NCBI GenBank assembly: GCA_963796455.1
Contig: CAWCLO010000006.1
Coordinates: 96,001-160,000 of the forward strand
Reading direction: 5' to 3'
Source: Candidatus Sulfomarinibacteraceae bacterium
GTDB lineage: Bacteria > Acidobacteriota > Thermoanaerobaculia > Thermoanaerobaculales > Sulfomarinibacteraceae
Length of the DNA: 64,000 nt
In this document: piece by piece, positions 1 to 64,000 of the stretch
Position numbering within the stretch: the stretch's first letter is position 1
Layout: every line of letters starts with the position of its first letter
Notes under the pieces: generated by a model
What the model saw: only the letters and a program-made list of their open reading frames with translations
Databases searched by the model: none
What the model was told of the DNA's origin: nothing
Program-made: the position numbers and the translations under genes

Positions 1-897
1 GACCAGCGCGGTCTGCACGAAGTCGAAGATCGTCAGCGGCCGTTTCCCACGTAGTGCTTTGATCACCACCATTCCGACAAAGCCAACCGCGAGGGAAGCC
101 TGCACTATCGCAACAAATGAGGGATGGAGCGGCCCAAAGGTCTCGGCTCGCGTGTTTGTCGCGGTTGCGATCGCGGTCAGGCGAAGCACCGCAAGGTCCG
201 CCGCAAGAGCCGTCACGATCTTCAGAAAGCCCCAGCCGCGCTCTTCGGCCAACCAGAAAACCGCGAGACCGAGTAGGACAATGAATGCGGTCGCAAGCTC
301 ACCGGGGGGACGCATGGTCGCGAGAGCCGCTGAGGTCACCACCCCCCCGACAGAAAAGACCCACGCCGTCGACTGAAACCGCCAACGGGTTGCAACCAAT
401 AGCCCACAACCGGTCATTACGGCAAGAGTCACCAGACTCGTAGCCGGTGATATGACATCGAAGGTAGTTGAAGCTTCGAGCAGCAACGGACCGACGATCA
501 ACGCCGAACATACCGCATAGAATCCCGCACTGGCCCGCGCCCCCCTGCTCGCCGCCATCGCCGAGGCGATGACCCAGACGGCTGCATAAACCACACCGGC
601 CGCCACACCGGCCATTGGCGCAAAGGTGCCGTTCTCGGTCAAGGCGCGAAGCAGAAAGGCGCCGGCAAGCACCAACATACTGCGGCCCACGAGGGCCAGC
701 GAGCCCATGATCGCCGTCACCGGACCGTGGATATCCGAGGCCAGATTCACATCCGAACCGGTCTCCGGGCGCTCGAGCGGCAGTTCAGGATTGTCCGCCT
801 CGGCGACCTCGAGATTCCCGATCCGGTCTTCCATCCGAGCGACGGTGGCTTCGATTGCCGCGACAGCCGACTCCAGGCTCTTCAGCCGCTCATCCAT
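1..897 (-). CDS. Polytopic membrane protein (DUF2339-like), runs off window start
   Basis: ATG at 897 after AGGAGG; MDERLKSLESAVAAIEATVARMEDRIGNLE coiled coil, then many hydrophobic segments; no stop found before position 1, so absent from the ORF track. Confidence 0.75.
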   Translation of the reverse strand, partial: MDERLKSLESAVAAIEATVARMEDRIGNLEVAEADNPELPLERPETGSDVNLASDIHGPVTAIMGSLALVGRSMLVLAGAFLLRALTENGTFAPMAGVAAGVVYAAVWVIASAMAASRGARASAGFYAVCSALIVGPLLLEASTTFDVISPATSLVTLAVMTGCGLLVATRWRFQSTAWVFSVGGVVTSAALATMRPPGELATAFIVLLGLAVFWLAEERGWGFLKIVTALAADLAVLRLTAIATATNTRAETFGPLHPSFVAIVQASLAVGFVGMVVIKALRGKRPLTIFDFVQTALV

Positions 898-1011
898 GGG
901 CTCCTCCTGAGACAGAGTCTTTAGATCAATTATCCAAGTTGAAACTCTTCGCTCAGAAAGATACCATGATTGCGCTAATGATCAATTGTCCATACTTTCG
1001 ATTGGTTGAAT

Positions 1012-1374
1012 ATGAACAGCACTGATCGTCATGCCGGTTGGCGCACGTTGTTCAGACGTCTGGTGACCGTTGCGAAGTGGCTCGTGCGAAGCGATGAACT
1101 GCCGACTCGAGAGCCGGTCTCGGGCTCCCACCGATCTCTCAGAGACACGACCCATTGGCTGAGCGCTTCGGATCAATTGCTTCGGCAACCCAGACCGAAG
1201 AAGGAGCGTTCGCAGTTCATTTCGTGGTTGATTTCGTCCGAACCATTGCCGAGTACCGGAGTAAGCAAGAGGACCGAACCGGGATCGATTCTCGCGTGGC
1301 TCGCAAAAACAGAAAAAATCCCCACGCTGGCAGACGAATCATCTATCAAGGAGGCGTCATTCGATGAAACCTGA
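1012..1374 (+). CDS. Small hypothetical protein with four WLxx[ST][DE]x[LI] repeats
   Basis: ORF overlaps the cytochrome start; WLVRSDELP, WLSASDQLL, WLISSEPLP, WLAKTEKIP. Confidence 0.6.
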   Translation: MNSTDRHAGWRTLFRRLVTVAKWLVRSDELPTREPVSGSHRSLRDTTHWLSASDQLLRQPRPKKERSQFISWLISSEPLPSTGVSKRTEPGSILAWLAKTEKIPTLADESSIKEASFDET

Positions 1375-1855
1375 GAGCCCCCTCATCCACGCCAAACACG
1401 TATTTCGTGCGGCAATTCTCCTCATGGCCGTGATCGTCACCCTGGTATTGAGCAGGTCGCTTTTTGTCCCCGACACCTGGGGCGAATACGGCTGGTATCG
1501 AGGTGCCGCAGTCGATGATCACCGGGCGAAAACAGTTCGGCACCTCGGCGATGAAACCTGCGCCATGTGTCACGACGTGGAGTCTGCGGAACATGCTGAG
1601 GGCGTCCATCAGGCGGTGAAGTGTGAACTCTGCCACGGCCCGGCGACCCTCCACGTCAATCTCGATGAGGGTGAAAAGATCGCGGAAATGCCGCTCCGCC
1701 GAACCCGCGAGTTGTGCGAACTCTGCCACCGCGAGCTTGCTGCCCGCCCGGAGGGATTCCCACAGATCGACGTTCGAGAACATTTGACTGAAAACGGCGG
1801 TGAACTCACAACCGATGCCTGTTTCGACTGCCACAATCCGCACTCGCCGTTTTGA
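1364..1855 (+). CDS. Membrane-anchored tetraheme cytochrome c
   Basis: N-terminal TM/signal; four CxxCH motifs (CAMCH, CELCH, CELCH, CFDCH); AAGGAGG RBS. Confidence 0.9.
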   Translation: MKPESPLIHAKHVFRAAILLMAVIVTLVLSRSLFVPDTWGEYGWYRGAAVDDHRAKTVRHLGDETCAMCHDVESAEHAEGVHQAVKCELCHGPATLHVNLDEGEKIAEMPLRRTRELCELCHRELAARPEGFPQIDVREHLTENGGELTTDACFDCHNPHSPF

Positions 1856-1872
1856 GCGATAGGGAGAATCAC

Positions 1873-2660
1873 ATGGCCGAAAAAAGCTGACCGTATCCCT
1901 GATGGCCGCACGGAGCTCTCGCGTCGCGAGTTTTTGCATCGCTCAACAACTGCTGCGGCTGGAGCTTTTGCCATCGTGCTGATCCTCCCCGAGGGCTCCG
2001 CAGAAGGAGAAGATGGTGCCGACTACGACTGGAACCGGCACCGGTGGGTCTATCTCGTCGACACAACCAAGTGTATCGGCTGCGGCTCTTGCGTCCGCGC
2101 GTGCCGCGGCGGAGAACTCGGTGCCCGATGGCATGTACCGCACGTGGATCGAGCGCTACGAGATCCCGGCTGAGGGTGAGGCCGTTGTCGATTCGCCAAA
2201 CGGCGGCGAGCACGGATTCGACCCAATACCGAGTGGCATGCACGTTCGCAAGGCGTTCTTCGTGCCCAAGATCTGCAACCACTGCCGCGCAACCCCGTGC
2301 ACCCAGGTGTGTCCGGTCGGAGCGTCTTTCAGCACCCGCGACGGGGTCGTTCTCGTCGACAGCGAACACTGCATCGGTTGTGGCTATTGCGTCCAGGCCT
2401 GTCCCTACGGAAGCAGGTATATCAACCCCACCACCCACACCGCCGATAAATGCACTCTCTGTTACCACCGCATCACCAGGGGACACAAGACCGCCTGCGT
2501 GGAAATCTGTCCCGTCGGGGCTCGACAATTGGGAGACCGACTCGATCCCTACGACCCGGTCAACGAGATCCTGGCCACACGGCGCGTCCAGGTCCTGCAA
2601 CCCGAGTTGCTCACCCGCCCGCAGTGCTACTACCTCGGCCTCGACATGGAGGTGCGCTGA
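1873..2660 (+). CDS. Tat-exported 4Fe-4S protein, NrfC/DmsB family (two apparent frameshifts)
   Basis: ATG 1873 after GGAG; Tat motif SRREFL; CIGCGSCVRAC, CNHC..PC..VCP, CIGCGYCVQACP, KCTLC; frame changes at the A7 run ~1880 and at ~2108. Confidence 0.85.
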
Positions 2661-3829
2661 TGTTCCCCGAACTCACCGGCTTTCTTTTTCCCAATGACGT
2701 TCACATTCACTGGAGCCTGATGATCGTGATGTACCCCTACATCACCGGTCTGGTGGCCGGCGCCTTCCTCGTGTCGTCGCTTTACCACGTCTTCGGCCGC
2801 GAGGAATTCCGTCCACTCGGAAGATTCGCCCTCGCAACCGCGCTGTGTTTTCTCGCCGTCGCCGGCCTCCCCCTGCTCAATCATCTCGGCCATCCGGAGC
2901 GCGCCATCAACGTTGTCGTCACGCCCAACTTCACTTCGGCCATGGCGGGCTTCGGAATTCTCTACGCCTCATATTTCATCATCCTGCTCCTCGAAGTATG
3001 GTTTGTTTTTCGGGTCGACATCATCGAGACTGCGGCTCGCTCGCGAGGATTCAAACGATGGCTGTTCGCCACCCTGGCTCTCGGTGTCTACGACACCTCG
3101 CCCGAGGCCATTGCACTCGACAAGAGAATCACCCGAATCCTGGCTGCCATCGGCATTCCGATGGCCTGCCTCCTCCACGGATATGTCGGCTTCCTCTTTG
3201 GCGCCCTCAAGGCCAACCCCTGGTGGTCGACCCCACTCATGCCGGTCATCTTTCTGTTCTCGGCAATGGTCTCCGGAATCGCCCTCCTGATCGTGTTGTA
3301 CCAGATCGCGATGAAGCTCAAGGGCACCTCCATCGATCAACAGGCGATCGCCGCCATGTCGCGATGGCTTTGGCTCTTCATGATCATGTCGCTGACTATG
3401 GAGCTACTCGAGATCATGATGCTTGCCTACGAACGGGCCGAGGAGTGGGAGGTCATCGGTCACCTGCTCACTCACCAACTCTCCTTTTCCTTTATCTCGC
3501 TGCAAATGGTCGGCGGCGGTCTGATTCCACTGATCCTGCTCGGGATCGTGGTTCTGATGGACCGCTACCTGGATGATCACATCCGCAATACGCTGTCAAT
3601 GGTCGCGTCGTTGCTGCTTCTGCTCCAGGTGCTCTCAATGCGTTGGAACGTCGTCATCGGCGGCCAGATGTTTTCCAAGAGCATGAGGGGATTCCGCGAG
3701 ACCTACGTACCCGGGATGTTCGAGAAGGAGGGCATCCTCGCGGCGGCTGCGATTCTCTTCATTCCGTTCGTTCTGCTGGTCATCTTCGAAAGAGTACTGC
3801 CGACCTTCCGCCACCTCGAAGAGGGCTAG
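2660..3829 (+). CDS. NrfD/PsrC-family quinol-interacting membrane subunit
   Basis: TGATG overlap with the Fe-S gene; W..MIVMYPYITGLVAG, HLGHPER, PNFTSAM, multiple TM helices. Confidence 0.9.
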   Translation: MFPELTGFLFPNDVHIHWSLMIVMYPYITGLVAGAFLVSSLYHVFGREEFRPLGRFALATALCFLAVAGLPLLNHLGHPERAINVVVTPNFTSAMAGFGILYASYFIILLLEVWFVFRVDIIETAARSRGFKRWLFATLALGVYDTSPEAIALDKRITRILAAIGIPMACLLHGYVGFLFGALKANPWWSTPLMPVIFLFSAMVSGIALLIVLYQIAMKLKGTSIDQQAIAAMSRWLWLFMIMSLTMELLEIMMLAYERAEEWEVIGHLLTHQLSFSFISLQMVGGGLIPLILLGIVVLMDRYLDDHIRNTLSMVASLLLLLQVLSMRWNVVIGGQMFSKSMRGFRETYVPGMFEKEGILAAAAILFIPFVLLVIFERVLPTFRHLEEG

Positions 3830-3895
3830 CCACCCGGTGGCAGCGTTAACTTCGCCACCGACCCGCTACAATGAAACAGCGTATCGGAGGCCCAA

Positions 3896-4189
3896 ATGAA
3901 AACTGACGAGATTAAGCGATTGTACGAGTGGATCCAGAGCCGGGTGAGCGTGGGCGACGGCAACCCGGTTGCCATCGTATTCGCCGAACCGACCGCTGCC
4001 GATTTCACCGATCAAGGTTTCGAAGGAGACGCCCTCCATCTGACCCTCAGGGCCGACTGGTGGCCTGAGATGGTAACCGACATCGTCGAGACACCTGAGT
4101 TCGCCGAACCCGGCGAAACCCCGGAGCAGATTCTCGAATACGCCCGGGATGTAGTGAAGGAGTACGTGGCGAAGAGGCTGTATACGTAG
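3896..4189 (+). CDS. Hypothetical acidic protein
   Basis: GGAGG RBS, 97 aa, typical codon pattern. Confidence 0.7.
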   Translation: MKTDEIKRLYEWIQSRVSVGDGNPVAIVFAEPTAADFTDQGFEGDALHLTLRADWWPEMVTDIVETPEFAEPGETPEQILEYARDVVKEYVAKRLYT

Positions 4190-4223
4190 GCTTGGGGCTT
4201 GGGGCTTGAGGCTTGGGCCTTGA
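4190..4223. repeat. Heptamer tandem repeat (GCTTGGG-like)
   Basis: gcttggg gcttggg gcttgag gcttggg ccttga directly after the stop codon. Confidence 0.85.
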
Positions 4224-4319
4224 TGTGACGAGAGTCGACGGAACCTGATATCCACAGGGCGCAGACCACAGCGCCCCGCAGCCACACTGCCTGCGTGGAG
4301 CCCCCCCTCAATCACAGAC

Positions 4320-4382
4320 CGCAGATTACGAAGATGAACGCAGACGTTATTTCCTTATCTGCGTCTCTCTGCGTTATCTGCG
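4320..4382. repeat. Palindromic REP-like element (cgcagat family), copy 1; overlaps hisD 3' end
   Basis: cgcagattacgaagatgaacgcaga ... tctgcgtctctctgcgttatctgcg; related copy at 18265-18335. Confidence 0.75.
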
Positions 4383-5665
4383 ATTTCTCCGCCCTGCGGA
4401 ACCCCGTCACTTTCCAGCCGGCGTTCGGCGGCCCGTGCGTGGGCTTCGAGGCCTTCCATTCGTGCCAGACGCACGGCGTCTTCCACAACCGGCCGGGCGG
4501 CGGCGAGGTCATCGACCTCCATCCAGGTTCGAATTCGAAGAAAATCGAAGACCGACAATCCACCCTGATAGCGGGCGACGCCACCTGTGGGCAGGGTGTG
4601 GTTCGGACCGGCGCCATAGTCGCCCAGAACCTCAGCACTCCCCGTTCCGATGAAGAGTCCGCCCCAGTGCCGCAGCCGGGCAGCCACCTCTGAAGCGTCC
4701 TCGGTCATGACCTGAAGATGCTCGGGCGCCAAGCGGTCGCAAACATCGATGGCAGCCCGCAGATTGTCCGCCACCACCCGGAAGCCCCGAGCAAGGGCCG
4801 CCTCCGCGACTTCGCGAGTGGGCAATCCTTCGAGTTGAGCTTCGATCGCCTCCGCCACCTCGTCCGCCAGGCCTTTCGAGGTCGTCACCAGCACCGGCAA
4901 CGCGTCGGGGTCATGTTCGGCCTGAGCCAGGAGATCGGCGGCAACCACCGACGCGTCGGCCGAGTCGTCGGCCAGGACCACCAGTTCCGAGGGACCGGCC
5001 AGCATATCGATCCCGACCCGGCCGGCCACCAGCTGTTTGGCAGCCGTGACCCAACGATTTCCAGGTCCGACCACCACTTCGCACCCACTCATCGAGCCGA
5101 GGCCGTAGGCCAGGGCAGCGATCGCGTGGGCACCCCCTACCGCCAGGACGCCGTCGGCCCCCGCGATCGCGGCCGCCGCAAGGGTCGTCGTTGTCGGGCG
5201 CGGTGAGGCAACCCAAACCTCCTCGACTCCGGCAACCCGGGCGGTGACCGCTGTCATCAGAACCGACGACGGCAAAGGGTAGCGACCACCCGGGGCGTAA
5301 CACCCCGCCCGTTCCACCGCATCGACGCGGTGGCCCGCCGATCCGCCATCGATCTCGGTGTGCAAATCGGACAGACAGTCGCGCTGGGCCCGGGCAAAGG
5401 TCGATATCCGATCCGCGGTCCTCTGCAACAGCCGTCGGTCTTCAACCGTGACCCGGGTCAGCGCATTTTCCAGGCCGTCGCGCGTGATCAAAAGCTCGTC
5501 GCCCTCCCCGACCTCGGCAAAACGTACCGCCCACTCTCTGACAGCGGCCTCACCGCGACGGCGCACATCGTCGACGATCCGAGCCGCCTCGGTCAGGGTA
5601 TCCGGGGCTACCGCCACACGTTGCAGCCGTCGAACATCGTTTGCGTCGAGGTGGGGCCAGATCAT
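4355..5665 (-). CDS. hisD: Histidinol dehydrogenase
   Basis: YAPGGRYPLPSSVLM, GPGNRWV, IDMLAGPSE, AQAEHD, APEHL, GDYGAGPNHTLPT; ATGA overlap with the upstream gene. Confidence 0.95.
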   Translation of the reverse strand: MIWPHLDANDVRRLQRVAVAPDTLTEAARIVDDVRRRGEAAVREWAVRFAEVGEGDELLITRDGLENALTRVTVEDRRLLQRTADRISTFARAQRDCLSDLHTEIDGGSAGHRVDAVERAGCYAPGGRYPLPSSVLMTAVTARVAGVEEVWVASPRPTTTTLAAAAIAGADGVLAVGGAHAIAALAYGLGSMSGCEVVVGPGNRWVTAAKQLVAGRVGIDMLAGPSELVVLADDSADASVVAADLLAQAEHDPDALPVLVTTSKGLADEVAEAIEAQLEGLPTREVAEAALARGFRVVADNLRAAIDVCDRLAPEHLQVMTEDASEVAARLRHWGGLFIGTGSAEVLGDYGAGPNHTLPTGGVARYQGGLSVFDFLRIRTWMEVDDLAAARPVVEDAVRLARMEGLEAHARAAERRLESDGVPQGGEIADNAERRR

Positions 5666-6936
5666 CCGTCGTCTCCGCCGGCAAAGGTAGTGCTGCCGTC
5701 CCGCCGCCGCGCCGCCAGACCGCGCCGATCGAGTTCCGCCATGACCTCCGCAAATCTGACGCCCTGGCTCGCCAGCGCCGCTGCGGTGAAATAGACAAGA
5801 TCCGCCGCCTCCCACACCACTTCATCGTGGGTGGTCGCTTCGGCAAGCTCCGCCGCCTCCTCGCTCAGCTTGGCCGCCAACAGCTCGGGGTCTGCCGCCA
5901 AGCGGGCGGTAAACGAATCCTGGGGAGCTGCGGCGATCCGCTCTTCCAACCGGCGCTCGAGAGGCCCCAGCCCACGATCGGGGCCCCAACAGGTCGCCGT
6001 ATCGTGATGGCAAAAACCCGCGCCATGTTGGCGCACCGTAAAACGGAGAGCATCACGATCACAATCAGCATCGACCCGCAGCAATTCTTGGATCGCACCC
6101 GATGTCTCACCCTTGACCCACAGGCCCCTCGATCTCGACTGATACACGCCGCGCCGCTGTTCGAAGGCCTCCCTCAGGCTGTCAGCACTCGAATAGGCGA
6201 GCCCCAAAGCGACACCCAGCTCATCGACCACGACCGTCGGCCAGAGACCGTCCTGCCGGTCGCTCACGAGCGGTGCTGCAAATGCATCGGCCAACCCGAG
6301 TTTTCCGGTATAGATGGCCATCCCCACCTGGGCGTCGGCGCCGAGACTGTCGAGGGCCGCGACGTCGTCGGCGGTGGTGACGCCACCGGCCACCGTGACC
6401 GGCACGCCGTCTGCCGCCTCCACAACCCGTTCCGCCGCGGCGAGATCAATCCCGCCGAGACGACCTTCTCGTTCGACAAAGGTCACAAGAAAGGAGCCGA
6501 CGAACTCTCGCAACTCGGCCACGCGGTCGAGCACACTCGCACCGGTTCCGCGTTGCCATCCCTCCACCACCACCTCACCGTTGACGCCGTCGAGAGCAGC
6601 CATTACCCGCTCGCGGGGCAACTGCGAGAGGATCTCCGGCTGCGCCATGGTGCCGAGAATCACTCTTTGAGCGCCTCGATCGAGCCATTCGAGAGCCGTT
6701 TCGACGGACCGAATGCCCCCACCGACCCGGCAGGGGTAGCGCCTGACGATTTCGGTGATCACTTCCGTGTTCGATCCTCGTCCAAGGGCGGCATCGAGAT
6801 CGATGACCGCCAGATCGCCGGCCAGCGAAAACCTCTCCGCCACCAAAAGGGGGTCGCCGGCCTCGAGCGCGCGCTCGCGCCCACCGATCAACTGCACCGC
6901 TTGACCGTCCATGATGTCGATTGACGGAATGATCAC
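5662..6936 (-). CDS. hisA-hisIE: Fused HisA-HisI-HisE protein
   Basis: IIPSIDI.DGQAVQL and VGGGIRS (HisA); SRSRGLWVKGETSG..DCDRD...FCH..C (HisI); KLSEEAAE...EAADLVY (HisE), all in one frame; GTG 6936 overlaps the hisF stop. Confidence 0.9.
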   Translation of the reverse strand: MIIPSIDIMDGQAVQLIGGRERALEAGDPLLVAERFSLAGDLAVIDLDAALGRGSNTEVITEIVRRYPCRVGGGIRSVETALEWLDRGAQRVILGTMAQPEILSQLPRERVMAALDGVNGEVVVEGWQRGTGASVLDRVAELREFVGSFLVTFVEREGRLGGIDLAAAERVVEAADGVPVTVAGGVTTADDVAALDSLGADAQVGMAIYTGKLGLADAFAAPLVSDRQDGLWPTVVVDELGVALGLAYSSADSLREAFEQRRGVYQSRSRGLWVKGETSGAIQELLRVDADCDRDALRFTVRQHGAGFCHHDTATCWGPDRGLGPLERRLEERIAAAPQDSFTARLAADPELLAAKLSEEAAELAEATTHDEVVWEAADLVYFTAAALASQGVRFAEVMAELDRRGLAARRRDGSTTFAGGDDG

Positions 6937-7685
6937 AACCGCACCCCCGAACCGAGAGAGGCCAACTGGTGTTTGAGCGCCCGAACCGTGGTGACACCAT
7001 CGTGGAGAATGGATGCCGCCAGCACCGCATCGGCGCCCGCAAAAAGCGCCTGCGCCATGTGCTCGGCACCGTCCGCACCGCCGGAGGCGATCACAGGTAC
7101 CGAGACCGCCCCGGTGACCGCTTTGAGCAGATCGAGATCGTAGCCGGCACCGGTGCCATCTCGATCCCAGCTGGTCAGAAGGATCTCTCCGGCACCGAGA
7201 TCGACGGCCGTCGTCGCCCACTCGACCACATCGAGATCAAGTCGATCCCGCCCCGAGCGAACGACCACTCGCCAGCTCGATCCTTCTCTGGCCGCATCCA
7301 AGGCCAGAACCGTGCACTGGCTGCCGAATCTCTGCGCCATCTCGGCGAGGAGCTCCGGACGCTCCACCGCAGCCGTGTTGATGGCAACCTTGTCGGCTCC
7401 GGCTTCGAGAAGCTGTTGCGCATCCTGCAACCGACGAACCCCACCACCCACGGTGAGCGGGATCGGGAGCTTTCGTCGCACCAAACGAACCGTTTCGAGC
7501 GCGTGTCCGCGTGCTTCAGGAGTCGCACTGACATCGAGCAGGACCAATTCATCGGCCCCCTGCCGGGCGTAGAGGCCTGCCAACTCCGCCGGGTCGCCGG
7601 CATCCCGAAGCGCTTGGAACTGAACACCTTTGACCACTCGCCCCGCGTTGACATCGAGGCAGGGAATCACCCGTCGCATCAGCAT
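6933..7685 (-). CDS. hisF: Imidazole glycerol phosphate synthase, cyclase subunit
   Basis: RVIPCLDV..GRVVKGVQF, GADELVLLD, TVGGGVR, GEILLTS.DRDGT. Confidence 0.95.
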   Translation of the reverse strand: MLMRRVIPCLDVNAGRVVKGVQFQALRDAGDPAELAGLYARQGADELVLLDVSATPEARGHALETVRLVRRKLPIPLTVGGGVRRLQDAQQLLEAGADKVAINTAAVERPELLAEMAQRFGSQCTVLALDAAREGSSWRVVVRSGRDRLDLDVVEWATTAVDLGAGEILLTSWDRDGTGAGYDLDLLKAVTGAVSVPVIASGGADGAEHMAQALFAGADAVLAASILHDGVTTVRALKHQLASLGSGVRL

Positions 7686-8293
7686 GGGGCACCTCCGGCA
7701 CAATCCAACCACCGGGTGAGAAGATCTGCACCCCACGAACCGGAGAGTTCAGGGTGAAATTGGCAACCCAGGACATTGCCCCGCTCGACCGCCGCCACAA
7801 AGGGCCCACCATGGTCACTCGTGGCGACGCCCCAGCCGGTGATCGCACCGGTCAAACGGTAGGAGTTGGCGAAGTAGGCCGCCCCGCCGGTCAGAAGTCT
7901 GCACGAAGAGTCCGCCTCGACGGCATTCCACCCGAGCTGCGGCACAACCACAGTTGGCGGAAATTTCGAAGCTCGTACCGGGAGCAACCCGAGACCTTCG
8001 ACTCCCTCTCCTTCTTCACTTCCGAGCGCCAAAAATTGTAGACCGAGGCATATGGCCAGGGTCGGTCGGTCTTCCTCGACCCGACTTCGGATCGCATCCG
8101 CCATTCCGGTTTCCCGCAGCCCTCTGACAACCGGAGCGAAGGAACCGACCCCGGGGAGCACCACCCGCTTGGCGTGCCGAACCGCAAAAACATTGTCGGT
8201 CACAGCAATCGAGCACTCGAGGCGTTCGAAGGCAGCCACCACCGAGGCCAGATTGGCGGCACCGGTGCGGACGATGCTGACATCGGCACTCAC
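7679..8293 (-). CDS. hisH: Imidazole glycerol phosphate synthase, glutaminase subunit
   Basis: [29 protein letters not shown] start overlaps the hisB stop. Confidence 0.95.
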
Positions 8294-8892
8294 GGGCCCT
8301 GCTCCGCTTCGAGGGTGCCTTTCGTGCTCGGCACCGATTGTCCGGTGACTGCCGTGGCTTCGCGCAGCGCGAGAGCCAGAGCCTTGAACGCCGCCTCCGC
8401 TCGATGATGATCGTTGGTGCCCCGAAGGACGTCGACGTGGACTGCGGCCCGCATGGTCATCGCCAGAGAGATCAACACATGCGCCACGTTTTCGCACGCC
8501 AGCCCGCCCAGCGCCTCGCGCTGGAGCCCGAGGTCGATCTGCGGCCACGGGCGACCCGAAAAATCCACCACCGCACGAGCCAACGCCTCGTCGAGCGGCG
8601 CATGGGCAGTCCCGAATCTTACGATACCGATCCTCGAGCCGAGGGCGGTATCGATGGCCGTGCCAAGGGCCAGGGCGCAGTCTTCGGCGCTGTGGTGGTC
8701 ATCGATCTCGAGATCGCCGCGGCACTCCAGATCGAGATCCCACCCGGCATGGAAGGCGAGCGAGGTCAACAGGTGATCGAGAAATCCGATGCCGGTGGCG
8801 ACGGATATCTTTTGCCGGCCATCGAGGTTGAGACGGCCCCGTATGTCGGTTTCACGGGTCACTCGTTCGATCGAAGCGATGCGGTCGGTCAT
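8290..8892 (-). CDS. hisB: Monofunctional imidazoleglycerol-phosphate dehydratase
   Basis: [40 protein letters not shown]; no N-terminal phosphatase domain. Confidence 0.95.
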
Positions 8893-10601
8893 GACAGCTC
8901 CTTTTCGAGGTCGGCTGGTTTGTCGAGCACACAGGCCGCTCCTGCAGCAGCGAGAATTTGCGCGGCCGCCAGGGGATCCTCCCCCGGTGCAGTGATGCCT
9001 ACCGGCAGAACCCCCGCGGCGCGCGCCGCCTGCAGATCGTCGGGCGTGTCGCCCACCATCCAGGCAGTCTCTACACCGAGCCTCTCGAGGGCGAGCCGCA
9101 CCGGTGCCGGATCCGGTTTCGATGGTGCGTCTTCCATGCAGATCACGGTCTGGAAGTACTCCGAAATACCGTGATCCACGAGAAAGCGCTCGGCGTCCGC
9201 CCGCGGCCGCCCCGTGACGACGCCGAGGGGGCGCAGACCCGACATTCTCGCCAGCGCTTCCGGGTCGAATCGAGGTGTCTCGAAGCGCCGTAAACCGGGC
9301 ACCTCGTCGATCCCTTGGTAGTGGCTTTCAAATCGATCAGTGACCTCATCGAGAGCAACTTCAACACCGCGTTCCGCCAACAACCGTTGCGTGAGACGCC
9401 AGTCATTGTTGGCGTCACCCGAAGCCTTGGCAGCGGCGATGTCTCCAGCGCTGATCTCGACGCCCCATTCGGCGGCGGTCTCGATGATCGCCCTTCGATA
9501 GGACCCGGAGACATCGGCCAACACCCCGTCGAGATCGAAGAGGACCGCGTCGGGCCTCACAACTGTCCGCAGTCCGCGCTCGAGGCGTCGCCAGCTCTCG
9601 GTCTCGCCCGGCAACGTGATCCGGAGCCAACCGCCCACACCCGGACGACCAGGAAATTGTCGCACCGAGATACCGAGGCCACCGAGGCGGTTCCACACCC
9701 GGTCGGCATCACTGAAGCGGGCAAAAACAAAACTCGCCTGCGACGGCAGGACCTCGGCGGCGATCTCGCTGAGAAGCTCGGTCAGTTGTTCCCGTTGCTC
9801 CCGGATCAGGGCAATCCGCTGCAAATCGGGCCCGTCCTCAACCGCTGTCAGCGCCGCATCGATCGACAGGACCGAGACCGGAAAGGGCTGACCGACCCGG
9901 CGCAACCAGTCGATCACCCGGGGATCGCCGATTGCACAGCCGACGCGGAGCCCGGCACCGGCCCACGCCTTTGAAAAGGTGCGGACGATGACCACGTTGG
10001 GCGAAGCCAGTGCGATATCGGTGAGATCGAATTCCGGCTCCGTGAAATCGATGTAGGCCTGATCGAGCAGAATGAGGACCTTCGGCAGACGCTGCACCAG
10101 ATCGCTGAACGCCTTTTTCGAAACCACCGCACCGGTAGGATTCGATGGGCTCACAACCGCCACCAGACCCGCCGAATCGGCGGCGCGCCGGCACACCTCA
10201 TCGACCGGGAAATCCCCCGACCACCACTCCACCTCATCGACTTCGGCACCGTTTGTGCGAACAAAACGGCGGATCATTCCATAACTCGGCGTCGTCAGGA
10301 CCGCCTTGCGATCAGGACCGGTCACAACGCGAATCGTGCGTTCGAGCGCATCGTCGGCACCGCAGGTCACGAGCACCGACTCCGGCCCGACCCTCAGGCG
10401 TGCCGCGATCGCAGATTCGAGGGCTTGCTTGTCCGGATAGCGGTTGACTGCCGGCACGAGCCCATCGAGGGCAGGCGGCGGCGCCAGGCTTTCGTTGAAA
10501 TCGAGCACCAGATCGGGATCCACACCCGGCCGATTGATCACATATGGTGTGAGTTCGGCGATGACGGCATTCGGCTCCACGAGCAACGGAAGGTCTTCCA
10601 T
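8889..10601 (-). CDS. hisC: Histidinol-phosphate aminotransferase fused to a C-terminal HAD phosphatase
   Basis: [35 protein letters not shown] (PLP Lys), then [28 protein letters not shown] motifs. Confidence 0.9.
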
Positions 10602-10611
10602 CCTCTGCCTC

Positions 10612-11487
10612 CTAGGCCACGATCTGGGCCAAGCGGGTCACCACGATATCCGACCCTCCGGCAGCCTTGATCCGGGGCACCACTTCGGCGAGCACCTTGC
10701 GCGGCACTGCTGCCTTGACGGCAAATCCCTCACCCCCCGCCAGGGGCGAGATGGTCGGCTGACGCATGCAGGGCAGCACATCGAGCAATGCAGGCAGTGC
10801 TTCTTCAGTCACGTTGACCTCGACCATGACTCTCTGGCGCGCTTCCAACACGCTTTCGACAAGGAGCACGAGGTCCTCGATGATCGCCCGGCGCTGCCGA
10901 TCCTCCAGTGCTCTCGGACAGGCGTATAGCCGGGTCGATGAACTCATCAACTCATCGACAATCTGCAGATCGTTGGCGTCGAGAGTCGAGCCGGTGGCTG
11001 TGTTGTCGACGATGAGATCGGCATCCTCGGGTGGGAAGACCTCGGTCGCCCCGTACGAACGCACAAAGGTCGCATCGAGACCACGTTCATCGATCCAGGA
11101 CCGGGTCAGCCGCTCGTACTCCGAGGCCACCACCAGAGCCCGGTCGGGCAAGGCTCCTTCCACCAGCATGGCGGTGGGGGCGGCCGCCACAACGCGCACC
11201 GGGTCGAGGCCGGTATCGACAAGTTCGACCAGGTCACCATCCAGTTCGGCCACCCAGTCGGCACCGGCAAAACCCACGTCCCGCGAGGCTGCGTGCAGCA
11301 TCTTGACGATGTTCTGAGGTTTGAGGATCTTGACCTCGCAGCCCTCGAGGGTCACGTGGGGCCGGTAGGACCGTGCGGTCTGGCTGACCGATATGCCGGC
11401 ATCAGCAAGCACGCCGACCACATTCTCGTACATCCTCCCTTTCGGGATCGCAAGCCGCAGCAAGTTCGCGCCTTTGATTTCAGCCAT
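10612..11487 (-). CDS. hisG: ATP phosphoribosyltransferase, long form
   Basis: LRLAIPKGR, GADWVAE, GATE....ADLIVD...TGSTL.AN.L, C-terminal regulatory domain PTISPL. Confidence 0.95.
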   Translation of the reverse strand: MAEIKGANLLRLAIPKGRMYENVVGVLADAGISVSQTARSYRPHVTLEGCEVKILKPQNIVKMLHAASRDVGFAGADWVAELDGDLVELVDTGLDPVRVVAAAPTAMLVEGALPDRALVVASEYERLTRSWIDERGLDATFVRSYGATEVFPPEDADLIVDNTATGSTLDANDLQIVDELMSSSTRLYACPRALEDRQRRAIIEDLVLLVESVLEARQRVMVEVNVTEEALPALLDVLPCMRQPTISPLAGGEGFAVKAAVPRKVLAEVVPRIKAAGGSDIVVTRLAQIVA

Positions 11488-11516
11488 GTTTCCTTCCTCA
11501 TGCCGGATGCGACGCC

Positions 11517-11545
11517 AAAAAAAAGACGCCGGCGGGGCCGGCGTC
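11517..11545 (-). terminator. his attenuator terminator
   Basis: GACGCCGGC-ccc-GCCGGCGTC followed by T8 on the minus strand, between leader peptide and hisG. Confidence 0.9.
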
Positions 11546-11574
11546 GTGGTTTCGGTTGTTAATTCCCTACACCA

Positions 11575-11628
11575 TCACCGTGCCCCGTTGGGGATGTCGT
11601 CGTGGTGATGGTGGTGCAAAACGTTCAT
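11575..11628 (-). CDS. hisL: His operon leader peptide MNVLHHHHHDDIPNGAR
   Basis: 17-codon ORF with five consecutive His codons upstream of the terminator and hisG. Confidence 0.9.
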   Translation of the reverse strand: MNVLHHHHHDDIPNGAR

Positions 11629-11696
11629 CGTGTACTCGAAGGGAAACCTAACGCCAAATGATTCTCGTGTCAACCGGAGGGATTGGGCTGCGGAAT

Positions 11697-11830
11697 ATGG
11701 GGCAATGGGGCTATGGAGCTATGGAGCTATGGGGCTATGGATTATGGGGTCAAGGTGCAACGGAGTTCGAGCATAGAAAAAACTCAATTCAGACCCTCAT
11801 AGCCTCATGGCCTCACAGCCTCATCGCTCG
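11697..11830. repeat. Inverted pair of octamer tandem arrays (ATGGRGCT / CCTCATAG-like)
   Basis: atggggca atggggct atggagct atggagct atggggct at 11697-11750; cctcatag cctcatgg cctcacag cctcatcg at ~11795-11828. Confidence 0.8.
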
Positions 11831-11846
11831 CACCAGCGGTGCGGGC

Positions 11847-12497
11847 CTACATCGTCGCGTCGGCTTCTTCGACGACTTCCTGACCGGGGGGAGCTTCGAC
11901 CCAGACCCAGCCACGCAGATCACCTTCGACAAAACCCACGGCCTGGTCATTCGGATAATCAACAGCAATCGCCGCCATGACACCTTCGTCGATTTCTTCA
12001 GCCGGACCGTGGCACATCTGGCACTCGGCCTTCATGATGATCGGCAGCAACACACCGAGCTCACCCTGCGGTCCAACCAGGTAGACCGGGGTGTCGATGC
12101 GATTGTCGACATACTCTGCCGACCACTCCGGTGCCACATTCGCCGGGTTGCGCAGCTGGTGCGACGTCCGGCCGAGCTGCAACCCATACTGTTCGGATAC
12201 GCTGGCCACGACGTCCGGAGCTTTTTCTTTGCAGACGCCGATTGCCGAGCTGGTGTCGCCGGAATCGAGCGCCGCCATCAACTCGCCCATCATTTCCGAG
12301 AACATGGCGTTGGTCGCCCCAGCAACCAACTCCTGCTGTGCCCTCTGGGTCTCGGTCATCATCTCGAGCGAGGTTTCGAGCCACTCGACCTTCTCCGGCG
12401 CCGGTTGTTCGGCGATCTCGACGGGTTTTTCCGCGGGCTTTGCGCAGCCAACCAACACGAGACAACAAACAACACTTGCCAGCAGCAGATGTCTCAT
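11847..12497 (-). CDS. Lipoprotein monoheme cytochrome c, DUF3365-like
   Basis: Lipobox LVGC; AIGVC, RTS..LRNPAN.APEW, CQMCHG, YPNDQAVGF..GDLRG. Confidence 0.85.
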   Translation of the reverse strand: MRHLLLASVVCCLVLVGCAKPAEKPVEIAEQPAPEKVEWLETSLEMMTETQRAQQELVAGATNAMFSEMMGELMAALDSGDTSSAIGVCKEKAPDVVASVSEQYGLQLGRTSHQLRNPANVAPEWSAEYVDNRIDTPVYLVGPQGELGVLLPIIMKAECQMCHGPAEEIDEGVMAAIAVDYPNDQAVGFVEGDLRGWVWVEAPPGQEVVEEADATM

Positions 12498-12662
12498 CAC
12501 GACCTCCTTTGAAGGAACAAGACGCGGGGATACTCGGCTCGGGTCGATTCCGGCCGGAGACCGCTCCCGCGAGGTTGCGGAAGAGTCCCTCTTCCGCGAA
12601 TAGTGAATTGGAGTCACACGGCCATGATCGAACTCCAAAGCTCACTTGTCAATGGCCGATGG

Positions 12663-12708
12663 TTGACGAAACGACTGATTATTATTATATTTCGCGAGAT
12701 AACGAAAT
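12663..12708 (+). promoter_or_regulatory. Sigma70-type promoter and putative ArsR operator
   Basis: TTGACG-17-TATATT; palindrome ATTTCG-N8-CGAAAT overlapping the -10 and start codon. Confidence 0.65.
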
Positions 12709-13123
12709 GAGAATCAGCAATCTGGAAGCCACCGTCGCGATCACCAGCGCCCTCGGCCACCCGGCTCGGTTGCGAGTCGTTGCGATGCTGCAGGGCGGTG
12801 AACTGTGCGCCTGCCAGATCACCGAAGTGCTCGGTCTCGCCTCTTCCACGGTGTCGGCGCACCTCAAAGAACTCAAACGGGCCAGGTTGCTCATCGAACG
12901 CAAGGACGGCCGCTGGGTGTACTACGGGCTCTCGAAAGATGCATTCGCGCGATCGTGGATCGAGACCTCGCTGGCATCGGTTGCAGACGATGCCCAGATG
13001 CTTGCCGACAGCAAGACGGTAGCGTTCATGCGGACCATGCCGGTGGCGGATCTCTGTCGTCTCGGCTATGAGGAGGCCAAGGCACGCATGGCAGCCGCCT
13101 CCGCAACGGAAGGCAGATCATGA
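12707..13123 (+). CDS. arsR: ArsR/SmtB family repressor
   Basis: [20 protein letters not shown]...STVSAHL..L....L...RKDGRWVYY. Confidence 0.9.
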
Positions 13124-14202
13124 CCGGCCAAAAAAGCGTTTCCAAACGGCTCTCGCTCCTCGATCGCTATCTGACTTTGTGGATCTTCATCGCCATGGCG
13201 ATCGGAGTCGGTTGGGGATACCTTGCGCCCGGTGTGGCGGATTTCTGGAATCGATTTTCTGTCGGCACCACCAACATACCGATCGCCATCGGCCTCATCC
13301 TCATGATGTACCCACCCCTGGCCAAGGTCCGTTACGAAGAGATGGGGAGGGTCTTTCGCGATTGGAAAGTCCTCGCGCTGTCGCTGATCCAGAACTGGGT
13401 GGTCGGCCCGGTGCTGATGTTTCTTCTCGCCATCGCCTTTCTGGCCGACAAACCCGAATACATGGTGGGTCTGATCTTGATCGGGCTCGCACGCTGTATC
13501 GCCATGGTGATCGTCTGGAACGAACTGGCGGCGGGAGACAGCGAGTATTGCGCCGGTCTGGTGGCCTTCAACTCGATTTTTCAGGTACTGTTTTTCTCCC
13601 TCTACGCGTGGTTCTTCATTACCGTGCTGCCGCCGCTCTTCGGGCTCGAAGGCTCAGAGGTCAGCGTCACCATCGCCCAGATCGCAAAAAGCGTGTTCAT
13701 CTATCTCGGCATTCCCTTTCTGGCCGGCGTGATCACCCGGTTCTCGCTCATCGCACTCAAGGGCAAGCAGTGGTACCACGAGGTCTTTGTCCCGAGGATC
13801 AGTCCGATCACCCTCATCGCCCTCCTCTTCACGATTGTCGTCATGTTTTCGCTCAAGGGAGAAGTGATCGTCGAACTGCCCTTCGACGTGGTACGAATCG
13901 CCATTCCCCTACTGGTGTATTTCGTGGTGATGTTCGTGGTGTCGTTCTTCATGTCAAAACGGGTCGGCGCCGATTACAGCCGTTCGGCGACCCTGAGTTT
14001 CACCGCCGCTTCGAATAATTTCGAACTCGCGATCGCGGTCGCCATCGCCACCTTCGGCATCGACCACGGCGCCGCATTTGCCGCCGTTATCGGTCCCCTC
14101 GTCGAGGTCCCGGTCCTCATCGGCCTTGTGAATGTCGCGCTATTCTTTCGAACACGGTTTTTCGCCAAGCCACCCACCGAGAGTCTGGCGGACACCACCT
14201 GA
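13120..14202 (+). CDS. acr3: Arsenite efflux transporter, Acr3 family
   Basis: [52 protein letters not shown]. Confidence 0.95.
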
Positions 14203-14231
14203 AATTGTGAAACGGAATTGAGGCCGGGTCC

Positions 14232-14921
14232 TCAGATCAAGTAGAGGGTCGATCGCAGCGTTTCATAGACACCGACAACAATGAAAACCACCGCGGTGAT
14301 CCGGCGGGCCCAGACCTCGAAAACCTGCACCCGATCGAGGGCTTTTCCCAACCATCCGGCCCCCGCCGCCAGCAATCCTGCAAAAATAATCACCGGCAAC
14401 GCGGTGCCGACGCCGTAGACCAGGGGCAAAAACAAAGGCGAACTCCGTTCCACAGCCAGTGGCACCAGACCGCCGAAGAAGAGCCCTGCAGACACCGGGC
14501 AGAAGGCGAGGGCGAAGACGATACCCAGAATACCGGCGCCCCAGATGCCGGCGCGGTCGACCCTCTTCTGCATCTTGTCGCTGACACCCATCGAGGGGAA
14601 GCTGAACTCAAAGACCCCAAGCAGCAACAGTCCGAGGGCAATTAGAATCGGACCGAGTAGACGCGGGAAAGTCCCCTGCAGAAAGCTCGAGACCGATACC
14701 AACGACATCAGGGACCACACCGATACGGCGCCAAGTACCACGTAGACGAGGCTGCGCCCGGCGGTGTACAAGGCCCCGGACAGCAGTACCGCGCGGCTGC
14801 TTCCCAACCGCCGACCGACATACGACACCGCAGCGATGTTGGTAGAGAGTGGGCATGGGCTGATCGAGGTGAGGATGCCCAGCCACAAGGCTGAACCAAC
14901 CGCCAGCCAACCTGCCCCCAT
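14232..14921 (-). CDS. ArsG-like / CcdA-DsbD-type membrane protein
   Basis: LGILTSISPCPL.TNIAA and FALAFCPVS, two membrane Cys; multiple TM helices. Confidence 0.8.
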   Translation of the reverse strand: MGAGWLAVGSALWLGILTSISPCPLSTNIAAVSYVGRRLGSSRAVLLSGALYTAGRSLVYVVLGAVSVWSLMSLVSVSSFLQGTFPRLLGPILIALGLLLLGVFEFSFPSMGVSDKMQKRVDRAGIWGAGILGIVFALAFCPVSAGLFFGGLVPLAVERSSPLFLPLVYGVGTALPVIIFAGLLAAGAGWLGKALDRVQVFEVWARRITAVVFIVVGVYETLRSTLYLI

Positions 14922-15376
14922 CAACTCGCTCCGAGGAAATCGCGCGTCTCATCCTGGACATACTGGACAAAACCGTCCTTGGAACGCACCAGTTGCCAGA
15001 CCTTGTCGAGGTTCTTCCAGCGGACAACCGTTTCGCCATCAAACTCGACCAATACGACCGACCGGGTCACGAGCTGAAAATCCTGGATGTAATGCTGGTT
15101 CTCTTTCTCGTCGATGTTGACCACGCGCCACTCGAGGGCACCGTTCTGCAGCGCTTCCGGAAAACCCTGGTGGACAGCCTCATCGGCATAGGCCTCGATC
15201 TTTTTGCACGTCGCGCAGCGGACATTTCCATGGAAATAGAAGGCCACGACACCGTCATCCACGGCTCCTTCCGGTGCCATCCGGCCCTCTTCATTCGCGC
15301 CAGACACCGCAACTGAAAACGAGATCACTCCAACAACCAAACATGCCAGCACCACAAACGGAGATCTTCTATTCAT
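14921..15376 (-). CDS. Exported thioredoxin-fold protein, ArsF-like
   Basis: Signal peptide; YFHGNVRCATCKKIE; WKNLDKVW. Confidence 0.75.
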   Translation of the reverse strand: MNRRSPFVVLACLVVGVISFSVAVSGANEEGRMAPEGAVDDGVVAFYFHGNVRCATCKKIEAYADEAVHQGFPEALQNGALEWRVVNIDEKENQHYIQDFQLVTRSVVLVEFDGETVVRWKNLDKVWQLVRSKDGFVQYVQDETRDFLGAS

Positions 15377-15621
15377 ATGGCCTCCTCAGCCAACATGGCT
15401 TTGATGTCGTCGATCGAGGGCACCTTGCCCTGACTCTTCAGCTCACCATCGACCACGAGTCCGGGCGTCATCATGAGACCGAAGGTCATGAATTGTTTGA
15501 TGTCGGTGAGCTTCTCCAACTCGTACTCAATACCAAGCTGGTCAGCAGCCTGTGCGGTCAGCTTGGCCAGGTTCTCACACCGCGGACATCCCGGGCCAAG
15601 GACAATAAGCTTTTTCAACAC
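15373..15621 (-). CDS. Small thioredoxin, MTH895/ArsE-like
   Basis: VLGPGCPRC, MMTPGLVVDG...GKVP; AGGAGG RBS. Confidence 0.85.
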   Translation of the reverse strand: MLKKLIVLGPGCPRCENLAKLTAQAADQLGIEYELEKLTDIKQFMTFGLMMTPGLVVDGELKSQGKVPSIDDIKAMLAEEAI

Positions 15622-15628
15622 GCACCTC

Positions 15629-16933
15629 CTATGCGACAAATGTTCCGTAGATCAGGCCGGAGACGGTGGCCATCACCACCACAAGGCCGATGTACACGCT
15701 GGTTTTTCGCCATCCGATGACACTGGCAATGACGATCATGTTTGGCAGCGAAAGAGCCGGGCCGGCCAGCAGCAGAGCGAGGGAAGGCCCCGGCCCCATG
15801 CCCGCTCCAATCAAGCCCTGCAGGATCGGCACTTCGGTCAGTGTCGCGAAATACATGAACGCGCCGGCAACGGACGCGAACAGTGTGGCGGCGATCCCGT
15901 TACCACCAACCGCGCTCTCCACCCAACTGGAGGGAAGCAGCCCTTCGTGTCCCGGTCGACCCAGCAAAAGGCCTGCGAGCAACACGCCACCGAGCAGCAG
16001 GGGCAGAATCTGTTTGGCATAGCCCCAACTCGATGCGAACCACTGGCCCAACTCTCCCTGATCACGAGCGGTCACCACCGCCAGGCCGATCACTCCGGCG
16101 GTAAATGCGAGCTCTGGGCTTTCGGGACGAAAGAGGGCAAGGATGGTGGCGGCTGCACCGATCGCGACCACCTTCCACGCCGAAAGGGAGTACCAGCGAA
16201 CGAGCGACAGGCCCAGCAGCACCGCTGCCGCCGATGTCAACCACCATTTGGCCCGCCAGATGGCAAACCATATCCCGGATGGATCGTCGGGCTTTGCCCA
16301 GTTTGCGAAGACGAGAATCGCAACCTGAGCGGCGAAGAAAACCACTGTCTGACCCAGTGGCTTCACTCCTTCGGGTTCAGGAAGGGCCATCGCCGCAGCC
16401 ACGCGGTCCCGCTCCGACCGCCTGAAAATCGCGGCCATCAGGCAACCGACAACAAGCGCAAAGAGAACCGCCCCTACGGCCCTGGCCGCCCCGAGTTTGA
16501 CGCCGAGTACGCTCGTCGTGAGAACAACAGCGAGCACATTGATCGCCGGGCCCGCGTACAGAAACGTAGTTGCCGGACCGAGGCCGGCGCCCATGGTGTG
16601 GATGCCTGCAAAGAGCGGCAGCACGGTGCAGGAGCACACGGCGAGGACGGTGCCGCTGACCGACGCGACGCCGTAGGCCACCACCTTCGGGGCCCTCGGG
16701 CCCAGGTATTTCATGACTGCGGCCTGGCTGACAAAGCTGGCAACGGCGCCGGCGATGAAGAACGCCGGCACCAGGCACAGCAGCACGTGTTCGCGTGCAT
16801 ACCATCTCGTGAGCGCCAAAGCTTCGGTAACCGCTCCGTCAAAGCGTGGCCAGCCCACCGGCAGCCAGAAGAAGACAGCAAATGCTGCCGCCATCCAGGC
16901 CAGGGCTTTCCACTCTTTCTGCCAGTCGATCAA
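15629..16933 (-). CDS. arsP: ArsP/DUF318 family permease
   Basis: EHVLLCLVPAFFIAGA, AVCSCTVLPLF, GPAIN, YFATLTEVP, GPALSLP. Confidence 0.85.
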   Translation of the reverse strand: MIDWQKEWKALAWMAAAFAVFFWLPVGWPRFDGAVTEALALTRWYAREHVLLCLVPAFFIAGAVASFVSQAAVMKYLGPRAPKVVAYGVASVSGTVLAVCSCTVLPLFAGIHTMGAGLGPATTFLYAGPAINVLAVVLTTSVLGVKLGAARAVGAVLFALVVGCLMAAIFRRSERDRVAAAMALPEPEGVKPLGQTVVFFAAQVAILVFANWAKPDDPSGIWFAIWRAKWWLTSAAAVLLGLSLVRWYSLSAWKVVAIGAAATILALFRPESPELAFTAGVIGLAVVTARDQGELGQWFASSWGYAKQILPLLLGGVLLAGLLLGRPGHEGLLPSSWVESAVGGNGIAATLFASVAGAFMYFATLTEVPILQGLIGAGMGPGPSLALLLAGPALSLPNMIVIASVIGWRKTSVYIGLVVVMATVSGLIYGTFVA

Positions 16934-17000
16934 TTTCCTTCTCCTTCATCGATCCCCGAATACTTGGCGAAATTGCCAACAATTCGAGAAAAAACAAGGA

Positions 17001-17339
17001 TCACGATTCGACCACCACATCAGACCTGCCAAGCTCATCGAGCACAGCTTCAACACAACCGAAGAAATTGAGGATGCAGGGAACCCGCAGCCGATAAAAG
17101 ACCTGCTGGCCTCGCCTCTCATCGAGCACCACGCCGGCCCTCTTGAGCAGCGCCAGGTGTTTGGACACGGTGGAAACATCCGCGCCGATCATCTCGGTCA
17201 GGTCGCATACGCACCGCTCGCCGCGAGACAACTCATCGACGATAAAGAGTCGACTCGGGTGCGCCAACGCCTTCATCACCTTTGCCCTGTTTTCCATATG
17301 GGTTCTGACCTCACCATCGAGTCGCCGTTGGCCGTCCAT
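17001..17339 (-). CDS. arsR: ArsR/SmtB family repressor
   Basis: KALAHPSRL, ERCVCDL, STVSKHL, PCILNFFGC. Confidence 0.9.
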   Translation of the reverse strand: MDGQRRLDGEVRTHMENRAKVMKALAHPSRLFIVDELSRGERCVCDLTEMIGADVSTVSKHLALLKRAGVVLDERRGQQVFYRLRVPCILNFFGCVEAVLDELGRSDVVVES

Positions 17340-17374
17340 ATTTGGCAATATAACCAAATATATCGCCGTGTCAA
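17338..17374 (-). promoter_or_regulatory. Promoter, probably leaderless, with operator palindrome
   Basis: TTGACA-16-TATATT-7nt-ATG; palindrome ATATTTGG-N8-CCAAATAT across the -10. Confidence 0.7.
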
Positions 17375-17449
17375 CTCAACTGTCGGGTTTTCAATTCATA
17401 TTCACCTATCTCTACGCTGTCCACGGTTCGAGATGTGAGTCGGGGCGCG

Positions 17450-17970
17450 AAACCTGCATCCTGCTACCTGCATCCTGGATCACTGCTGTCCAAAACAGAT
17501 TGTCACTTGACGTTACTCACCTGACAATAGGTGGTTTACGGGTCGGTTTTCGGCATTTCCGGTTGGCGGTTGGCACGTTCCCGATTTCGATCCCGAATTG
17601 CAGCGGCAGCGACAGTGTCCAGCGTCAGCGACGGGGAACAGCGATCGGTGTTCAGTGTTCAGCGGCAGCGGTCAGGAGTACTGGCGACGCAGTGGCCACC
17701 TCCGGATCGTTCAACAGAAGGAACAGCCGTTGTGGTGTAGGCGTCTCGCCTGCACACCGTGCGGCCGAGACGGCCGCACCACAAAGGCCGGAGCCCCGAC
17801 GAAGTGAGTGCTGTTCGCTGACCCTGCCTCTGGTTGCTGTTCGCTGCCGCTGTCTGAGACCCTGTCTTGGACAGGAGTGATCCTGCATCCTGCATCCAGT
17901 ATCTTGGTCTTCTGCGACGGTCGGTTTCGATAGCGATACGGATTGCGATAGCGATAGCAATGACCCGATG
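17450..17970. repeat. Intergenic hotspot of stacked short repeats with a REP-like hairpin at 17730-17784
   Basis: CCTGCAT arrays at ~17454 and ~17880; CAGCGG/CCGCTG arms; ttgtggtgtaggcgtctcgcctgca..tgcggccgagacggccgcaccacaa; GCGATA array ~17928-17960. Confidence 0.75.
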
Positions 17971-18040
17971 CAGCCGGAAGTTCAAGCCATCGGGAACAAG
18001 CTGCCGGTATGCTGCGTAGAGCAGTTCAAAAGGAGGCATC

Positions 18041-18235
18041 ATGCCAAGCGGAAAACTTCATCGATCCACATCCAACCGAGTCCTTGCCGGCGTCTGCGGC
18101 GGAATCGCCAACTGGCTGGGGTGGAATCCGACCACGGTTCGCGTTCTCTATGTCGTCATCTCGATTCTTTCGGTCGCCTTTCCCGGGATCCTGGTTTACC
18201 TCGTCCTCTGGATCGCGATGCCGAAAGATTCGTAG
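18041..18235 (+). CDS. pspC: PspC domain protein
   Basis: KLHRS..NRVLAGVCGGIA..LG..PT.VR....YLVLWIAMP; AGGAGG RBS. Confidence 0.9.
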   Translation: MPSGKLHRSTSNRVLAGVCGGIANWLGWNPTTVRVLYVVISILSVAFPGILVYLVLWIAMPKDS

Positions 18236-18264
18236 TTCGCACAGCGAGCCACCTCACAAAGGAA

Positions 18265-18335
18265 AAACCGCAGATCACGCAGATGAACGCAGATACTCAT
18301 TTCTAATCTGTGAAAGTCTGCGTCGACTGCGGTTT
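18265..18335. repeat. Palindromic REP-like element (cgcagat family), copy 2
   Basis: aaaccgcagatcacgcagatgaacgcagat ... atctgtgaaagtctgcgtcgactgcggttt. Confidence 0.75.
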
Positions 18336-18502
18336 CTGATGTATGGCGAGTATGCACGCGCCTTCCTCAATTCCTCATCCCTGATTCCCAAATCCCAATT
18401 CCTCTGCGAACCTTTTGCTCCGCCATCCGTTGTGATGGATAGACACGGTCGTTAAGAAACACGGCGACCACCCGTCAACTGTCTGAGGACACGGAGGTAT
18501 TT

Positions 18503-19045
18503 ATGAAGCGCACAGTCATCACCCTGATAGCAATCGCACTACTGGCCTGGGCCCCGGCGGCTCTGGCGGACGAAGGAACGCGATGGGTCAACGTCCATGT
18601 GACCGAGAACTCGAGCAGCACAAACGTCGAGGTCCACCTGCCGCTGAACCTGGTGCTCACCGTGCTCCGCAACGTTGATGTGGAGAATTTTCACGGCGGC
18701 CATATCGATCTCGAGATCGATGAAGACATGGACATCAATTTTCCCGAGATCATCCAGGCGGTCAAAGACGCGCCGGACGGAAAATTCGTGACCGTCACCT
18801 CGGATGAAGCCGATGTCAACGTCCACAAGGAAAATGGCATCCTCTTTGTCACCGTCAACCAGAAGGAAGACGAAATGGCACAGGTCGAAGTCACCATGCC
18901 CATGACGCTGATGGACGCCCTGACCTTCGGTGAGAAAAACACCCTCAACATCGCGGCACTGCTCGAGAGCTTTGACGATTTGCCCGACGGTGAACTGGTG
19001 AAGGTCACCTCCAACGAGGCCAACGTCCGCGTCTGGATCGAGTAA
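18503..19045 (+). CDS. Secreted acidic protein with internal twofold repeat
   Basis: Signal peptide ending ALA; PDGKFVTVTSDEADV / PDGELVKVTSNEANV. Confidence 0.85.
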   Translation: MKRTVITLIAIALLAWAPAALADEGTRWVNVHVTENSSSTNVEVHLPLNLVLTVLRNVDVENFHGGHIDLEIDEDMDINFPEIIQAVKDAPDGKFVTVTSDEADVNVHKENGILFVTVNQKEDEMAQVEVTMPMTLMDALTFGEKNTLNIAALLESFDDLPDGELVKVTSNEANVRVWIE

Positions 19046-19590
19046 TGAAATCGCAACGCGGCGTCTCGACGCTGGGCGCGGTGCTCCTGGCCGGCACTGC
19101 CGGCCTGCTCACCGCGACCCTGCTCATGGACTGGATGGTCGTCGATGTTCACGTCGAAGAGGACACTCCGATCCACATCAAAGTGCCGTTTCCATTGATC
19201 ATCGCCGATTTAGCTTCCCATTTCATCCCGGATGAGGCGATGCAGGAGGCACAGGTGCCGCCGGAGCTGAAAGCTCAGAAGGATCTGATTTTGGCGACGG
19301 TGAACGCGTTGCTCGAAAGCCCTGACACCCACTTCGTCAAGGTCGAGACCGAGGAGGCCAATGTCGATATCTTCAAAGACGGAGACAACCTCCGGATCGA
19401 AGTCGATGCCGACGACGCCGTGGTGAGCTGCATGATCCCGATCGATGGCGTCATCGACGCCCTCGAGGACTGGGATTGGGAGGTCTTCGATCCAAAGATG
19501 GTCCTCGACATCCTGCACGCCGCCGATACCGGCCACCTGGTCAACGTCGAAACAGAAGACGGCGTCAAGGTCGCGATCAAAATGTGGTGA
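19045..19590 (+). CDS. Membrane-anchored paralog of the preceding protein
   Basis: TAATG coupling; N-terminal TM; PDTHFVKVETEEANV / DTGHLVNVETEDGVKV. Confidence 0.85.
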   Translation: MKSQRGVSTLGAVLLAGTAGLLTATLLMDWMVVDVHVEEDTPIHIKVPFPLIIADLASHFIPDEAMQEAQVPPELKAQKDLILATVNALLESPDTHFVKVETEEANVDIFKDGDNLRIEVDADDAVVSCMIPIDGVIDALEDWDWEVFDPKMVLDILHAADTGHLVNVETEDGVKVAIKMW

Positions 19591-19593
19591 CAT

Positions 19594-19706
19594 AGTTCGG
19601 AGTTCGGAGTTCGGAGTTCGGAGTTTCCCCCGCCAATCCGGCGGGGGTTTTACTCTTCTGGGTGAATGTTTCGAAATTCCGAATTCCGAATTCCGAATTC
19701 CGAACT
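19594..19706. repeat. Inverted heptamer arrays (AGTTCGG)n / (TTCCGAA)n around a GC hairpin
   Basis: Four AGTTCGG-type units, then CCCCCGCC-aatcc-GGCGGGGG-TTTT, then TTCCGAA units; lies between convergent genes. Confidence 0.85.
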
Positions 19707-21617
19707 TGATTCCGGAGGCGGTTCATACGCTTCCGGAACTTCCCACCCTCCGAGTTCGGCCACTCGTTTGGCGACGGCCTGCGCGGTGACCTGATCCGGA
19801 GGCATTGCGTCGCCGAAACGCACCGTGATCCGTGACCAGAAACGTCGAAAGGGCCGGCTCATGGCGGGCCCGCCCTTACGGCTGAAAAAGCTCCCCCAAA
19901 GACCGACCAGGGCCACTGGAAACACCGCGACCGGTGTGCGTGCGATGATCTTTTCGATTCCGGGGCGAAATGGAGACAAGGACCCGTCACACGTGATCCC
20001 ACCCTCGGGGAATATGCACACCACCTCACCCTCGGCAAGCTCTTCGGCGATCCGGTCATAAGCTTGTTCGAGGACCTCGGGCTTTTCGCGTGCGGACGCG
20101 ATCGGGATCACCTTGGCATCGCGAAAAAGAAAGCGGATCAGCGGCAGACGGGAATAGTCCTCCGCCATGACGAAACGCGGCGGTCTCGGCGACGCCGAGG
20201 CCATCAGCAGCCAGTCGACGAAGCTGGCGTGGTTGGCCGCGAGCACGCACGGGCCTTCTTTCGGGAGGTATTCAATTCCCTCGACCCGCAACCGATACAG
20301 GATATTGGCCAGACCCCAGGCCACGAAACGCAACAGAAACTCCGGAATGACTGTGTAGATCCAGATTGCCGCGCCGATATTCAGTAGTGCGAGGATCAGG
20401 AAAATCCCCGGGATCGAAACACCGGCAGCCATCAGGGTCACCAGAATCACCGACGACAGGACGATCAGCAAGGAGTTGAGGATATTGTTGCCCGCGATCA
20501 CCCTCGACCGGACCTCTCCCGCGGATCGTTGTTGAATGAATGTCATCAGCGGTACGGTGTAAAAACCTGAAAAGACCGCAATCAGGAAGAGATCGACCAG
20601 GACGTGCAGGCCACCGGGCGAACCCAGAAACTGGGTCGCCGAAAGAAGCGAGCCGTCAGTCGGCCGAAGAAACCGCCAACCAGAAAAGGCCAAATCGATG
20701 GCAAAAACACTGATGCCGATCGAGCCCAGCGGCACCAAACCCAGTTCGAGCCGGTTTCTGGAAAAACGTTCGCACAACATCGATCCGATGCCGATGCCGA
20801 CACAGAAGGTGCCCAGACAAAGGGTCACCACGGTCTCCCCTCCCCCGAGCACGTCCTTGGAAAAATTGGGCAACAACGACAGAAACGACGCCCCCATGAA
20901 CCAGAACCACGAGATCGCGAGCACCGAAAGAAAAACCGTGTGGACCGATCGCGTCACCCGCAGGATCTTGATGGTCGGTGTCACAGGGTTGAGCTCGAAC
21001 TGGAGATCGGGGTTGGCGGCGGGCGTTTTCTGGATAAAAAGGCTCACCAGCCATCCCAGAATCGCGACAAACACCACCATGATTCCAAGACGCGAAACCC
21101 ACTCGTCTCCTCCGGCAACAATCAGTCCGCCGGTTATCGTGCCGAGCAGAATCGCCAAAAAAGTCGCCGACGCTACCAAGGCGTTTCCGCCCACGAGGTT
21201 TTTGTCGTCGAGCAACTCCGGCAGGATGGCGTACTTTGCCGGTCCGAAGAATGTCGATTGCATCCCCATGAAGAAAAGGACGAGCAGCAACAGCGCCAGG
21301 CTGTTGGTCGCAAAGCCGATCCCGGCGAGACACATCACTCCGATCTCCCAGATCTTGACCCAGCGAATCAGACGCCATTTCGCCAGCCGGTCGGCAAGTT
21401 GGCCCGCGGTGGCCGAAAAGAGAAAGAAGGGGAAAATGAAAATTCCCGCGCAGGCCACCACGATGGTGGCGGACGAAACACCGAGCAAGGTCATCGATCG
21501 ATAGGCAACAAGGATCGCCAGTGCGTTTTTAAAAAGATTGTCGTTGAACGCGCCCAGGAACTGGGTCCAGAACAGGGGCCAGAATCGGCGCTCGGACAAC
21601 AGATGCAGCTGGCTCAA
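19650..21617 (-). CDS. MFS lysophospholipid transporter fused to acyltransferase (LplT/Aas-like)
   Basis: RRFWPLFWTQFLGAFNDN.FK; GPAKYAILP; NHASFVD, FPEG acyltransferase motifs. Confidence 0.9.
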   Translation of the reverse strand: MSQLHLLSERRFWPLFWTQFLGAFNDNLFKNALAILVAYRSMTLLGVSSATIVVACAGIFIFPFFLFSATAGQLADRLAKWRLIRWVKIWEIGVMCLAGIGFATNSLALLLLVLFFMGMQSTFFGPAKYAILPELLDDKNLVGGNALVASATFLAILLGTITGGLIVAGGDEWVSRLGIMVVFVAILGWLVSLFIQKTPAANPDLQFELNPVTPTIKILRVTRSVHTVFLSVLAISWFWFMGASFLSLLPNFSKDVLGGGETVVTLCLGTFCVGIGIGSMLCERFSRNRLELGLVPLGSIGISVFAIDLAFSGWRFLRPTDGSLLSATQFLGSPGGLHVLVDLFLIAVFSGFYTVPLMTFIQQRSAGEVRSRVIAGNNILNSLLIVLSSVILVTLMAAGVSIPGIFLILALLNIGAAIWIYTVIPEFLLRFVAWGLANILYRLRVEGIEYLPKEGPCVLAANHASFVDWLLMASASPRPPRFVMAEDYSRLPLIRFLFRDAKVIPIASAREKPEVLEQAYDRIAEELAEGEVVCIFPEGGITCDGSLSPFRPGIEKIIARTPVAVFPVALVGLWGSFFSRKGGPAMSRPFRRFWSRITVRFGDAMPPDQVTAQAVAKRVAELGGWEVPEAYEPPPESSSEFGIRNSEFRNIHPEE

Positions 21618-21664
21618 TCAGACCTCCCGGGTTGATTCGAGCCACGATAGTACATTGACGGCAG

Positions 21665-21820
21665 GTGCCAAGGGGAGAGGGAGAGGGCACCGTTGTTCGA
21701 TACTCGATGCGAGATGCTGGATGCTGGATCCAAAAGTCGAACCTCTTTCGATCCCGAGCCCGATCCCGTTTCCGTTACCGTTACCGAAGGGGGAAGGGAG
21801 AACCGTACCGGAGGCGTTGC
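21665..21820. repeat. Composite intergenic repeat
   Basis: GATGCTG array, CCCGAT/CCGTTA hexamers and gaaggg..accgtacc; the same modules recur at 26810-27390. Confidence 0.7.
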
Positions 21821-21850
21821 AGCCAAAAAACAGCGTGGCTCCCCTGCTCT

Positions 21851-22279
21851 TCAGTCTGTGTCGCCGTCGGCCTTCTTGAAGCGGTGGGAAAGCGCCCCGA
21901 GTATCCACAACCCGCCGGTCACGAGGTGAATCCAGATCCAGGTAGTTCGCCAGCCTTCGGAGACGGTCACTTGAATCAAATAGCCCGACACCACGACCGG
22001 TACGAACTGAACGGTTAACACGAGACCCGTGAGGCGACCCCTCTTCGACGAATTGGAGAGTTTCTCAAAAACATGACCCTTCCAGAACAGCGCCACGGCA
22101 AATACGAGCGCCGGTGCCACCAGGACATGGAGATGTTGAAAATCGGGCTGCCACGGGTGATTCACAACCGACCATTCGTCGACAGGATCCATCAGATACT
22201 TCATGATCCCGTAAACCACCCCGGTCCCTCCAACCAGGAGATTGGATATGTCGAACAACCACCGTTCGCTGCGGGTCAT
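21851..22279 (-). CDS. Small membrane protein with His-bearing TM helices (possible cytochrome b, DUF4405-like)
   Basis: About 4 TM helices; HLHVL, WKGHV, WIHL..G..W....SH. Confidence 0.7.
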   Translation of the reverse strand: MTRSERWLFDISNLLVGGTGVVYGIMKYLMDPVDEWSVVNHPWQPDFQHLHVLVAPALVFAVALFWKGHVFEKLSNSSKRGRLTGLVLTVQFVPVVVSGYLIQVTVSEGWRTTWIWIHLVTGGLWILGALSHRFKKADGDTD

Positions 22280-22836
22280 GGAAATTCCACCTCGGTTTCG
22301 AGCACCTGATGAATCGCCATCGCCCGCCGAATCGCATCCGTCGTGGCTCTCGCTGTCAGAGTGGCACCGGTGATCGCTCGGATGCCCCGTTTGAGCTCGA
22401 GTTCGTCGTCAAGAGAACGGTCCTCGAATTGTTGATACCACCGATCCGGGGGCAAATAGTCGAGAGGCTCCCTGAACGCCACAACCTCGACTCTTTTTAA
22501 TGTGCCATCCGCAGCAATAGCGATCATCACGGTTTCCGGAAGCGTCCGGACACGATGGGTATCGAGATAGGCCCAACCGACTACTTCACCCTCGAGGACC
22601 GCGACATATCGCGTCACCAGGGCCCCGCCCGGTCGCTGACCCGCGAGCGTTTCGATCCGGTCCAGTTGCTCCCCGGTCAGAAAGACGGTCTGGCGTTCGG
22701 TTGACGATTTCGGATAAACCTGTCCGAGAGCTTCCTCCACAGTTACCAGAACCGTCCCGAAACTTGTCGAAACGAGCACGACCGCGGCGCAGAAGACCGC
22801 GCCCAAGCAACAAATCCAGGAACGTGGAGTCATCAT
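22276..22836 (-). CDS. Exported FMN-binding domain protein
   Basis: Signal peptide; F.EP..Y; flavinylation motif AITGATLT. Confidence 0.85.
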   Translation of the reverse strand: MMTPRSWICCLGAVFCAAVVLVSTSFGTVLVTVEEALGQVYPKSSTERQTVFLTGEQLDRIETLAGQRPGGALVTRYVAVLEGEVVGWAYLDTHRVRTLPETVMIAIAADGTLKRVEVVAFREPLDYLPPDRWYQQFEDRSLDDELELKRGIRAITGATLTARATTDAIRRAMAIHQVLETEVEFP

Positions 22837-22841
22837 TTACG

Positions 22842-24212
22842 TCAGAATATGTAGCCGAGGTTGAGGTTGATCCGGTCGACTCCGGTGCCGGCGCGGTTGT
22901 CGACATCCTGGTATTCGAATTTGACAATGAGTTGTTCGATGGGCTGATAGGCGATGCCAACGCCAAGGATCTCCTCGTCGGTCGCTGGATTCGACTCCCA
23001 CCCTTCTGGGACCGTCTCCTGCGTATTGACCTGTTCCCATCGAATATAGGGAGTAAGCGACGATCGACCACTCCTCCTCGAGAAAAGGTCATACCCGGCC
23101 TCGAGGTAGTAGCCGACCATGCTTTCTCCCACTGATTTATCTCCCTCCAGACCCGAGGCCTGGTTGAGCTCCGCCACATCGCCGAGGTCGGATCTCGCAT
23201 AGAGGGCACGCAGCTGCAGACCCCGGATCTTGTAGTCCACGTGTCCCTCCAGGATCGTCGTCGAAACATCAATTGCGGCGCCATCGGTTGAGGTGAGTCC
23301 CTGACCCGAGTCGCCGGTATACAAGGATGCGCCCAGAAGCAGTCCGGGCGTCCCCTGGTAGTCGACGCGGCCGACCCATGCAAAATCCTCAGCCTTGGCC
23401 TTGGAGCCCTTCTGCCGTCCGCCCCGTAGCCCGGCCGCCGAAAAACCCGATGCATCGAGGCCATTCACGACAAAAGTCCGGTAGGTAAAACCGCCAAAGT
23501 CCCCAAAGACGCCGACTCCGTTTTCCCGCCACGTGCTCGGAATGATCCGCCGTTCCGTCTCCGGTCGAAGAGCGCCCAAAAATGTCGTCGGCTCGTGCAA
23601 TTCATTGATCAGACCCATCGGCACCAGAACCAGACCGGCGCGCACGTTGAAAGCATCCGAGTGGAGGTAGTCGACGTATGCAAATTCGACCGATACCGAA
23701 CCATCCTGGGAGGTCGAAGCATGCTCGAATTCGATCTCTGAATTGAATACGAAAGAATCCGAAAACTTGTAGCCGAAATAGATGACGGCACGGAGAAAAT
23801 CGAACTGATCCGTCTTGCCGGAGTCGGTACCGTCGTCCTTTTTTGAGTCGTAGGACTGCAGGAGCATCTCGCCATAGCCGCCAATCGACAGACCCGACTC
23901 CTTGCTGTAGACCTTGGCCGCCGCCGGGCCCAGTCCGGGCATGGCGTTCTCGCGGGAAGCGGTAACGACGGCATCACCGACCTTGAGATTCTCGACTTCT
24001 TCCGCCAGGATTCCGATTTGCCGCTCGATCTCGGTCAGCCTCTGATCGGCAGGCGCCTCCTCTTTGAGTTCCCCCAGAGCCGCCCGAAGCTCTGCGATCT
24101 CGCGCTCCAGACGTTCGATCTTTTCATCCGGGGTTTCCGCCGCCGCAGCGACGGGCACCACCAGCAACAGCAGGACAATCACCGTCCATCTATTCAGGAT
24201 TCCACATCTCAT
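22842..24212 (-). CDS. Outer-membrane porin-like beta-barrel with N-terminal coiled coil
   Basis: Signal peptide; IGGYGE, FNSEIEFEH, VEFAYVDY, INELHEP, IIPSTWRE; terminal YIF. Confidence 0.85.
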   Translation of the reverse strand: MRCGILNRWTVIVLLLLVVPVAAAAETPDEKIERLEREIAELRAALGELKEEAPADQRLTEIERQIGILAEEVENLKVGDAVVTASRENAMPGLGPAAAKVYSKESGLSIGGYGEMLLQSYDSKKDDGTDSGKTDQFDFLRAVIYFGYKFSDSFVFNSEIEFEHASTSQDGSVSVEFAYVDYLHSDAFNVRAGLVLVPMGLINELHEPTTFLGALRPETERRIIPSTWRENGVGVFGDFGGFTYRTFVVNGLDASGFSAAGLRGGRQKGSKAKAEDFAWVGRVDYQGTPGLLLGASLYTGDSGQGLTSTDGAAIDVSTTILEGHVDYKIRGLQLRALYARSDLGDVAELNQASGLEGDKSVGESMVGYYLEAGYDLFSRRSGRSSLTPYIRWEQVNTQETVPEGWESNPATDEEILGVGIAYQPIEQLIVKFEYQDVDNRAGTGVDRINLNLGYIF

Positions 24213-24256
24213 CTCAAGCTCCTCAAACCGGTAATCCGGTTATTATTTGCTCACAC

Positions 24257-25426
24257 TCAATTCGATTGTTCGAAGCTTTCTGACCGCTCTGGATCGACGC
24301 CATCGGCGGTTCGCAGCCAGTCAACCGATCGACCTCCAAGAGCCTGTAGCCTGTCCACCAGACCCGAGGTTGCCGAAATCCGGAGGTCACCGGCACGCCG
24401 TTCCACAAATACAGCCTGGATATCGGGATACCGAAGGATCCACTCGGCGCCCACTCGAGGGCCCATCACATATAGCGCCGTTGAAATACAATCCGCCGTC
24501 ATTGGGTCGGAAGAGATCACCGTCACCGAACCCCAGTCAACAACGGGAACACCGGTTCTGGGATCGAGAATATGGCCAAGGCGCTCGCCATCGACAAGGA
24601 TTCCGCGGAGGGAGTTTCCCGAGCTCGCGGCCGTCCCCTCTGCCAACTTGATTTCGGCGACCGGGACCTGACGATCTCTGGGATCCGCCACCGCAATTGA
24701 AACCGGCTGGCACTCTCCCCACAAAAAAACCTGACCTCCAAAATCCATGACTGCGCAGGATGCTGCGGCAAACCGGACGGCCTCGATCGTATCGACTAGG
24801 GCCGCTCCTTTTCCGAATCCACCTTCTTCGATTCGATAATCACTTCGTATACGACGTGTTCTTCGGCCTACAATCTCGATTCCGTCCGGCAACGATGCCG
24901 AGACGCCTATGCGAAGTTCATCAGGCGAGGGAACCCTCCCCTGTCCGCGGAGATCCCACATCTCGACCAGCATCGCGATACCCGGCCGGAAAGCACCGTC
25001 CGATCGTCGTTCCCAGCGGGCGGCCTCCGCGAGATCTCTCGCCAATGACGCGGACAGTTCTGCCCATTCCCCAGTTCGAAATTGATTCAATCCGGTCAAC
25101 TCCGAGTCGTCGCGCCAGGTCGACAATCGCCGTTCAGCATCCTCGACCGTTCGCAGCACGGACTCCGACGCAGCGAGAGCGCCTGAACGGGTGGGAGCCT
25201 CGATGCGCAGATCGAGCCAGGTTCCCATCACGAAGTGACGGCGATGGACGGTCTCGGGATCGGCAGATTCTGCAAAATTCACCCCTAAGGTGGCGGTCAA
25301 CATGGAAATGATCCAGATATTGAATCCACGTCTCGGATGTTCGACAAGGCCCTTGGAGGGCCGACAGTGAGCGTAGTCCATGGTTTTTCTCGGAGGTTCA
25401 CGAATTTCACTTGTGTTCATTTGCAC
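24257..25426 (-). CDS. apbE: FAD:protein FMN transferase (start uncertain)
   Basis: VMGT, LSTW..DSEL..LN, GGFGKG, DFGG, ASSG, HILDPRTG, AD..STAL.VMG. Confidence 0.9.
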   Translation of the reverse strand: MQMNTSEIREPPRKTMDYAHCRPSKGLVEHPRRGFNIWIISMLTATLGVNFAESADPETVHRRHFVMGTWLDLRIEAPTRSGALAASESVLRTVEDAERRLSTWRDDSELTGLNQFRTGEWAELSASLARDLAEAARWERRSDGAFRPGIAMLVEMWDLRGQGRVPSPDELRIGVSASLPDGIEIVGRRTRRIRSDYRIEEGGFGKGAALVDTIEAVRFAAASCAVMDFGGQVFLWGECQPVSIAVADPRDRQVPVAEIKLAEGTAASSGNSLRGILVDGERLGHILDPRTGVPVVDWGSVTVISSDPMTADCISTALYVMGPRVGAEWILRYPDIQAVFVERRAGDLRISATSGLVDRLQALGGRSVDWLRTADGVDPERSESFEQSN

Positions 25427-25623
25427 AAGTGAGAGAGAGACTAGCGACCTCTCGACATACTGTCAATATCGCCTCTCGAAATCGCCATCGGCATTACGAA
25501 AATCAATTCGTTTGAATTCTCAAGGCCCTTGGCTGGCGATAAATACACCAACAATTTTCCGGTGGAATGCAACCTCGGGCGTCAATACGCCAAACAAGAA
25601 GTAAAAGTCGAAGGAGCCGAAAG

Positions 25624-26745
25624 CTACTCGGGAGTCGCCTGACGCCGTTTCATGGCGTACATCCGTTCATCGGCCTCGGCCAACGCACGAGAGATATCGG
25701 CCGGCGCGGCACATGAAGAGACTCCCCAGTGCACACCCAGAGGCTCTTCATAGGGAAAAGCCTCAGTGCTCTCTTGGAGTTCGCCGATGAGAGTGGTGAA
25801 ACGCCGTTGCGCCTGCTCGTGACCGGTGCCGCGGAGCACCACCACGAACTCGTCTCCACCCCACCGCACCACCAGGTCTCCCGGCCGAATCGAGGACGAG
25901 AGAACATTCGCAACCAATCGGAGCGCTTCGTCGCCCACCGCCTGACCGTGCCGGCTGTTGATTCGTTTGAGGCCGTCGACATCGATCAGGACCACCGACA
26001 CCGGCTGGCCGCCTTCCCAGCGATCAAACCACGCCCGTAGGGCCTGGCGCGTGGGACAACCGGTCAGCGGGTCGGTTTCCGCCAGTCGCAGGAGATGCTC
26101 GTGCTCATCCTCGAGATCCGCCAACTGGGCCTTCATTGACGAGGCCTCCGATGCAACGGTTCGCGTCACGGTCGCGGTCGCGGTCAGAGCCAAGGCCGCG
26201 AAAAGGAGGACCGAGATCAGCGGGTCGTAGCTGAGCCCGATCGTAGGTCGAAGGACTCCGACCAGAAGTACCAACCCGGTTGCCACGAGGAACGCAGATG
26301 CAGCGGTGAATGCCGACCGGGGGGAACGTCCTCGAGATACGGCGGCCAGCCAGATCGCGATCCCGAGCAGCAGACACCCGTAGAGCGCTCGCCACAGTGG
26401 AACCGGCAGAAAGACCGCAGCAGCAAGCAACGGCAAGCCGGCCAGAGCCAGAGTCACGGCCCGCTGCCCTCCCTTTTCGTCATCAATCAGATCCAGAACA
26501 CGTACCAGCACGAGGAGTCCGATCGCGATCAAGGCGCCGCCCATCCCGTGCGGAGTTCCCGACCACCGCAGACCGGCCGTGATGTCGAGGCCGGCGCCCC
26601 CTGCAATCAGCAGCCAGGCAATTGCCGGCACAAAGCCGTGCGGGTCCGGCAGCACCCGATTGAGATATCCGAAAATGAGGGCCGTTGTCAGACCCAGCCC
26701 GACCACGCCAGCGAGCGCCCACCACACCATGGTCGCGTTCAGCAC
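25624..26745 (-). CDS. Membrane-bound diguanylate cyclase
   Basis: About 7 TM helices, then TDPLTG, DVDGLKRIN..HG..GD, RWGGDEF; GTG start after GGAGG. Confidence 0.9.
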   Translation of the reverse strand: MLNATMVWWALAGVVGLGLTTALIFGYLNRVLPDPHGFVPAIAWLLIAGGAGLDITAGLRWSGTPHGMGGALIAIGLLVLVRVLDLIDDEKGGQRAVTLALAGLPLLAAAVFLPVPLWRALYGCLLLGIAIWLAAVSRGRSPRSAFTAASAFLVATGLVLLVGVLRPTIGLSYDPLISVLLFAALALTATATVTRTVASEASSMKAQLADLEDEHEHLLRLAETDPLTGCPTRQALRAWFDRWEGGQPVSVVLIDVDGLKRINSRHGQAVGDEALRLVANVLSSSIRPGDLVVRWGGDEFVVVLRGTGHEQAQRRFTTLIGELQESTEAFPYEEPLGVHWGVSSCAAPADISRALAEADERMYAMKRRQATPE

Positions 26746-26877
26746 GAGTTCCCCTCCAAATACCGGCACCAGAGACTCCACGGTGATTATGGCAGAGAAT
26801 GCCGCGAAGGGGGAAAGGGAGATCGATCGCTCGATGCTCGATGCTGGATGGCGGATTCTGGATTCCGATCCAGGATG

Positions 26878-27338
26878 GCAGAGGGGCACGGGGGCGGAGG
26901 GGCAGAGGAGCGCTCGGCATCTTCGCTATCGCTATCGGGATCGCTATCGCTATCGAACGGCTGCGGTGGATACGGACCCCGAAATATGGAAAGGGAAAAC
27001 CGCCCGGCACCGATTTCTCCTCGATGTGAATGTCGCCGCCCGATGTCATCCTGAGCGGAGCCCCCCTTGGGGCGCAGTCGAAGGATCTATGGCGCACCAG
27101 CGGAGACCCAAGGCCGCAGATCCTTCGACTCCGCGCCGAAGGCGCTTCGCTCAGGATGACATCTTGAACGACAGTGCCGATCCCGTTGCCGTCACCGTTT
27201 CCGAAGGGAGAAAGGGGGAAAGGGGGAACAAGCCTCCACATTGCAGAGGGGCACGGGGGCGGAGGGGCAGAGGAGCGCTCGGCATCTTCGCTATCGCTAT
27301 CGGGATCGCTATCGCTATCGAACGGCTGCGGTGGATAC
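26878..27338. repeat. Two identical 96-bp direct repeats flanking a palindromic element
   Basis: 26878-26973 equals 27243-27338; inner element 27042-27163 has 16-bp outer IR GATGTCATCCTGAGCG and 13-bp inner IR AGTCGAAGGATCT. Confidence 0.9.
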
Positions 27339-27414
27339 CGATCCCGAAAGGGAGAAAGGGAGAAAGGGAGAGGGAGACCGTACCAGAAGCGATCCACGTG
27401 ATAAGGAGCGGGTG

Positions 27415-27527
27415 TCCTCTGCTCCTCTGTCTCTGCCCCTCTGCCCCTCTGCCCCTCTGCTCCTCTGCTCCTCTGCTCCTCTGCTCCTCTGCTCCTCTGC
27501 TCCTCTGCTCCTCTGCTCCTCTGCTCC
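27415..27527. repeat. Octamer tandem array (CTCCTCTG)n, about 14 units
   Basis: Directly visible; complementary to the cagagggg/cagaggag units in the 96-bp repeats. Confidence 0.9.
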
Positions 27528-27538
27528 CTTTCGATTCG

Positions 27539-28336
27539 TCAGCTCACTTCAGCGAGGAACTCCAAGCACAACTCGACGACTCGTTCCGGCTGCTCGACGA
27601 CGACGGCGTGGCCGGCGCCGGCAATGACCTCGAAACGGGCGCCGGAAATCGCATCGGCAAAACCGCGTACTCGATCGACTGATACGAAACCGTCGAGTTC
27701 GGCCGCCACGACCATGGCAGGACACTTGATGGCGGCCAGTTCGTCACCCAGGCGCACGGATTGAGCGGTATCGAGCAGACCGATCAGACCCCGGAACCAC
27801 TCGTCGGGCAAGGAGGCGATCTGGGCCCGCCGCACCACCCGTTCAGTGGAGTGGGCGGCTACATACGCCGGCGAGTAGACCACCGGTTCCAAAATGTCGG
27901 ACAGGTGGCCGCGGTCGTCTCCTTCGAGCGAATCGACGGCGGCCTGACGCCAACGCGCGACCTCGATTGCAAGCCCTTCATCAAAGCCTTCGGCCGATGC
28001 AATGGTGGCCAGCGAACGAACCCGGTCCGGGTGGCGGGAAGCGACCAGGGTCCCGACGACACCGCCAAAGGAGGTGCCGATAATGTGGACCGATTCGAGG
28101 CCGAGTTGATCCAGCAGCACGACCACATCGTCCGCGTGGTCAATGAGATCCGGGGGTGGGGTCGCGGGCATCATCAGCTGGCCCCTGAAGTCGCATCGAA
28201 TGACCCTATAGCGCCGGGCGAGCGGCGCCACGATATGTTCCCAGGACGGCACGGTCATGGCGACGCCGTTGAGCAGAACCACGGGTTCCCCGTCGCCGTT
28301 GATGCGATGAAAGAGGACCGCGGCCGACTCGCTCAC
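27539..28336 (-). CDS. Alpha/beta hydrolase
   Basis: LLNG, DFRGQ, GTSFGG nucleophile, GAGH. Confidence 0.9.
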   Translation of the reverse strand: MSESAAVLFHRINGDGEPVVLLNGVAMTVPSWEHIVAPLARRYRVIRCDFRGQLMMPATPPPDLIDHADDVVVLLDQLGLESVHIIGTSFGGVVGTLVASRHPDRVRSLATIASAEGFDEGLAIEVARWRQAAVDSLEGDDRGHLSDILEPVVYSPAYVAAHSTERVVRRAQIASLPDEWFRGLIGLLDTAQSVRLGDELAAIKCPAMVVAAELDGFVSVDRVRGFADAISGARFEVIAGAGHAVVVEQPERVVELCLEFLAEVS

Positions 28337-29223
28337 GCAGGTTCCTCCCCGGTCGGCATCTCGAAATCGATCGACCCGGCCTTCATGAAGGCCTTCAGGG
28401 CCGGGAAGAAAACATCGGGACGTTCGATGTAGACCACGTGGCCGCTTTCGGGCACCAGTTCGTAGCGGCTGTTAGGAAAGATCTCGGCCAGTTTTTCCTG
28501 CTGCCAGAGCGGGATCGCCCGGTCGTGGGCGCCGGCCATGATGAGAGTCGGAGCCGTGACCTTGCGGTATCCCTCGACCCGTTCTTCGATATTCGCAAAG
28601 AATGGATCCTGGGCCTCGGTGAGCCGGATCAGACAGTAGCGATAGTCGATGTATCGGTCATAGAATCGCTGCCGCATGGCCACCAACTGCTCATCGGGGA
28701 TGTTTTTGACAAAGCGCTCGGAGAAGATCTTCTCGTACATATAGTGGGTATAAAGCTCGAACTCACCCTTGGTACCGCGATAAAACCGTAGAGAAATATC
28801 CTGGTACATCTGGAAGAGCTTTTCGCGGCTGGCCAGAATCCCCGACAAGACCAGCGTGTGGACCCGCTCCGGGTAAAGTCGCGCGAATTCAAGGGCGATA
28901 AAGCCACCATAGGATATCCCCATTGGGTGGACCTTCTCGATACCGAGCTCATCCATGATCAGCGCAAGGTACCGCGCGAGCCCGTCGATGAAGTACGGAA
29001 CATCCTCCTTCGAGGACTCTCCCTGACCAAGGAAATCGTAGAGGATCACATCGTAGTCATCGACCAGCAGCGGCAGGAAGCCGTACCACGCCTTGGTGTG
29101 CATCGCGAGCCCGTTGAGCAGGCAAATCGCTTCGCGGTCGCCCGTGCCGTGGTACTCCCACCAGATCTTCTGACCGTCGACTTCCAGGTGACCGCTGCGG
29201 TCCGGGATGATTTCGGCTTTCAT
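28333..29223 (-). CDS. Alpha/beta hydrolase
   Basis: LLNGLAM, YDFLGQG, GISYGG, ESGH. Confidence 0.9.
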   Translation of the reverse strand: MKAEIIPDRSGHLEVDGQKIWWEYHGTGDREAICLLNGLAMHTKAWYGFLPLLVDDYDVILYDFLGQGESSKEDVPYFIDGLARYLALIMDELGIEKVHPMGISYGGFIALEFARLYPERVHTLVLSGILASREKLFQMYQDISLRFYRGTKGEFELYTHYMYEKIFSERFVKNIPDEQLVAMRQRFYDRYIDYRYCLIRLTEAQDPFFANIEERVEGYRKVTAPTLIMAGAHDRAIPLWQQEKLAEIFPNSRYELVPESGHVVYIERPDVFFPALKAFMKAGSIDFEMPTGEEPA

Positions 29224-29232
29224 GGTTCCCCC

Positions 29233-29339
29233 AATTCGAGAGTTCGGAGTTAGGAGTTCGGAGATTCCAACCGCCCATCCAAGAAAAATCCGGGTCGGGA
29301 GCGAGAACTCAGAATTCCGAATTCAAAACTCCGAACTCA
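29233..29339. repeat. Inverted heptamer arrays (GAGTTCG)n / (ACTCCGA-like)n
   Basis: gagttcg gagttag gagttcg ... aactcag aattccg aattcaa aactccg aactc; same family as 19594-19706. Confidence 0.8.
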
Positions 29340-30548
29340 GTCGACGCGGTTCTCAGCACGGTGAGAAACTGAGCTTGCGCAGATCGGTCCACCGATATTG
29401 AAGGTCGCAGCCATCTTCGGGTCGGGGACCTGCAACTCGGCCGGCACCTTGCCCTGCAACTGCCAGGCCGCCCAGCCGATCATGGCCACACCCGTCGCAC
29501 CGACCGGATGCCCCTTTGCAATCAGACCGCCCGAGGTGTTGATGCCGCATTCACCCTTGGCGTCGGCCTTGCCGTCGGCCCAGTAGCGCGCTCCCTCACC
29601 GTAACCGGCTTTGCCGATCACCTCGGCACCGATCGCGCCCATGACGGTGAAACAATCGTGGATCTCGGCCACATTGACATCCTCAGGGCCCGCCCCCGCC
29701 ATCTCGTAGGCCGCATTCATCGCGGCAAAGGCTCCTGCCGGTTTCAGAATGTCGCGCCCTTCCTTGAGCAGGGGATCGGTCGCCTGACCCCAGCCGGCGA
29801 TCTCCACACAATCGGCCTTGCTGATGCCGAGCTTGGCGAGACCCTCTTCGGTCGCCACGATCAGACCGGCATAGCCGTCACTGATCTGCGAACAATCGTA
29901 GGTCTTGAGCGGCAGACCTTCGACGATGTAACGGTTGCGGCCTTCCGGGGTCGCGGCCTCATCCACCGACACCTCGATCTTCTGCATCTGGGCGTAGGGG
30001 TTGTAGGTCGAGTTGGCATACTCCCGAGACGAGATTTCGGCGAAATCCCGTTCGGTGGCGCCGTGCGCCGCCATGTAGTCGCGCATGACCTCCGCAAAGA
30101 GGTGGGGGAAGATGTAGACCTTGCCCTCGCGCTCATCCGGGTGCGAAAAATACCCGAGCACTTCGCCGATCAGCGCGCCGTCCATCTTGCCCTCGTCGTT
30201 GCGCATTTTCTCGACGCCAACCGCCATGCCCACGTCACCCAGCCCCATCTGAAGCTTGCCGATCACGGAGAGCACAGCTTGACCACCGGTAGCGCAGGCA
30301 TTTTCGACCGCTTCGATGGGTTTGGCCTCGAGACCGGGGACCATGGCGACAAGACCTGCCAGCAATCCCTGCTGATTCAAGGAAAAATTGCAGGTCGCGC
30401 CCACCGATGCGACGTCGATGGCGGCCGCTTCGGCACCGATCTCGGCGCAGGTTTCATTGACTGTCGCAGCAATGATCTCGGGCACCGACATGTCGAAGAG
30501 CTTGCCGAATTTGGATTGATGATACGCAGCGATATAGACTTTTTTCAC
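29337..30548 (-). CDS. Thiolase, SCP2/non-specific lipid-transfer type (C-terminus possibly frameshifted)
   Basis: ENACATGG, CSQISDG, EIHDCF, NTSGGLIAKGHPVGATG, FNIGG. Confidence 0.9.
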   Translation of the reverse strand: MKKVYIAAYHQSKFGKLFDMSVPEIIAATVNETCAEIGAEAAAIDVASVGATCNFSLNQQGLLAGLVAMVPGLEAKPIEAVENACATGGQAVLSVIGKLQMGLGDVGMAVGVEKMRNDEGKMDGALIGEVLGYFSHPDEREGKVYIFPHLFAEVMRDYMAAHGATERDFAEISSREYANSTYNPYAQMQKIEVSVDEAATPEGRNRYIVEGLPLKTYDCSQISDGYAGLIVATEEGLAKLGISKADCVEIAGWGQATDPLLKEGRDILKPAGAFAAMNAAYEMAGAGPEDVNVAEIHDCFTVMGAIGAEVIGKAGYGEGARYWADGKADAKGECGINTSGGLIAKGHPVGATGVAMIGWAAWQLQGKVPAELQVPDPKMAATFNIGGPICASSVSHRAENRVD

Positions 30549-30617
30549 ACGACCTCCTGATGTCATCCGATCCCGTTCCCGTTCCCACTCCCGAAATCGG
30601 GGGCCGGGCGGGCATTC

Positions 30618-32177
30618 CTAATTCTTCTTTTCTTTCTCCCAGAGCTCCACCAGCTCCCCTTTGACTACTTTGCCGTAGGCCGTCCTGGGTAACTCATCCA
30701 CCACCCGAAACTGTTTGGGAATCTTGTATCGTGCCAACCGCCCGGCCATGAACGAGCCGAGATCTTCGGCAGTCACCGCTTGCTCTGCAGCCGGTACGAC
30801 GAAGGCGATTCCCACCTCGCCCCAGGTCTCGTGTGGCACCCCGACGACCGCGGCATCCGAGAGCGCCGGGTGTTGAAGCAGGCTGTTTTCGATCTCCGCC
30901 GGGTAGACGTTGACCCCACCGGAGATGAACATGTCCTTGGCGCGTCCGGCGATGTAATAAAAGCCGTCGCTATCCCGGCAGGCCATGTCGCCGGTATGGA
31001 ACCAGCCGTTCTTGTCGCGGGCCTGGGCGGTCGCCTGCGGGTTGTTCCAGTACCCCGCGCTCACATGCGGACCGCGAAAACACAATTCACCGACGTCGTC
31101 CGGAGGCATTTCTTTTCCGTCGGGGTCCATCACCCTGGCTTCGGTGAACATCAACGGTTTTCCGATTGCCCCGGCCTTGACCCACGCCTCCTCGTCCGTC
31201 ATGGAAAAACAATTCACCCCGACTTCGGTCAAACCGTAGCCCTGGCGCATGACGACACCCCGGTCGCGAAAAACGCCAACCAGGTGGCGCGGCAGCGGTG
31301 CGCCGCCGGAGATAAACCACCGCACATGACTGAGATCCGCGGTCGCGAACTCCGGCGCATCCGCCAGCATCTTCCAAATTGTGGGCACACCGAGCACGAC
31401 CGTGCAACCTTCGTCCACGATCATCTTCCAGACCTCTGACGGGTCGAATTCGCGGTGCAGGATGATGGTGCCGCCGGCGAGAAAGATCGGTGACAGAAAA
31501 GCACCCAGACCCCCGGCGTGATAGAGCGGAGTGAAGATCGGGCTGACGTCGTTTTCTGAAAGTTGCCAGCAGGCAACCGTGTTATAGGCGTTCCAGGCCA
31601 CCATTCGGTGGGGTGTGATGACTCCCTTTGGTTTGCCGGTTGTGCCCGAAGTGTAGAGCAGGCAGAGTGGGTCATCGGGGCAACAGACGCTCGGGACGAA
31701 GTCTCCGTCTCCAACCAAAGCCAGAAGATCCGACCACGACAGGGACTCGCTCAGCTCATCTCCGTCGAGGGAGACCAGACGGCCGGTATCCACCCTCTGA
31801 TGGAGTTCGCCCACGGTCTCGGCGTGTTCCGCCCCATAGAGCAGGGCCGAGAGGCCGCAATCTTCGATGATGACCGCCAATTCCGCAGATGTCAGCCGCG
31901 TCCCGAGCGGTACCAGAATGACCCCCGATTTGGCCGCGGCAAAAAACGCATCAACATATTCCAGCCGATTGCTCGACAAGATCCCGATCCGGTCACCCCG
32001 CTTGAGCCCGAGCCCGTAGAGCCAGGCGCGGGCACAGGTCGCCGCCCGGTAATCAAGCTCCGAATAGCTCAGTCGCTGCCCGGTTGCGACCTCGACGATG
32101 GCGGTCTTGTTCGGCGACAAACGGCTGCGTTCACCTACAATGTCGGCACAGATCACGGCGAAAGCTCCTGCCTCCAT
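30618..32177 (-). CDS. Acyl-CoA synthetase (AMP-forming)
   Basis: YTSGTTGKPKG, GYGLTE, TGD, GRAKDM.ISGG.NVYP.EIE, GKV.K. Confidence 0.92.
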   Translation of the reverse strand: MEAGAFAVICADIVGERSRLSPNKTAIVEVATGQRLSYSELDYRAATCARAWLYGLGLKRGDRIGILSSNRLEYVDAFFAAAKSGVILVPLGTRLTSAELAVIIEDCGLSALLYGAEHAETVGELHQRVDTGRLVSLDGDELSESLSWSDLLALVGDGDFVPSVCCPDDPLCLLYTSGTTGKPKGVITPHRMVAWNAYNTVACWQLSENDVSPIFTPLYHAGGLGAFLSPIFLAGGTIILHREFDPSEVWKMIVDEGCTVVLGVPTIWKMLADAPEFATADLSHVRWFISGGAPLPRHLVGVFRDRGVVMRQGYGLTEVGVNCFSMTDEEAWVKAGAIGKPLMFTEARVMDPDGKEMPPDDVGELCFRGPHVSAGYWNNPQATAQARDKNGWFHTGDMACRDSDGFYYIAGRAKDMFISGGVNVYPAEIENSLLQHPALSDAAVVGVPHETWGEVGIAFVVPAAEQAVTAEDLGSFMAGRLARYKIPKQFRVVDELPRTAYGKVVKGELVELWEKEKKN

Positions 32178-33115
32178 GCCTCCTCAGGGGGAGTATCGAG
32201 AGCCGTCCGCAAAGCCTCGGCAAAGAGATCGGGGCATTCGCGATGCGGCACATGACCGCAGCCGGGAACCACGTGGAGCCGCGCCCTCGGCAGACCCTCG
32301 AGCAGTCGATCGGCATATTCCATCGTCATCAAACCGTCGGAGTCACCCCACACCAGTTCGACCGGTGCGACGACAGTGGTCAGACGATCATCGAGAAGAT
32401 AGTTGTTGATCTTTCCACCCATGTTCGCGAGGCTTCCGGCGAACCGTCCGGCCGGCCCTTCCCGGGAATGGCGGACGACATCGTCGAGAACAAAATCCGG
32501 TACCGGCGGGGTCGACGGGCCCATCAAGGCCTTCATGGTCTCTCGGGCTTCCTCGCGGTTCGCCGGAAAGATATTGACCGTCGAATCATTCTGTCGGATG
32601 GCGCCGCCGTTGACCAGTACCAGCCGCAATACGCGATCGGGGTAATCCCTGGCATAGAGCATGGCCACCCACGCTCCCATCGAATTCCCGACGAGCACGG
32701 CCTGCTCGTCAGCGCACACCGTTTCCATCAACACGTCGACCGCCCCGCGCAAGGTTTCGATACCGAGCGGACCATCCTGGGGATCGCTCTTCCAGTGGCC
32801 GGGCAGATCGGGAATCACGACCCGGTAGTCATCGACGAAGGTGGGCACGGCTCGAGCCCAGGCGCCGGCCTGGTCTCCCGCTCCGTGCAAGAGGATCATG
32901 CACGGGCCCGATCCTGCCTCCCAGACGGTCATTCCGCCGGCGGGGGTCCTTACAGTCGTCTTGTCGAACCCGTGCCGGGTCAACGCCATCCGACTGAAGG
33001 ACGCATCGATCTTGAGCGGCCGCTTCCATACCATCCACGAAGTCACGATGATGCCGATGACGATGAGGATTCCGAACCCAAGCAGGACTTTCAGAATTTT
33101 TTTACCCATCGACAT
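32153..33115 (-). CDS. Membrane-anchored alpha/beta hydrolase
   Basis: N-terminal TM; LLHG, DLPGH, GNSMG, CGH. Confidence 0.88.
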   Translation of the reverse strand: MSMGKKILKVLLGFGILIVIGIIVTSWMVWKRPLKIDASFSRMALTRHGFDKTTVRTPAGGMTVWEAGSGPCMILLHGAGDQAGAWARAVPTFVDDYRVVIPDLPGHWKSDPQDGPLGIETLRGAVDVLMETVCADEQAVLVGNSMGAWVAMLYARDYPDRVLRLVLVNGGAIRQNDSTVNIFPANREEARETMKALMGPSTPPVPDFVLDDVVRHSREGPAGRFAGSLANMGGKINNYLLDDRLTTVVAPVELVWGDSDGLMTMEYADRLLEGLPRARLHVVPGCGHVPHRECPDLFAEALRTALDTPPEEAWRQELSP

Positions 33116-33267
33116 CCCCCAAATCCAGGAAAGTGTTGAATATCGAGTTGCAAGATCTGAGTTGGGCCCTCTTCGTCACGCGCTTCACTGCGGTGGGCGG
33201 GATCTCGAAACTCAAAACTCAAAACTCAAATCTGATTCTGTCCTTCTTCGACACCAACCGATTTTTT

Positions 33268-34257
33268 TCAACGCATCCTGAACGCCGCTCCCGCTTGGTT
33301 ATACCCTACTCCAGATCCGACGAGCACGAGCAAATCACCCGAAGAGATCTTGCCCTGCTCGATTGCGTCATCGAGCGCAATCGGCACACAGGCCGACCCG
33401 GTGTATCCCCACTTCTCCATCACCGTGTGGGTTTTCTCCATCGGCAGACCGAGATCCGACAGGACCAACTCGATGGATGGCTTGCGGACCTGGGTAAAGA
33501 TCGTGAAGTCGATCTCCGAGAGTTCGAAGCCTCCATTGGCCGCCAGTGATCGCACGACCTTCGGCCAGCCCTCGTGGTTCACTTCAGGAGGATAGCGCTC
33601 GACCATGCGGACCGCCGTTCGACCGGCTCGCACAGCTTCTTCGGTGGCGGGCTCGAAAGTCGCACCCGCGTAGACCCCCCAGTGGGCGTGGTACGCCCCG
33701 TCGGCACGCATCGCCGAAGAGACAAAGCCTGGTTCGTCTGAGGGTTCGAAGACCGCCGCTCCGGATCCGTCACCATAAAAAAAGATCATCGGGTCATCGG
33801 GCGCAGCCAATTTCTGCATGTTGTAGACACCGACGACCAGCACGGTCTTCAATGCCGGGTTCGATGCGATGAGCCCCGAGGCGATCGCGGCACCGGTCGG
33901 GAACGAGGCGCAGGCGCAGCCCACGTCAAAGGTCCCTGCGTTGACGGCCCCCAGTTTGTGTTGCAGAACCACCGAGGTTGCCGGAGTCGTGTAATCGGGT
34001 GAGTCGGTACCGAGAATGACGAGGTCGACGTCCTCCGGCCGGCGCCCCGCCTTTTCCAGGGCCTGTCGCGCCGCCGGCAACGCGATATCCGACGCACACC
34101 AATCCTCCGGCGCCCACCAGCGAGTGCGAATCGACGACGACTCCTCCATCTTGTCGACAAAGTCGGGGATGTGGGCAAAGCGCTCGCGGAGTTGGTCGTT
34201 GGAAACTTCGTTTTCCGGGATATATCGGCCTGTAGCAACGATTGTTGCGTATCTCAT
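33268..34257 (-). CDS. KAS III/FabH-like condensing enzyme with atypical active site
   Basis: DVGCACASF, GDGSGA, GSGVG; FTQVR and WGYTG replace PHQAN and YGNT. Confidence 0.88.
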   Translation of the reverse strand: MRYATIVATGRYIPENEVSNDQLRERFAHIPDFVDKMEESSSIRTRWWAPEDWCASDIALPAARQALEKAGRRPEDVDLVILGTDSPDYTTPATSVVLQHKLGAVNAGTFDVGCACASFPTGAAIASGLIASNPALKTVLVVGVYNMQKLAAPDDPMIFFYGDGSGAAVFEPSDEPGFVSSAMRADGAYHAHWGVYAGATFEPATEEAVRAGRTAVRMVERYPPEVNHEGWPKVVRSLAANGGFELSEIDFTIFTQVRKPSIELVLSDLGLPMEKTHTVMEKWGYTGSACVPIALDDAIEQGKISSGDLLVLVGSGVGYNQAGAAFRMR

Positions 34258-34267
34258 GAAAATTCCT

Positions 34268-34350
34268 TTCCGATCCCATTCCCGATCCCGCTCCCGATCC
34301 CGGACCGAAGGATGATTTCGGGAACGGGAGCGGGAACGGGAGCGGGAAAG
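34268..34350. repeat. Inverted hexamer arrays (TCCCGA-like / CGGGAA-like)
   Basis: cgatcc cattcc cgatcc cgctcc cgatcc ... cgggaa cgggag cgggaa cgggag cgggaa; related tract at ~30567-30600. Confidence 0.8.
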
Positions 34351-34356
34351 GAGGGA

Positions 34357-35139
34357 CTAGGTCCCAATCACCAATCCACCATCAATCGAGAAGGTGGCGC
34401 CCGTGACCCACGTCGCCGCATCCGAGGCCAACCAGAGATAGGCGTTGGCGATGTCGGCGGTGTCGCCGATCCGCCCCATCGGGGTATGGGCGACCATGCC
34501 GTCGAGGACCTTTTGCGGCATCGCCTCGATGATCTCGGTCAACACGAAGCCCGGCGCCACGGCGTTGACCCGAATTCCAAAGCGGCCCAATTCGCGGGCC
34601 CAGGTCTTGGTCATCCCGATGACACCGGCCTTGGTGGCCACGTAGTTGGTCTGACCGAAATTCCCGTTGAGACAGGCAACCGACGATGCGTTGAGAACAA
34701 CGCCGCCTCCGCGGGCGATCAAGTGGGGCGCGGCCGCACGGGTGCAGTGAAATACCCCCTTGAGATTGACGTTGAGAACGGCGTCCCACTGGTCGTCGGT
34801 CATCCGCGCCACCACCTCGCCATCCTTGAACTTGACGAGCTGTCCGTCTCGAACGATCCCTGCATTGTTGACCAACACATCGAGACCGCCCCATCGGTCC
34901 ACCACATCCGCGATCGCCGTCTCCACCTGGCCGGCGTGAGCGACATCGACTTTTTGAAAAAAGCCTTCACCCCCGGCCGCATTCAGGGCCGCAACGACCT
35001 CGTCGGCCACCGCTTCGTTGACGTCCCACGCCGCCACCTTCGCGCCTTCCGCAGCAAAGGCCAGTGCCGTCGCCCGGCCGATGCCTGCAGCAGCGCCAGT
35101 GACGATCACGACCTTGTTTTTGAGTCCGGTTTCGATCAT
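34357..35139 (-). CDS. SDR, 3-oxoacyl/acetoacetyl-CoA reductase-like
   Basis: TGAAAGIG, NNAGI.RD, GQTNY.ATK, NAVAPG. Confidence 0.92.
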   Translation of the reverse strand: MIETGLKNKVVIVTGAAAGIGRATALAFAAEGAKVAAWDVNEAVADEVVAALNAAGGEGFFQKVDVAHAGQVETAIADVVDRWGGLDVLVNNAGIVRDGQLVKFKDGEVVARMTDDQWDAVLNVNLKGVFHCTRAAAPHLIARGGGVVLNASSVACLNGNFGQTNYVATKAGVIGMTKTWARELGRFGIRVNAVAPGFVLTEIIEAMPQKVLDGMVAHTPMGRIGDTADIANAYLWLASDAATWVTGATFSIDGGLVIGT

Positions 35140-35227
35140 GTCTCCTCCTTCACACACCTGGGGCCCCGGATGATCTGGAGCCGGCAGACAGCAGGTGCCC
35201 GGTCGACGCGTCGACGCCGATCAGACG

Positions 35228-35262
35228 AAAAAAAACGGGGGCGCCTGTCCGGCGCCCCCGTT
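35228..35262 (-). terminator. Intrinsic terminator after the TonB receptor
   Basis: AACGGGGGCGCC-5nt-GGCGCCCCCG followed by T8. Confidence 0.85.
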
Positions 35263-35270
35263 GGATTACA

Positions 35271-37533
35271 TCAGAAGAAGCGCCACTCGAGGGTCGCCAC
35301 AAATGTCTGCGGGGCTCCATACGATCCCTGGAGAATTCCGAGCGCCGGAATGTTGTATCCGTTGGTCAGGTACTCCTCGTCGAGGAGGTTCTTGCCGCTG
35401 ATACCGAACCGCCACTTGGCGTTGCCCGACAGCCACGAAATCCAGGCGTCAACCAAACCGAAGGAAGGCTGAACGATCGGATCGACCCCCTCGTTGGTCA
35501 GAATCGACTCATCTCGATAGCTGTAGCCGACACTGGCGGTGATCAAACCGCCGAAGGCCGGGAAGTCGAAGTTGCCGCGGATGGCGCCGGTCAACTCCGG
35601 TGCGTTGGTGATCACCTGGGCATCGAGAACGCCGTCCTCGTTTTCGTCCAAGAAATCCGGGTCTGTATGCAGATACGCGAGGAAAGCCCGAAAGACCAAA
35701 CCAGGATCTCGAGGCCCAGTTGTACTCAACCTCGACTCCACTGACGGTGGCGTCGCCAGCGTTGAGGAAGTTGCCGAAGAAGGCATCGTTCGTGCCGTCG
35801 CCATTCGAATCGTAATCGGTGAACGTGCTGACCTGGATGTCGGTGTAGTCGCCGTAGAAGACGGCGCTGTTGAGGACCAGCGACCGGTTCGCGAGTACCG
35901 TCTTGACCCCGACCTCTGCCACCGTCATGACTTCGTCGTCAAACGGCAGGCCGGACTCCGGAAAGACGGTTTCCTGGGCGCGGACGTTGTAACCACCGCT
36001 CTTGAAACCCCGATTGACCTTGAAGTAGCCCATCACGTCCGGGCTGAATTGGTAGTCCAGACCGAGCTTGGGTGCCCACGAGGTGAATGTCACCTCGTCG
36101 TCGAAGTCCGCGGTGACCAACCAGTAATCGGTGTAGGTGTTGTCGGTGTTGTAGACGTTGAAGGCCCGGCCGTGCTTGGTCTCCCGTGTCGGCCGCAGCC
36201 CCACGTTGAGAGTCAGACGATCGGTGAGCCTGAAGCTGCCGTCGGCGTACAGGGCGTAGGACTTGGTGTCGATATCTCCCTCAGTGGTTACAAAAGTGCT
36301 GCCGACAAAGGTGGCGTTCACCCTTCCACCCGCCGTGCCGTCGAAGTAGTAGAGGCCGAGAACGCCGCTCCATTTATCGGAACCGGTGAAGACAAGCTGA
36401 AACTCCTGCGTCGTCTGGTCGTCGAAGTAGACCGCCGGACCTGTGTCGACGATCGGCGCAGGTGTGGTGTCGAAGTCGATGTTGTTCTGGGCGTCATTCT
36501 CCCGGTGGGCGGTAATGGACTTGAACTGCAGCGCCGGGTTGATGTCCCAGGTCAGCGTCAACGAGTAACCCGTCGAGTCCGTGCTGTTGATCGGCGCGAG
36601 GCCGCTCTCGGTATCGAAGAGGTTGTCATATGGCGGACACGCTCCAATACCGAAAAGAGGACAGAGAGGGTTGGCCGCGAGGCGGGTCAGGCCGACCGGT
36701 TCCGCCCTATCTTCGGTATGATCGTAATCGGCCCGAATCGATACCTTGTCCGAGAGCAGCCACTGCAGGCCGAGACGGTAAGCGGTGGTGTCCTTGTCCG
36801 AGACGTCCCTGTTCTGGTAGGTATTTTCTCCGTAGCCGTCACGGGTGAGCTTCGCAAAAGAGGCTTTTCCCCGAAGCTTGCCAGCGACGATCGGCCCGGC
36901 AATCGTTCCCCGAAATTCCTGGGTGCCCCAGGTCCCGGGGTTCCACGTGATACGTCCTTCTGCGGTATCCGTCAGCGGCCTGGTCACGTATTTGATGGCG
37001 CCACCGATAGTGTTCTTGCCATAGAGGGTCCCCTGCGGGCCGCGCAGGACCTCCACTCGCTCGACATCATAGACATCGAGCAAGGCGCCCTGCGGGCGCG
37101 CAACGTAGACATCATCGATATAGAGGCCGACGCCGGGATCCACGCCCCACAACGGGTCCGCCTGGCCCACGCCGCGGATGAACGCCGTCAGCGTGGTCGA
37201 TTGGTTGCGGCCCTGATAGATCGAGAGGTTGGGGACATAGCTCTCGAGCTCACTAATGGTCGTGGCGGCAATATCCTGGAGCTGAGGGCCACCAACCACC
37301 GAAACTGCAATCGGTATTTCCTGTAAGGCCTCTTCACGCCGTCGCGAGGTGACGGTGATCTCGCCGGCAAACGGCTGCCGATCGAGCGCTTCCTGAATAG
37401 CCTTTTCTTCTTCGGTCTGAACGGTCTCATCGGTCCCTTCTTCGGCTTCCTGAGCCAAAGCCGGAACGGCGAAACAGACCAACACGGCCAGTACCGCTAC
37501 CAACAAAAACATCGGTTTCACGCGATCACTCAT
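35271..37533 (-). CDS. TonB-dependent receptor (one apparent frameshift ~35684)
   Basis: Signal peptide; EITVTSRRREE.LQ.IP, VEVLRGPQGTLYG, GFKSGG; C-terminal part KNLLDEEY...WRFF is in the adjacent frame. Confidence 0.9.
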
Positions 37534-38222
37534 TGTTTCCTCCCCTTCTCGAAGTTGGCGCCCTCCGCTACTGTCGAATCCGGCGGATCAGCCGGATCTT
37601 TGAGCAGCCCGCGACGCAAAATGCGGATAAAACCATCAACAGCCTGACTGGCGTCCATCCCGAAGTGCATGGGTACGCCAAAACATTTCTCGACGGTATA
37701 AAAGTAAAAAAGCCAGCGCGTCGCGACCATCACAGCCACCATGGGGTCGGCGTCGGTCAGACGGCCCTGGCGCCGGAGTTCTTCGAAGCGCGGTCCATAG
37801 GCCGCTTTGAAACGATCCGCCATGGACTCGTAGAAATAGCGAATGTGCCGGCCCTGGAACTCGATCACATCGATGAAGACGAGCAGGATCGAGGCCTTGT
37901 TCTGCTCGACCGTGAACTCGATCGCGGCCGCCAGCTTTTCGAGATCATCCGGGAAGTCGGCTCCGACAAAAACCTTCTGCAATGGGTGCGCGGGATCGAG
38001 CAACCGCGCCCAGTAATCATCGATGAGCTGTTGGAAGATCTTTTCCTTGGAGCCGAAGTGGTGGTAGAGGTTTCCCACCGACTGGTCGCAGGCCTCTGCA
38101 ATCTGCCGCATCGAGGTGGCGCCGTAACCCTGGGTCGAGAAGAGCTCGAGCGCCACCTCCAACACCTTGGTGGTGGCAACTTCCGACCTCGCGGCCTGGC
38201 GTCCGTTTGATCCTCTGGGCAT
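37530..38222 (-). CDS. TetR family regulator
   Basis: ALELF...GY.ATSMRQIA.....VGNLYHHF.SKE. Confidence 0.92.
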   Translation of the reverse strand: MPRGSNGRQAARSEVATTKVLEVALELFSTQGYGATSMRQIAEACDQSVGNLYHHFGSKEKIFQQLIDDYWARLLDPAHPLQKVFVGADFPDDLEKLAAAIEFTVEQNKASILLVFIDVIEFQGRHIRYFYESMADRFKAAYGPRFEELRRQGRLTDADPMVAVMVATRWLFYFYTVEKCFGVPMHFGMDASQAVDGFIRILRRGLLKDPADPPDSTVAEGANFEKGRKQ

Positions 38223-38232
38223 ATCCTTTAAA

Positions 38233-38280
38233 AACCGAACGTTCGTTAGGTAACCTATGCTCTGAGATCCAGATTGTCAA
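38233..38280 (-). promoter_or_regulatory. tetR promoter with operator palindrome
   Basis: TTGACA-17-TAGGTT; perfect palindrome CGAACGTTCG at 38236-38245. Confidence 0.65.
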
Positions 38281-38386
38281 GCCGCACGGGAGGAGACAAA
38301 CCTCCGACGGCGGCGATCCGTGGCCGAGCCCGGGAAGGATGGGTAGGTGGAGGCCTACCGATCGGCCCGGACCAAAATATCCCCAC

Positions 38387-39917
38387 TCAATCCACCGAAA
38401 TCTCTGTGAGGCGCTTCTTGTCGATCTTGCCGGCGGCGGTCTTGGGCAATTCCTCCGCAATCACCACCGACTTCGGGATCTTGAATCGGGCCAATCGCTC
38501 GCTGCAAAAGGCGATCAGCTCGTCGGCGCGGAGTTCGCAGTTCGGCCTCACCACTACGAAGGCGCGGCCCACCTCGCCCCAGGTGTTGTCGGCAACCCCG
38601 ATCAGCGCCGCCTGCGCCACCGCCGGATGCTCGTGTAGCACGCTCTCCACCTCGGCCGGATAGACGTTTTCGCCGCCGGATTTGATCATGTCCTTCTCAC
38701 GCCCGACGATCCAGTGGCAGCCGTCGGCGTCCCGGCGCGCCAGGTCCCCGGTGCGCAGCCAGCCGTCAGGGCCGATGGCCGCCGCGCTCTCCTCCGTTTT
38801 TCTCCAGTAGCCGTCGCACACGTGGGGCCCCCGGATCAGGAGCTCTCCGACTTCGTCGGAACCGCACTCGCCGCCGGCGGCGCCCTCGATCCTAACGTCT
38901 ACGTGGAACAACGGGTAGCCGACTGCTCCCGGCTTTCCTCGCCGCTCCTCCGGTGGCATCCAGAAGTTGTTGGGCCCGGCCTCGGTCAGGCCGTAGCCGG
39001 TGAAGAGCTCGACCCCGCGCTCTCTGAAACCGGTCGATCACCGGCTCCGGGCAGGATGCGCCGCCACTGCCACAGATCTTCATCCGGGAGAAGTCGGCCT
39101 CCTGCCAACGCGGGTGCTGCTGCATCATGATGTACATGGTCGGCACCCCGACCAGCAGGGACACCTCACGGTCCCGGATCAGGTCGAAAGTGTGATCCAG
39201 ATCGAAGGTGCGGCAGACGATCGAGGTGCCGCCGACGTGGACAAGCGGTGCGGTGAATACGTTGAATCCGCCGGTGTGGAAAAGCGGCATCTGGAGAATC
39301 GCCACGTCGTCGCCGGTCAAACCCCAGCTGACCACCGTGTTGATCGAGTTGGCCGTGATCGACCGGTGCGTCAGGACCGCGCCCTTGGGGAAGCCCGTGG
39401 TGCCGCCGGTATAGCAGATGGCCCAAGCATCGTTCCAACCCAGGTCCGCTTCGGGCGGCTCACTGTCGGCACACTCTTCGCGGTCGATGAATTTCGTGTC
39501 GGAATCTGTCTGATGCTCGCCGAGAGCCACAAAGTGTTTGACACAGGCAACCTGTCCGCGCAGTTCATCTACCACTCCGGCAAAGTCAGGTCCATACACC
39601 AGCACGCGAGGGGTTGCGTCTGCCACCAGGGCTGCCAGCTCCCGCGGGGTCAAACGCCAGTTGAGCAACTGGATCACGGCTCCGATCTTGCCGCAGGCAA
39701 ACCACAGATCCAGGTACTCGACGCAGTTCATTGCGAGCACCGCGACCCGGTCGCCACGCTCCACGTACAGACGCTGCCGAAGGAAATGAGCTGTGCGGTT
39801 GGTCTGGTGGTTCAACTCGCGGTAGGTGATCTGCCGGTCTCCGTCGTTGGTGTCGATCAACGCGGTTTTGTTCGGAGTCAGGGAGGCCCTACGGGTCAGC
39901 CAGCTGTTCACGTACAT
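38387..39917 (-). CDS. Acyl-CoA synthetase (one apparent frameshift ~39028)
   Basis: YTGGTTGFPKG in the first frame; GYGLTE, TGD, KSGGENVYP, GKIDK after the shift; GGAGGAGG RBS. Confidence 0.9.
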
Positions 39918-39948
39918 CCGCACCTCCTCCGGCGTTCTCGACGGCCCG

Positions 39949-40980
39949 TCAACCCCACCTCACCACCGACGCCGACCAGGCGTAGCCGACGCCCGCAGCC
40001 ACCATTACCATCACCATCTCGTCGCGCAAGCGGCCCGACTCCAGTCCCAAAATTATCGAAAGCGGCTGGTCTTGCTGGCCGATATGTCCGTACTCGTTCA
40101 GGTGGGTCGCCTGCTCTTCGGTCAGACCGAGCTCTTGCAGGATGAATCGGTGGGCTGAAGGCTTGAGATGAAGCACGTTGAGGTAGCCGATGTCGGCCCT
40201 GCCGAGGCCACTCCTCTCGAGCGCGCGATCAACCACGTGCAGGAAGTTGTCCATGGAAACAGCGTCGAGCCGGCGCTTCATGGCGTCGGGATTGGGGCAG
40301 TCCAGTCGGTTGCGCCCCTCGGCGATGGCCTCGGCCGAGATCGGCTCTACCGTTCCGCCGACCGGGATGATGACGTCGCGGGAAAACGAACCGTCAACGA
40401 CGACCTCCGACTCCAGCAGGCGGTTCCTCGGGTGGCCCTTCTGCAACAGAATCGCCCCACCGCCCGCCGCAAGACTGAAAAGGAAACGTGCCCGTTGGTT
40501 CGTGTAGTCGACCCAGTCGCCGTTGCGGTAGCCTCCCGCGATCAGCACCGTTTTCAGGTCTGGGTCGCCCAGCATCATCGCCTTCGCCATCTTGAGCACC
40601 GCCATCGTGGTCGCACATCGCATCTGAACGTCGATCGCCCAGGCCCGCCGCGCACCGAGGTCGTACGCAAGCTTGACTCCCGCCGTCCACAGCGGGAACT
40701 CCTTCCATTCCTCGGTGGTACACAGGACCAGGTCGATCTCCTCCGGGTCCAACCCGGCCCGTTTGACCGCGTCCTCGGCGGCCCACAGCCCCATGGCGTT
40801 GGTGTGGTCGCCGGGGCCCGCCACCGGCTTTCGGGTGATACCCATTTTGCGGATGACGACATCCTCTGGAACTCCCGATCGCTCGGCGATTTCCGCTGCC
40901 GTGATGAAGGTCTCGGGTATGTAGACCCCGGCCGACAGGATGCCGATCGGCGGCGCGGGATCAATCTCCGGCGCGCTCAC
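39949..40980 (-). CDS. KAS III/FabH-like enzyme, Cys-His-His type
   Basis: QMRCATT, VLHLKPS, YGHIGQ, AAGVGY.W; GTGA overlap with the upstream gene. Confidence 0.85.
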   Translation of the reverse strand: MSAPEIDPAPPIGILSAGVYIPETFITAAEIAERSGVPEDVVIRKMGITRKPVAGPGDHTNAMGLWAAEDAVKRAGLDPEEIDLVLCTTEEWKEFPLWTAGVKLAYDLGARRAWAIDVQMRCATTMAVLKMAKAMMLGDPDLKTVLIAGGYRNGDWVDYTNQRARFLFSLAAGGGAILLQKGHPRNRLLESEVVVDGSFSRDVIIPVGGTVEPISAEAIAEGRNRLDCPNPDAMKRRLDAVSMDNFLHVVDRALERSGLGRADIGYLNVLHLKPSAHRFILQELGLTEEQATHLNEYGHIGQQDQPLSIILGLESGRLRDEMVMVMVAAGVGYAWSASVVRWG

Positions 40981-41798
40981 CGTCCCGCACTCTCGCCGGG
41001 CGCGGTGAGGAAGTCCAGGACCGCCTGGTTGAATCGATCCCGCTGGTCGAAGGAGCACGCGTGCCCGGATTCCTCGAGGATCACCACCTTTGCATTTGGG
41101 ATCAGTTCGCCCAGAATTCGGGCGTTGGCAGCCGGCGACACCCGGTCCGATTCCCCATGCACAATCAGGGTCGGAGAGGTGATCGTGGGCAGCCGATCCT
41201 CGCGGTGAAAGCCCTTGATCGCCCCCCGCTGCCTCTTGAAGGCGGATGGCGGTTGCGGGTGGGCAACCCGCCAGGCCACGTACTCCTCGACTTCGCCGGG
41301 GTTGTCCTCCATCCAACGATGGTGGGCAAAAATTGAAAACGCCCTGCGCGTATCTGTTGCCGGGTCGCCCGTCCTGCGCAGGCGAAACATCATCGGAATC
41401 AGTTTCCACACCGATGGTCGGACGCTCCTCGGGCCGTTGCTGGTGGTGCAGACCAGCACCAAACGGTCCACCATCTCAGCATGGGATAGCACCAACTCCT
41501 GGGCAACCAGCCCGCCCAGCGACGCCCCCACCACATGCGCCCTCTCAATCTCGAGGACTCTCATCAGACCCACTGTGTCGGCCACGAACATCGGAATCGA
41601 GTACGGCTCGTCCGGTTTGTCCGACTCACCGGACCCCCGGTTGTCAAACACCACCACCCGGAATCTCTCCGAAAACACCGGCACCTGCTTCGACCACAGA
41701 TAGGTGTCGGCACCCAAACCACCGATCATCACCAGCGGCGGTCCGGATCCGTGCTCCTCGTAGTGGATCCCGATACCGTTGACATCGACTTTCGGCAT
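40977..41798 (-). CDS. Alpha/beta hydrolase
   Basis: FDNRGSG.S, GASLGG, HGESD, ESGH. Confidence 0.9.
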   Translation of the reverse strand: MPKVDVNGIGIHYEEHGSGPPLVMIGGLGADTYLWSKQVPVFSERFRVVVFDNRGSGESDKPDEPYSIPMFVADTVGLMRVLEIERAHVVGASLGGLVAQELVLSHAEMVDRLVLVCTTSNGPRSVRPSVWKLIPMMFRLRRTGDPATDTRRAFSIFAHHRWMEDNPGEVEEYVAWRVAHPQPPSAFKRQRGAIKGFHREDRLPTITSPTLIVHGESDRVSPAANARILGELIPNAKVVILEESGHACSFDQRDRFNQAVLDFLTAPGESAGR

Positions 41799-42052
41799 GC
41801 AAGCCCCCGTTTCCCCAACCCGAATGATCCGACGATCATACGACCACCCTCCTGCCTTCGCCAGGCTCTCCGGATCTGAAAAGCACTGGTATTCCTCCTG
41901 GGCTTGCCACCACCAAACCTGCTTCCAGCCCCTAGAGCCCTGAAGGAGCGACAGGGAATAGCGTCGGGAGTCAGCTGACACCCCAGGCTATTCCCTGTGG
42001 CCGGTCCGCGGCACGCTCGACCCTCAGTCACCCAAACAGCGGCGACAGAGGC

Positions 42053-44293
42053 TCAACGCTTCAAAGCCTTCTTCCTGGGCCGTCCGGACTTGCGCGCGGC
42101 GCGGGTGTCAGGTTTGACGCCCACCGGGACCAGCTGCAGCTGCATGGCATCCAGATCGACCCGGGCGAGCAGCACCTCGATGGGATCGCCTAGACGCCAC
42201 ACCTTTTTCTTTTTCTCCCCCACCAGGCGGTGTCGCCGGTCGTCATAGACGTAATAGTCATCGTCGATCTCCGAGATGTGGATCATCCCGTCAACCGAGA
42301 TTTCATCGAGCCGGACAAAGAGACCGAACTCGGTGACTCCCGAGATGTGTCCGTCAAAAATCTCGCCCTCCCGCTCGCGCAGATAGAGCACCGTCTTCCA
42401 CTCGACCGCAGCCCGCTCCGCCGACTCGGCTCGCCTCTCGGCCGCCGAACACGATTCGCCGAGAATCTTGAGCTCGGCTTCAACCGCCTCACGTTCGGGT
42501 CCCGGCCGGAACGGACCATCCTCGAGAAGCTTTGCCAGCATCCGATGGACCACGAGATCCGGATAACGTCGGATCGGTGAGGTGAAGTGCAGATATTCCT
42601 CGGTGGTCAGGGCGTAGTGCCCCCGCGGGTCGGGGCTATAGAGGGCCCGCGCCAGAGTCCGCAGGACCAGCATGTCGATCAGCCGCTCCTCGGGTCTCCC
42701 GTCTGCAGCTTCGAGCAGATCCTGAAGCGCGGAGGGTTCGAGGGACGACGGATCACCCTTCAGCTTCAGACCGAGATCGGAGACTACCTGCATCAGTTGC
42801 TCGACCCGCTGAGCCTCCGGCTGATCGTGCACCCGATAGAGACCCGGCTGGTCCGCATCCATCAACATCTGGGCCACGCAACGATTCGCCGCAACCATCA
42901 ACTCCTCGATCAAGCGGTGGGCGCGATTGCGCGCGGCAGGTTGGATCGCAACCACCCGTCCTTCGGGATCGAGGATGAGTTCGGGCTCGGCGAGGTCAAA
43001 ATCGAGGCTGCCGCTTGCGCGACGAGCCTGACCCAGTCGTTTGGCGGCCTCGGCCAGGAGGTCGAGCGATCCAGCAAAGGGCTCGGTCTCCGCCGGCCAT
43101 TGGCTGCGAGGAGATTCCAACCACCCGGCAACCTCGCCATAGGTGCAGCGGCGGCGCGAACTGATCACCGAGGCCCCCGCCGATCGTCGGATGATCTCAC
43201 CGCCACGATCAACCGTGAACCAAACCGTCCAGGTCAGACGGTCCACTTTTTCGCGCAGGGAGCAGAGGTCGTTCGAGAGTTTCTCGGGCAACATCGGCAC
43301 GCACCGACCGGGCAGATACACGCTGGTTCCGCGTTCCCGGGCCGACTCATCGAGGGCGGTGCCGGGCCGAACATAATGACTGACGTCGGCGATATGGACT
43401 CCGACCTCGATCGCCCCGTTTTTCCCCTTGCGGGCACTGACCGCATCGTCAAAATCGCGAGCGGTGCTGCCGTCGATGGTGATCGTAGGCTCGCCACGAA
43501 GATCCGACCGCCCCTTGATCTCGGCTTCGGAGATCTCGGACGGGAGATGATTCGCCTCGGCCATCACCGATTCCGAAAACCGCTCCACGATGCCGAACTG
43601 CCGAAGCACCACCTTTTCGACCACGCCCGGATCTGCGGCTTGACCAAGCCGTTCCAGAAGCACCCCGCGGGCGCGCTGTCCTTTCGGGTCAACTGTGTCC
43701 AGCGAAATGACGACCAGCTCCCCTTCGAGGGGCTCGCCCTCGACCCGGGACCCGGTCGGCGTGACCGTCAATCGGAGCCGCCGCTCGAGCGGCTTCACGT
43801 GGGGACGACCGCTGCCGACGATCCACCGCCCGACCACCTCCTGCCTCGCCCGCTCGAGAACACGCACCACCACGCCCTCGCGAACTCCGTCGGCACGGGC
43901 GCGCTTGCGCGGCTTTTCCAGCCGCACCAGTACCGTGTCACCGACCAGAGCCCCTCGCATCGCGTGCGGTGAGATGCGAATCGGCGCCCCGGATCGGTCG
44001 CCACCCGCGACCTCGATCTTTGCCCCGGCGACCCGCCGCAACTCGCCGGTCACCAGGTCGGAGGCCTCGGCCGAGAAGTACCGCTTGCCGCGGCCGAGCA
44101 TCACCAGGCCGTCTTTTTGCAGCTGTTTGAGGATCGGCCGCAGGATATGGCGCGCCTCGGAACGGCCCATCGAATGTTCTGCAGCCATCTGATTGACCAG
44201 CTGCTGGATTGTCAGACCCTTGGGACCGCGACGCTGAATCGCGGACAAAAGATCTTCAGATTTCAGATTTTTATTGGAATTGCTTTCGGTCAT
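42053..44293 (-). CDS. rnr: Ribonuclease R
   Basis: TIDG..ARDFDDA, HIADVSHYV, SVYLP...PMLP, HFTSPIRRYPDL, S1 domain, basic tail. Confidence 0.93.
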   Translation of the reverse strand: MTESNSNKNLKSEDLLSAIQRRGPKGLTIQQLVNQMAAEHSMGRSEARHILRPILKQLQKDGLVMLGRGKRYFSAEASDLVTGELRRVAGAKIEVAGGDRSGAPIRISPHAMRGALVGDTVLVRLEKPRKRARADGVREGVVVRVLERARQEVVGRWIVGSGRPHVKPLERRLRLTVTPTGSRVEGEPLEGELVVISLDTVDPKGQRARGVLLERLGQAADPGVVEKVVLRQFGIVERFSESVMAEANHLPSEISEAEIKGRSDLRGEPTITIDGSTARDFDDAVSARKGKNGAIEVGVHIADVSHYVRPGTALDESARERGTSVYLPGRCVPMLPEKLSNDLCSLREKVDRLTWTVWFTVDRGGEIIRRSAGASVISSRRRCTYGEVAGWLESPRSQWPAETEPFAGSLDLLAEAAKRLGQARRASGSLDFDLAEPELILDPEGRVVAIQPAARNRAHRLIEELMVAANRCVAQMLMDADQPGLYRVHDQPEAQRVEQLMQVVSDLGLKLKGDPSSLEPSALQDLLEAADGRPEERLIDMLVLRTLARALYSPDPRGHYALTTEEYLHFTSPIRRYPDLVVHRMLAKLLEDGPFRPGPEREAVEAELKILGESCSAAERRAESAERAAVEWKTVLYLREREGEIFDGHISGVTEFGLFVRLDEISVDGMIHISEIDDDYYVYDDRRHRLVGEKKKKVWRLGDPIEVLLARVDLDAMQLQLVPVGVKPDTRAARKSGRPRKKALKR

Positions 44294-44319
44294 TGCAACC
44301 TATTGAAACACACTTTGTC

Positions 44320-44401
44320 ATTTCGAATTTCGAATTTCGGATTTCGGATTTCGGATTTTGGATTTCGGGTTGCGGATTTCGAATTTCGGATTTCGGATTT
44401 T
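44320..44401. repeat. Heptamer tandem array (ATTTCGG/ATTTCGA)n, about 11-12 units
   Basis: Directly visible between the small membrane gene and rnr. Confidence 0.9.
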
Positions 44402-44407
44402 GCAGGG

Positions 44408-44659
44408 TTACTCAGCCTTGGCGAGTTTGTTGTAGAGCCAGGCGAACAGCCAGCCACCGATGAAACCGTCGATGAAGCCCCAGATGGCACCGACAAACGC
44501 CCCCACGTAGCTGAAGCTGTATCCGAGATAGAAGTGGTCGAGGGTCCTGATCTGTTCACCCTCATATCCCCGAAGCAGCAACCAGACGGTCGCACCAAAG
44601 ACCGCAAATCCCCACAAAATCCCACACGCCAGGCCAAAGGCCTTCGCATTCAGACGCAT
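44408..44659 (-). CDS. Small membrane protein (holin-annotated type)
   Basis: MRLNAKAFGLACGILWG...Y.GY...GA.VG..WGF.DG..GG.L.AWLYN; GAGGAGG RBS. Confidence 0.8.
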   Translation of the reverse strand: MRLNAKAFGLACGILWGFAVFGATVWLLLRGYEGEQIRTLDHFYLGYSFSYVGAFVGAIWGFIDGFIGGWLFAWLYNKLAKAE

Positions 44660-44760
44660 CTCAAACCTCCTCGTTTTTCGTTCCTGCATTGCTTGAAGGC
44701 AGGGTACCACCGCCTTCCGGATTCAAAACCCGCCGGCAGCGATTGGCGCAGCGAATCGCC

Positions 44761-44789
44761 TTGACAGTGAACCGGCCGGGATCTACCAT
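44761..44789 (+). promoter_or_regulatory. Sigma70 promoter of the tRNA
   Basis: TTGACA-17-TACCAT, 17 nt upstream of the tRNA. Confidence 0.8.
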
Positions 44790-44806
44790 GCACCTCCCGC
44801 TTATGT

Positions 44807-45315
<509 letters not shown>

Positions 45316-45334
45316 CTCAGCCCATCCTTCGTGA

Positions 45335-46765
45335 TCAGGCAGGTTGCTCCAGCAGCTTGTCGATCACGTCCGCGGCGGAGTAGGAGGTCTTGCCTTCGGG
45401 AATGAAACGGGCGATCTGGGCCAGGTCGTCGCCGGAGGTGAGCAAGGGTTTTTCGACCTCGCCGCCCTTCTGGATCTGGGGATGGCCGGCGTTTGCGACC
45501 AGTGAGTTGCAGATGCACTTGCGTCCGATCGTGTCGGCTTCCTGCCCACCCTTGGCGAGATAGTTCTCCACCGGTTCCGAAGCACAACGGTATCCCACCT
45601 TGCCGTCGTCCTTGCGGTACGCCTCACGCAGATAGCCGAGATCACAGACCCGGGTGCGTGAAAGGTAGACATCGCGCTCGGAGAGACTGCCCTCCAACTG
45701 GGCCACCTTGAACGGGAATCCGGTCGGCGAGGCAAGACGATCGGTGACAACCCGCGCCGTCCCCGCCACGGCTTCCTGCAGCAAAGCCTTTCGATATTCG
45801 TCTGCCAACCCGGAATCGTCGCAAAGCGCGAAGGCAGTGCCGACCTGTATTCCGTTACCGCCGGCAGCCAGGACCTCACGCAGTTTTTCGGCGGAGGCGG
45901 CCCCTCCGGCCACCCAGAACGGAAGCCCCATGTCGCGTATTTTGGCGAGATCGACGACATCCCGATCGCCATAGATCGGCTCGTTCTCGTCATTGACCTC
46001 CAACTGGCCGCGGGGCGGCGCATTGTGACCGCCGGCGGTCGGTCCTTCAATGACAAAACCATCGACCTGCCCGTTGGATCTCCTCAACATCGTTACGGCC
46101 AACACATTGGAAGCGATGATGGGGAAAAACTTCGGGCGAACAAGAGGAGGGGGATCGCCCTCGATGAAATCCTGCGGGTCAAAACGGGCGAGGTTGTCAT
46201 CGCCGTTTTGTGAGCCAACGACATTCAACGGATAAGAAACTTTTTGATGCGTCGATAGGCCGTCGAGGACACCGGGAACCATGGTTGGGATCCCCGCACC
46301 CATGATCACGTAGGCCGCGCCGGCCAACATTGCGCCGTACATCGAGGGAAGGTGCGGCATCTGGATTTTCTCGAGATAATTGATGCCGATATCGCCGTCG
46401 TGGCCCTCGCGAGCGAGAAAGACCTCGATAAAGTTCCCCAGAATGCAAAGTTCGTGGAGTCGCTTCGCCCCAACCTTTTTGTGGAGCGGAATCGCCGCGT
46501 AGGGTTTGTCGGCCGGCTTGCCCTCCGGAACGTAGAACTTATCCAGAGCCCGTCTGGCCATGTCGGGGAAGGGAAAACTCTGAAGCGCCCGGCGGACGTG
46601 CCCGCCGGCGTCGCCATCCTGGAGCCGCCTGACCAATAAGATCTCGAGCGCGACACCGGACACTACGCCGAGCTGCCCCAACTTTGAAACGGTCCGGGCG
46701 AGGTGCCAATTCGAGATCGCGACGCCCATTCCACCTTGAATGATCTTCGGAAATTGAACTGCCAT
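45335..46765 (-). CDS. Nitronate monooxygenase / FabK-like FMN oxidoreductase
   Basis: IIQGGMGV.IS, GAGIP, EGPTAGGH, QVGTAF, SPTGFPF. Confidence 0.88.
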   Translation of the reverse strand: MAVQFPKIIQGGMGVAISNWHLARTVSKLGQLGVVSGVALEILLVRRLQDGDAGGHVRRALQSFPFPDMARRALDKFYVPEGKPADKPYAAIPLHKKVGAKRLHELCILGNFIEVFLAREGHDGDIGINYLEKIQMPHLPSMYGAMLAGAAYVIMGAGIPTMVPGVLDGLSTHQKVSYPLNVVGSQNGDDNLARFDPQDFIEGDPPPLVRPKFFPIIASNVLAVTMLRRSNGQVDGFVIEGPTAGGHNAPPRGQLEVNDENEPIYGDRDVVDLAKIRDMGLPFWVAGGAASAEKLREVLAAGGNGIQVGTAFALCDDSGLADEYRKALLQEAVAGTARVVTDRLASPTGFPFKVAQLEGSLSERDVYLSRTRVCDLGYLREAYRKDDGKVGYRCASEPVENYLAKGGQEADTIGRKCICNSLVANAGHPQIQKGGEVEKPLLTSGDDLAQIARFIPEGKTSYSAADVIDKLLEQPA

Positions 46766-46901
46766 GAATCGCAGCGTAACAGTCGGAAATGACTCCCGAA
46801 AGTCCGCCTGCGGCAACGTGTGCCGCGTACGGTGACATGGCCTGATGAGTCCCGATCGTCGAGGCGGCGAGCAGAAGGCAGTCCTTCAGAGCCTTTGGCG
46901 C

Positions 46902-48122
46902 TCACCTCCAGGCGAGACAGAGCACGTGGTAGCTGGAGGTACCACACGTAGCATTGCTGATACTCATCCAGGAGCCACTGGTGCTCTGAGTGCTTCCATA
47001 GCGACCGCCGAACAGGGCCGATCCATGCGTCCAACCCGAACAGGTTGTCGTCGCCACCGAGCCGTCGTCGAGGCTCCCCGTATACCAGAAACCGGTGGCG
47101 GTCTGGGCGCCCGCCGCGTCCAGCGACTGATCAATGGACCCATCGAGAAGATCAGCCCAATCGTCGGCGATCACCTGCCAATTGGGTCCGGTGATCATGC
47201 GATCGGTCGGCACCCCGAAAGCGACTGGAAAATCTCGGATCTCGTCGTCGGCCGAAACGGAAATCAGCGCGCGAGTCTTCGCTGCGAGGGGTACTCCCGG
47301 CGTTGACTGCGCCGCCTGCCCGCACAATACATCGGCACCCGATCTTCCGCCGATGGCACCGGTCACACCACCGCCATCGAAGATGACCAGTCGATCGGGC
47401 AGGACCGGCGTCAGCATCGACCAACCCGTGCCATCCGCCGACTCGAAGCCATCACTATGGATATCGAGCGTCGCCGGCGGCGAGGACATGGTGATCTCGT
47501 CGAGATAGGAACTCAGGGCGTAATAGTTGTAGAAATTGAACCGGGTCAGCGTGGTCAGATTCGATGAACGAAACGGCACGTTGTACTGCCGCGGCACGCC
47601 ATCGATGCTGGCGTCGACCGTCCGTCCCACCCAATCGAGGGTGAGGTCCACTCGATACCATTGTCCCGGGTTGTAGGGTGCAAGGGTGTAGGAATACACC
47701 GGCGTGGAAAGAGACCAGTAACCGCCGGCCGATGCGACGAACAACACTGCGCCGCCATCGACTGCGGCGTTTTCATCTCCCAGCACAACGTAGGCGTTGG
47801 TCACATTCGCGGTTTCGGTTCGTACCCAGAAGGTGACTCCGGTGGCCTGCCAACTCCCAAGATCGTAGTTGGCGCCTTGCGAATGACCACACGCACCGTC
47901 GATCTTGAGACTGCGTGCCGATCCGTTGGCGCCTGTTGCGGAACTGTTGACCGCGGTACAGGGCCCGGTGGGAGCCGTCCATCCAACGAGGTCACCATCT
48001 TCGAAGTCATCGATGAGCGCGATGGCTTTGGATTGAGCGATCTGTTGGGCGGCTGAAGGAGAGCTGACGGACAATATCACCATGGCGACACAGGCAAGCC
48101 CGAGCGAGAAAGGAAATCTCAT
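46902..48122 (-). CDS. Secreted protein: beta-sandwich domain plus C-terminal endostatin/DUF1554-like domain
   Basis: Signal peptide; DDFEDG..GW; DGFES; GG..GAD.LC, C..WT, C......LC. Confidence 0.7.
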   Translation of the reverse strand: MRFPFSLGLACVAMVILSVSSPSAAQQIAQSKAIALIDDFEDGDLVGWTAPTGPCTAVNSSATGANGSARSLKIDGACGHSQGANYDLGSWQATGVTFWVRTETANVTNAYVVLGDENAAVDGGAVLFVASAGGYWSLSTPVYSYTLAPYNPGQWYRVDLTLDWVGRTVDASIDGVPRQYNVPFRSSNLTTLTRFNFYNYYALSSYLDEITMSSPPATLDIHSDGFESADGTGWSMLTPVLPDRLVIFDGGGVTGAIGGRSGADVLCGQAAQSTPGVPLAAKTRALISVSADDEIRDFPVAFGVPTDRMITGPNWQVIADDWADLLDGSIDQSLDAAGAQTATGFWYTGSLDDGSVATTTCSGWTHGSALFGGRYGSTQSTSGSWMSISNATCGTSSYHVLCLAWR

Positions 48123-48256
48123 ATTGGGTACTCCTTCTGCGAGAATTCTCTCAACGGATAAACCCAATATAGGCCCGGAGGAACAGCTTTTCACCCGCCA
48201 TCGAGGCGATGTGTGATGGCTGTCACCGGCTGGATTGTGTGGAGATTCTCGCCCGG

Positions 48257-48997
48257 TCAGGGAGCGACGAAGGCCTCCGCCAGAACGGCAGCGACCCGAT
48301 CTCGCCCGTCGCCGTAAAACTCGAGGAAGCGGACTCCGATTCCGTTGACGCCTCCCCGCTCGGCGGTGGCATGTCGAACGATGGCCGCCTCTCCAGTCAC
48401 CTTGTTTTCTTCGTCCCCTGCCAGGATCTCGAAAACGACGAGCTGGCCGGGTTCGAGAACGGTGGTGGTCTGAACCAGCATCCCGGTCAGCGACAGATTC
48501 GACGTTTCGCCCGCCGCCTCGATGGTTCCATCGTCGAGAACCGTTGACAGGCGAGCCGCAAAACGCATCGCGGCCCTCGGGGCGATGTCGAGGAGATCCG
48601 CCACATGCTGCTCGATCACCTCTTCGGCCGTTTCGATGGTGACGACGCGGTTGACGCCGCGGCCGATGAGTTGACGGGCGGCCGGCACGGCGTCGTCGGC
48701 TGCGATGACCAGGACCGAACTCGTGTGGCTGGCGGAGGCTTCATTTCGTAAACGGCTGACGATCTCGGCGAAGCTTTGCTGGTCAGGCTCTGCATCGAAA
48801 ATGATCAGATCGAAGTGCTTCGCACAGGCCAGAGCCACGGCCTCTTCGAGGGAGGCCGCCGTTTCGATTTCGAGCTGACGACGATCGAGAACCGGTGCAA
48901 TGGCATTGAACGGCCCCCGGCCGATTCCCGCCAGCAGCACGGTCGATAGATTGTCTGTCACGGGTCCTCCTTCGTCCGCCGGAGTCCGACTGTTCAC
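48257..48997 (-). CDS. Receiver-like plus PilZ domain protein
   Basis: FDLIIFD receiver-like N-terminus; APRAAMR, NLS.TGM, GIGVRF. Confidence 0.8.
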   Translation of the reverse strand: MNSRTPADEGGPVTDNLSTVLLAGIGRGPFNAIAPVLDRRQLEIETAASLEEAVALACAKHFDLIIFDAEPDQQSFAEIVSRLRNEASASHTSSVLVIAADDAVPAARQLIGRGVNRVVTIETAEEVIEQHVADLLDIAPRAAMRFAARLSTVLDDGTIEAAGETSNLSLTGMLVQTTTVLEPGQLVVFEILAGDEENKVTGEAAIVRHATAERGGVNGIGVRFLEFYGDGRDRVAAVLAEAFVAP

Positions 48998-49248
48998 ATT
49001 TCATTCAGCACAATGTGACCACTATACCCGGACCGGATTCAAATCACCTTCTCAGGATGCTCCATCCGAATTCCCTCCACCGGGCAAACTGTTTTGAGCC
49101 CATTCCCGTACAATGGGTAGCCATCCGACGCAGACGAGCGGGTGTTGCACAGATATTTCATGATCTTGGAATAAAGATCATTTTCACAACGGTTTAACCT
49201 CAGCTGGGTAAAGTGTGGACCGAAGCGCCACCGCCCTTGGAGAGAGTC

Positions 49249-50169
49249 ATGAAAACGGTAACGACAGAAAACCGCAAGCGGGTCTCGAAACTCGAGGCCG
49301 AGCTGGCGAATTTCCGCGAGATGATGGAGTACGTCAACTGGATCCCGGATGAGGTGAGCCTGACCAATATCGAGGTATTCGGGGAGACATTTCCTCTCAA
49401 TGGGCTGCTCGGCGGTGACCACATCATCGTCGTCGATTTCAAAAAGCGCTACAACCTGGACGCTCGTATCACCGAAGCCCTGCAACAGGGCCGCGAAGAC
49501 GTAGCGCAGAATCTCAAAGCCTGCAAGGATCGGGTCGGCATCCTCCTCGCCGACTCTTGCGGTCACGACATGACCGATTCGCTACTGACAGCGATGCTGC
49601 ACCAGGCCTTTCTCACGGGTGTGCTGTACGAATTGGAGACCAACGGCCACGTCACATCAAAACTCTTCGAGATTCTCAACACCCGTTTCGCCCGTTCGTC
49701 CAGCATCAGCAAGTTCATCACCATGGTCTACGGAGAAATCGGCGAGGACGGGACCTTCCGTTTCATATCGGCCGGTCACCCGAAACCTCTCGTCTACTCG
49801 TCCGAATACGACAGGCTGGTGGATATCGACCCGGAGCGCACCAAGAACTTTCTCCCCGTCGGGCTCTTTCCGAGCCGCGGAGACATCGATGAGGGACCGG
49901 CGACGATTCCACTTCCTTCGAAGGAACGATATTCGGTCAACGAGGTCAGCCTCATGGGTGTCGGCGATATTCTCCTGCTGCAAACGGATGGTCTTTACGA
50001 GCACTCCCTCGGCGAACAATCCTATACCCCGGAAAAGCTCGAGCGCGCGATCCGGGAAACAAAGGATCTGCCGCCGCACGACATCGTTGCCGCCATCCGG
50101 GAGGATATGGTTCGTTTCGCGCCGCCGCAGGACGACACCAGCCTGGTTGTGATCAAAAAGACTGCGTGA
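49249..50169 (+). CDS. PP2C/SpoIIE-family phosphatase
   Basis: GGD, AD..GH, SAGHP.P, TDGL.E, DDTS. Confidence 0.88.
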   Translation: MKTVTTENRKRVSKLEAELANFREMMEYVNWIPDEVSLTNIEVFGETFPLNGLLGGDHIIVVDFKKRYNLDARITEALQQGREDVAQNLKACKDRVGILLADSCGHDMTDSLLTAMLHQAFLTGVLYELETNGHVTSKLFEILNTRFARSSSISKFITMVYGEIGEDGTFRFISAGHPKPLVYSSEYDRLVDIDPERTKNFLPVGLFPSRGDIDEGPATIPLPSKERYSVNEVSLMGVGDILLLQTDGLYEHSLGEQSYTPEKLERAIRETKDLPPHDIVAAIREDMVRFAPPQDDTSLVVIKKTA

Positions 50170-51172
50170 GGTCTTCACCCCTGCGACGAGCGCTCGGGGA
50201 CATACCGGTCCAACGTTTGAATGATCTGGAAAAGCTCGAGACTTCAGAAAAGCCGAGCATGTAGGTGATGTCGCTCAACGTCAGATCGTCATCGTCAATA
50301 AGACGCTGCGCCAGTTCGCGCCTTGTTTCTTCGAGAACCGCCTTGTATGTCGTCCCCTCCTCGCGCAACTTGCGCTGCAGGGAACGAGAGCTCATGTTCA
50401 ACTCGGCCGCGATGACCCCGGCCGGAACCACCCCCGATGGCATGCCGTCGATCAAGCGAGCCTTGACGCGCATGACCGTCGGAGATCCGCTGAGTTGGGC
50501 CAGATAGTCTCGAATGACCTTTTCATTGGCGTATGCCAGTTCGGCGTTCGCCGACGACAGCGGGTGGCGCGCGTCCGCGAGATCAATTGTGACTGCAATC
50601 CTCTCGGCGCCGTAATAAATCGGCGACCGGAAAAACTCCTGCCGCCGCTGCCGGCAACCGCAACCATCGTGGGTGAGGGACACCGATTGCGGTCTGAATT
50701 CCGGCCCAAAGGTCATCCTCGCCATCTGGACGATGTTCGCGGTCACCGCATCCATCACCACCGGATTGGGATCGATACCTGATCCGTGCTGCGCGGCGAT
50801 GACCATGGTCAAGGCTCCATCCTGATCGTCGATCCTGAAATCCGCCGCGGTGGATATGACCGCCGAGTAGCGAACCAGCCGGCGCAGGGCCTCTTCGATG
50901 GTTGCGCTCGCCAGCCAGGCAAATCCGAGGCCGTGCCAGGTTGTGGGGTGCCATTGTGCGGCAGCCGTCAACCCGAAACAGGGATCGCCGGCCCGCGCCT
51001 CGGCATATTCCCACAATCGAGCCATCGCTCGGGCCGGATAACGTTCATTCGGATCGTCGAGCAACTCGGGATCGAGCCCGGCATCTCGAAACACCTCATC
51101 CGGATCAATACCATAGGTTCTCAGCGCATCCCAGATCATCCGGGCCCACGAGGTGATCGTCGTAAACGGCAT
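50153..51172 (-). CDS. AraC family regulator (OruR/ArgR-like)
   Basis: C-terminal MS.RSLQRKL..EG..Y, LGFSE.SSFSR.FKRWTG.SP. Confidence 0.9.
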   Translation of the reverse strand: MPFTTITSWARMIWDALRTYGIDPDEVFRDAGLDPELLDDPNERYPARAMARLWEYAEARAGDPCFGLTAAAQWHPTTWHGLGFAWLASATIEEALRRLVRYSAVISTAADFRIDDQDGALTMVIAAQHGSGIDPNPVVMDAVTANIVQMARMTFGPEFRPQSVSLTHDGCGCRQRRQEFFRSPIYYGAERIAVTIDLADARHPLSSANAELAYANEKVIRDYLAQLSGSPTVMRVKARLIDGMPSGVVPAGVIAAELNMSSRSLQRKLREEGTTYKAVLEETRRELAQRLIDDDDLTLSDITYMLGFSEVSSFSRSFKRWTGMSPSARRRGEDLTQSF

Positions 51173-51437
51173 CGACAAATCCTACACGAGCACGAGTTTT
51201 GATGGACCCATTCAAAAAGTAGAATATCCAACTCAATACAGACGGAAGCTTCAAACACTTGAGATCAATAGATTTGGCGCGAAATGTCAAAAAAACGGCG
51301 CATCCAGACATGCACGGAAGACCGATTCGGGGCATATTGAATACGAGGATCAACGATGCGCCGTCTGGTCCGACTTCATCATCATTTATTCCTCTCATCG
51401 CCAGCGGCCGTCCGTTGGCATTTTTTTGGAGACCGCT

Positions 51438-51731
51438 ATGGAATGGACGCCCGAAGACATCATCGAAGCGATTCTCAACCGCGGTCCATTCTCCAAAGAT
51501 CTTGTCGAGAGCTGGCCCAAAGCCCTTCGGAAGGACTATTTCGAACTCATGGCCCTCGATCTCGAAGATCTCGGGGCGGAGGAGTTCGAACGTCAATCAC
51601 GCTTCATCGGAGAGACCTATCTCTTGAGCCACAACAAACCGATTCGCAGCTCGAGCGTGCTCCTCAATGCGTGGTTGAAGTTGACCGACGGCGAGCCTCC
51701 GCCGGAGATGCTGGCATTTCAGGTCGAGTAG
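51438..51731 (+). CDS. Hypothetical protein
   Basis: GGAG RBS, 97 aa. Confidence 0.6.
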   Translation: MEWTPEDIIEAILNRGPFSKDLVESWPKALRKDYFELMALDLEDLGAEEFERQSRFIGETYLLSHNKPIRSSSVLLNAWLKLTDGEPPPEMLAFQVE

Positions 51732-51743
51732 GCGCCGCCGCTT

Positions 51744-52028
51744 TCAATCCTCGGAGACGCAACAAGACGCTTCGGTCCGGCCGAGCGCCGAATTGATGAC
51801 CGCGGCCGCACACCCGACACCGGCCGAGACGGAAATCGCATCGGACTCGCAGTTGAGGGCACAGGCTCCGCACTCCATGCACGCGTCGCGATCGCTGACC
51901 CTGGCGCCGACATCGTTCATCACAAATACCGCGTGCGGACAAACGAGCACACACACCCCACAACCGATACAACGCCCCTCATCGAGTTCAAGCGTCGTGA
52001 CACCGCGCAGGTAGGTCAAACCGGTCAT
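51744..52028 (-). CDS. hgcB: Mercury methylation ferredoxin
   Basis: Two CxxCxxCxxxC motifs, CMECGACALNC, GVGCA, C-terminal CC; TGATG-coupled to hgcA. Confidence 0.95.
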   Translation of the reverse strand: MTGLTYLRGVTTLELDEGRCIGCGVCVLVCPHAVFVMNDVGARVSDRDACMECGACALNCESDAISVSAGVGCAAAVINSALGRTEASCCVSED

Positions 52029-53164
52029 CAAAGACCCAGCCATTTCGACAGGATCACCAGGCCGACGCCGGCTGCCAGAGCGACGACCTCAATCGGTAAC
52101 GCCAGGCGCATCTCCCGCTTGACGCCCGACGGCGACGTAAAGGTCGAGGCTCCGGTGAAATTCATGGCGACAAAGGCCGCCACGGCGGTTCCGACCATCA
52201 ACCAACCGCTCGCCTCGAAAATCCAGTTGTCGCCCGCCGGTTCGGGCCAACGCGACCAGAGGACAGCTGCCACCAGCGGCAGGCCGACCAGCGCCCCTTT
52301 GAGCGCGAATGGCCGAGGGGGTATCCATGGTAAAAGGGCCGGCACCACCACCGCGCCCGCAACAACTGCGGCGAGCACCACCAGCACCCCGGTGATACCC
52401 TGCTCGAGCGCTCCGGCGACAAATCCTCCCTTGCCGGCGAGCCCACCGAACAACAAAAGAAACGCGATCACGGGGATCGCAATCTTGAGGGCCGCCACCA
52501 ACTCGACCGGGATGACCGCCAAGCGGTCACGAAACCCGAACCGACGACGCCTCATGGACGGCGTCGCCTCCATGCCATTAGCCAGGAAGTCCGGCACGTC
52601 CTCGGCCAGGACGGGCCCCCAGACGACCTCGAATCCGCTTCGTGCGACCACTTCGTGCGCGGCGATGCCGGGCGCACCCAACTGCGGCACGATCAACCGG
52701 CGGTGAACCACCACCCGGCCGAGATCAGCACTCGCAACCCGGCGCACCAGCTCATCCGTGCCGAAGGTTCCCTTGCCCGCCGCGCACCATACATTGACGC
52801 CGGCGGTATCGAGGACGAGGATCCAGACATCGAGTCCTACCGCAGCACTCCTGAGGTGATCGAAGCTGAGTTTGTAATTGGCGGTCACCAGTATTGGAGA
52901 CATGGGATCGGGAGCGCCCAAGGCGTAGAGACCGGGAGGAACTGTGTAGTCCATCCGGCCGACTCCCCAGCGGACTTTGGTCTTTCCCCACCGGTCAGCC
53001 GGACCGAGTTCGCCGCTGACGCGCGGCACAGCACCGGACGCGGTGCCCGTCCACCCCACCACGAAATCCTGGTGGAACGGGTTGTCGGCCTCACGGGCCG
53101 ACGCTCCCGTTCCTCAAGACGGCGGCGGGGCAGGGTTGGCGGTCGACAGATCGGCATCACTCAC
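52028..53164 (-). CDS. hgcA: Mercury methylation corrinoid protein, probable selenoprotein (UGA at 53116-53114)
   Basis: PGLYALG, TANYKLSFD, cap helix GVNVWCAAGKGTFGT, PQLGAPG, C-terminal TM helices, NFTGASTFTSPSGV..EM; frame continues upstream through TGA to GTG 53164. Confidence 0.95.
53074..53113 (-). promoter_or_regulatory. Putative bacterial SECIS element
   Basis: Directly after UGA: GGAACGGG-AGC-GUCGGCC-CGUGA-GGCCGAC-AA-CCCGUUCC. Confidence 0.8.
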
Positions 53165-53293
53165 GCAGTCGATTGTACCTGCGCTTATTCCGCGTTCGCG
53201 CACGTCGGAACTCAGGGAGGCCGGAAGTGAACCGGATGCTGCAGGACCGATCTCAACCGAGCGCGAGCACGAAAAAATCCGTACACTGCTCGC

Positions 53294-53920
53294 ATGATCG
53301 AGATCCTCATCGCAGGAGCCGCATTTGGTCTCAGCGCCGGTCTCTCGCCCGGTCCGATGCTGGCGCTGGTGGTGTCGGAGGCCGCGGCCAAGGGCCGCGC
53401 CGCGGGCCTCGCCATCGCCGCCGCTCCCCTCCTCAGCGACGGTCCGATCATCGCCGCCTCGATTTATCTGCTGGGCCGAGTCGAGGATTCTCAGGCGGCG
53501 CTCGGCATCCTCTCCCTGGTCGGAGGGGGATTGCTTGCGTCCTACGGAATCTCGGGGCTTCGCATCAAGCCTTACAAAATCGATGAAGAGCCTCGTCGTC
53601 TGCAGATCTGGCAGTCACTCGGGAAGGGCGTGGCAGCCAACTTCCTCAATCCGAATCCATACCTCTTCTGGCTGACAATCGGCACCCCGTTACTGCTCCG
53701 CGCAGATGCTGCGAGTCGCCTTGTCGCGGCCCTGTTCCTGGTGCTTTTTTATATTGGACTGGTGGGGTCAAAAGCTGTACTGGCTGTCCTGGTGGCCCGT
53801 TCGAGATCGGTCATCACGGGCCCCGGCTATCTCTGGGTCAACCGGATTCTCGCCCTCGTCCTGCTGGTCTACGCGGCGCTTTTCATCCGCGACGGACTCA
53901 GTCGCCTCATGGGTGTATGA
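53294..53920 (+). CDS. LysE family translocator
   Basis: GLSPGP, D.PII, NFLNP..YLFW. Confidence 0.88.
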   Translation: MIEILIAGAAFGLSAGLSPGPMLALVVSEAAAKGRAAGLAIAAAPLLSDGPIIAASIYLLGRVEDSQAALGILSLVGGGLLASYGISGLRIKPYKIDEEPRRLQIWQSLGKGVAANFLNPNPYLFWLTIGTPLLLRADAASRLVAALFLVLFYIGLVGSKAVLAVLVARSRSVITGPGYLWVNRILALVLLVYAALFIRDGLSRLMGV

Positions 53921-53955
53921 CATTGAGATACCCTTGAGTAGGAACAAAGGGGATC

Positions 53956-54156
53956 ATGATGAGCGATGAAAACACCTATGAGCTGATCTCGGCGCCCTAT
54001 CCGGCCGAGCTTTCCGATGCGGTCAGCGTCCGGATCGAAGAGGGCTGGAAGGTTCTGGGCGGACCCTTCACAGACGGCGACAACTTTTATCAGGCTGTCG
54101 TACGAGCGCCTGACAAACGCCTTCGACGTGGAAGTTCCGACACCGAAAGCGCCTAG
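53956..54156 (+). CDS. DUF1737-like small protein
   Basis: Y.LI......L...V...I.EGW...GGP......YQAVV. Confidence 0.75.
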   Translation: MMSDENTYELISAPYPAELSDAVSVRIEEGWKVLGGPFTDGDNFYQAVVRAPDKRLRRGSSDTESA

Positions 54157-54186
54157 CCGGCATTTGTCACCGGTGGCTGCTGTGGG

Positions 54187-56543
54187 CTAAAACTCAAAGC
54201 TCACACCAAATGACGGAATGATCGGCAACCAGTACTCCTCTGGAAAACTCACGACAATATTTTCGAGACTGTCGCCGCGAAAATCCGGATCGGCGATGGC
54301 GATACCGCGGAGATTCTCCCGATTTGTCAGGTTCTGAACATCGATAAAGAAGGTCAGCAGACCCTTTCGACCCAACTTTGACGTCCGGCTGGCCCGGAAA
54401 TCGATGCGGAAATAGTCCTCGAGCGTTTCCTGGTAGAAGGGACCGACATCGTAGGACAGGCTCAGACCACCGTCCGGATCCTGGACCAGATGGGCCTCCA
54501 CCGCGGTCGCCGGCCACCCGGTGTGATAGTTGACCACGCCGGTCAGGCTCCACTTGGGGCCCGGGCGCCAGCTCAGCCCGCCGATCACCGAGTGGGGCTG
54601 ATTCACATAGCGCGGAGTGTCGATGCCGTTCAGTTTGTCCTCGATGGAAGAGAATGCATAGCTGAACCACCAATCCAAGGACCCGCCCTTCCGGCTTGCC
54701 AGATAGACTTCGACTCCGTGAGCACTGACTGACTCGGGCACGATCAGAGCCAGATCGGTCGCGAACTCGGGAACCGGGCTGAAGGGATCGAAGATCGTCT
54801 CCCAGCGCCGGTGGGGCTCACTCACTTCTCTCACATAGGCATCGATCCTGAGTACGATCTCGGATCCGAGATCGGTCTCGAATCCAGCCGTCAGATGCTC
54901 AGCCGTTTGCGCATTCTGAAATTCGGTCTCCCCGAACTGCACCTGGAGTTCGTACGGCCGCTGGGATTGAGAATATCGACCCCACCCGAGACGCAGCATG
55001 GAAGACGAACCGAGGTTGTAGAGCAGGTTGAGACGGGGGCTGATCTGGTCGTCGTCCGTCAGGGTCTGTCTGTCGTAACGAAGCCCCGCTTCAACCGTGA
55101 ATCGATTGCCAAAGCGCAGGCGATCGGAGACGTAGACCCCATATTGCTCGCCATCGTAGGTGTCGTGAAAACTGTCGACACGAACTCCGGGGTAGAAACG
55201 GGGGTCGTCGATCGGATCCTGGATCTGGGCGTTCAGTTCATAGTCGTAGCTGACCTCATAGTGGCGGAGGTCAAAGCCCCAGCGGAGGTAGTTGCGTTCG
55301 CCGATCTCGTGCTGCCAACCCTGCCGAAGACCGTAGAAGCGATCATCTCGAACATCGACCATGTCGAAAAACTCGTCGGGCTCGTCGATGGCCAGAAAAT
55401 CGCGACCGATGGTGATATTGCCGAAATAGAGCGCCGTGTTCACAAAGGACTTTGACGCCGATAACCCCCTGGTGGCCCAGCCACAGGTATTTGCTGGTGT
55501 AGCCGGAATTCACATCCACGTACTCGTCTTCGTCGTCCTCCTCGAACAAGAGGTCGTCGTCCGCATAGAGGACCGCCAAGGAGAACGCATTTTTATTGTT
55601 CGGCGCATAGGCAAGCTTGCCGAAGGCATCCCAATAGCGCGGGTCCGGCGGGTCGCCATCTTCATCGTTGCCGCCGGTCGCTTTCAAGATGAAATCGAGG
55701 TAGCCCCGCCGCGCGGAGGCCAGCCAACTGCCCTTGCCACCCGCAAAGATGCCCCCGGTATTGACCCACGCGGTTGTCAGACTGATCCCGACTCCGGTTC
55801 GGGTCTTCTTCGGCTCGACGGTATCCATGTCGAGAACGGCCGTCATCCGGTCGCCGTATTCTGCGGTGAATCCGCCGGGTGTGAGCTCCATGCCGCCGAT
55901 CATCTCCGGATCCAAAATGCTGAACACACCCTGGAAATCCTTGAGGTGAAAGGGCTCCATTACTTCCTGACCATCGAGGGTCACGAGCATCTCGTCGTAG
56001 AGCCCGCCGCGAACGACGAACCGGGCTGAGAAATCGGAACCCGATGTTCCCGGCAGGACTTGGACCGCACGGAAGAGATCGTCCCCGAAGTGGGGCAGCT
56101 CCCGGATCTGCTGACGATCGAGGGCCACCGCGGCTGCCGGCGCCTCGCGAAGGAGCGAAGCGCTGGCGGTCACAACGATTTCCTTGAGTGGGATCAGCAT
56201 AGCCTGGAGTCGAAAATTGACCTCGGTGGTCTCCCCGCTCGAGACGACGACGTTTTCCAGGCCTTCGCCGATAAAACCAGTGGCCGTTGTTTCGAGCCGG
56301 TGGGAGCCGACCGGAACATCGGTAGAATCGAAATCCACCATTCGCGTCGGTGATCGCGGATTCACCTGTAGTGGTATCGGTCACCAGCGCGGACACCACC
56401 GGCCGCCCTGCCTCATCCACGACGCGGCCCTGAATTGCGCCAACGGCCGAATCGGCCTCCTGGCCCGCCGACACCGTTCCGATTGACAACATCACCAAAG
56501 CCACGGCGGCCAAGGTGCTGCGAACTGTCCGACGATCGTTCAT
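54187..56543 (-). CDS. TonB-dependent receptor with N-terminal carboxypeptidase-regulatory-like domain (two apparent frameshifts, ~56324 and ~55457)
   Basis: Signal peptide, IQGRVVD..G.P, TDANG.F; EIVVTA, LPG, VRGG, GGF.AEYG; SPRL, AEH...G, NLTN..N, terminal F; spread over three consecutive frames. Confidence 0.88.
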
Positions 56544-56893
56544 CGTTCCCCCACCCCATCAAATTCCGCAATGCCGTTGTTCCGGCTACGCGGTCCTACT
56601 TCAATATGTTTCGCGGAAAACAGCCTCGCTTGATGCAATTGCGATGATGGCATGAGGGTTTGTTGAGGTTTGAGCCCGCAGAACCGTTGTTGGTTTTGAG
56701 CCTCTCCGGCCCGGGCCGCCGAAGACACCCATCGACAGTTGAGGGAATGAGCCGATATGCACGTCTTTTTTGATCGCATCATTTCGAGACAAGTGATTAT
56801 TTTCGGGACACTCAAGCGATATTGCGCCAAAAAATCAGAGCGGTTTTTGGCACCTATTTTGCAGTCAGAATGAATTCGAATGGGGGAGAAATA

Positions 56894-59800
56894 ATGAACC
56901 GTCTGCTACATTGCTCGCCTTGGCTGCATTTCTATCTGTGTCCTGACCGTGCTGACCTTTGGCCTCGGGATGGCTGAAGCGGCCACCTACCCCTTCGCTG
57001 ACGATTTCGAAAGCGGTCTCGGCAACTGGACAGCGGAGGCGCCGTGGGGCGCAACCACGGCGTATTACTCGTCTCCGGTCTCCTCGGCCACCGACAGCCC
57101 CTCCACCTACTACGGGGCGTCGGTGGACGCCTCTCTGGTATTGGCCTCATCAATCGATCTCACATCGGCGACCCGGCCGGTCCTTCGTTTCTACCACCGG
57201 CACCAACTCGAGGACGGCTACGACTTCGGCCATGTGGAGATTTCGACCGACGGTGGCTCGACCTGGACCGCACCGGTGGCGAGTTACACGGGGGCCTCTG
57301 CGACGTGGATCCGCGAGCAGATCGACCTCAGTTCGTACACTGCCTCCAACGACGTTCGCATCCGTTTCCGCCTGGTTTCGGACAACACGGTGTCTCAGGA
57401 CGGCTGGTACGTCGACGACGTTGTCATCGCCGAAGGACCGGATTCAGTCACCCTCGATACGCCGGTGACGATCACCCCGAACTCGGTCGACCTCACCTGG
57501 GACGAGTCCCTGGAGGCCGATTTTTCGGTCTACCGGATCTACCGCGCATCCACCGCCACTTTCGACTGGCGCGATGCCGCACTTGTGGCGGAAATCGACG
57601 ACCCGGCAGTTCTCGAACACACCGACATCACGGTCACCCCGAAGACCACCTTCTACTACCAGATCATGGTGCTGACCTCCAGCGACCTGCACAACTCGAG
57701 CAACGAGGTCGAGGCCACGACGCCGGCGGGCATGGACTACCCATTCCTCGATGACGGCGAGGGAACCGGTTCGGCGTGGTCGGCAGACCCGCCGTGGGCT
57801 CTGAACACCGAGGAGGCCTCCTCCGGGACCCATAGCTGGTCCGACTCGCCGGGCGGCGATTATGGCGACAGTATCCCGTCACAGAGCCTGACCCTGGTCA
57901 GCCCCATCGACCTGACCTCGGCGGCCACACCTGTGCTCAGCTTCGTCCACAATTGGACCTTTGCCGCGGGCGACTCGGGCAACGCCGAGATCTCCACCGA
58001 CGACGGCAGCTCCTGGACCCCCCTCGCCATTTTCACCAACGGCACTTCGGACGGATGGGTCCGCGGACGATTCGATCTCTCCTCCTATACAACGTCGAAC
58101 GACGTCCTCGTCCGCTTCCGCACCACAACCGATCCGTCGACCGGAGCCGACGGCTGGTACGTGGACGACATCTCGGTGGCAGAGAGCCCGACGGTGGTGG
58201 ACCCGCCGATCCTCGACGAAATCACATCGCACTCCATGCGCCTCACCTGGGCGCGGTGCAACGACCTGCTCTTTTCGCACTACGCCATCCACCGCAGCGC
58301 GGCCTCCGATGTTGGAATCAACTCCACGATGATCGCCGAGATCTCGGACCAGGACACCACGACATTCACCGACACCGGTCTCGCCGTCGACACCGACTAT
58401 TACTACCGGGTCTATGCTGTGAGCCCCTACGGCACCTATTCGCCCGGCAGCACCTCGGCAAGCACTGACCGGACCGGCGGCAACGCCTATCCCTTTGTCG
58501 AAGACTTCGAGGGCTCGCTCGAGAGCTGGAATTTCACCGGAGATTGGGACGCCACCGACACCGACCAGCACGGCGGCAGCAGTTCTCTGACCGATTCACC
58601 GGATACCACATCCACACCCTCCACCACGTGGGAAGCCAGGACAACCATCGACCTGACGGGCTCAGTCTGGCCGGTCTTGCGCTTCTGGGATCGTTTTGCT
58701 CTCGCCGACGACTGGGGCTATCTCGAGGTCTCAACCAACGGCACCTCCTGGTCCAGGGTCTACAGCGTCACCGGAGCCCGCGCCGCGTGGTCCGAGCAGT
58801 CGATCGACCTGTCGCCGTGGAAGACCTCCGACAACCTCAGAATTCGATTCACCGTGGGCACCGGCGGCTCCAATGTCGACGACGGCTGGTACATCGACGA
58901 CCTCTCGGTGGCCGAGCACACGGGCAGTATCAGTCTGCCTTTCTTCGACGCCATGGAGGCCGGCACCGGCAACTGGCTTGTTGCAGCCTGGGCACCGTCC
59001 ACCGACAACCCCCACGACGGAACGTGGTCGGCACAGTCCACCCCGCAAGGCGCGACTCTTGACCGCATGGAACACGTCATGGAGCTTGCCGGTGAACTCG
59101 ACCTGTCAGCGGCCATCGACCCACAGCTCACCTACTGGGTACGCGGCGGCGTGAGCGACAACGGCAGCATCCGCGTCCGGATCTCCGTCAACGGCGGCGT
59201 CACATGGACCGACGTCCCGGGCACACCGCTCGGCGAGTACTGGAGCGGTGATTGGACCCGCATCCAGGCATCTCTGGCAGCCTACCTCCAGAGCGGCGTC
59301 AGAATCCGTTTCGTTGTCACCCAGGGCTCCTACGGCGGCGCCACCAATGTCTTCATCGATGACGTCTCCATCGAGGAAATGCCCGAAACCGTGTACCTCG
59401 GAATCCCGACTCCGCACCTCAAGTCGGTGGACCTGTCCTGGGACGAGAGCACCCTCGGCGACTTCGACCGCTACGAGGTCTATCGGTCCACGGCCGCCAA
59501 CGTCACCACCGGCAGCACCCTCGTGGCCACCTTCGACACCGAAAGCGAAACCACGTTCACCGACACCGGTCTGTCCATCGGCGCCTCTTACTACTACCGC
59601 GTCTTCGTCTTCAATTCGCGCAATGTGGCCACCCCTTCCAACGAACGCTCCACCACGACCGTGCCCCTCACCTTCCCCTTCACCGACCCCATGGAAAACC
59701 TCGATAACTGGGATGCCACCGGTACATGGGGGCCCGACGGCGCCGACCCGTACGAGGGATCGTTCTCACTCAACGACTCCCCCGGAGACAACTCCGCTTA

Positions 59801-62800
59801 CAGTGTCACCACCTACCTCCTCACCGCCATCGATCTCTCGGGCTCCACCTGGCCTGTCCTTCGCTTCCAGGACCGCCTTGGCCTCGCCAACGACTGGGGC
59901 TATCTCGAGGTCTCAACCAACGGCACCTCCTGGTCCAGGGTCTACAGCGTCACCGGGGCCCGCGCCGCGTGGTCCGAACAATCAATCGACCTGTCGCCCT
60001 GGAAGACATCCAACAACCTCAGAATTCGATTCGCCGTGGGCACCGGCGGCTCCATCGCCGGCGACGGCTGGTACATCGACGATCTCTCGGTGGCCGAGCA
60101 CACCGGCGGTTTCAGCCTGCCATTCTTCGACGATCTCGAGGCCGGCACCGGCAACTGGCTTGCTGCAGCCTGGGCACCGTCCACCGACAACCCCCACGAC
60201 GGAACGTGGTCGGCACAGTCCACACCGCAAGGCGCGACTCTTGACCGCATGGAACACGTCATGGAGCTTGCCGGTGAACTCGACCTGTCAGCGGCTATCG
60301 ACCCACAGCTCACCTACTGGGTACGCGGCGGCGTGAGCGACAACGGCAGCATCCGCGTCCGGATCTCCGTCAACGGCGGCGTCACATGGACCGACGTCCC
60401 GGGCACACCGCTCGGCGAGTACTGGAGCGGTGATTGGACCCGCATCCAGGCATCTCTGGCAGCCTACCTCCAGAGCGGCGTCAGAATCCGTTTCGTTGTC
60501 ACCCAGGGCTCCTACGGCGGCGCCACCAATGTCTTCATCGATGACGTCTCCATCGAGGAAATGCCCGAAACCGTGTACCTCGGAATCCCGACTCCGCACC
60601 TCAAGTCGGTGGACCTGTCCTGGGACGAGAGCACCCTCGGCGACTTCGACCGCTACGAGGTCTATCGGTCCACGGCCGCCAACGTCACCACCGGCAGCAC
60701 CCTCGTGGCCACCTTCGACACCGAAAGCGAAACCACGTTCACCGACACCGGTCTGTCCATCGGCGCCTCTTACTACTACCGCGTCTTCGTCTTCAATTCG
60801 CGCAATGTGGCCACCCCTTCCAACGAACGCTCCACCACGACCGTGCCCCTCACCTTCCCCTTCACCGACCCCATGGAAAACCTCGATAACTGGGATGCCA
60901 CCGGTACATGGGGGCCCGACGGCGCCGACCCGTACGAGGGATCGTTCTCACTCAACGACTCCCCCGGAGACAACTCCGCTTACAGTGTCACCACCTACCT
61001 CCTCACCGCCATCGATCTCTCGGGCTCCACCTGGCCTGTCCTTCGCTTCCAGGACCGCCTTGGCCTCGCCAACGACTGGGGCTATCTCGAGGTCTCAACC
61101 AACGGTACCTCCTGGTCCAGGGTCTACAGCGTCACCGGGGCCCGCGCCGCGTGGTCCGAACAATCAATCGACCTGTCGCCCTGGAAGACATCCAACAACC
61201 TCAGAATTCGATTCGCCGTGGGCACCGGCGGCTCCATCGCCGGCGACGGCTGGTACATCGACGATCTCTCGGTGGCCGAGCACACCGGCGGTTTCAGCCT
61301 GCCATTCTTCGACGATCTCGAGGCCGGCACCGGCAACTGGCTTGCTGCAGCCTGGGCACCGTCCACCGACAACCCCCACGACGGAACGTGGTCGGCACAG
61401 TCCACACCGCAAGGCGCGACTCTTGACCGCATGGAACACGTCATGGAGCTTGCCGGTGAACTCGACCTGTCAGCGGCTATCGACCCACAGCTCACCTACT
61501 GGGTACGCGGCGGCGTGAGCGACAACGGCAGCATCCGCGTCCGGATCTCCGTCAACGGCGGCGTCACATGGACCGACGTCCCGGGCACACCGCTCGGCGA
61601 GTACTGGAGCGGTGATTGGACCCGCATCCAGGCATCTCTGGCAGCCTACCTCCAGAGCGGCGTCAGAATCCGTTTCGTTGTCACCCAGGGCTCCTACGGC
61701 GGCGCCACCAATGTCTTCATCGATGACGTCTCCATCGAGGAAATGCCCGAAGTCGTGACCCTGGCCACCCCCGATCAGATCACTATCTCTTCCATGCGGC
61801 TACAATGGAACGACCTCAATGACCCCGACTTCAAGGCGTACGCGATCTACCGTTCGCCGACCTCAACCGTCGACACGAATTCCGAGCTCATTACCACTAT
61901 TACCGAGCAGGCAACGACCGAGTTCGTCGACACCGGCCTCCAGGCCCGCACCTCCTATTACTATCGGGTCTACTTCGTCGACACAGCCGACGTCCACGCT
62001 CCCTCCAACAGCACTTCCGCCATGACCTTCGGTGTGACCGTGCCGTTTCACGACGATTTCGAATCCGACAGTGGGGTCTGGACCTTCACCGGCGAGTGGG
62101 GCCGCGTCACCGATGCCGGTGTCGGAAACTCCATGAGCCTCGGCGACTCGCCCGGTGATTTCACATCCAACGTGGACACCTGGGCCGTCACCGGAGTCGA
62201 TCTTTCGGGCACAACGTGGCCCGTGGTGGCATTCGACGAACGTTTTGATTTTGCGGGTCACTGGGGCCGCTTCGAGGTCTCATCGAACGGCGGTGCCAAC
62301 TGGACCGTTCTCCACGGCGCCACGACAAGCCATACCGGGTGGGTCCAACGACGGTTCGACCTCTCGCCGTGGCGCGGCCAGGCGCAGGTGTGGATCCGCT
62401 ACTTCGTCGACGCCAACAGCGGCGTGCCAGCCGACGGCTGGCATATCGACAACCTCTATATCGGTGAGAACCTCATCGAAGGGTCATCGAGCTATCCCTT
62501 CTTCGACGGATTCGAAGACGGCGACGGGAACTGGCTCCAAGGCGGGTGGACGCTGATAGACGACAACCCGTACGAAGGCTCGACGAGCATCCTCGACACG
62601 CCTGCGAGCCGCCTCGGCAATTCCGAGCTGTGGCTGACCTACGGCAGCGAGCTCGACCTGTCATCGGCCACCGATCCCCTGCTGACCTTCCAGGTGCGGG
62701 GCAACCTCCCCTATCGAACCAACTTCCGGGTTGAGGTCTCCACCGACGGCGGCAAAGCATGGCAAGACCTCCCGTCACTGCAAATCAACTACTACTGGGG

Positions 62801-64000
62801 TCCGAGCCCCTGGGTGCGAATGCAGACATCGCTGGCCGGCTATCTGGTCACGAATCTGAGGCTGCGCTTCCGAGGGCTCGGCAGCTATGGTGGCGACGAA
62901 AATATTTTCCTCGACAACATCGCGGTGGGCGAACAGACGCCTGGCGCGCCTACCCTCAGTGCTCCAGCCTGGGGCGGAGACGAGCCCACCGTGAGGCCCA
63001 CCCTGATCGTGAAAAACGCCATCGATTACCAGAGCGATCTCATGAACTACGAGTACCAGGTCTTTGATGACTCGGAGCTCACCAATATCGTCGCCGACGT
63101 GCCGGCGGTCGCGGGCGGCAGCGACACCACCTCCTGGCCTGTCGACGAAGACCTCCTCCCCGACACCCAGTACTGGTGGCGCTGCCGGGCCACCGACGAT
63201 TCGGACCACACCGGTCCGTGGATGGAGACCGCCACCTTCTTCGTCCAACTCGAGGATCATCCACCGACAGTTCCGGTTCTGCTCGCTCCGGCCGATGGGG
63301 GTGAACTGGCGGATCTTACCGGCCGTTTGACCTGGCTCGAATCCACCGATCCGGACGAGGACAGCGGTGACTACGTCGCGAGCTATCGGGTCCAGATCGA
63401 TGACGATCCCGCCTTCGGCTCGATCGACGTCGACGTGACCGGAATCACGGTCTCGACCAAGGCCACGGGCGCACTCAGCGTTGCGCTTTCCGACCTCACG
63501 GGCTCCGACAGCCTCGTCACCGGAACCCTCTACCACTGGCGGGTCAACGCCAAGGACAGCCACGGCGTGGCCTCGGATTGGTCGGCCGGTCCGACTCGCT
63601 TCATCTTCGGCTCCGACGAACAGGCGCCGACCTGTGCAATCAGCTCCCCAGCCGACGATGCCACCGTGACCGGAACCCCGATCACTATCACCGGCACCGC
63701 CAGCGACGATATCTCGGGACCGGACATCATCGAGATTTCAACCGACGGCGGCTCCACCTGGACCCAGGCGGTCGGCTCGGATTCGTGGACCCACCAGTGG
63801 TGGCCGGCTCTCAGCGGCGACTACGAACTGAGCTGCCGCGCCACCGACCTCGCCGAGAACGCGGGAACGACATCGACTCCCATCACGGTCCACGCCGATC
63901 TCGACCGGACGATGTCCTTCGGCGAGGGAAGCGCGGAGATCAACGAGGACGTCGGGAGCTACAATGTGACCGTCACCCTGAGCGCGGCCCGAGCGACCGA
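56894..64000 (+). CDS. Giant secreted/surface protein with repeated MAM-like beta-sandwich and FN3 domains, Ig-like and Calx-beta-like domains; runs off window end
   Basis: ATG 56894 after GGGGGAG (one indel in the first codons); same frame at 56985 and 63960; recurring [YL]PFxD[DG]xE.G...W, DGWY[VI]DD, FTDTGL...YYYRV. Confidence 0.9.
58709..61751 (+). repeat. Intragenic tandem repeat, period 1182 bp (394 aa), ~2.6 copies
   Basis: cgactggggctatctcgagg at 58709, 59891 and 61073; shadow ORFs recur at exactly +1182. Confidence 0.95.

Follow-up and report, generated by a model that had tools for sequence, protein, structure and literature searches.

We asked where translation of hgcA begins in a Candidatus Sulfomarinibacteraceae bacterium, and whether an in-frame TGA upstream of the called start of this gene is a stop or a selenocysteine (Sec) codon. 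The window, the whole stretch of DNA that was analyzed, is a 64,000-nt segment (positions 96,001 to 160,000) of contig CAWCLO010000006.1 from assembly GCA_963796455.1. The product of HgcA is methylmercury, the form in which mercury builds up in food webs, and the gene is still cut short at its Sec codon by open reading frame (ORF) callers, with consequences for both start-site annotation and hgcA catalogues. A first-pass annotation of the window had proposed a seleno-HgcA with a single Ser-Sec site, and this proposal is supported, as a prediction, by the column in which the TGA falls, the association of a hairpin with that TGA, the Sec machinery of the genome, and contigs from two public runs. 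We therefore consider it very probable that hgcA is read from a GTG at position 53164 through the UGA at 53116-53114 as Sec, with the hairpin that follows acting as a predicted bacterial SECIS element.

The gene itself is a bona fide hgcA with an adjoining hgcB. The HgcA core called with translation table 11 (52028..53062, minus strand; stop TGA at 52030-52028) encodes a corrinoid-binding domain and a transmembrane domain, and it carries the cap-helix motif NVWCAAGK; GVNVWCAAGKGTFG is present in the HgcA translation. The protein scored 429 bits against the equivalog model NF040863 (cut-off, 275), with residues 68-397 of P0001 covering profile positions 1-324 of 325, and the core also matched PF03599. 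The AF2 model has a mean pLDDT of 88.9, with five long C-terminal helices at residues 211-375. Directly downstream, overlapping the end of hgcA, lies the ferredoxin gene hgcB (51744..52043, minus strand), whose product scored 114.7 bits against NF040864 (cut-off, 99), matched Fer4 domains, has Cys and not Sec at GVGCAAAV, and ends in a C-terminal CC.

When we re-read the minus strand, the hgcA frame was found to be open upstream of the called start, GTG 53062, through the TGA and on to a GTG at 53164-53162, as the first-pass annotation had stated. This putative true start lies 16 codons before the Sec codon, and relatives start 16 to 18 codons before U (ATG at -16 in locus L032, ATG at -18 in L047, and GTG at -18 in L118); an alternative in-frame GTG is found at 53203-53201 on the same strand. 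The leader codons S D A D L S T A N P A P P P S (53117..53161, minus strand) end with TCT (Ser, 53119-53117) at the position where most family members have Cys, and the TGA that follows (53114..53116, minus strand), in the Sec/Cys column of the family, is predicted to encode Sec as residue 17 of the extended HgcA. Between the TGA and the called start are 17 codons, GTGASAREADNPFHQDF (53063..53113, minus strand), which encode G T G A S A R E A D N P F H Q D F and include no ATG, GTG, or TTG. The conserved box D-Q-P-F-V-x-G starts within these codons; Q32 and F34 are nearly invariant in the family, and residues 31-40 of the HgcA model have a mean pLDDT of 95. When scored against a profile of 46 relatives, the 17 residues reached 3.0 bits, a weak result, as 26 of 1,000 shuffles scored as high.

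The first-pass annotation had also described a hairpin with stems of 8 and 7 bp directly 3' of the TGA, and its coordinates held when they were re-read. This SECIS-like hairpin (53074..53113, minus strand) has an 8-bp lower stem in which GGAACGGG (53113-53106) pairs with CCCGUUCC (53081-53074), a 3-nt/2-nt internal loop, a 7-bp upper stem in which GUCGGCC (53102-53096) pairs with GGCCGAC (53090-53084), and an apical loop, CGUGA (53095-53091), that begins 18 nt after the UGA. In the minimum free energy (MFE) fold, 6 further pairs between 53120-53115 and 53071-53066 enclose the UGA. The 66-nt fold has a stability of -35.3 kcal/mol (z = -3.97), a value reached by none of 200 dinucleotide shuffles, and a fold as stable in the next 48 nt followed only 5 of 6,000 random TGA and 7 of 6,000 TGA ending open frames of at least 150 codons in the same genome, or about 0.1% of TGA. 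The stability of the hairpin is thus beyond chance. An Rfam scan of 52950-53250 returned only sub-threshold chance matches to microRNA and DsrA families and no SECIS family. The SECIS element of the Escherichia coli fdhF type, which is read by SelB, is a stem-loop located immediately 3' of the UGA and inside the coding sequence, with its apical loop about 16 to 37 nt from the UGA and a G toward the 5' end of that loop. The element predicted in the window resembles it in being a stem-loop directly 3' of the UGA within the coding sequence, in the distance of its apical loop from the UGA, and in having GU at the corresponding place in the loop; its sequence is unrelated to that of the E. coli fdhF element.

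We then placed the TGA and the hairpin in the context of the HgcA family, using 158 loci anchored at the conserved PGLY. The window TGA lies exactly 60 codons before this anchor, and the first in-frame TGA met upstream of the anchor is equally far away in 49 of the 158 loci and 61 codons away in 6 others. In 45 of the 78 non-Sec homologues that are open across the corresponding stretch, a Cys is found 59 to 62 codons before the anchor, which is the classical Sec/Cys pairing. Removal of four TGA that were judged to be true stops left 55 Sec-type loci. A hairpin, defined as an uninterrupted stem of at least 5 bp with a loop of 3 to 7 nt starting 13 to 23 nt after the codon, was found in 53 of these 55 loci, compared to 19 of 81 non-Sec loci and 563 of 2,750 shuffles, although the p-values for this association are overstated because related loci are not independent. 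The loop most often starts 19 nt after the UGA (36 of the 53 loci), compared to 18 nt in the window, and the window hairpin is the most stable among the 57 folded loci with a TGA at the Sec site.

The stem also covaries, which, like the alignment of the TGA with the Sec/Cys column, the first-pass annotation had proposed looking for in related genes. In an alignment of 28 sequences, the apical helix is 82.1% paired, compared to 75.1% in shuffles (0 of 500 reached 82.1%) and 26 to 64% when the helix is slid along the alignment. Five of the six apical-helix pairs change on both sides, one of them being UA in 15 sequences and CG in 11. Among the window, L032, and L047, compensatory changes occur at 4 of the 9 pairs of the consensus. 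The loop CGUGA, beginning 18 nt after the UGA, is common to the window and L032, and in L118 its place is taken by CGGGA. The extension is thus kept in relatives, and so is the hairpin, in which compensatory changes have occurred.

Precedent for a selenoprotein HgcA of the Cys-Sec type, which the first-pass annotation had cited without a source, is found in a preprint reporting that most HgcA proteins contain Sec as part of an N-terminal Cys-Sec motif and that all 20 of 20 HgcA sequences classed as short can be extended upstream through one UGA, with PCUGP perfectly conserved in all 20; the Cys-Sec motif is proposed there to bind Hg(II) (Haft 2022, bioRxiv 10.1101/2022.07.06.499078). A later version is referred to in PMC11588087 as Haft & Gwadz, J Bacteriol 2023, and a table in a 2026 review (PMC13188914) lists HgcA (NF040863) as a selenoprotein with motif CU. 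The window protein is like the HgcA of Haft in its family, its hgcB partner, the Sec machinery of its genome, its single in-frame UGA, a few residues into a short N-terminal stretch that ORF callers overlook, and its total length of 378 amino acids, within the reported 363 to 400, and it is like the CU loci of our set in having the TGA 60 codons before PGLY and a hairpin about 18 to 19 nt downstream. In contrast to PCUGP, however, the window has P-S-U-G-T and so falls outside the Cys-Sec definition; with Ser-Sec-Gly-Thr in place of Pro-Cys-Sec-Gly-Pro, there is no vicinal thiol in the window HgcA. The hairpin differs as well, with its 5-nt loop CGUGA and stems of 8 and 7 bp where the common form in the family has a 5- to 6-bp stem and a 4-nt AGKU loop, and the host is a member of the Acidobacteriota with a possibly leaderless mRNA, whereas the type described by Haft is from Desulfobacterota or Geobacter. 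HgcA extensions of the Cys-Cys type have a homologous arm, with Cys at the U column in the 45 non-Sec loci noted above, but lack the UGA, usually lack a hairpin there, and often contain several packed Cys residues.

The residue before U is Cys in 44 of the 55 Sec-type loci, Thr in 4, Ser in 4, and Gly in 3. A residue other than Cys at this position requires 8 changes on the tree, of which at least 6 are forced. The Cys partner in the published Cys-Sec motif, absent from 11 of the 55 Sec-type loci, is thus dispensable in several lineages, which constrains models of Hg(II) chelation by such a pair. The window HgcA is predicted to be a selenoprotein of a type already described, with Ser instead of Cys before Sec as its one unusual feature, and since the HgcA family has already been reported to consist mostly of selenoproteins, the window locus adds no new principle.

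An alternative explanation is that the TGA is the true stop of a 16-codon upstream ORF and that HgcA starts at GTG 53062 or at 53059 by means of the AGGA at 53070-53067, 4 to 7 nt upstream, with the hairpin having a regulatory role such as occlusion of the ribosome-binding site. This AGGA lies directly before GTG 53062, at a distance of 4 nt, and the MFE fold pairs CAGGAU with bases around the UGA, so the start site of a short form could be regulated. In addition, the NF040863 match begins downstream of 53062, at residue 68 of P0001, and ND132 HgcAB with an N-terminal His tag is reported in PMC11588087 to methylate Hg in E. coli lysates. However, AGGA is accounted for by the codons for Gln-Asp in the conserved box, and a true stop leaves unexplained why an in-frame TGA is found at the exact column of Sec or Cys in relatives, why hairpin and TGA go together throughout the family, and why the nearly invariant Q32 and F34, in a confidently modeled stretch, are encoded upstream of 53062. 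We consider a true stop improbable, while a short form that needs no selenium could also be made alongside the product of Sec read-through.

Another explanation is that the locus is a decaying relic in which the Cys partner was lost (TGT to TCT), the extension has no function, and the gene is becoming a pseudogene or a short form. The Ser codon TCT is indeed one base from the Cys codon TGT, and genomes of the same genus either lack a full-length hgcA or, in 2 of 24 cases, have a full-length homologue (52 to 54% identity) of another type without the extension. Decay is nevertheless difficult to reconcile with an intact core hgcA gene, a retained TGA, a hairpin that is the most stable of all those folded, and the three nearest relatives of the window, all of which retain the TGA and the hairpin and two of which also lack Cys before U (Thr and Gly). 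Given the 8 changes (at least 6 forced) in the residue before U, a tolerated state fits better than a single decay event, and we regard a relic as very improbable.

The chance that TGA or TCT arose through faulty assembly or sequencing of this metagenome-assembled genome is negligible: although the assembly has frameshifted-looking genes (a TonB receptor split at 54187-56365 and the kinase-like locus L201), the TGA falls at the family Sec column with a SECIS-like hairpin, and Logan contigs of runs X1 (52900-53190) and X3 (53016-53166), which come from two studies and one of which may be the source of the window itself, have identical letters at 53114-53119, reading TGA and not TGC or TGG at 53114-53116 and TCT at 53119-53117, with no other letter listed. 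In the promoter region, 53191-53300 is covered by no contig with a good match to the window; one 151-base record of X2 aligns at 53213-53246 alone, with 4 gaps and with flanks unlike those of the window.

Reading of the UGA as Sec requires a dedicated machinery, which the first-pass annotation had proposed looking for, and tRNA-Sec, SelA, SelB, and SelD are all encoded in the genome, with scores above cut-offs. The tRNA-Sec scored 76.4 bits and was called by ARAGORN as SeC with anticodon tca, and the protein scores were 475.6 bits for SelA, 317 bits for SelB (343.8 when its C-terminal piece is included), and 347.8 bits for SelD. Heuristic scans of the genome and searches for formate dehydrogenase families found no second selenoprotein gene that would show Sec use in this organism independently, a result that is not evidence against Sec use; the two scans, which combined an in-frame TGA, a hairpin, and a coding signal, also missed hgcA itself because its upstream ORF is short. 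Matches to TIGR01553 and TIGR01591 in the genome were below the cut-offs, and the classical Sec site is not a TGA in any of them, although a TGA is present in a weak formate dehydrogenase match at C4:1034299-1034634. For the 16 top candidates of the scans, Pfam assigned no family to 13; the sole domain spanning a TGA, in L201, was a sub-threshold kinase match with frameshift-like stretches and was rejected.

The position of a -10-like hexamer, TACAAT (53172..53177, minus strand), was also confirmed at 7 nt before GTG 53164. The same geometry is seen in L118 (TATATT, 7 nt, GTG) and L047 (TATAAT, 7 nt, ATG), and in all, three of the four clade members have a -10-like box at this distance from the start. 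A sigma-70 two-hexamer and terminator scan of 52950-53400 returned no sites, so TACAAT lacks a -35 partner by that rule. The spacing suggests that TACAAT may be the promoter of a leaderless hgcA mRNA.

If the UGA is read as Sec, the hairpin downstream would recruit SelB carrying Sec-tRNA(Sec), and the product would be a 378-residue HgcA with a single Sec, in the context Ser-Sec-Gly, on an N-terminal arm that is likely disordered, as judged from low model confidence there. We infer that Sec is inserted at the UGA and that the arm may bind Hg(II), by analogy with the role that Haft put forward for Cys-Sec. If selenium were lacking, translation would end after 16 residues, and HgcA synthesis would therefore be selenium dependent; if selenium does gate this step, its availability would be a directly testable control on mercury methylation. 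A broader proposal, which we find possible but doubtful as a whole, is that the window represents an Acidobacteriota clade of HgcA proteins with a lone Sec and no adjacent Cys on a disordered arm, made from a leaderless mRNA under a selenium switch, in which one selenolate suffices both to capture Hg(II) and to hand it over to the methyl-corrinoid site. The C-terminal Cys pair of HgcB would perhaps aid Hg(II) transfer in such a system, and methylmercury production in marine and freshwater sediments would be tied to selenium supply.

The first-pass annotation had suspected a lineage other than the deltaproteobacterial one, and the named rpoB neighbors place the genome in the Thermoanaerobaculales/Ca. 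Sulfomarinibacteraceae of the Acidobacteriota. The predicted Sec form of HgcA would thereby be extended to Acidobacteriota of the Thermoanaerobaculales type. A literature search for hgcA together with Sulfomarinibacter found no reports, and a metagenome scan for closer relatives with the window protein, window-specific peptides included, gave matches of at most 55% identity. The closest protein in a large protein search, P0003, is 68% identical across the truncated call.

The hgcA gene is called as a table-11 ORF on the minus strand (52028-53062) that scores 429 bits against the NCBIfam equivalog HgcA_corrinoid (cut-off, 275), and it overlaps an hgcB ORF on the same strand (51744-52043; 114.7 bits against HgcB_ferredoxin; cut-off, 99). 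Upstream of GTG 53062, the hgcA start chosen by ORF callers, the frame reads GTG (53164), S D A D L S T A N P A P P P S, a TGA (53116-53114, minus strand), and then G T G A S A R E A D N P F H Q D F, exactly as described in the first-pass annotation, which proposed that the TGA encodes selenocysteine (Sec, U; residue 17 of the extended protein). The 17 codons that separate this TGA from 53062 include no ATG, GTG, or TTG. Logan contigs from two public sequencing runs in two studies cover 52900-53190 (X1) and 53016-53166 (X3) and have no letter that differs from the window at the TGA or the preceding TCT, with no TGC or TGG in place of the TGA; since either run may be the window's own source, these provide at least one, and perhaps two, confirmations of the letters.

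The predicted SECIS hairpin is also present directly 3' of the TGA on the minus strand, with a lower stem of GGAACGGG (53113-53106) paired with CCCGUUCC (53081-53074), an upper stem of GUCGGCC (53102-53096) paired with GGCCGAC (53090-53084), and a CGUGA apical loop (53095-53091) that starts after 18 nt. The minimum-energy fold has 6 additional pairs that enclose the UGA itself. The 66-nt fold has an energy of -35.3 kcal/mol, compared to -21.85 ± 3.39 kcal/mol for shuffled sequences (z = -3.97; 0 of 200 shuffles were as stable). When 6,000 random TGA trinucleotides were sampled from the 5.02-Mb genome, the following 48 nt folded at or below the -29.2 kcal/mol of the window hairpin in only 5 cases, and the same was true of 7 of 6,000 sampled TGA codons that terminate open frames of 150 codons or more. 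This 48-nt hairpin was the most stable among the 57 folded HgcA loci with a TGA at the site.

We assembled a set of 160 additional HgcA loci and their flanking DNA, 80 from species-representative genomes and 80 from metagenome contigs, and measured positions relative to the conserved P-G-L-Y anchor of the corrinoid domain, which placed 158 of the 161 loci, window included (two lacked the anchor and one the NVWCA motif). In 49 of these 158 loci, the window among them, the first in-frame TGA met upstream is exactly 60 codons from the anchor; in 6 the distance is 61 codons, and every other distance is represented by 1 to 4 loci. A TGA 58 to 61 codons before the anchor was found in 59 loci, 4 of which (L091, L154, L170, and L174) were rejected as Sec type and judged to have true stops, 58 to 60 codons before the anchor and a few codons before a Met start of a Cys-rich N terminus; this left 55 Sec-type loci. 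Of the four, L091 carries the title Treponema, and L154, L170, and L174 come from untitled metagenome contigs; the N termini after these stops include MSDCCC… and MNENCC…, and the shared TGA position may mark a former Sec site. Among the 78 non-Sec loci that are open over the stretch, 45 have a Cys 59 to 62 codons before the anchor, with counts that peak at 60 to 62. At the column of the window TGA, some homologues thus have Sec and others Cys, the pattern that typically marks a selenocysteine codon.

The hairpin is tied to this TGA across the family. Requiring an unbroken stem of 5 bp or more, a loop of 3 to 7 nt, and a loop start 13 to 23 nt after the codon, we found a hairpin in 53 of 55 Sec-type loci, in contrast to 19 of 81 non-Sec loci at the same position and 563 of 2,750 shuffled Sec-type sequences; the Fisher P value of 5e-19 exaggerates the association because the loci share ancestry. 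The 25 loci left out of this count were 16 non-Sec loci in which the stretch contains a stop or an N, 6 in which the TGA was judged a true stop or was followed by another stop, and the 3 without motifs. The distance from the UGA to the loop is 19 nt in 36 loci and 18 nt in 5, including the window. In a 28-sequence alignment, the apical helix was paired in 82.1% of cells, a value reached by 0 of 500 column shuffles (75.1 ± 1.5%), and slid partners gave 26 to 64%. Both sides change in 5 of the 6 pairs of this helix, one of which is U-A in 15 sequences and C-G in 11. RNAalifold analysis of the window with two relatives (L032 and L047) gave 9 consensus pairs, with compensatory changes in 4. The CGUGA loop lies at an identical distance in the window and L032, and CGGGA occupies this position in L118.

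In the genome (10 contigs, 90.5% complete), we found all of the Sec machinery sought, namely, a tRNA-Sec (76.4 bits on RF01852; called tRNA-SeC, anticodon tca, by ARAGORN), selA (475.6 bits; cut-off, 267.9), selB (317.4 bits, or 343.8 with a C-terminal piece; cut-off, 242.25), and selD (347.8 bits; cut-off, 125). Taken with the TGA column and the linked hairpin, this supports the reading of hgcA as a predicted seleno-HgcA. Genome scans identified no second selenoprotein gene; these scans were coarse enough to miss hgcA itself, and the negative result therefore carries no weight in either direction. One candidate outside the window (L201; G000:C6:180664-181905), with an in-frame TGA and a -28.8 kcal/mol hairpin in a protein-kinase-like open frame, has a subthreshold Pfam match and a translation that looks partly frameshifted; it is probably a broken gene and not a selenoprotein gene. 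A weak molybdopterin-oxidoreductase-like match at G000:C4:1034299-1034634, with one in-frame TGA within a 562-codon open frame, is a possible candidate for a second selenoprotein.

The stretch from the TGA to the called start at 53062 is probably protein coding. Homologue N termini in databases share a conserved box, L/P-x-L-D-Q-P-F-V-x-G, that aligns with N-P-F-H-Q-D-F-V-V-G of the window, part of which is encoded upstream of 53062. Aligning 50 read-through translations showed Q32 and F34 of the extended protein to be nearly invariant. The AlphaFold2 model derived from this alignment had a mean pLDDT of 88.9 and a pTM of 0.83; the arm that contains U17 (residues 1 to 22) was below 50, and residues 31 to 40 averaged 95, placing residues encoded upstream of the called start in a confidently modelled stretch. 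A stricter profile test of the 17 residues alone against 46 relatives gave a weak score (3.0 bits; 26 of 1,000 shuffles scored as high). Less probably, a short HgcA isoform could be made from GTG 53062, which has an AGGA 4 nt upstream, perhaps alongside the Sec form.

The most likely course remains Sec read-through: translation would initiate at GTG 53164, the hairpin would recruit SelB with Sec-tRNA(Sec), and the UGA at 53116-53114 would be decoded as Sec. The resulting HgcA would have 378 residues, with a single Sec on its flexible N-terminal arm. A second in-frame GTG lies farther upstream (53203, 29 codons before U, compared to 16 for 53164). The first-pass annotation also proposed a leaderless mRNA, since a TACAAT lies 7 nt before GTG 53164 (53164-53177). 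In a FastTree analysis of 156 HgcA cores, the window falls in a four-member clade (local support, 97) with L032 (Thr-Sec; titled Ca. Sulfomarinibacteraceae; 58% identity), L118 (Gly-Sec; metagenome), and L047 (Cys-Sec; titled Acidobacteria). L118 has TATATT 7 nt before a GTG (L118:596-641) and L047 has TATAAT 7 nt before an ATG (L047:1519-1564), each start lying 18 codons before U; L032 has a GGAG Shine-Dalgarno-like motif, no -10-like hexamer, and an ATG 16 codons before U. A -10-like box was found 6 to 8 nt before an hgcA-frame start in 5 of the 54 Sec-type loci with enough upstream DNA, and before starts in the other two frames in 0 and 2 of 54. The hexamer exactly 7 nt before the putative start in three of four clade members suggests, from sequence, leaderless hgcA mRNAs and supports the proposal as a hypothesis for this clade, but a simple two-hexamer scan detected no promoter upstream of hgcA.

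The precedent cited for Sec-containing HgcA extensions is real, and this kind of feature had already been described. Haft (2022 preprint, bioRxiv 10.1101/2022.07.06.499078) reports that most HgcA proteins are selenoproteins; that DND132_1056, GSU1440, and 18 short homologues (20 of 20) extend upstream via one UGA to 363 to 400 residues, with PCUGP perfectly conserved in all 20 and Sec machinery present; and that some HgcB proteins also contain Sec. A 2026 review table (PMC13188914) lists HgcA (NF040863) with motif CU, and a 2024 PNAS paper (PMC11588087) cites the journal version of Haft's work and states that HgcA/HgcB may be selenoproteins. Both the literature and the reference families of NCBI therefore already include HgcA as a selenoprotein. 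Unlike the PCUGP proteins, the window has Ser (TCT) before Sec and no Cys flanking U on either side. A literature search on HgcA as a selenoprotein yielded these sources alone, and the text consulted mentions only CU or CC; Haft's supplementary alignment may already show other motifs.

The residue before U is Cys in 44 of the 55 Sec-type loci, Thr in 4 (L032, L033, L065, and L090), Ser in 4 (window, L092, L132, and L156), and Gly in 3 (L050, L103, and L118); a Cys directly follows U in 2 of the 11 loci without a preceding Cys. Non-Cys residues before U require 8 changes on the HgcA tree, and well-supported branches force at least 6 of these, so this is a recurrent, tolerated state. Haft proposed that the Cys-Sec pair interacts with a heavy metal; by analogy, the arm might handle Hg(II), and a lone selenolate might hypothetically suffice with no partner Cys. 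Selenium limitation could, hypothetically, halt HgcA synthesis by ending translation at 16 residues. What is new is modest: the Ser-Sec (lone Sec) variant that an Acidobacteriota clade shares, a SECIS hairpin of unusual length, and possibly a leaderless mRNA.

The rpoB gene product of the genome is 83 to 89% identical to proteins named Thermoanaerobaculales, Ca. Sulfomarinibacteraceae, or Acidobacteria and 78% identical to that of Thermoanaerobaculum, placing the host in the Acidobacteriota and not among the deltaproteobacteria, in line with the different lineage first suggested. A full-length HgcA homologue was found in only 2 of 24 other genomes of the genus (L023 in G007 and L024 in G018; 52 to 54% identity), both with short N termini of a different type that lack the D-Q-P-F-V box and the Sec site, and the 16 genomes examined from the sister family gave no HgcA match. 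Two unlike hgcA types thus occur within the genus, most members of which have none, a patchy distribution that would fit lateral acquisition.

We also made several minor observations. Two starts are available for hgcB, an ATG at 52043 that gives a 16-nt overlap with hgcA and an ATG that shares its A with the hgcA stop (TGATG, 52028; region 52026-52043); the HgcB profile match starts at residue 11 of the longer form, making the shorter start plausible, and this start suggests translational coupling with hgcA. In a Desulfosalsimonas MAG (L066:1414-2613), the HgcA frame continues past its usual end into sequence like the HgcB C terminus (…GVGCAAAVINS…SCC…), skipping the ferredoxin domain, which may be due to gene fusion, deletion, or misassembly. 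On the minus strand at 54187-56543, a TonB-dependent receptor gene appears split into overlapping ORFs in different frames, with the Plug domain in 55343-56365, the beta-barrel in 54187-55443, and a signal-peptide-like start in a third ORF (55662-56543); this is either a frameshifted pseudogene or the result of assembly indel errors.
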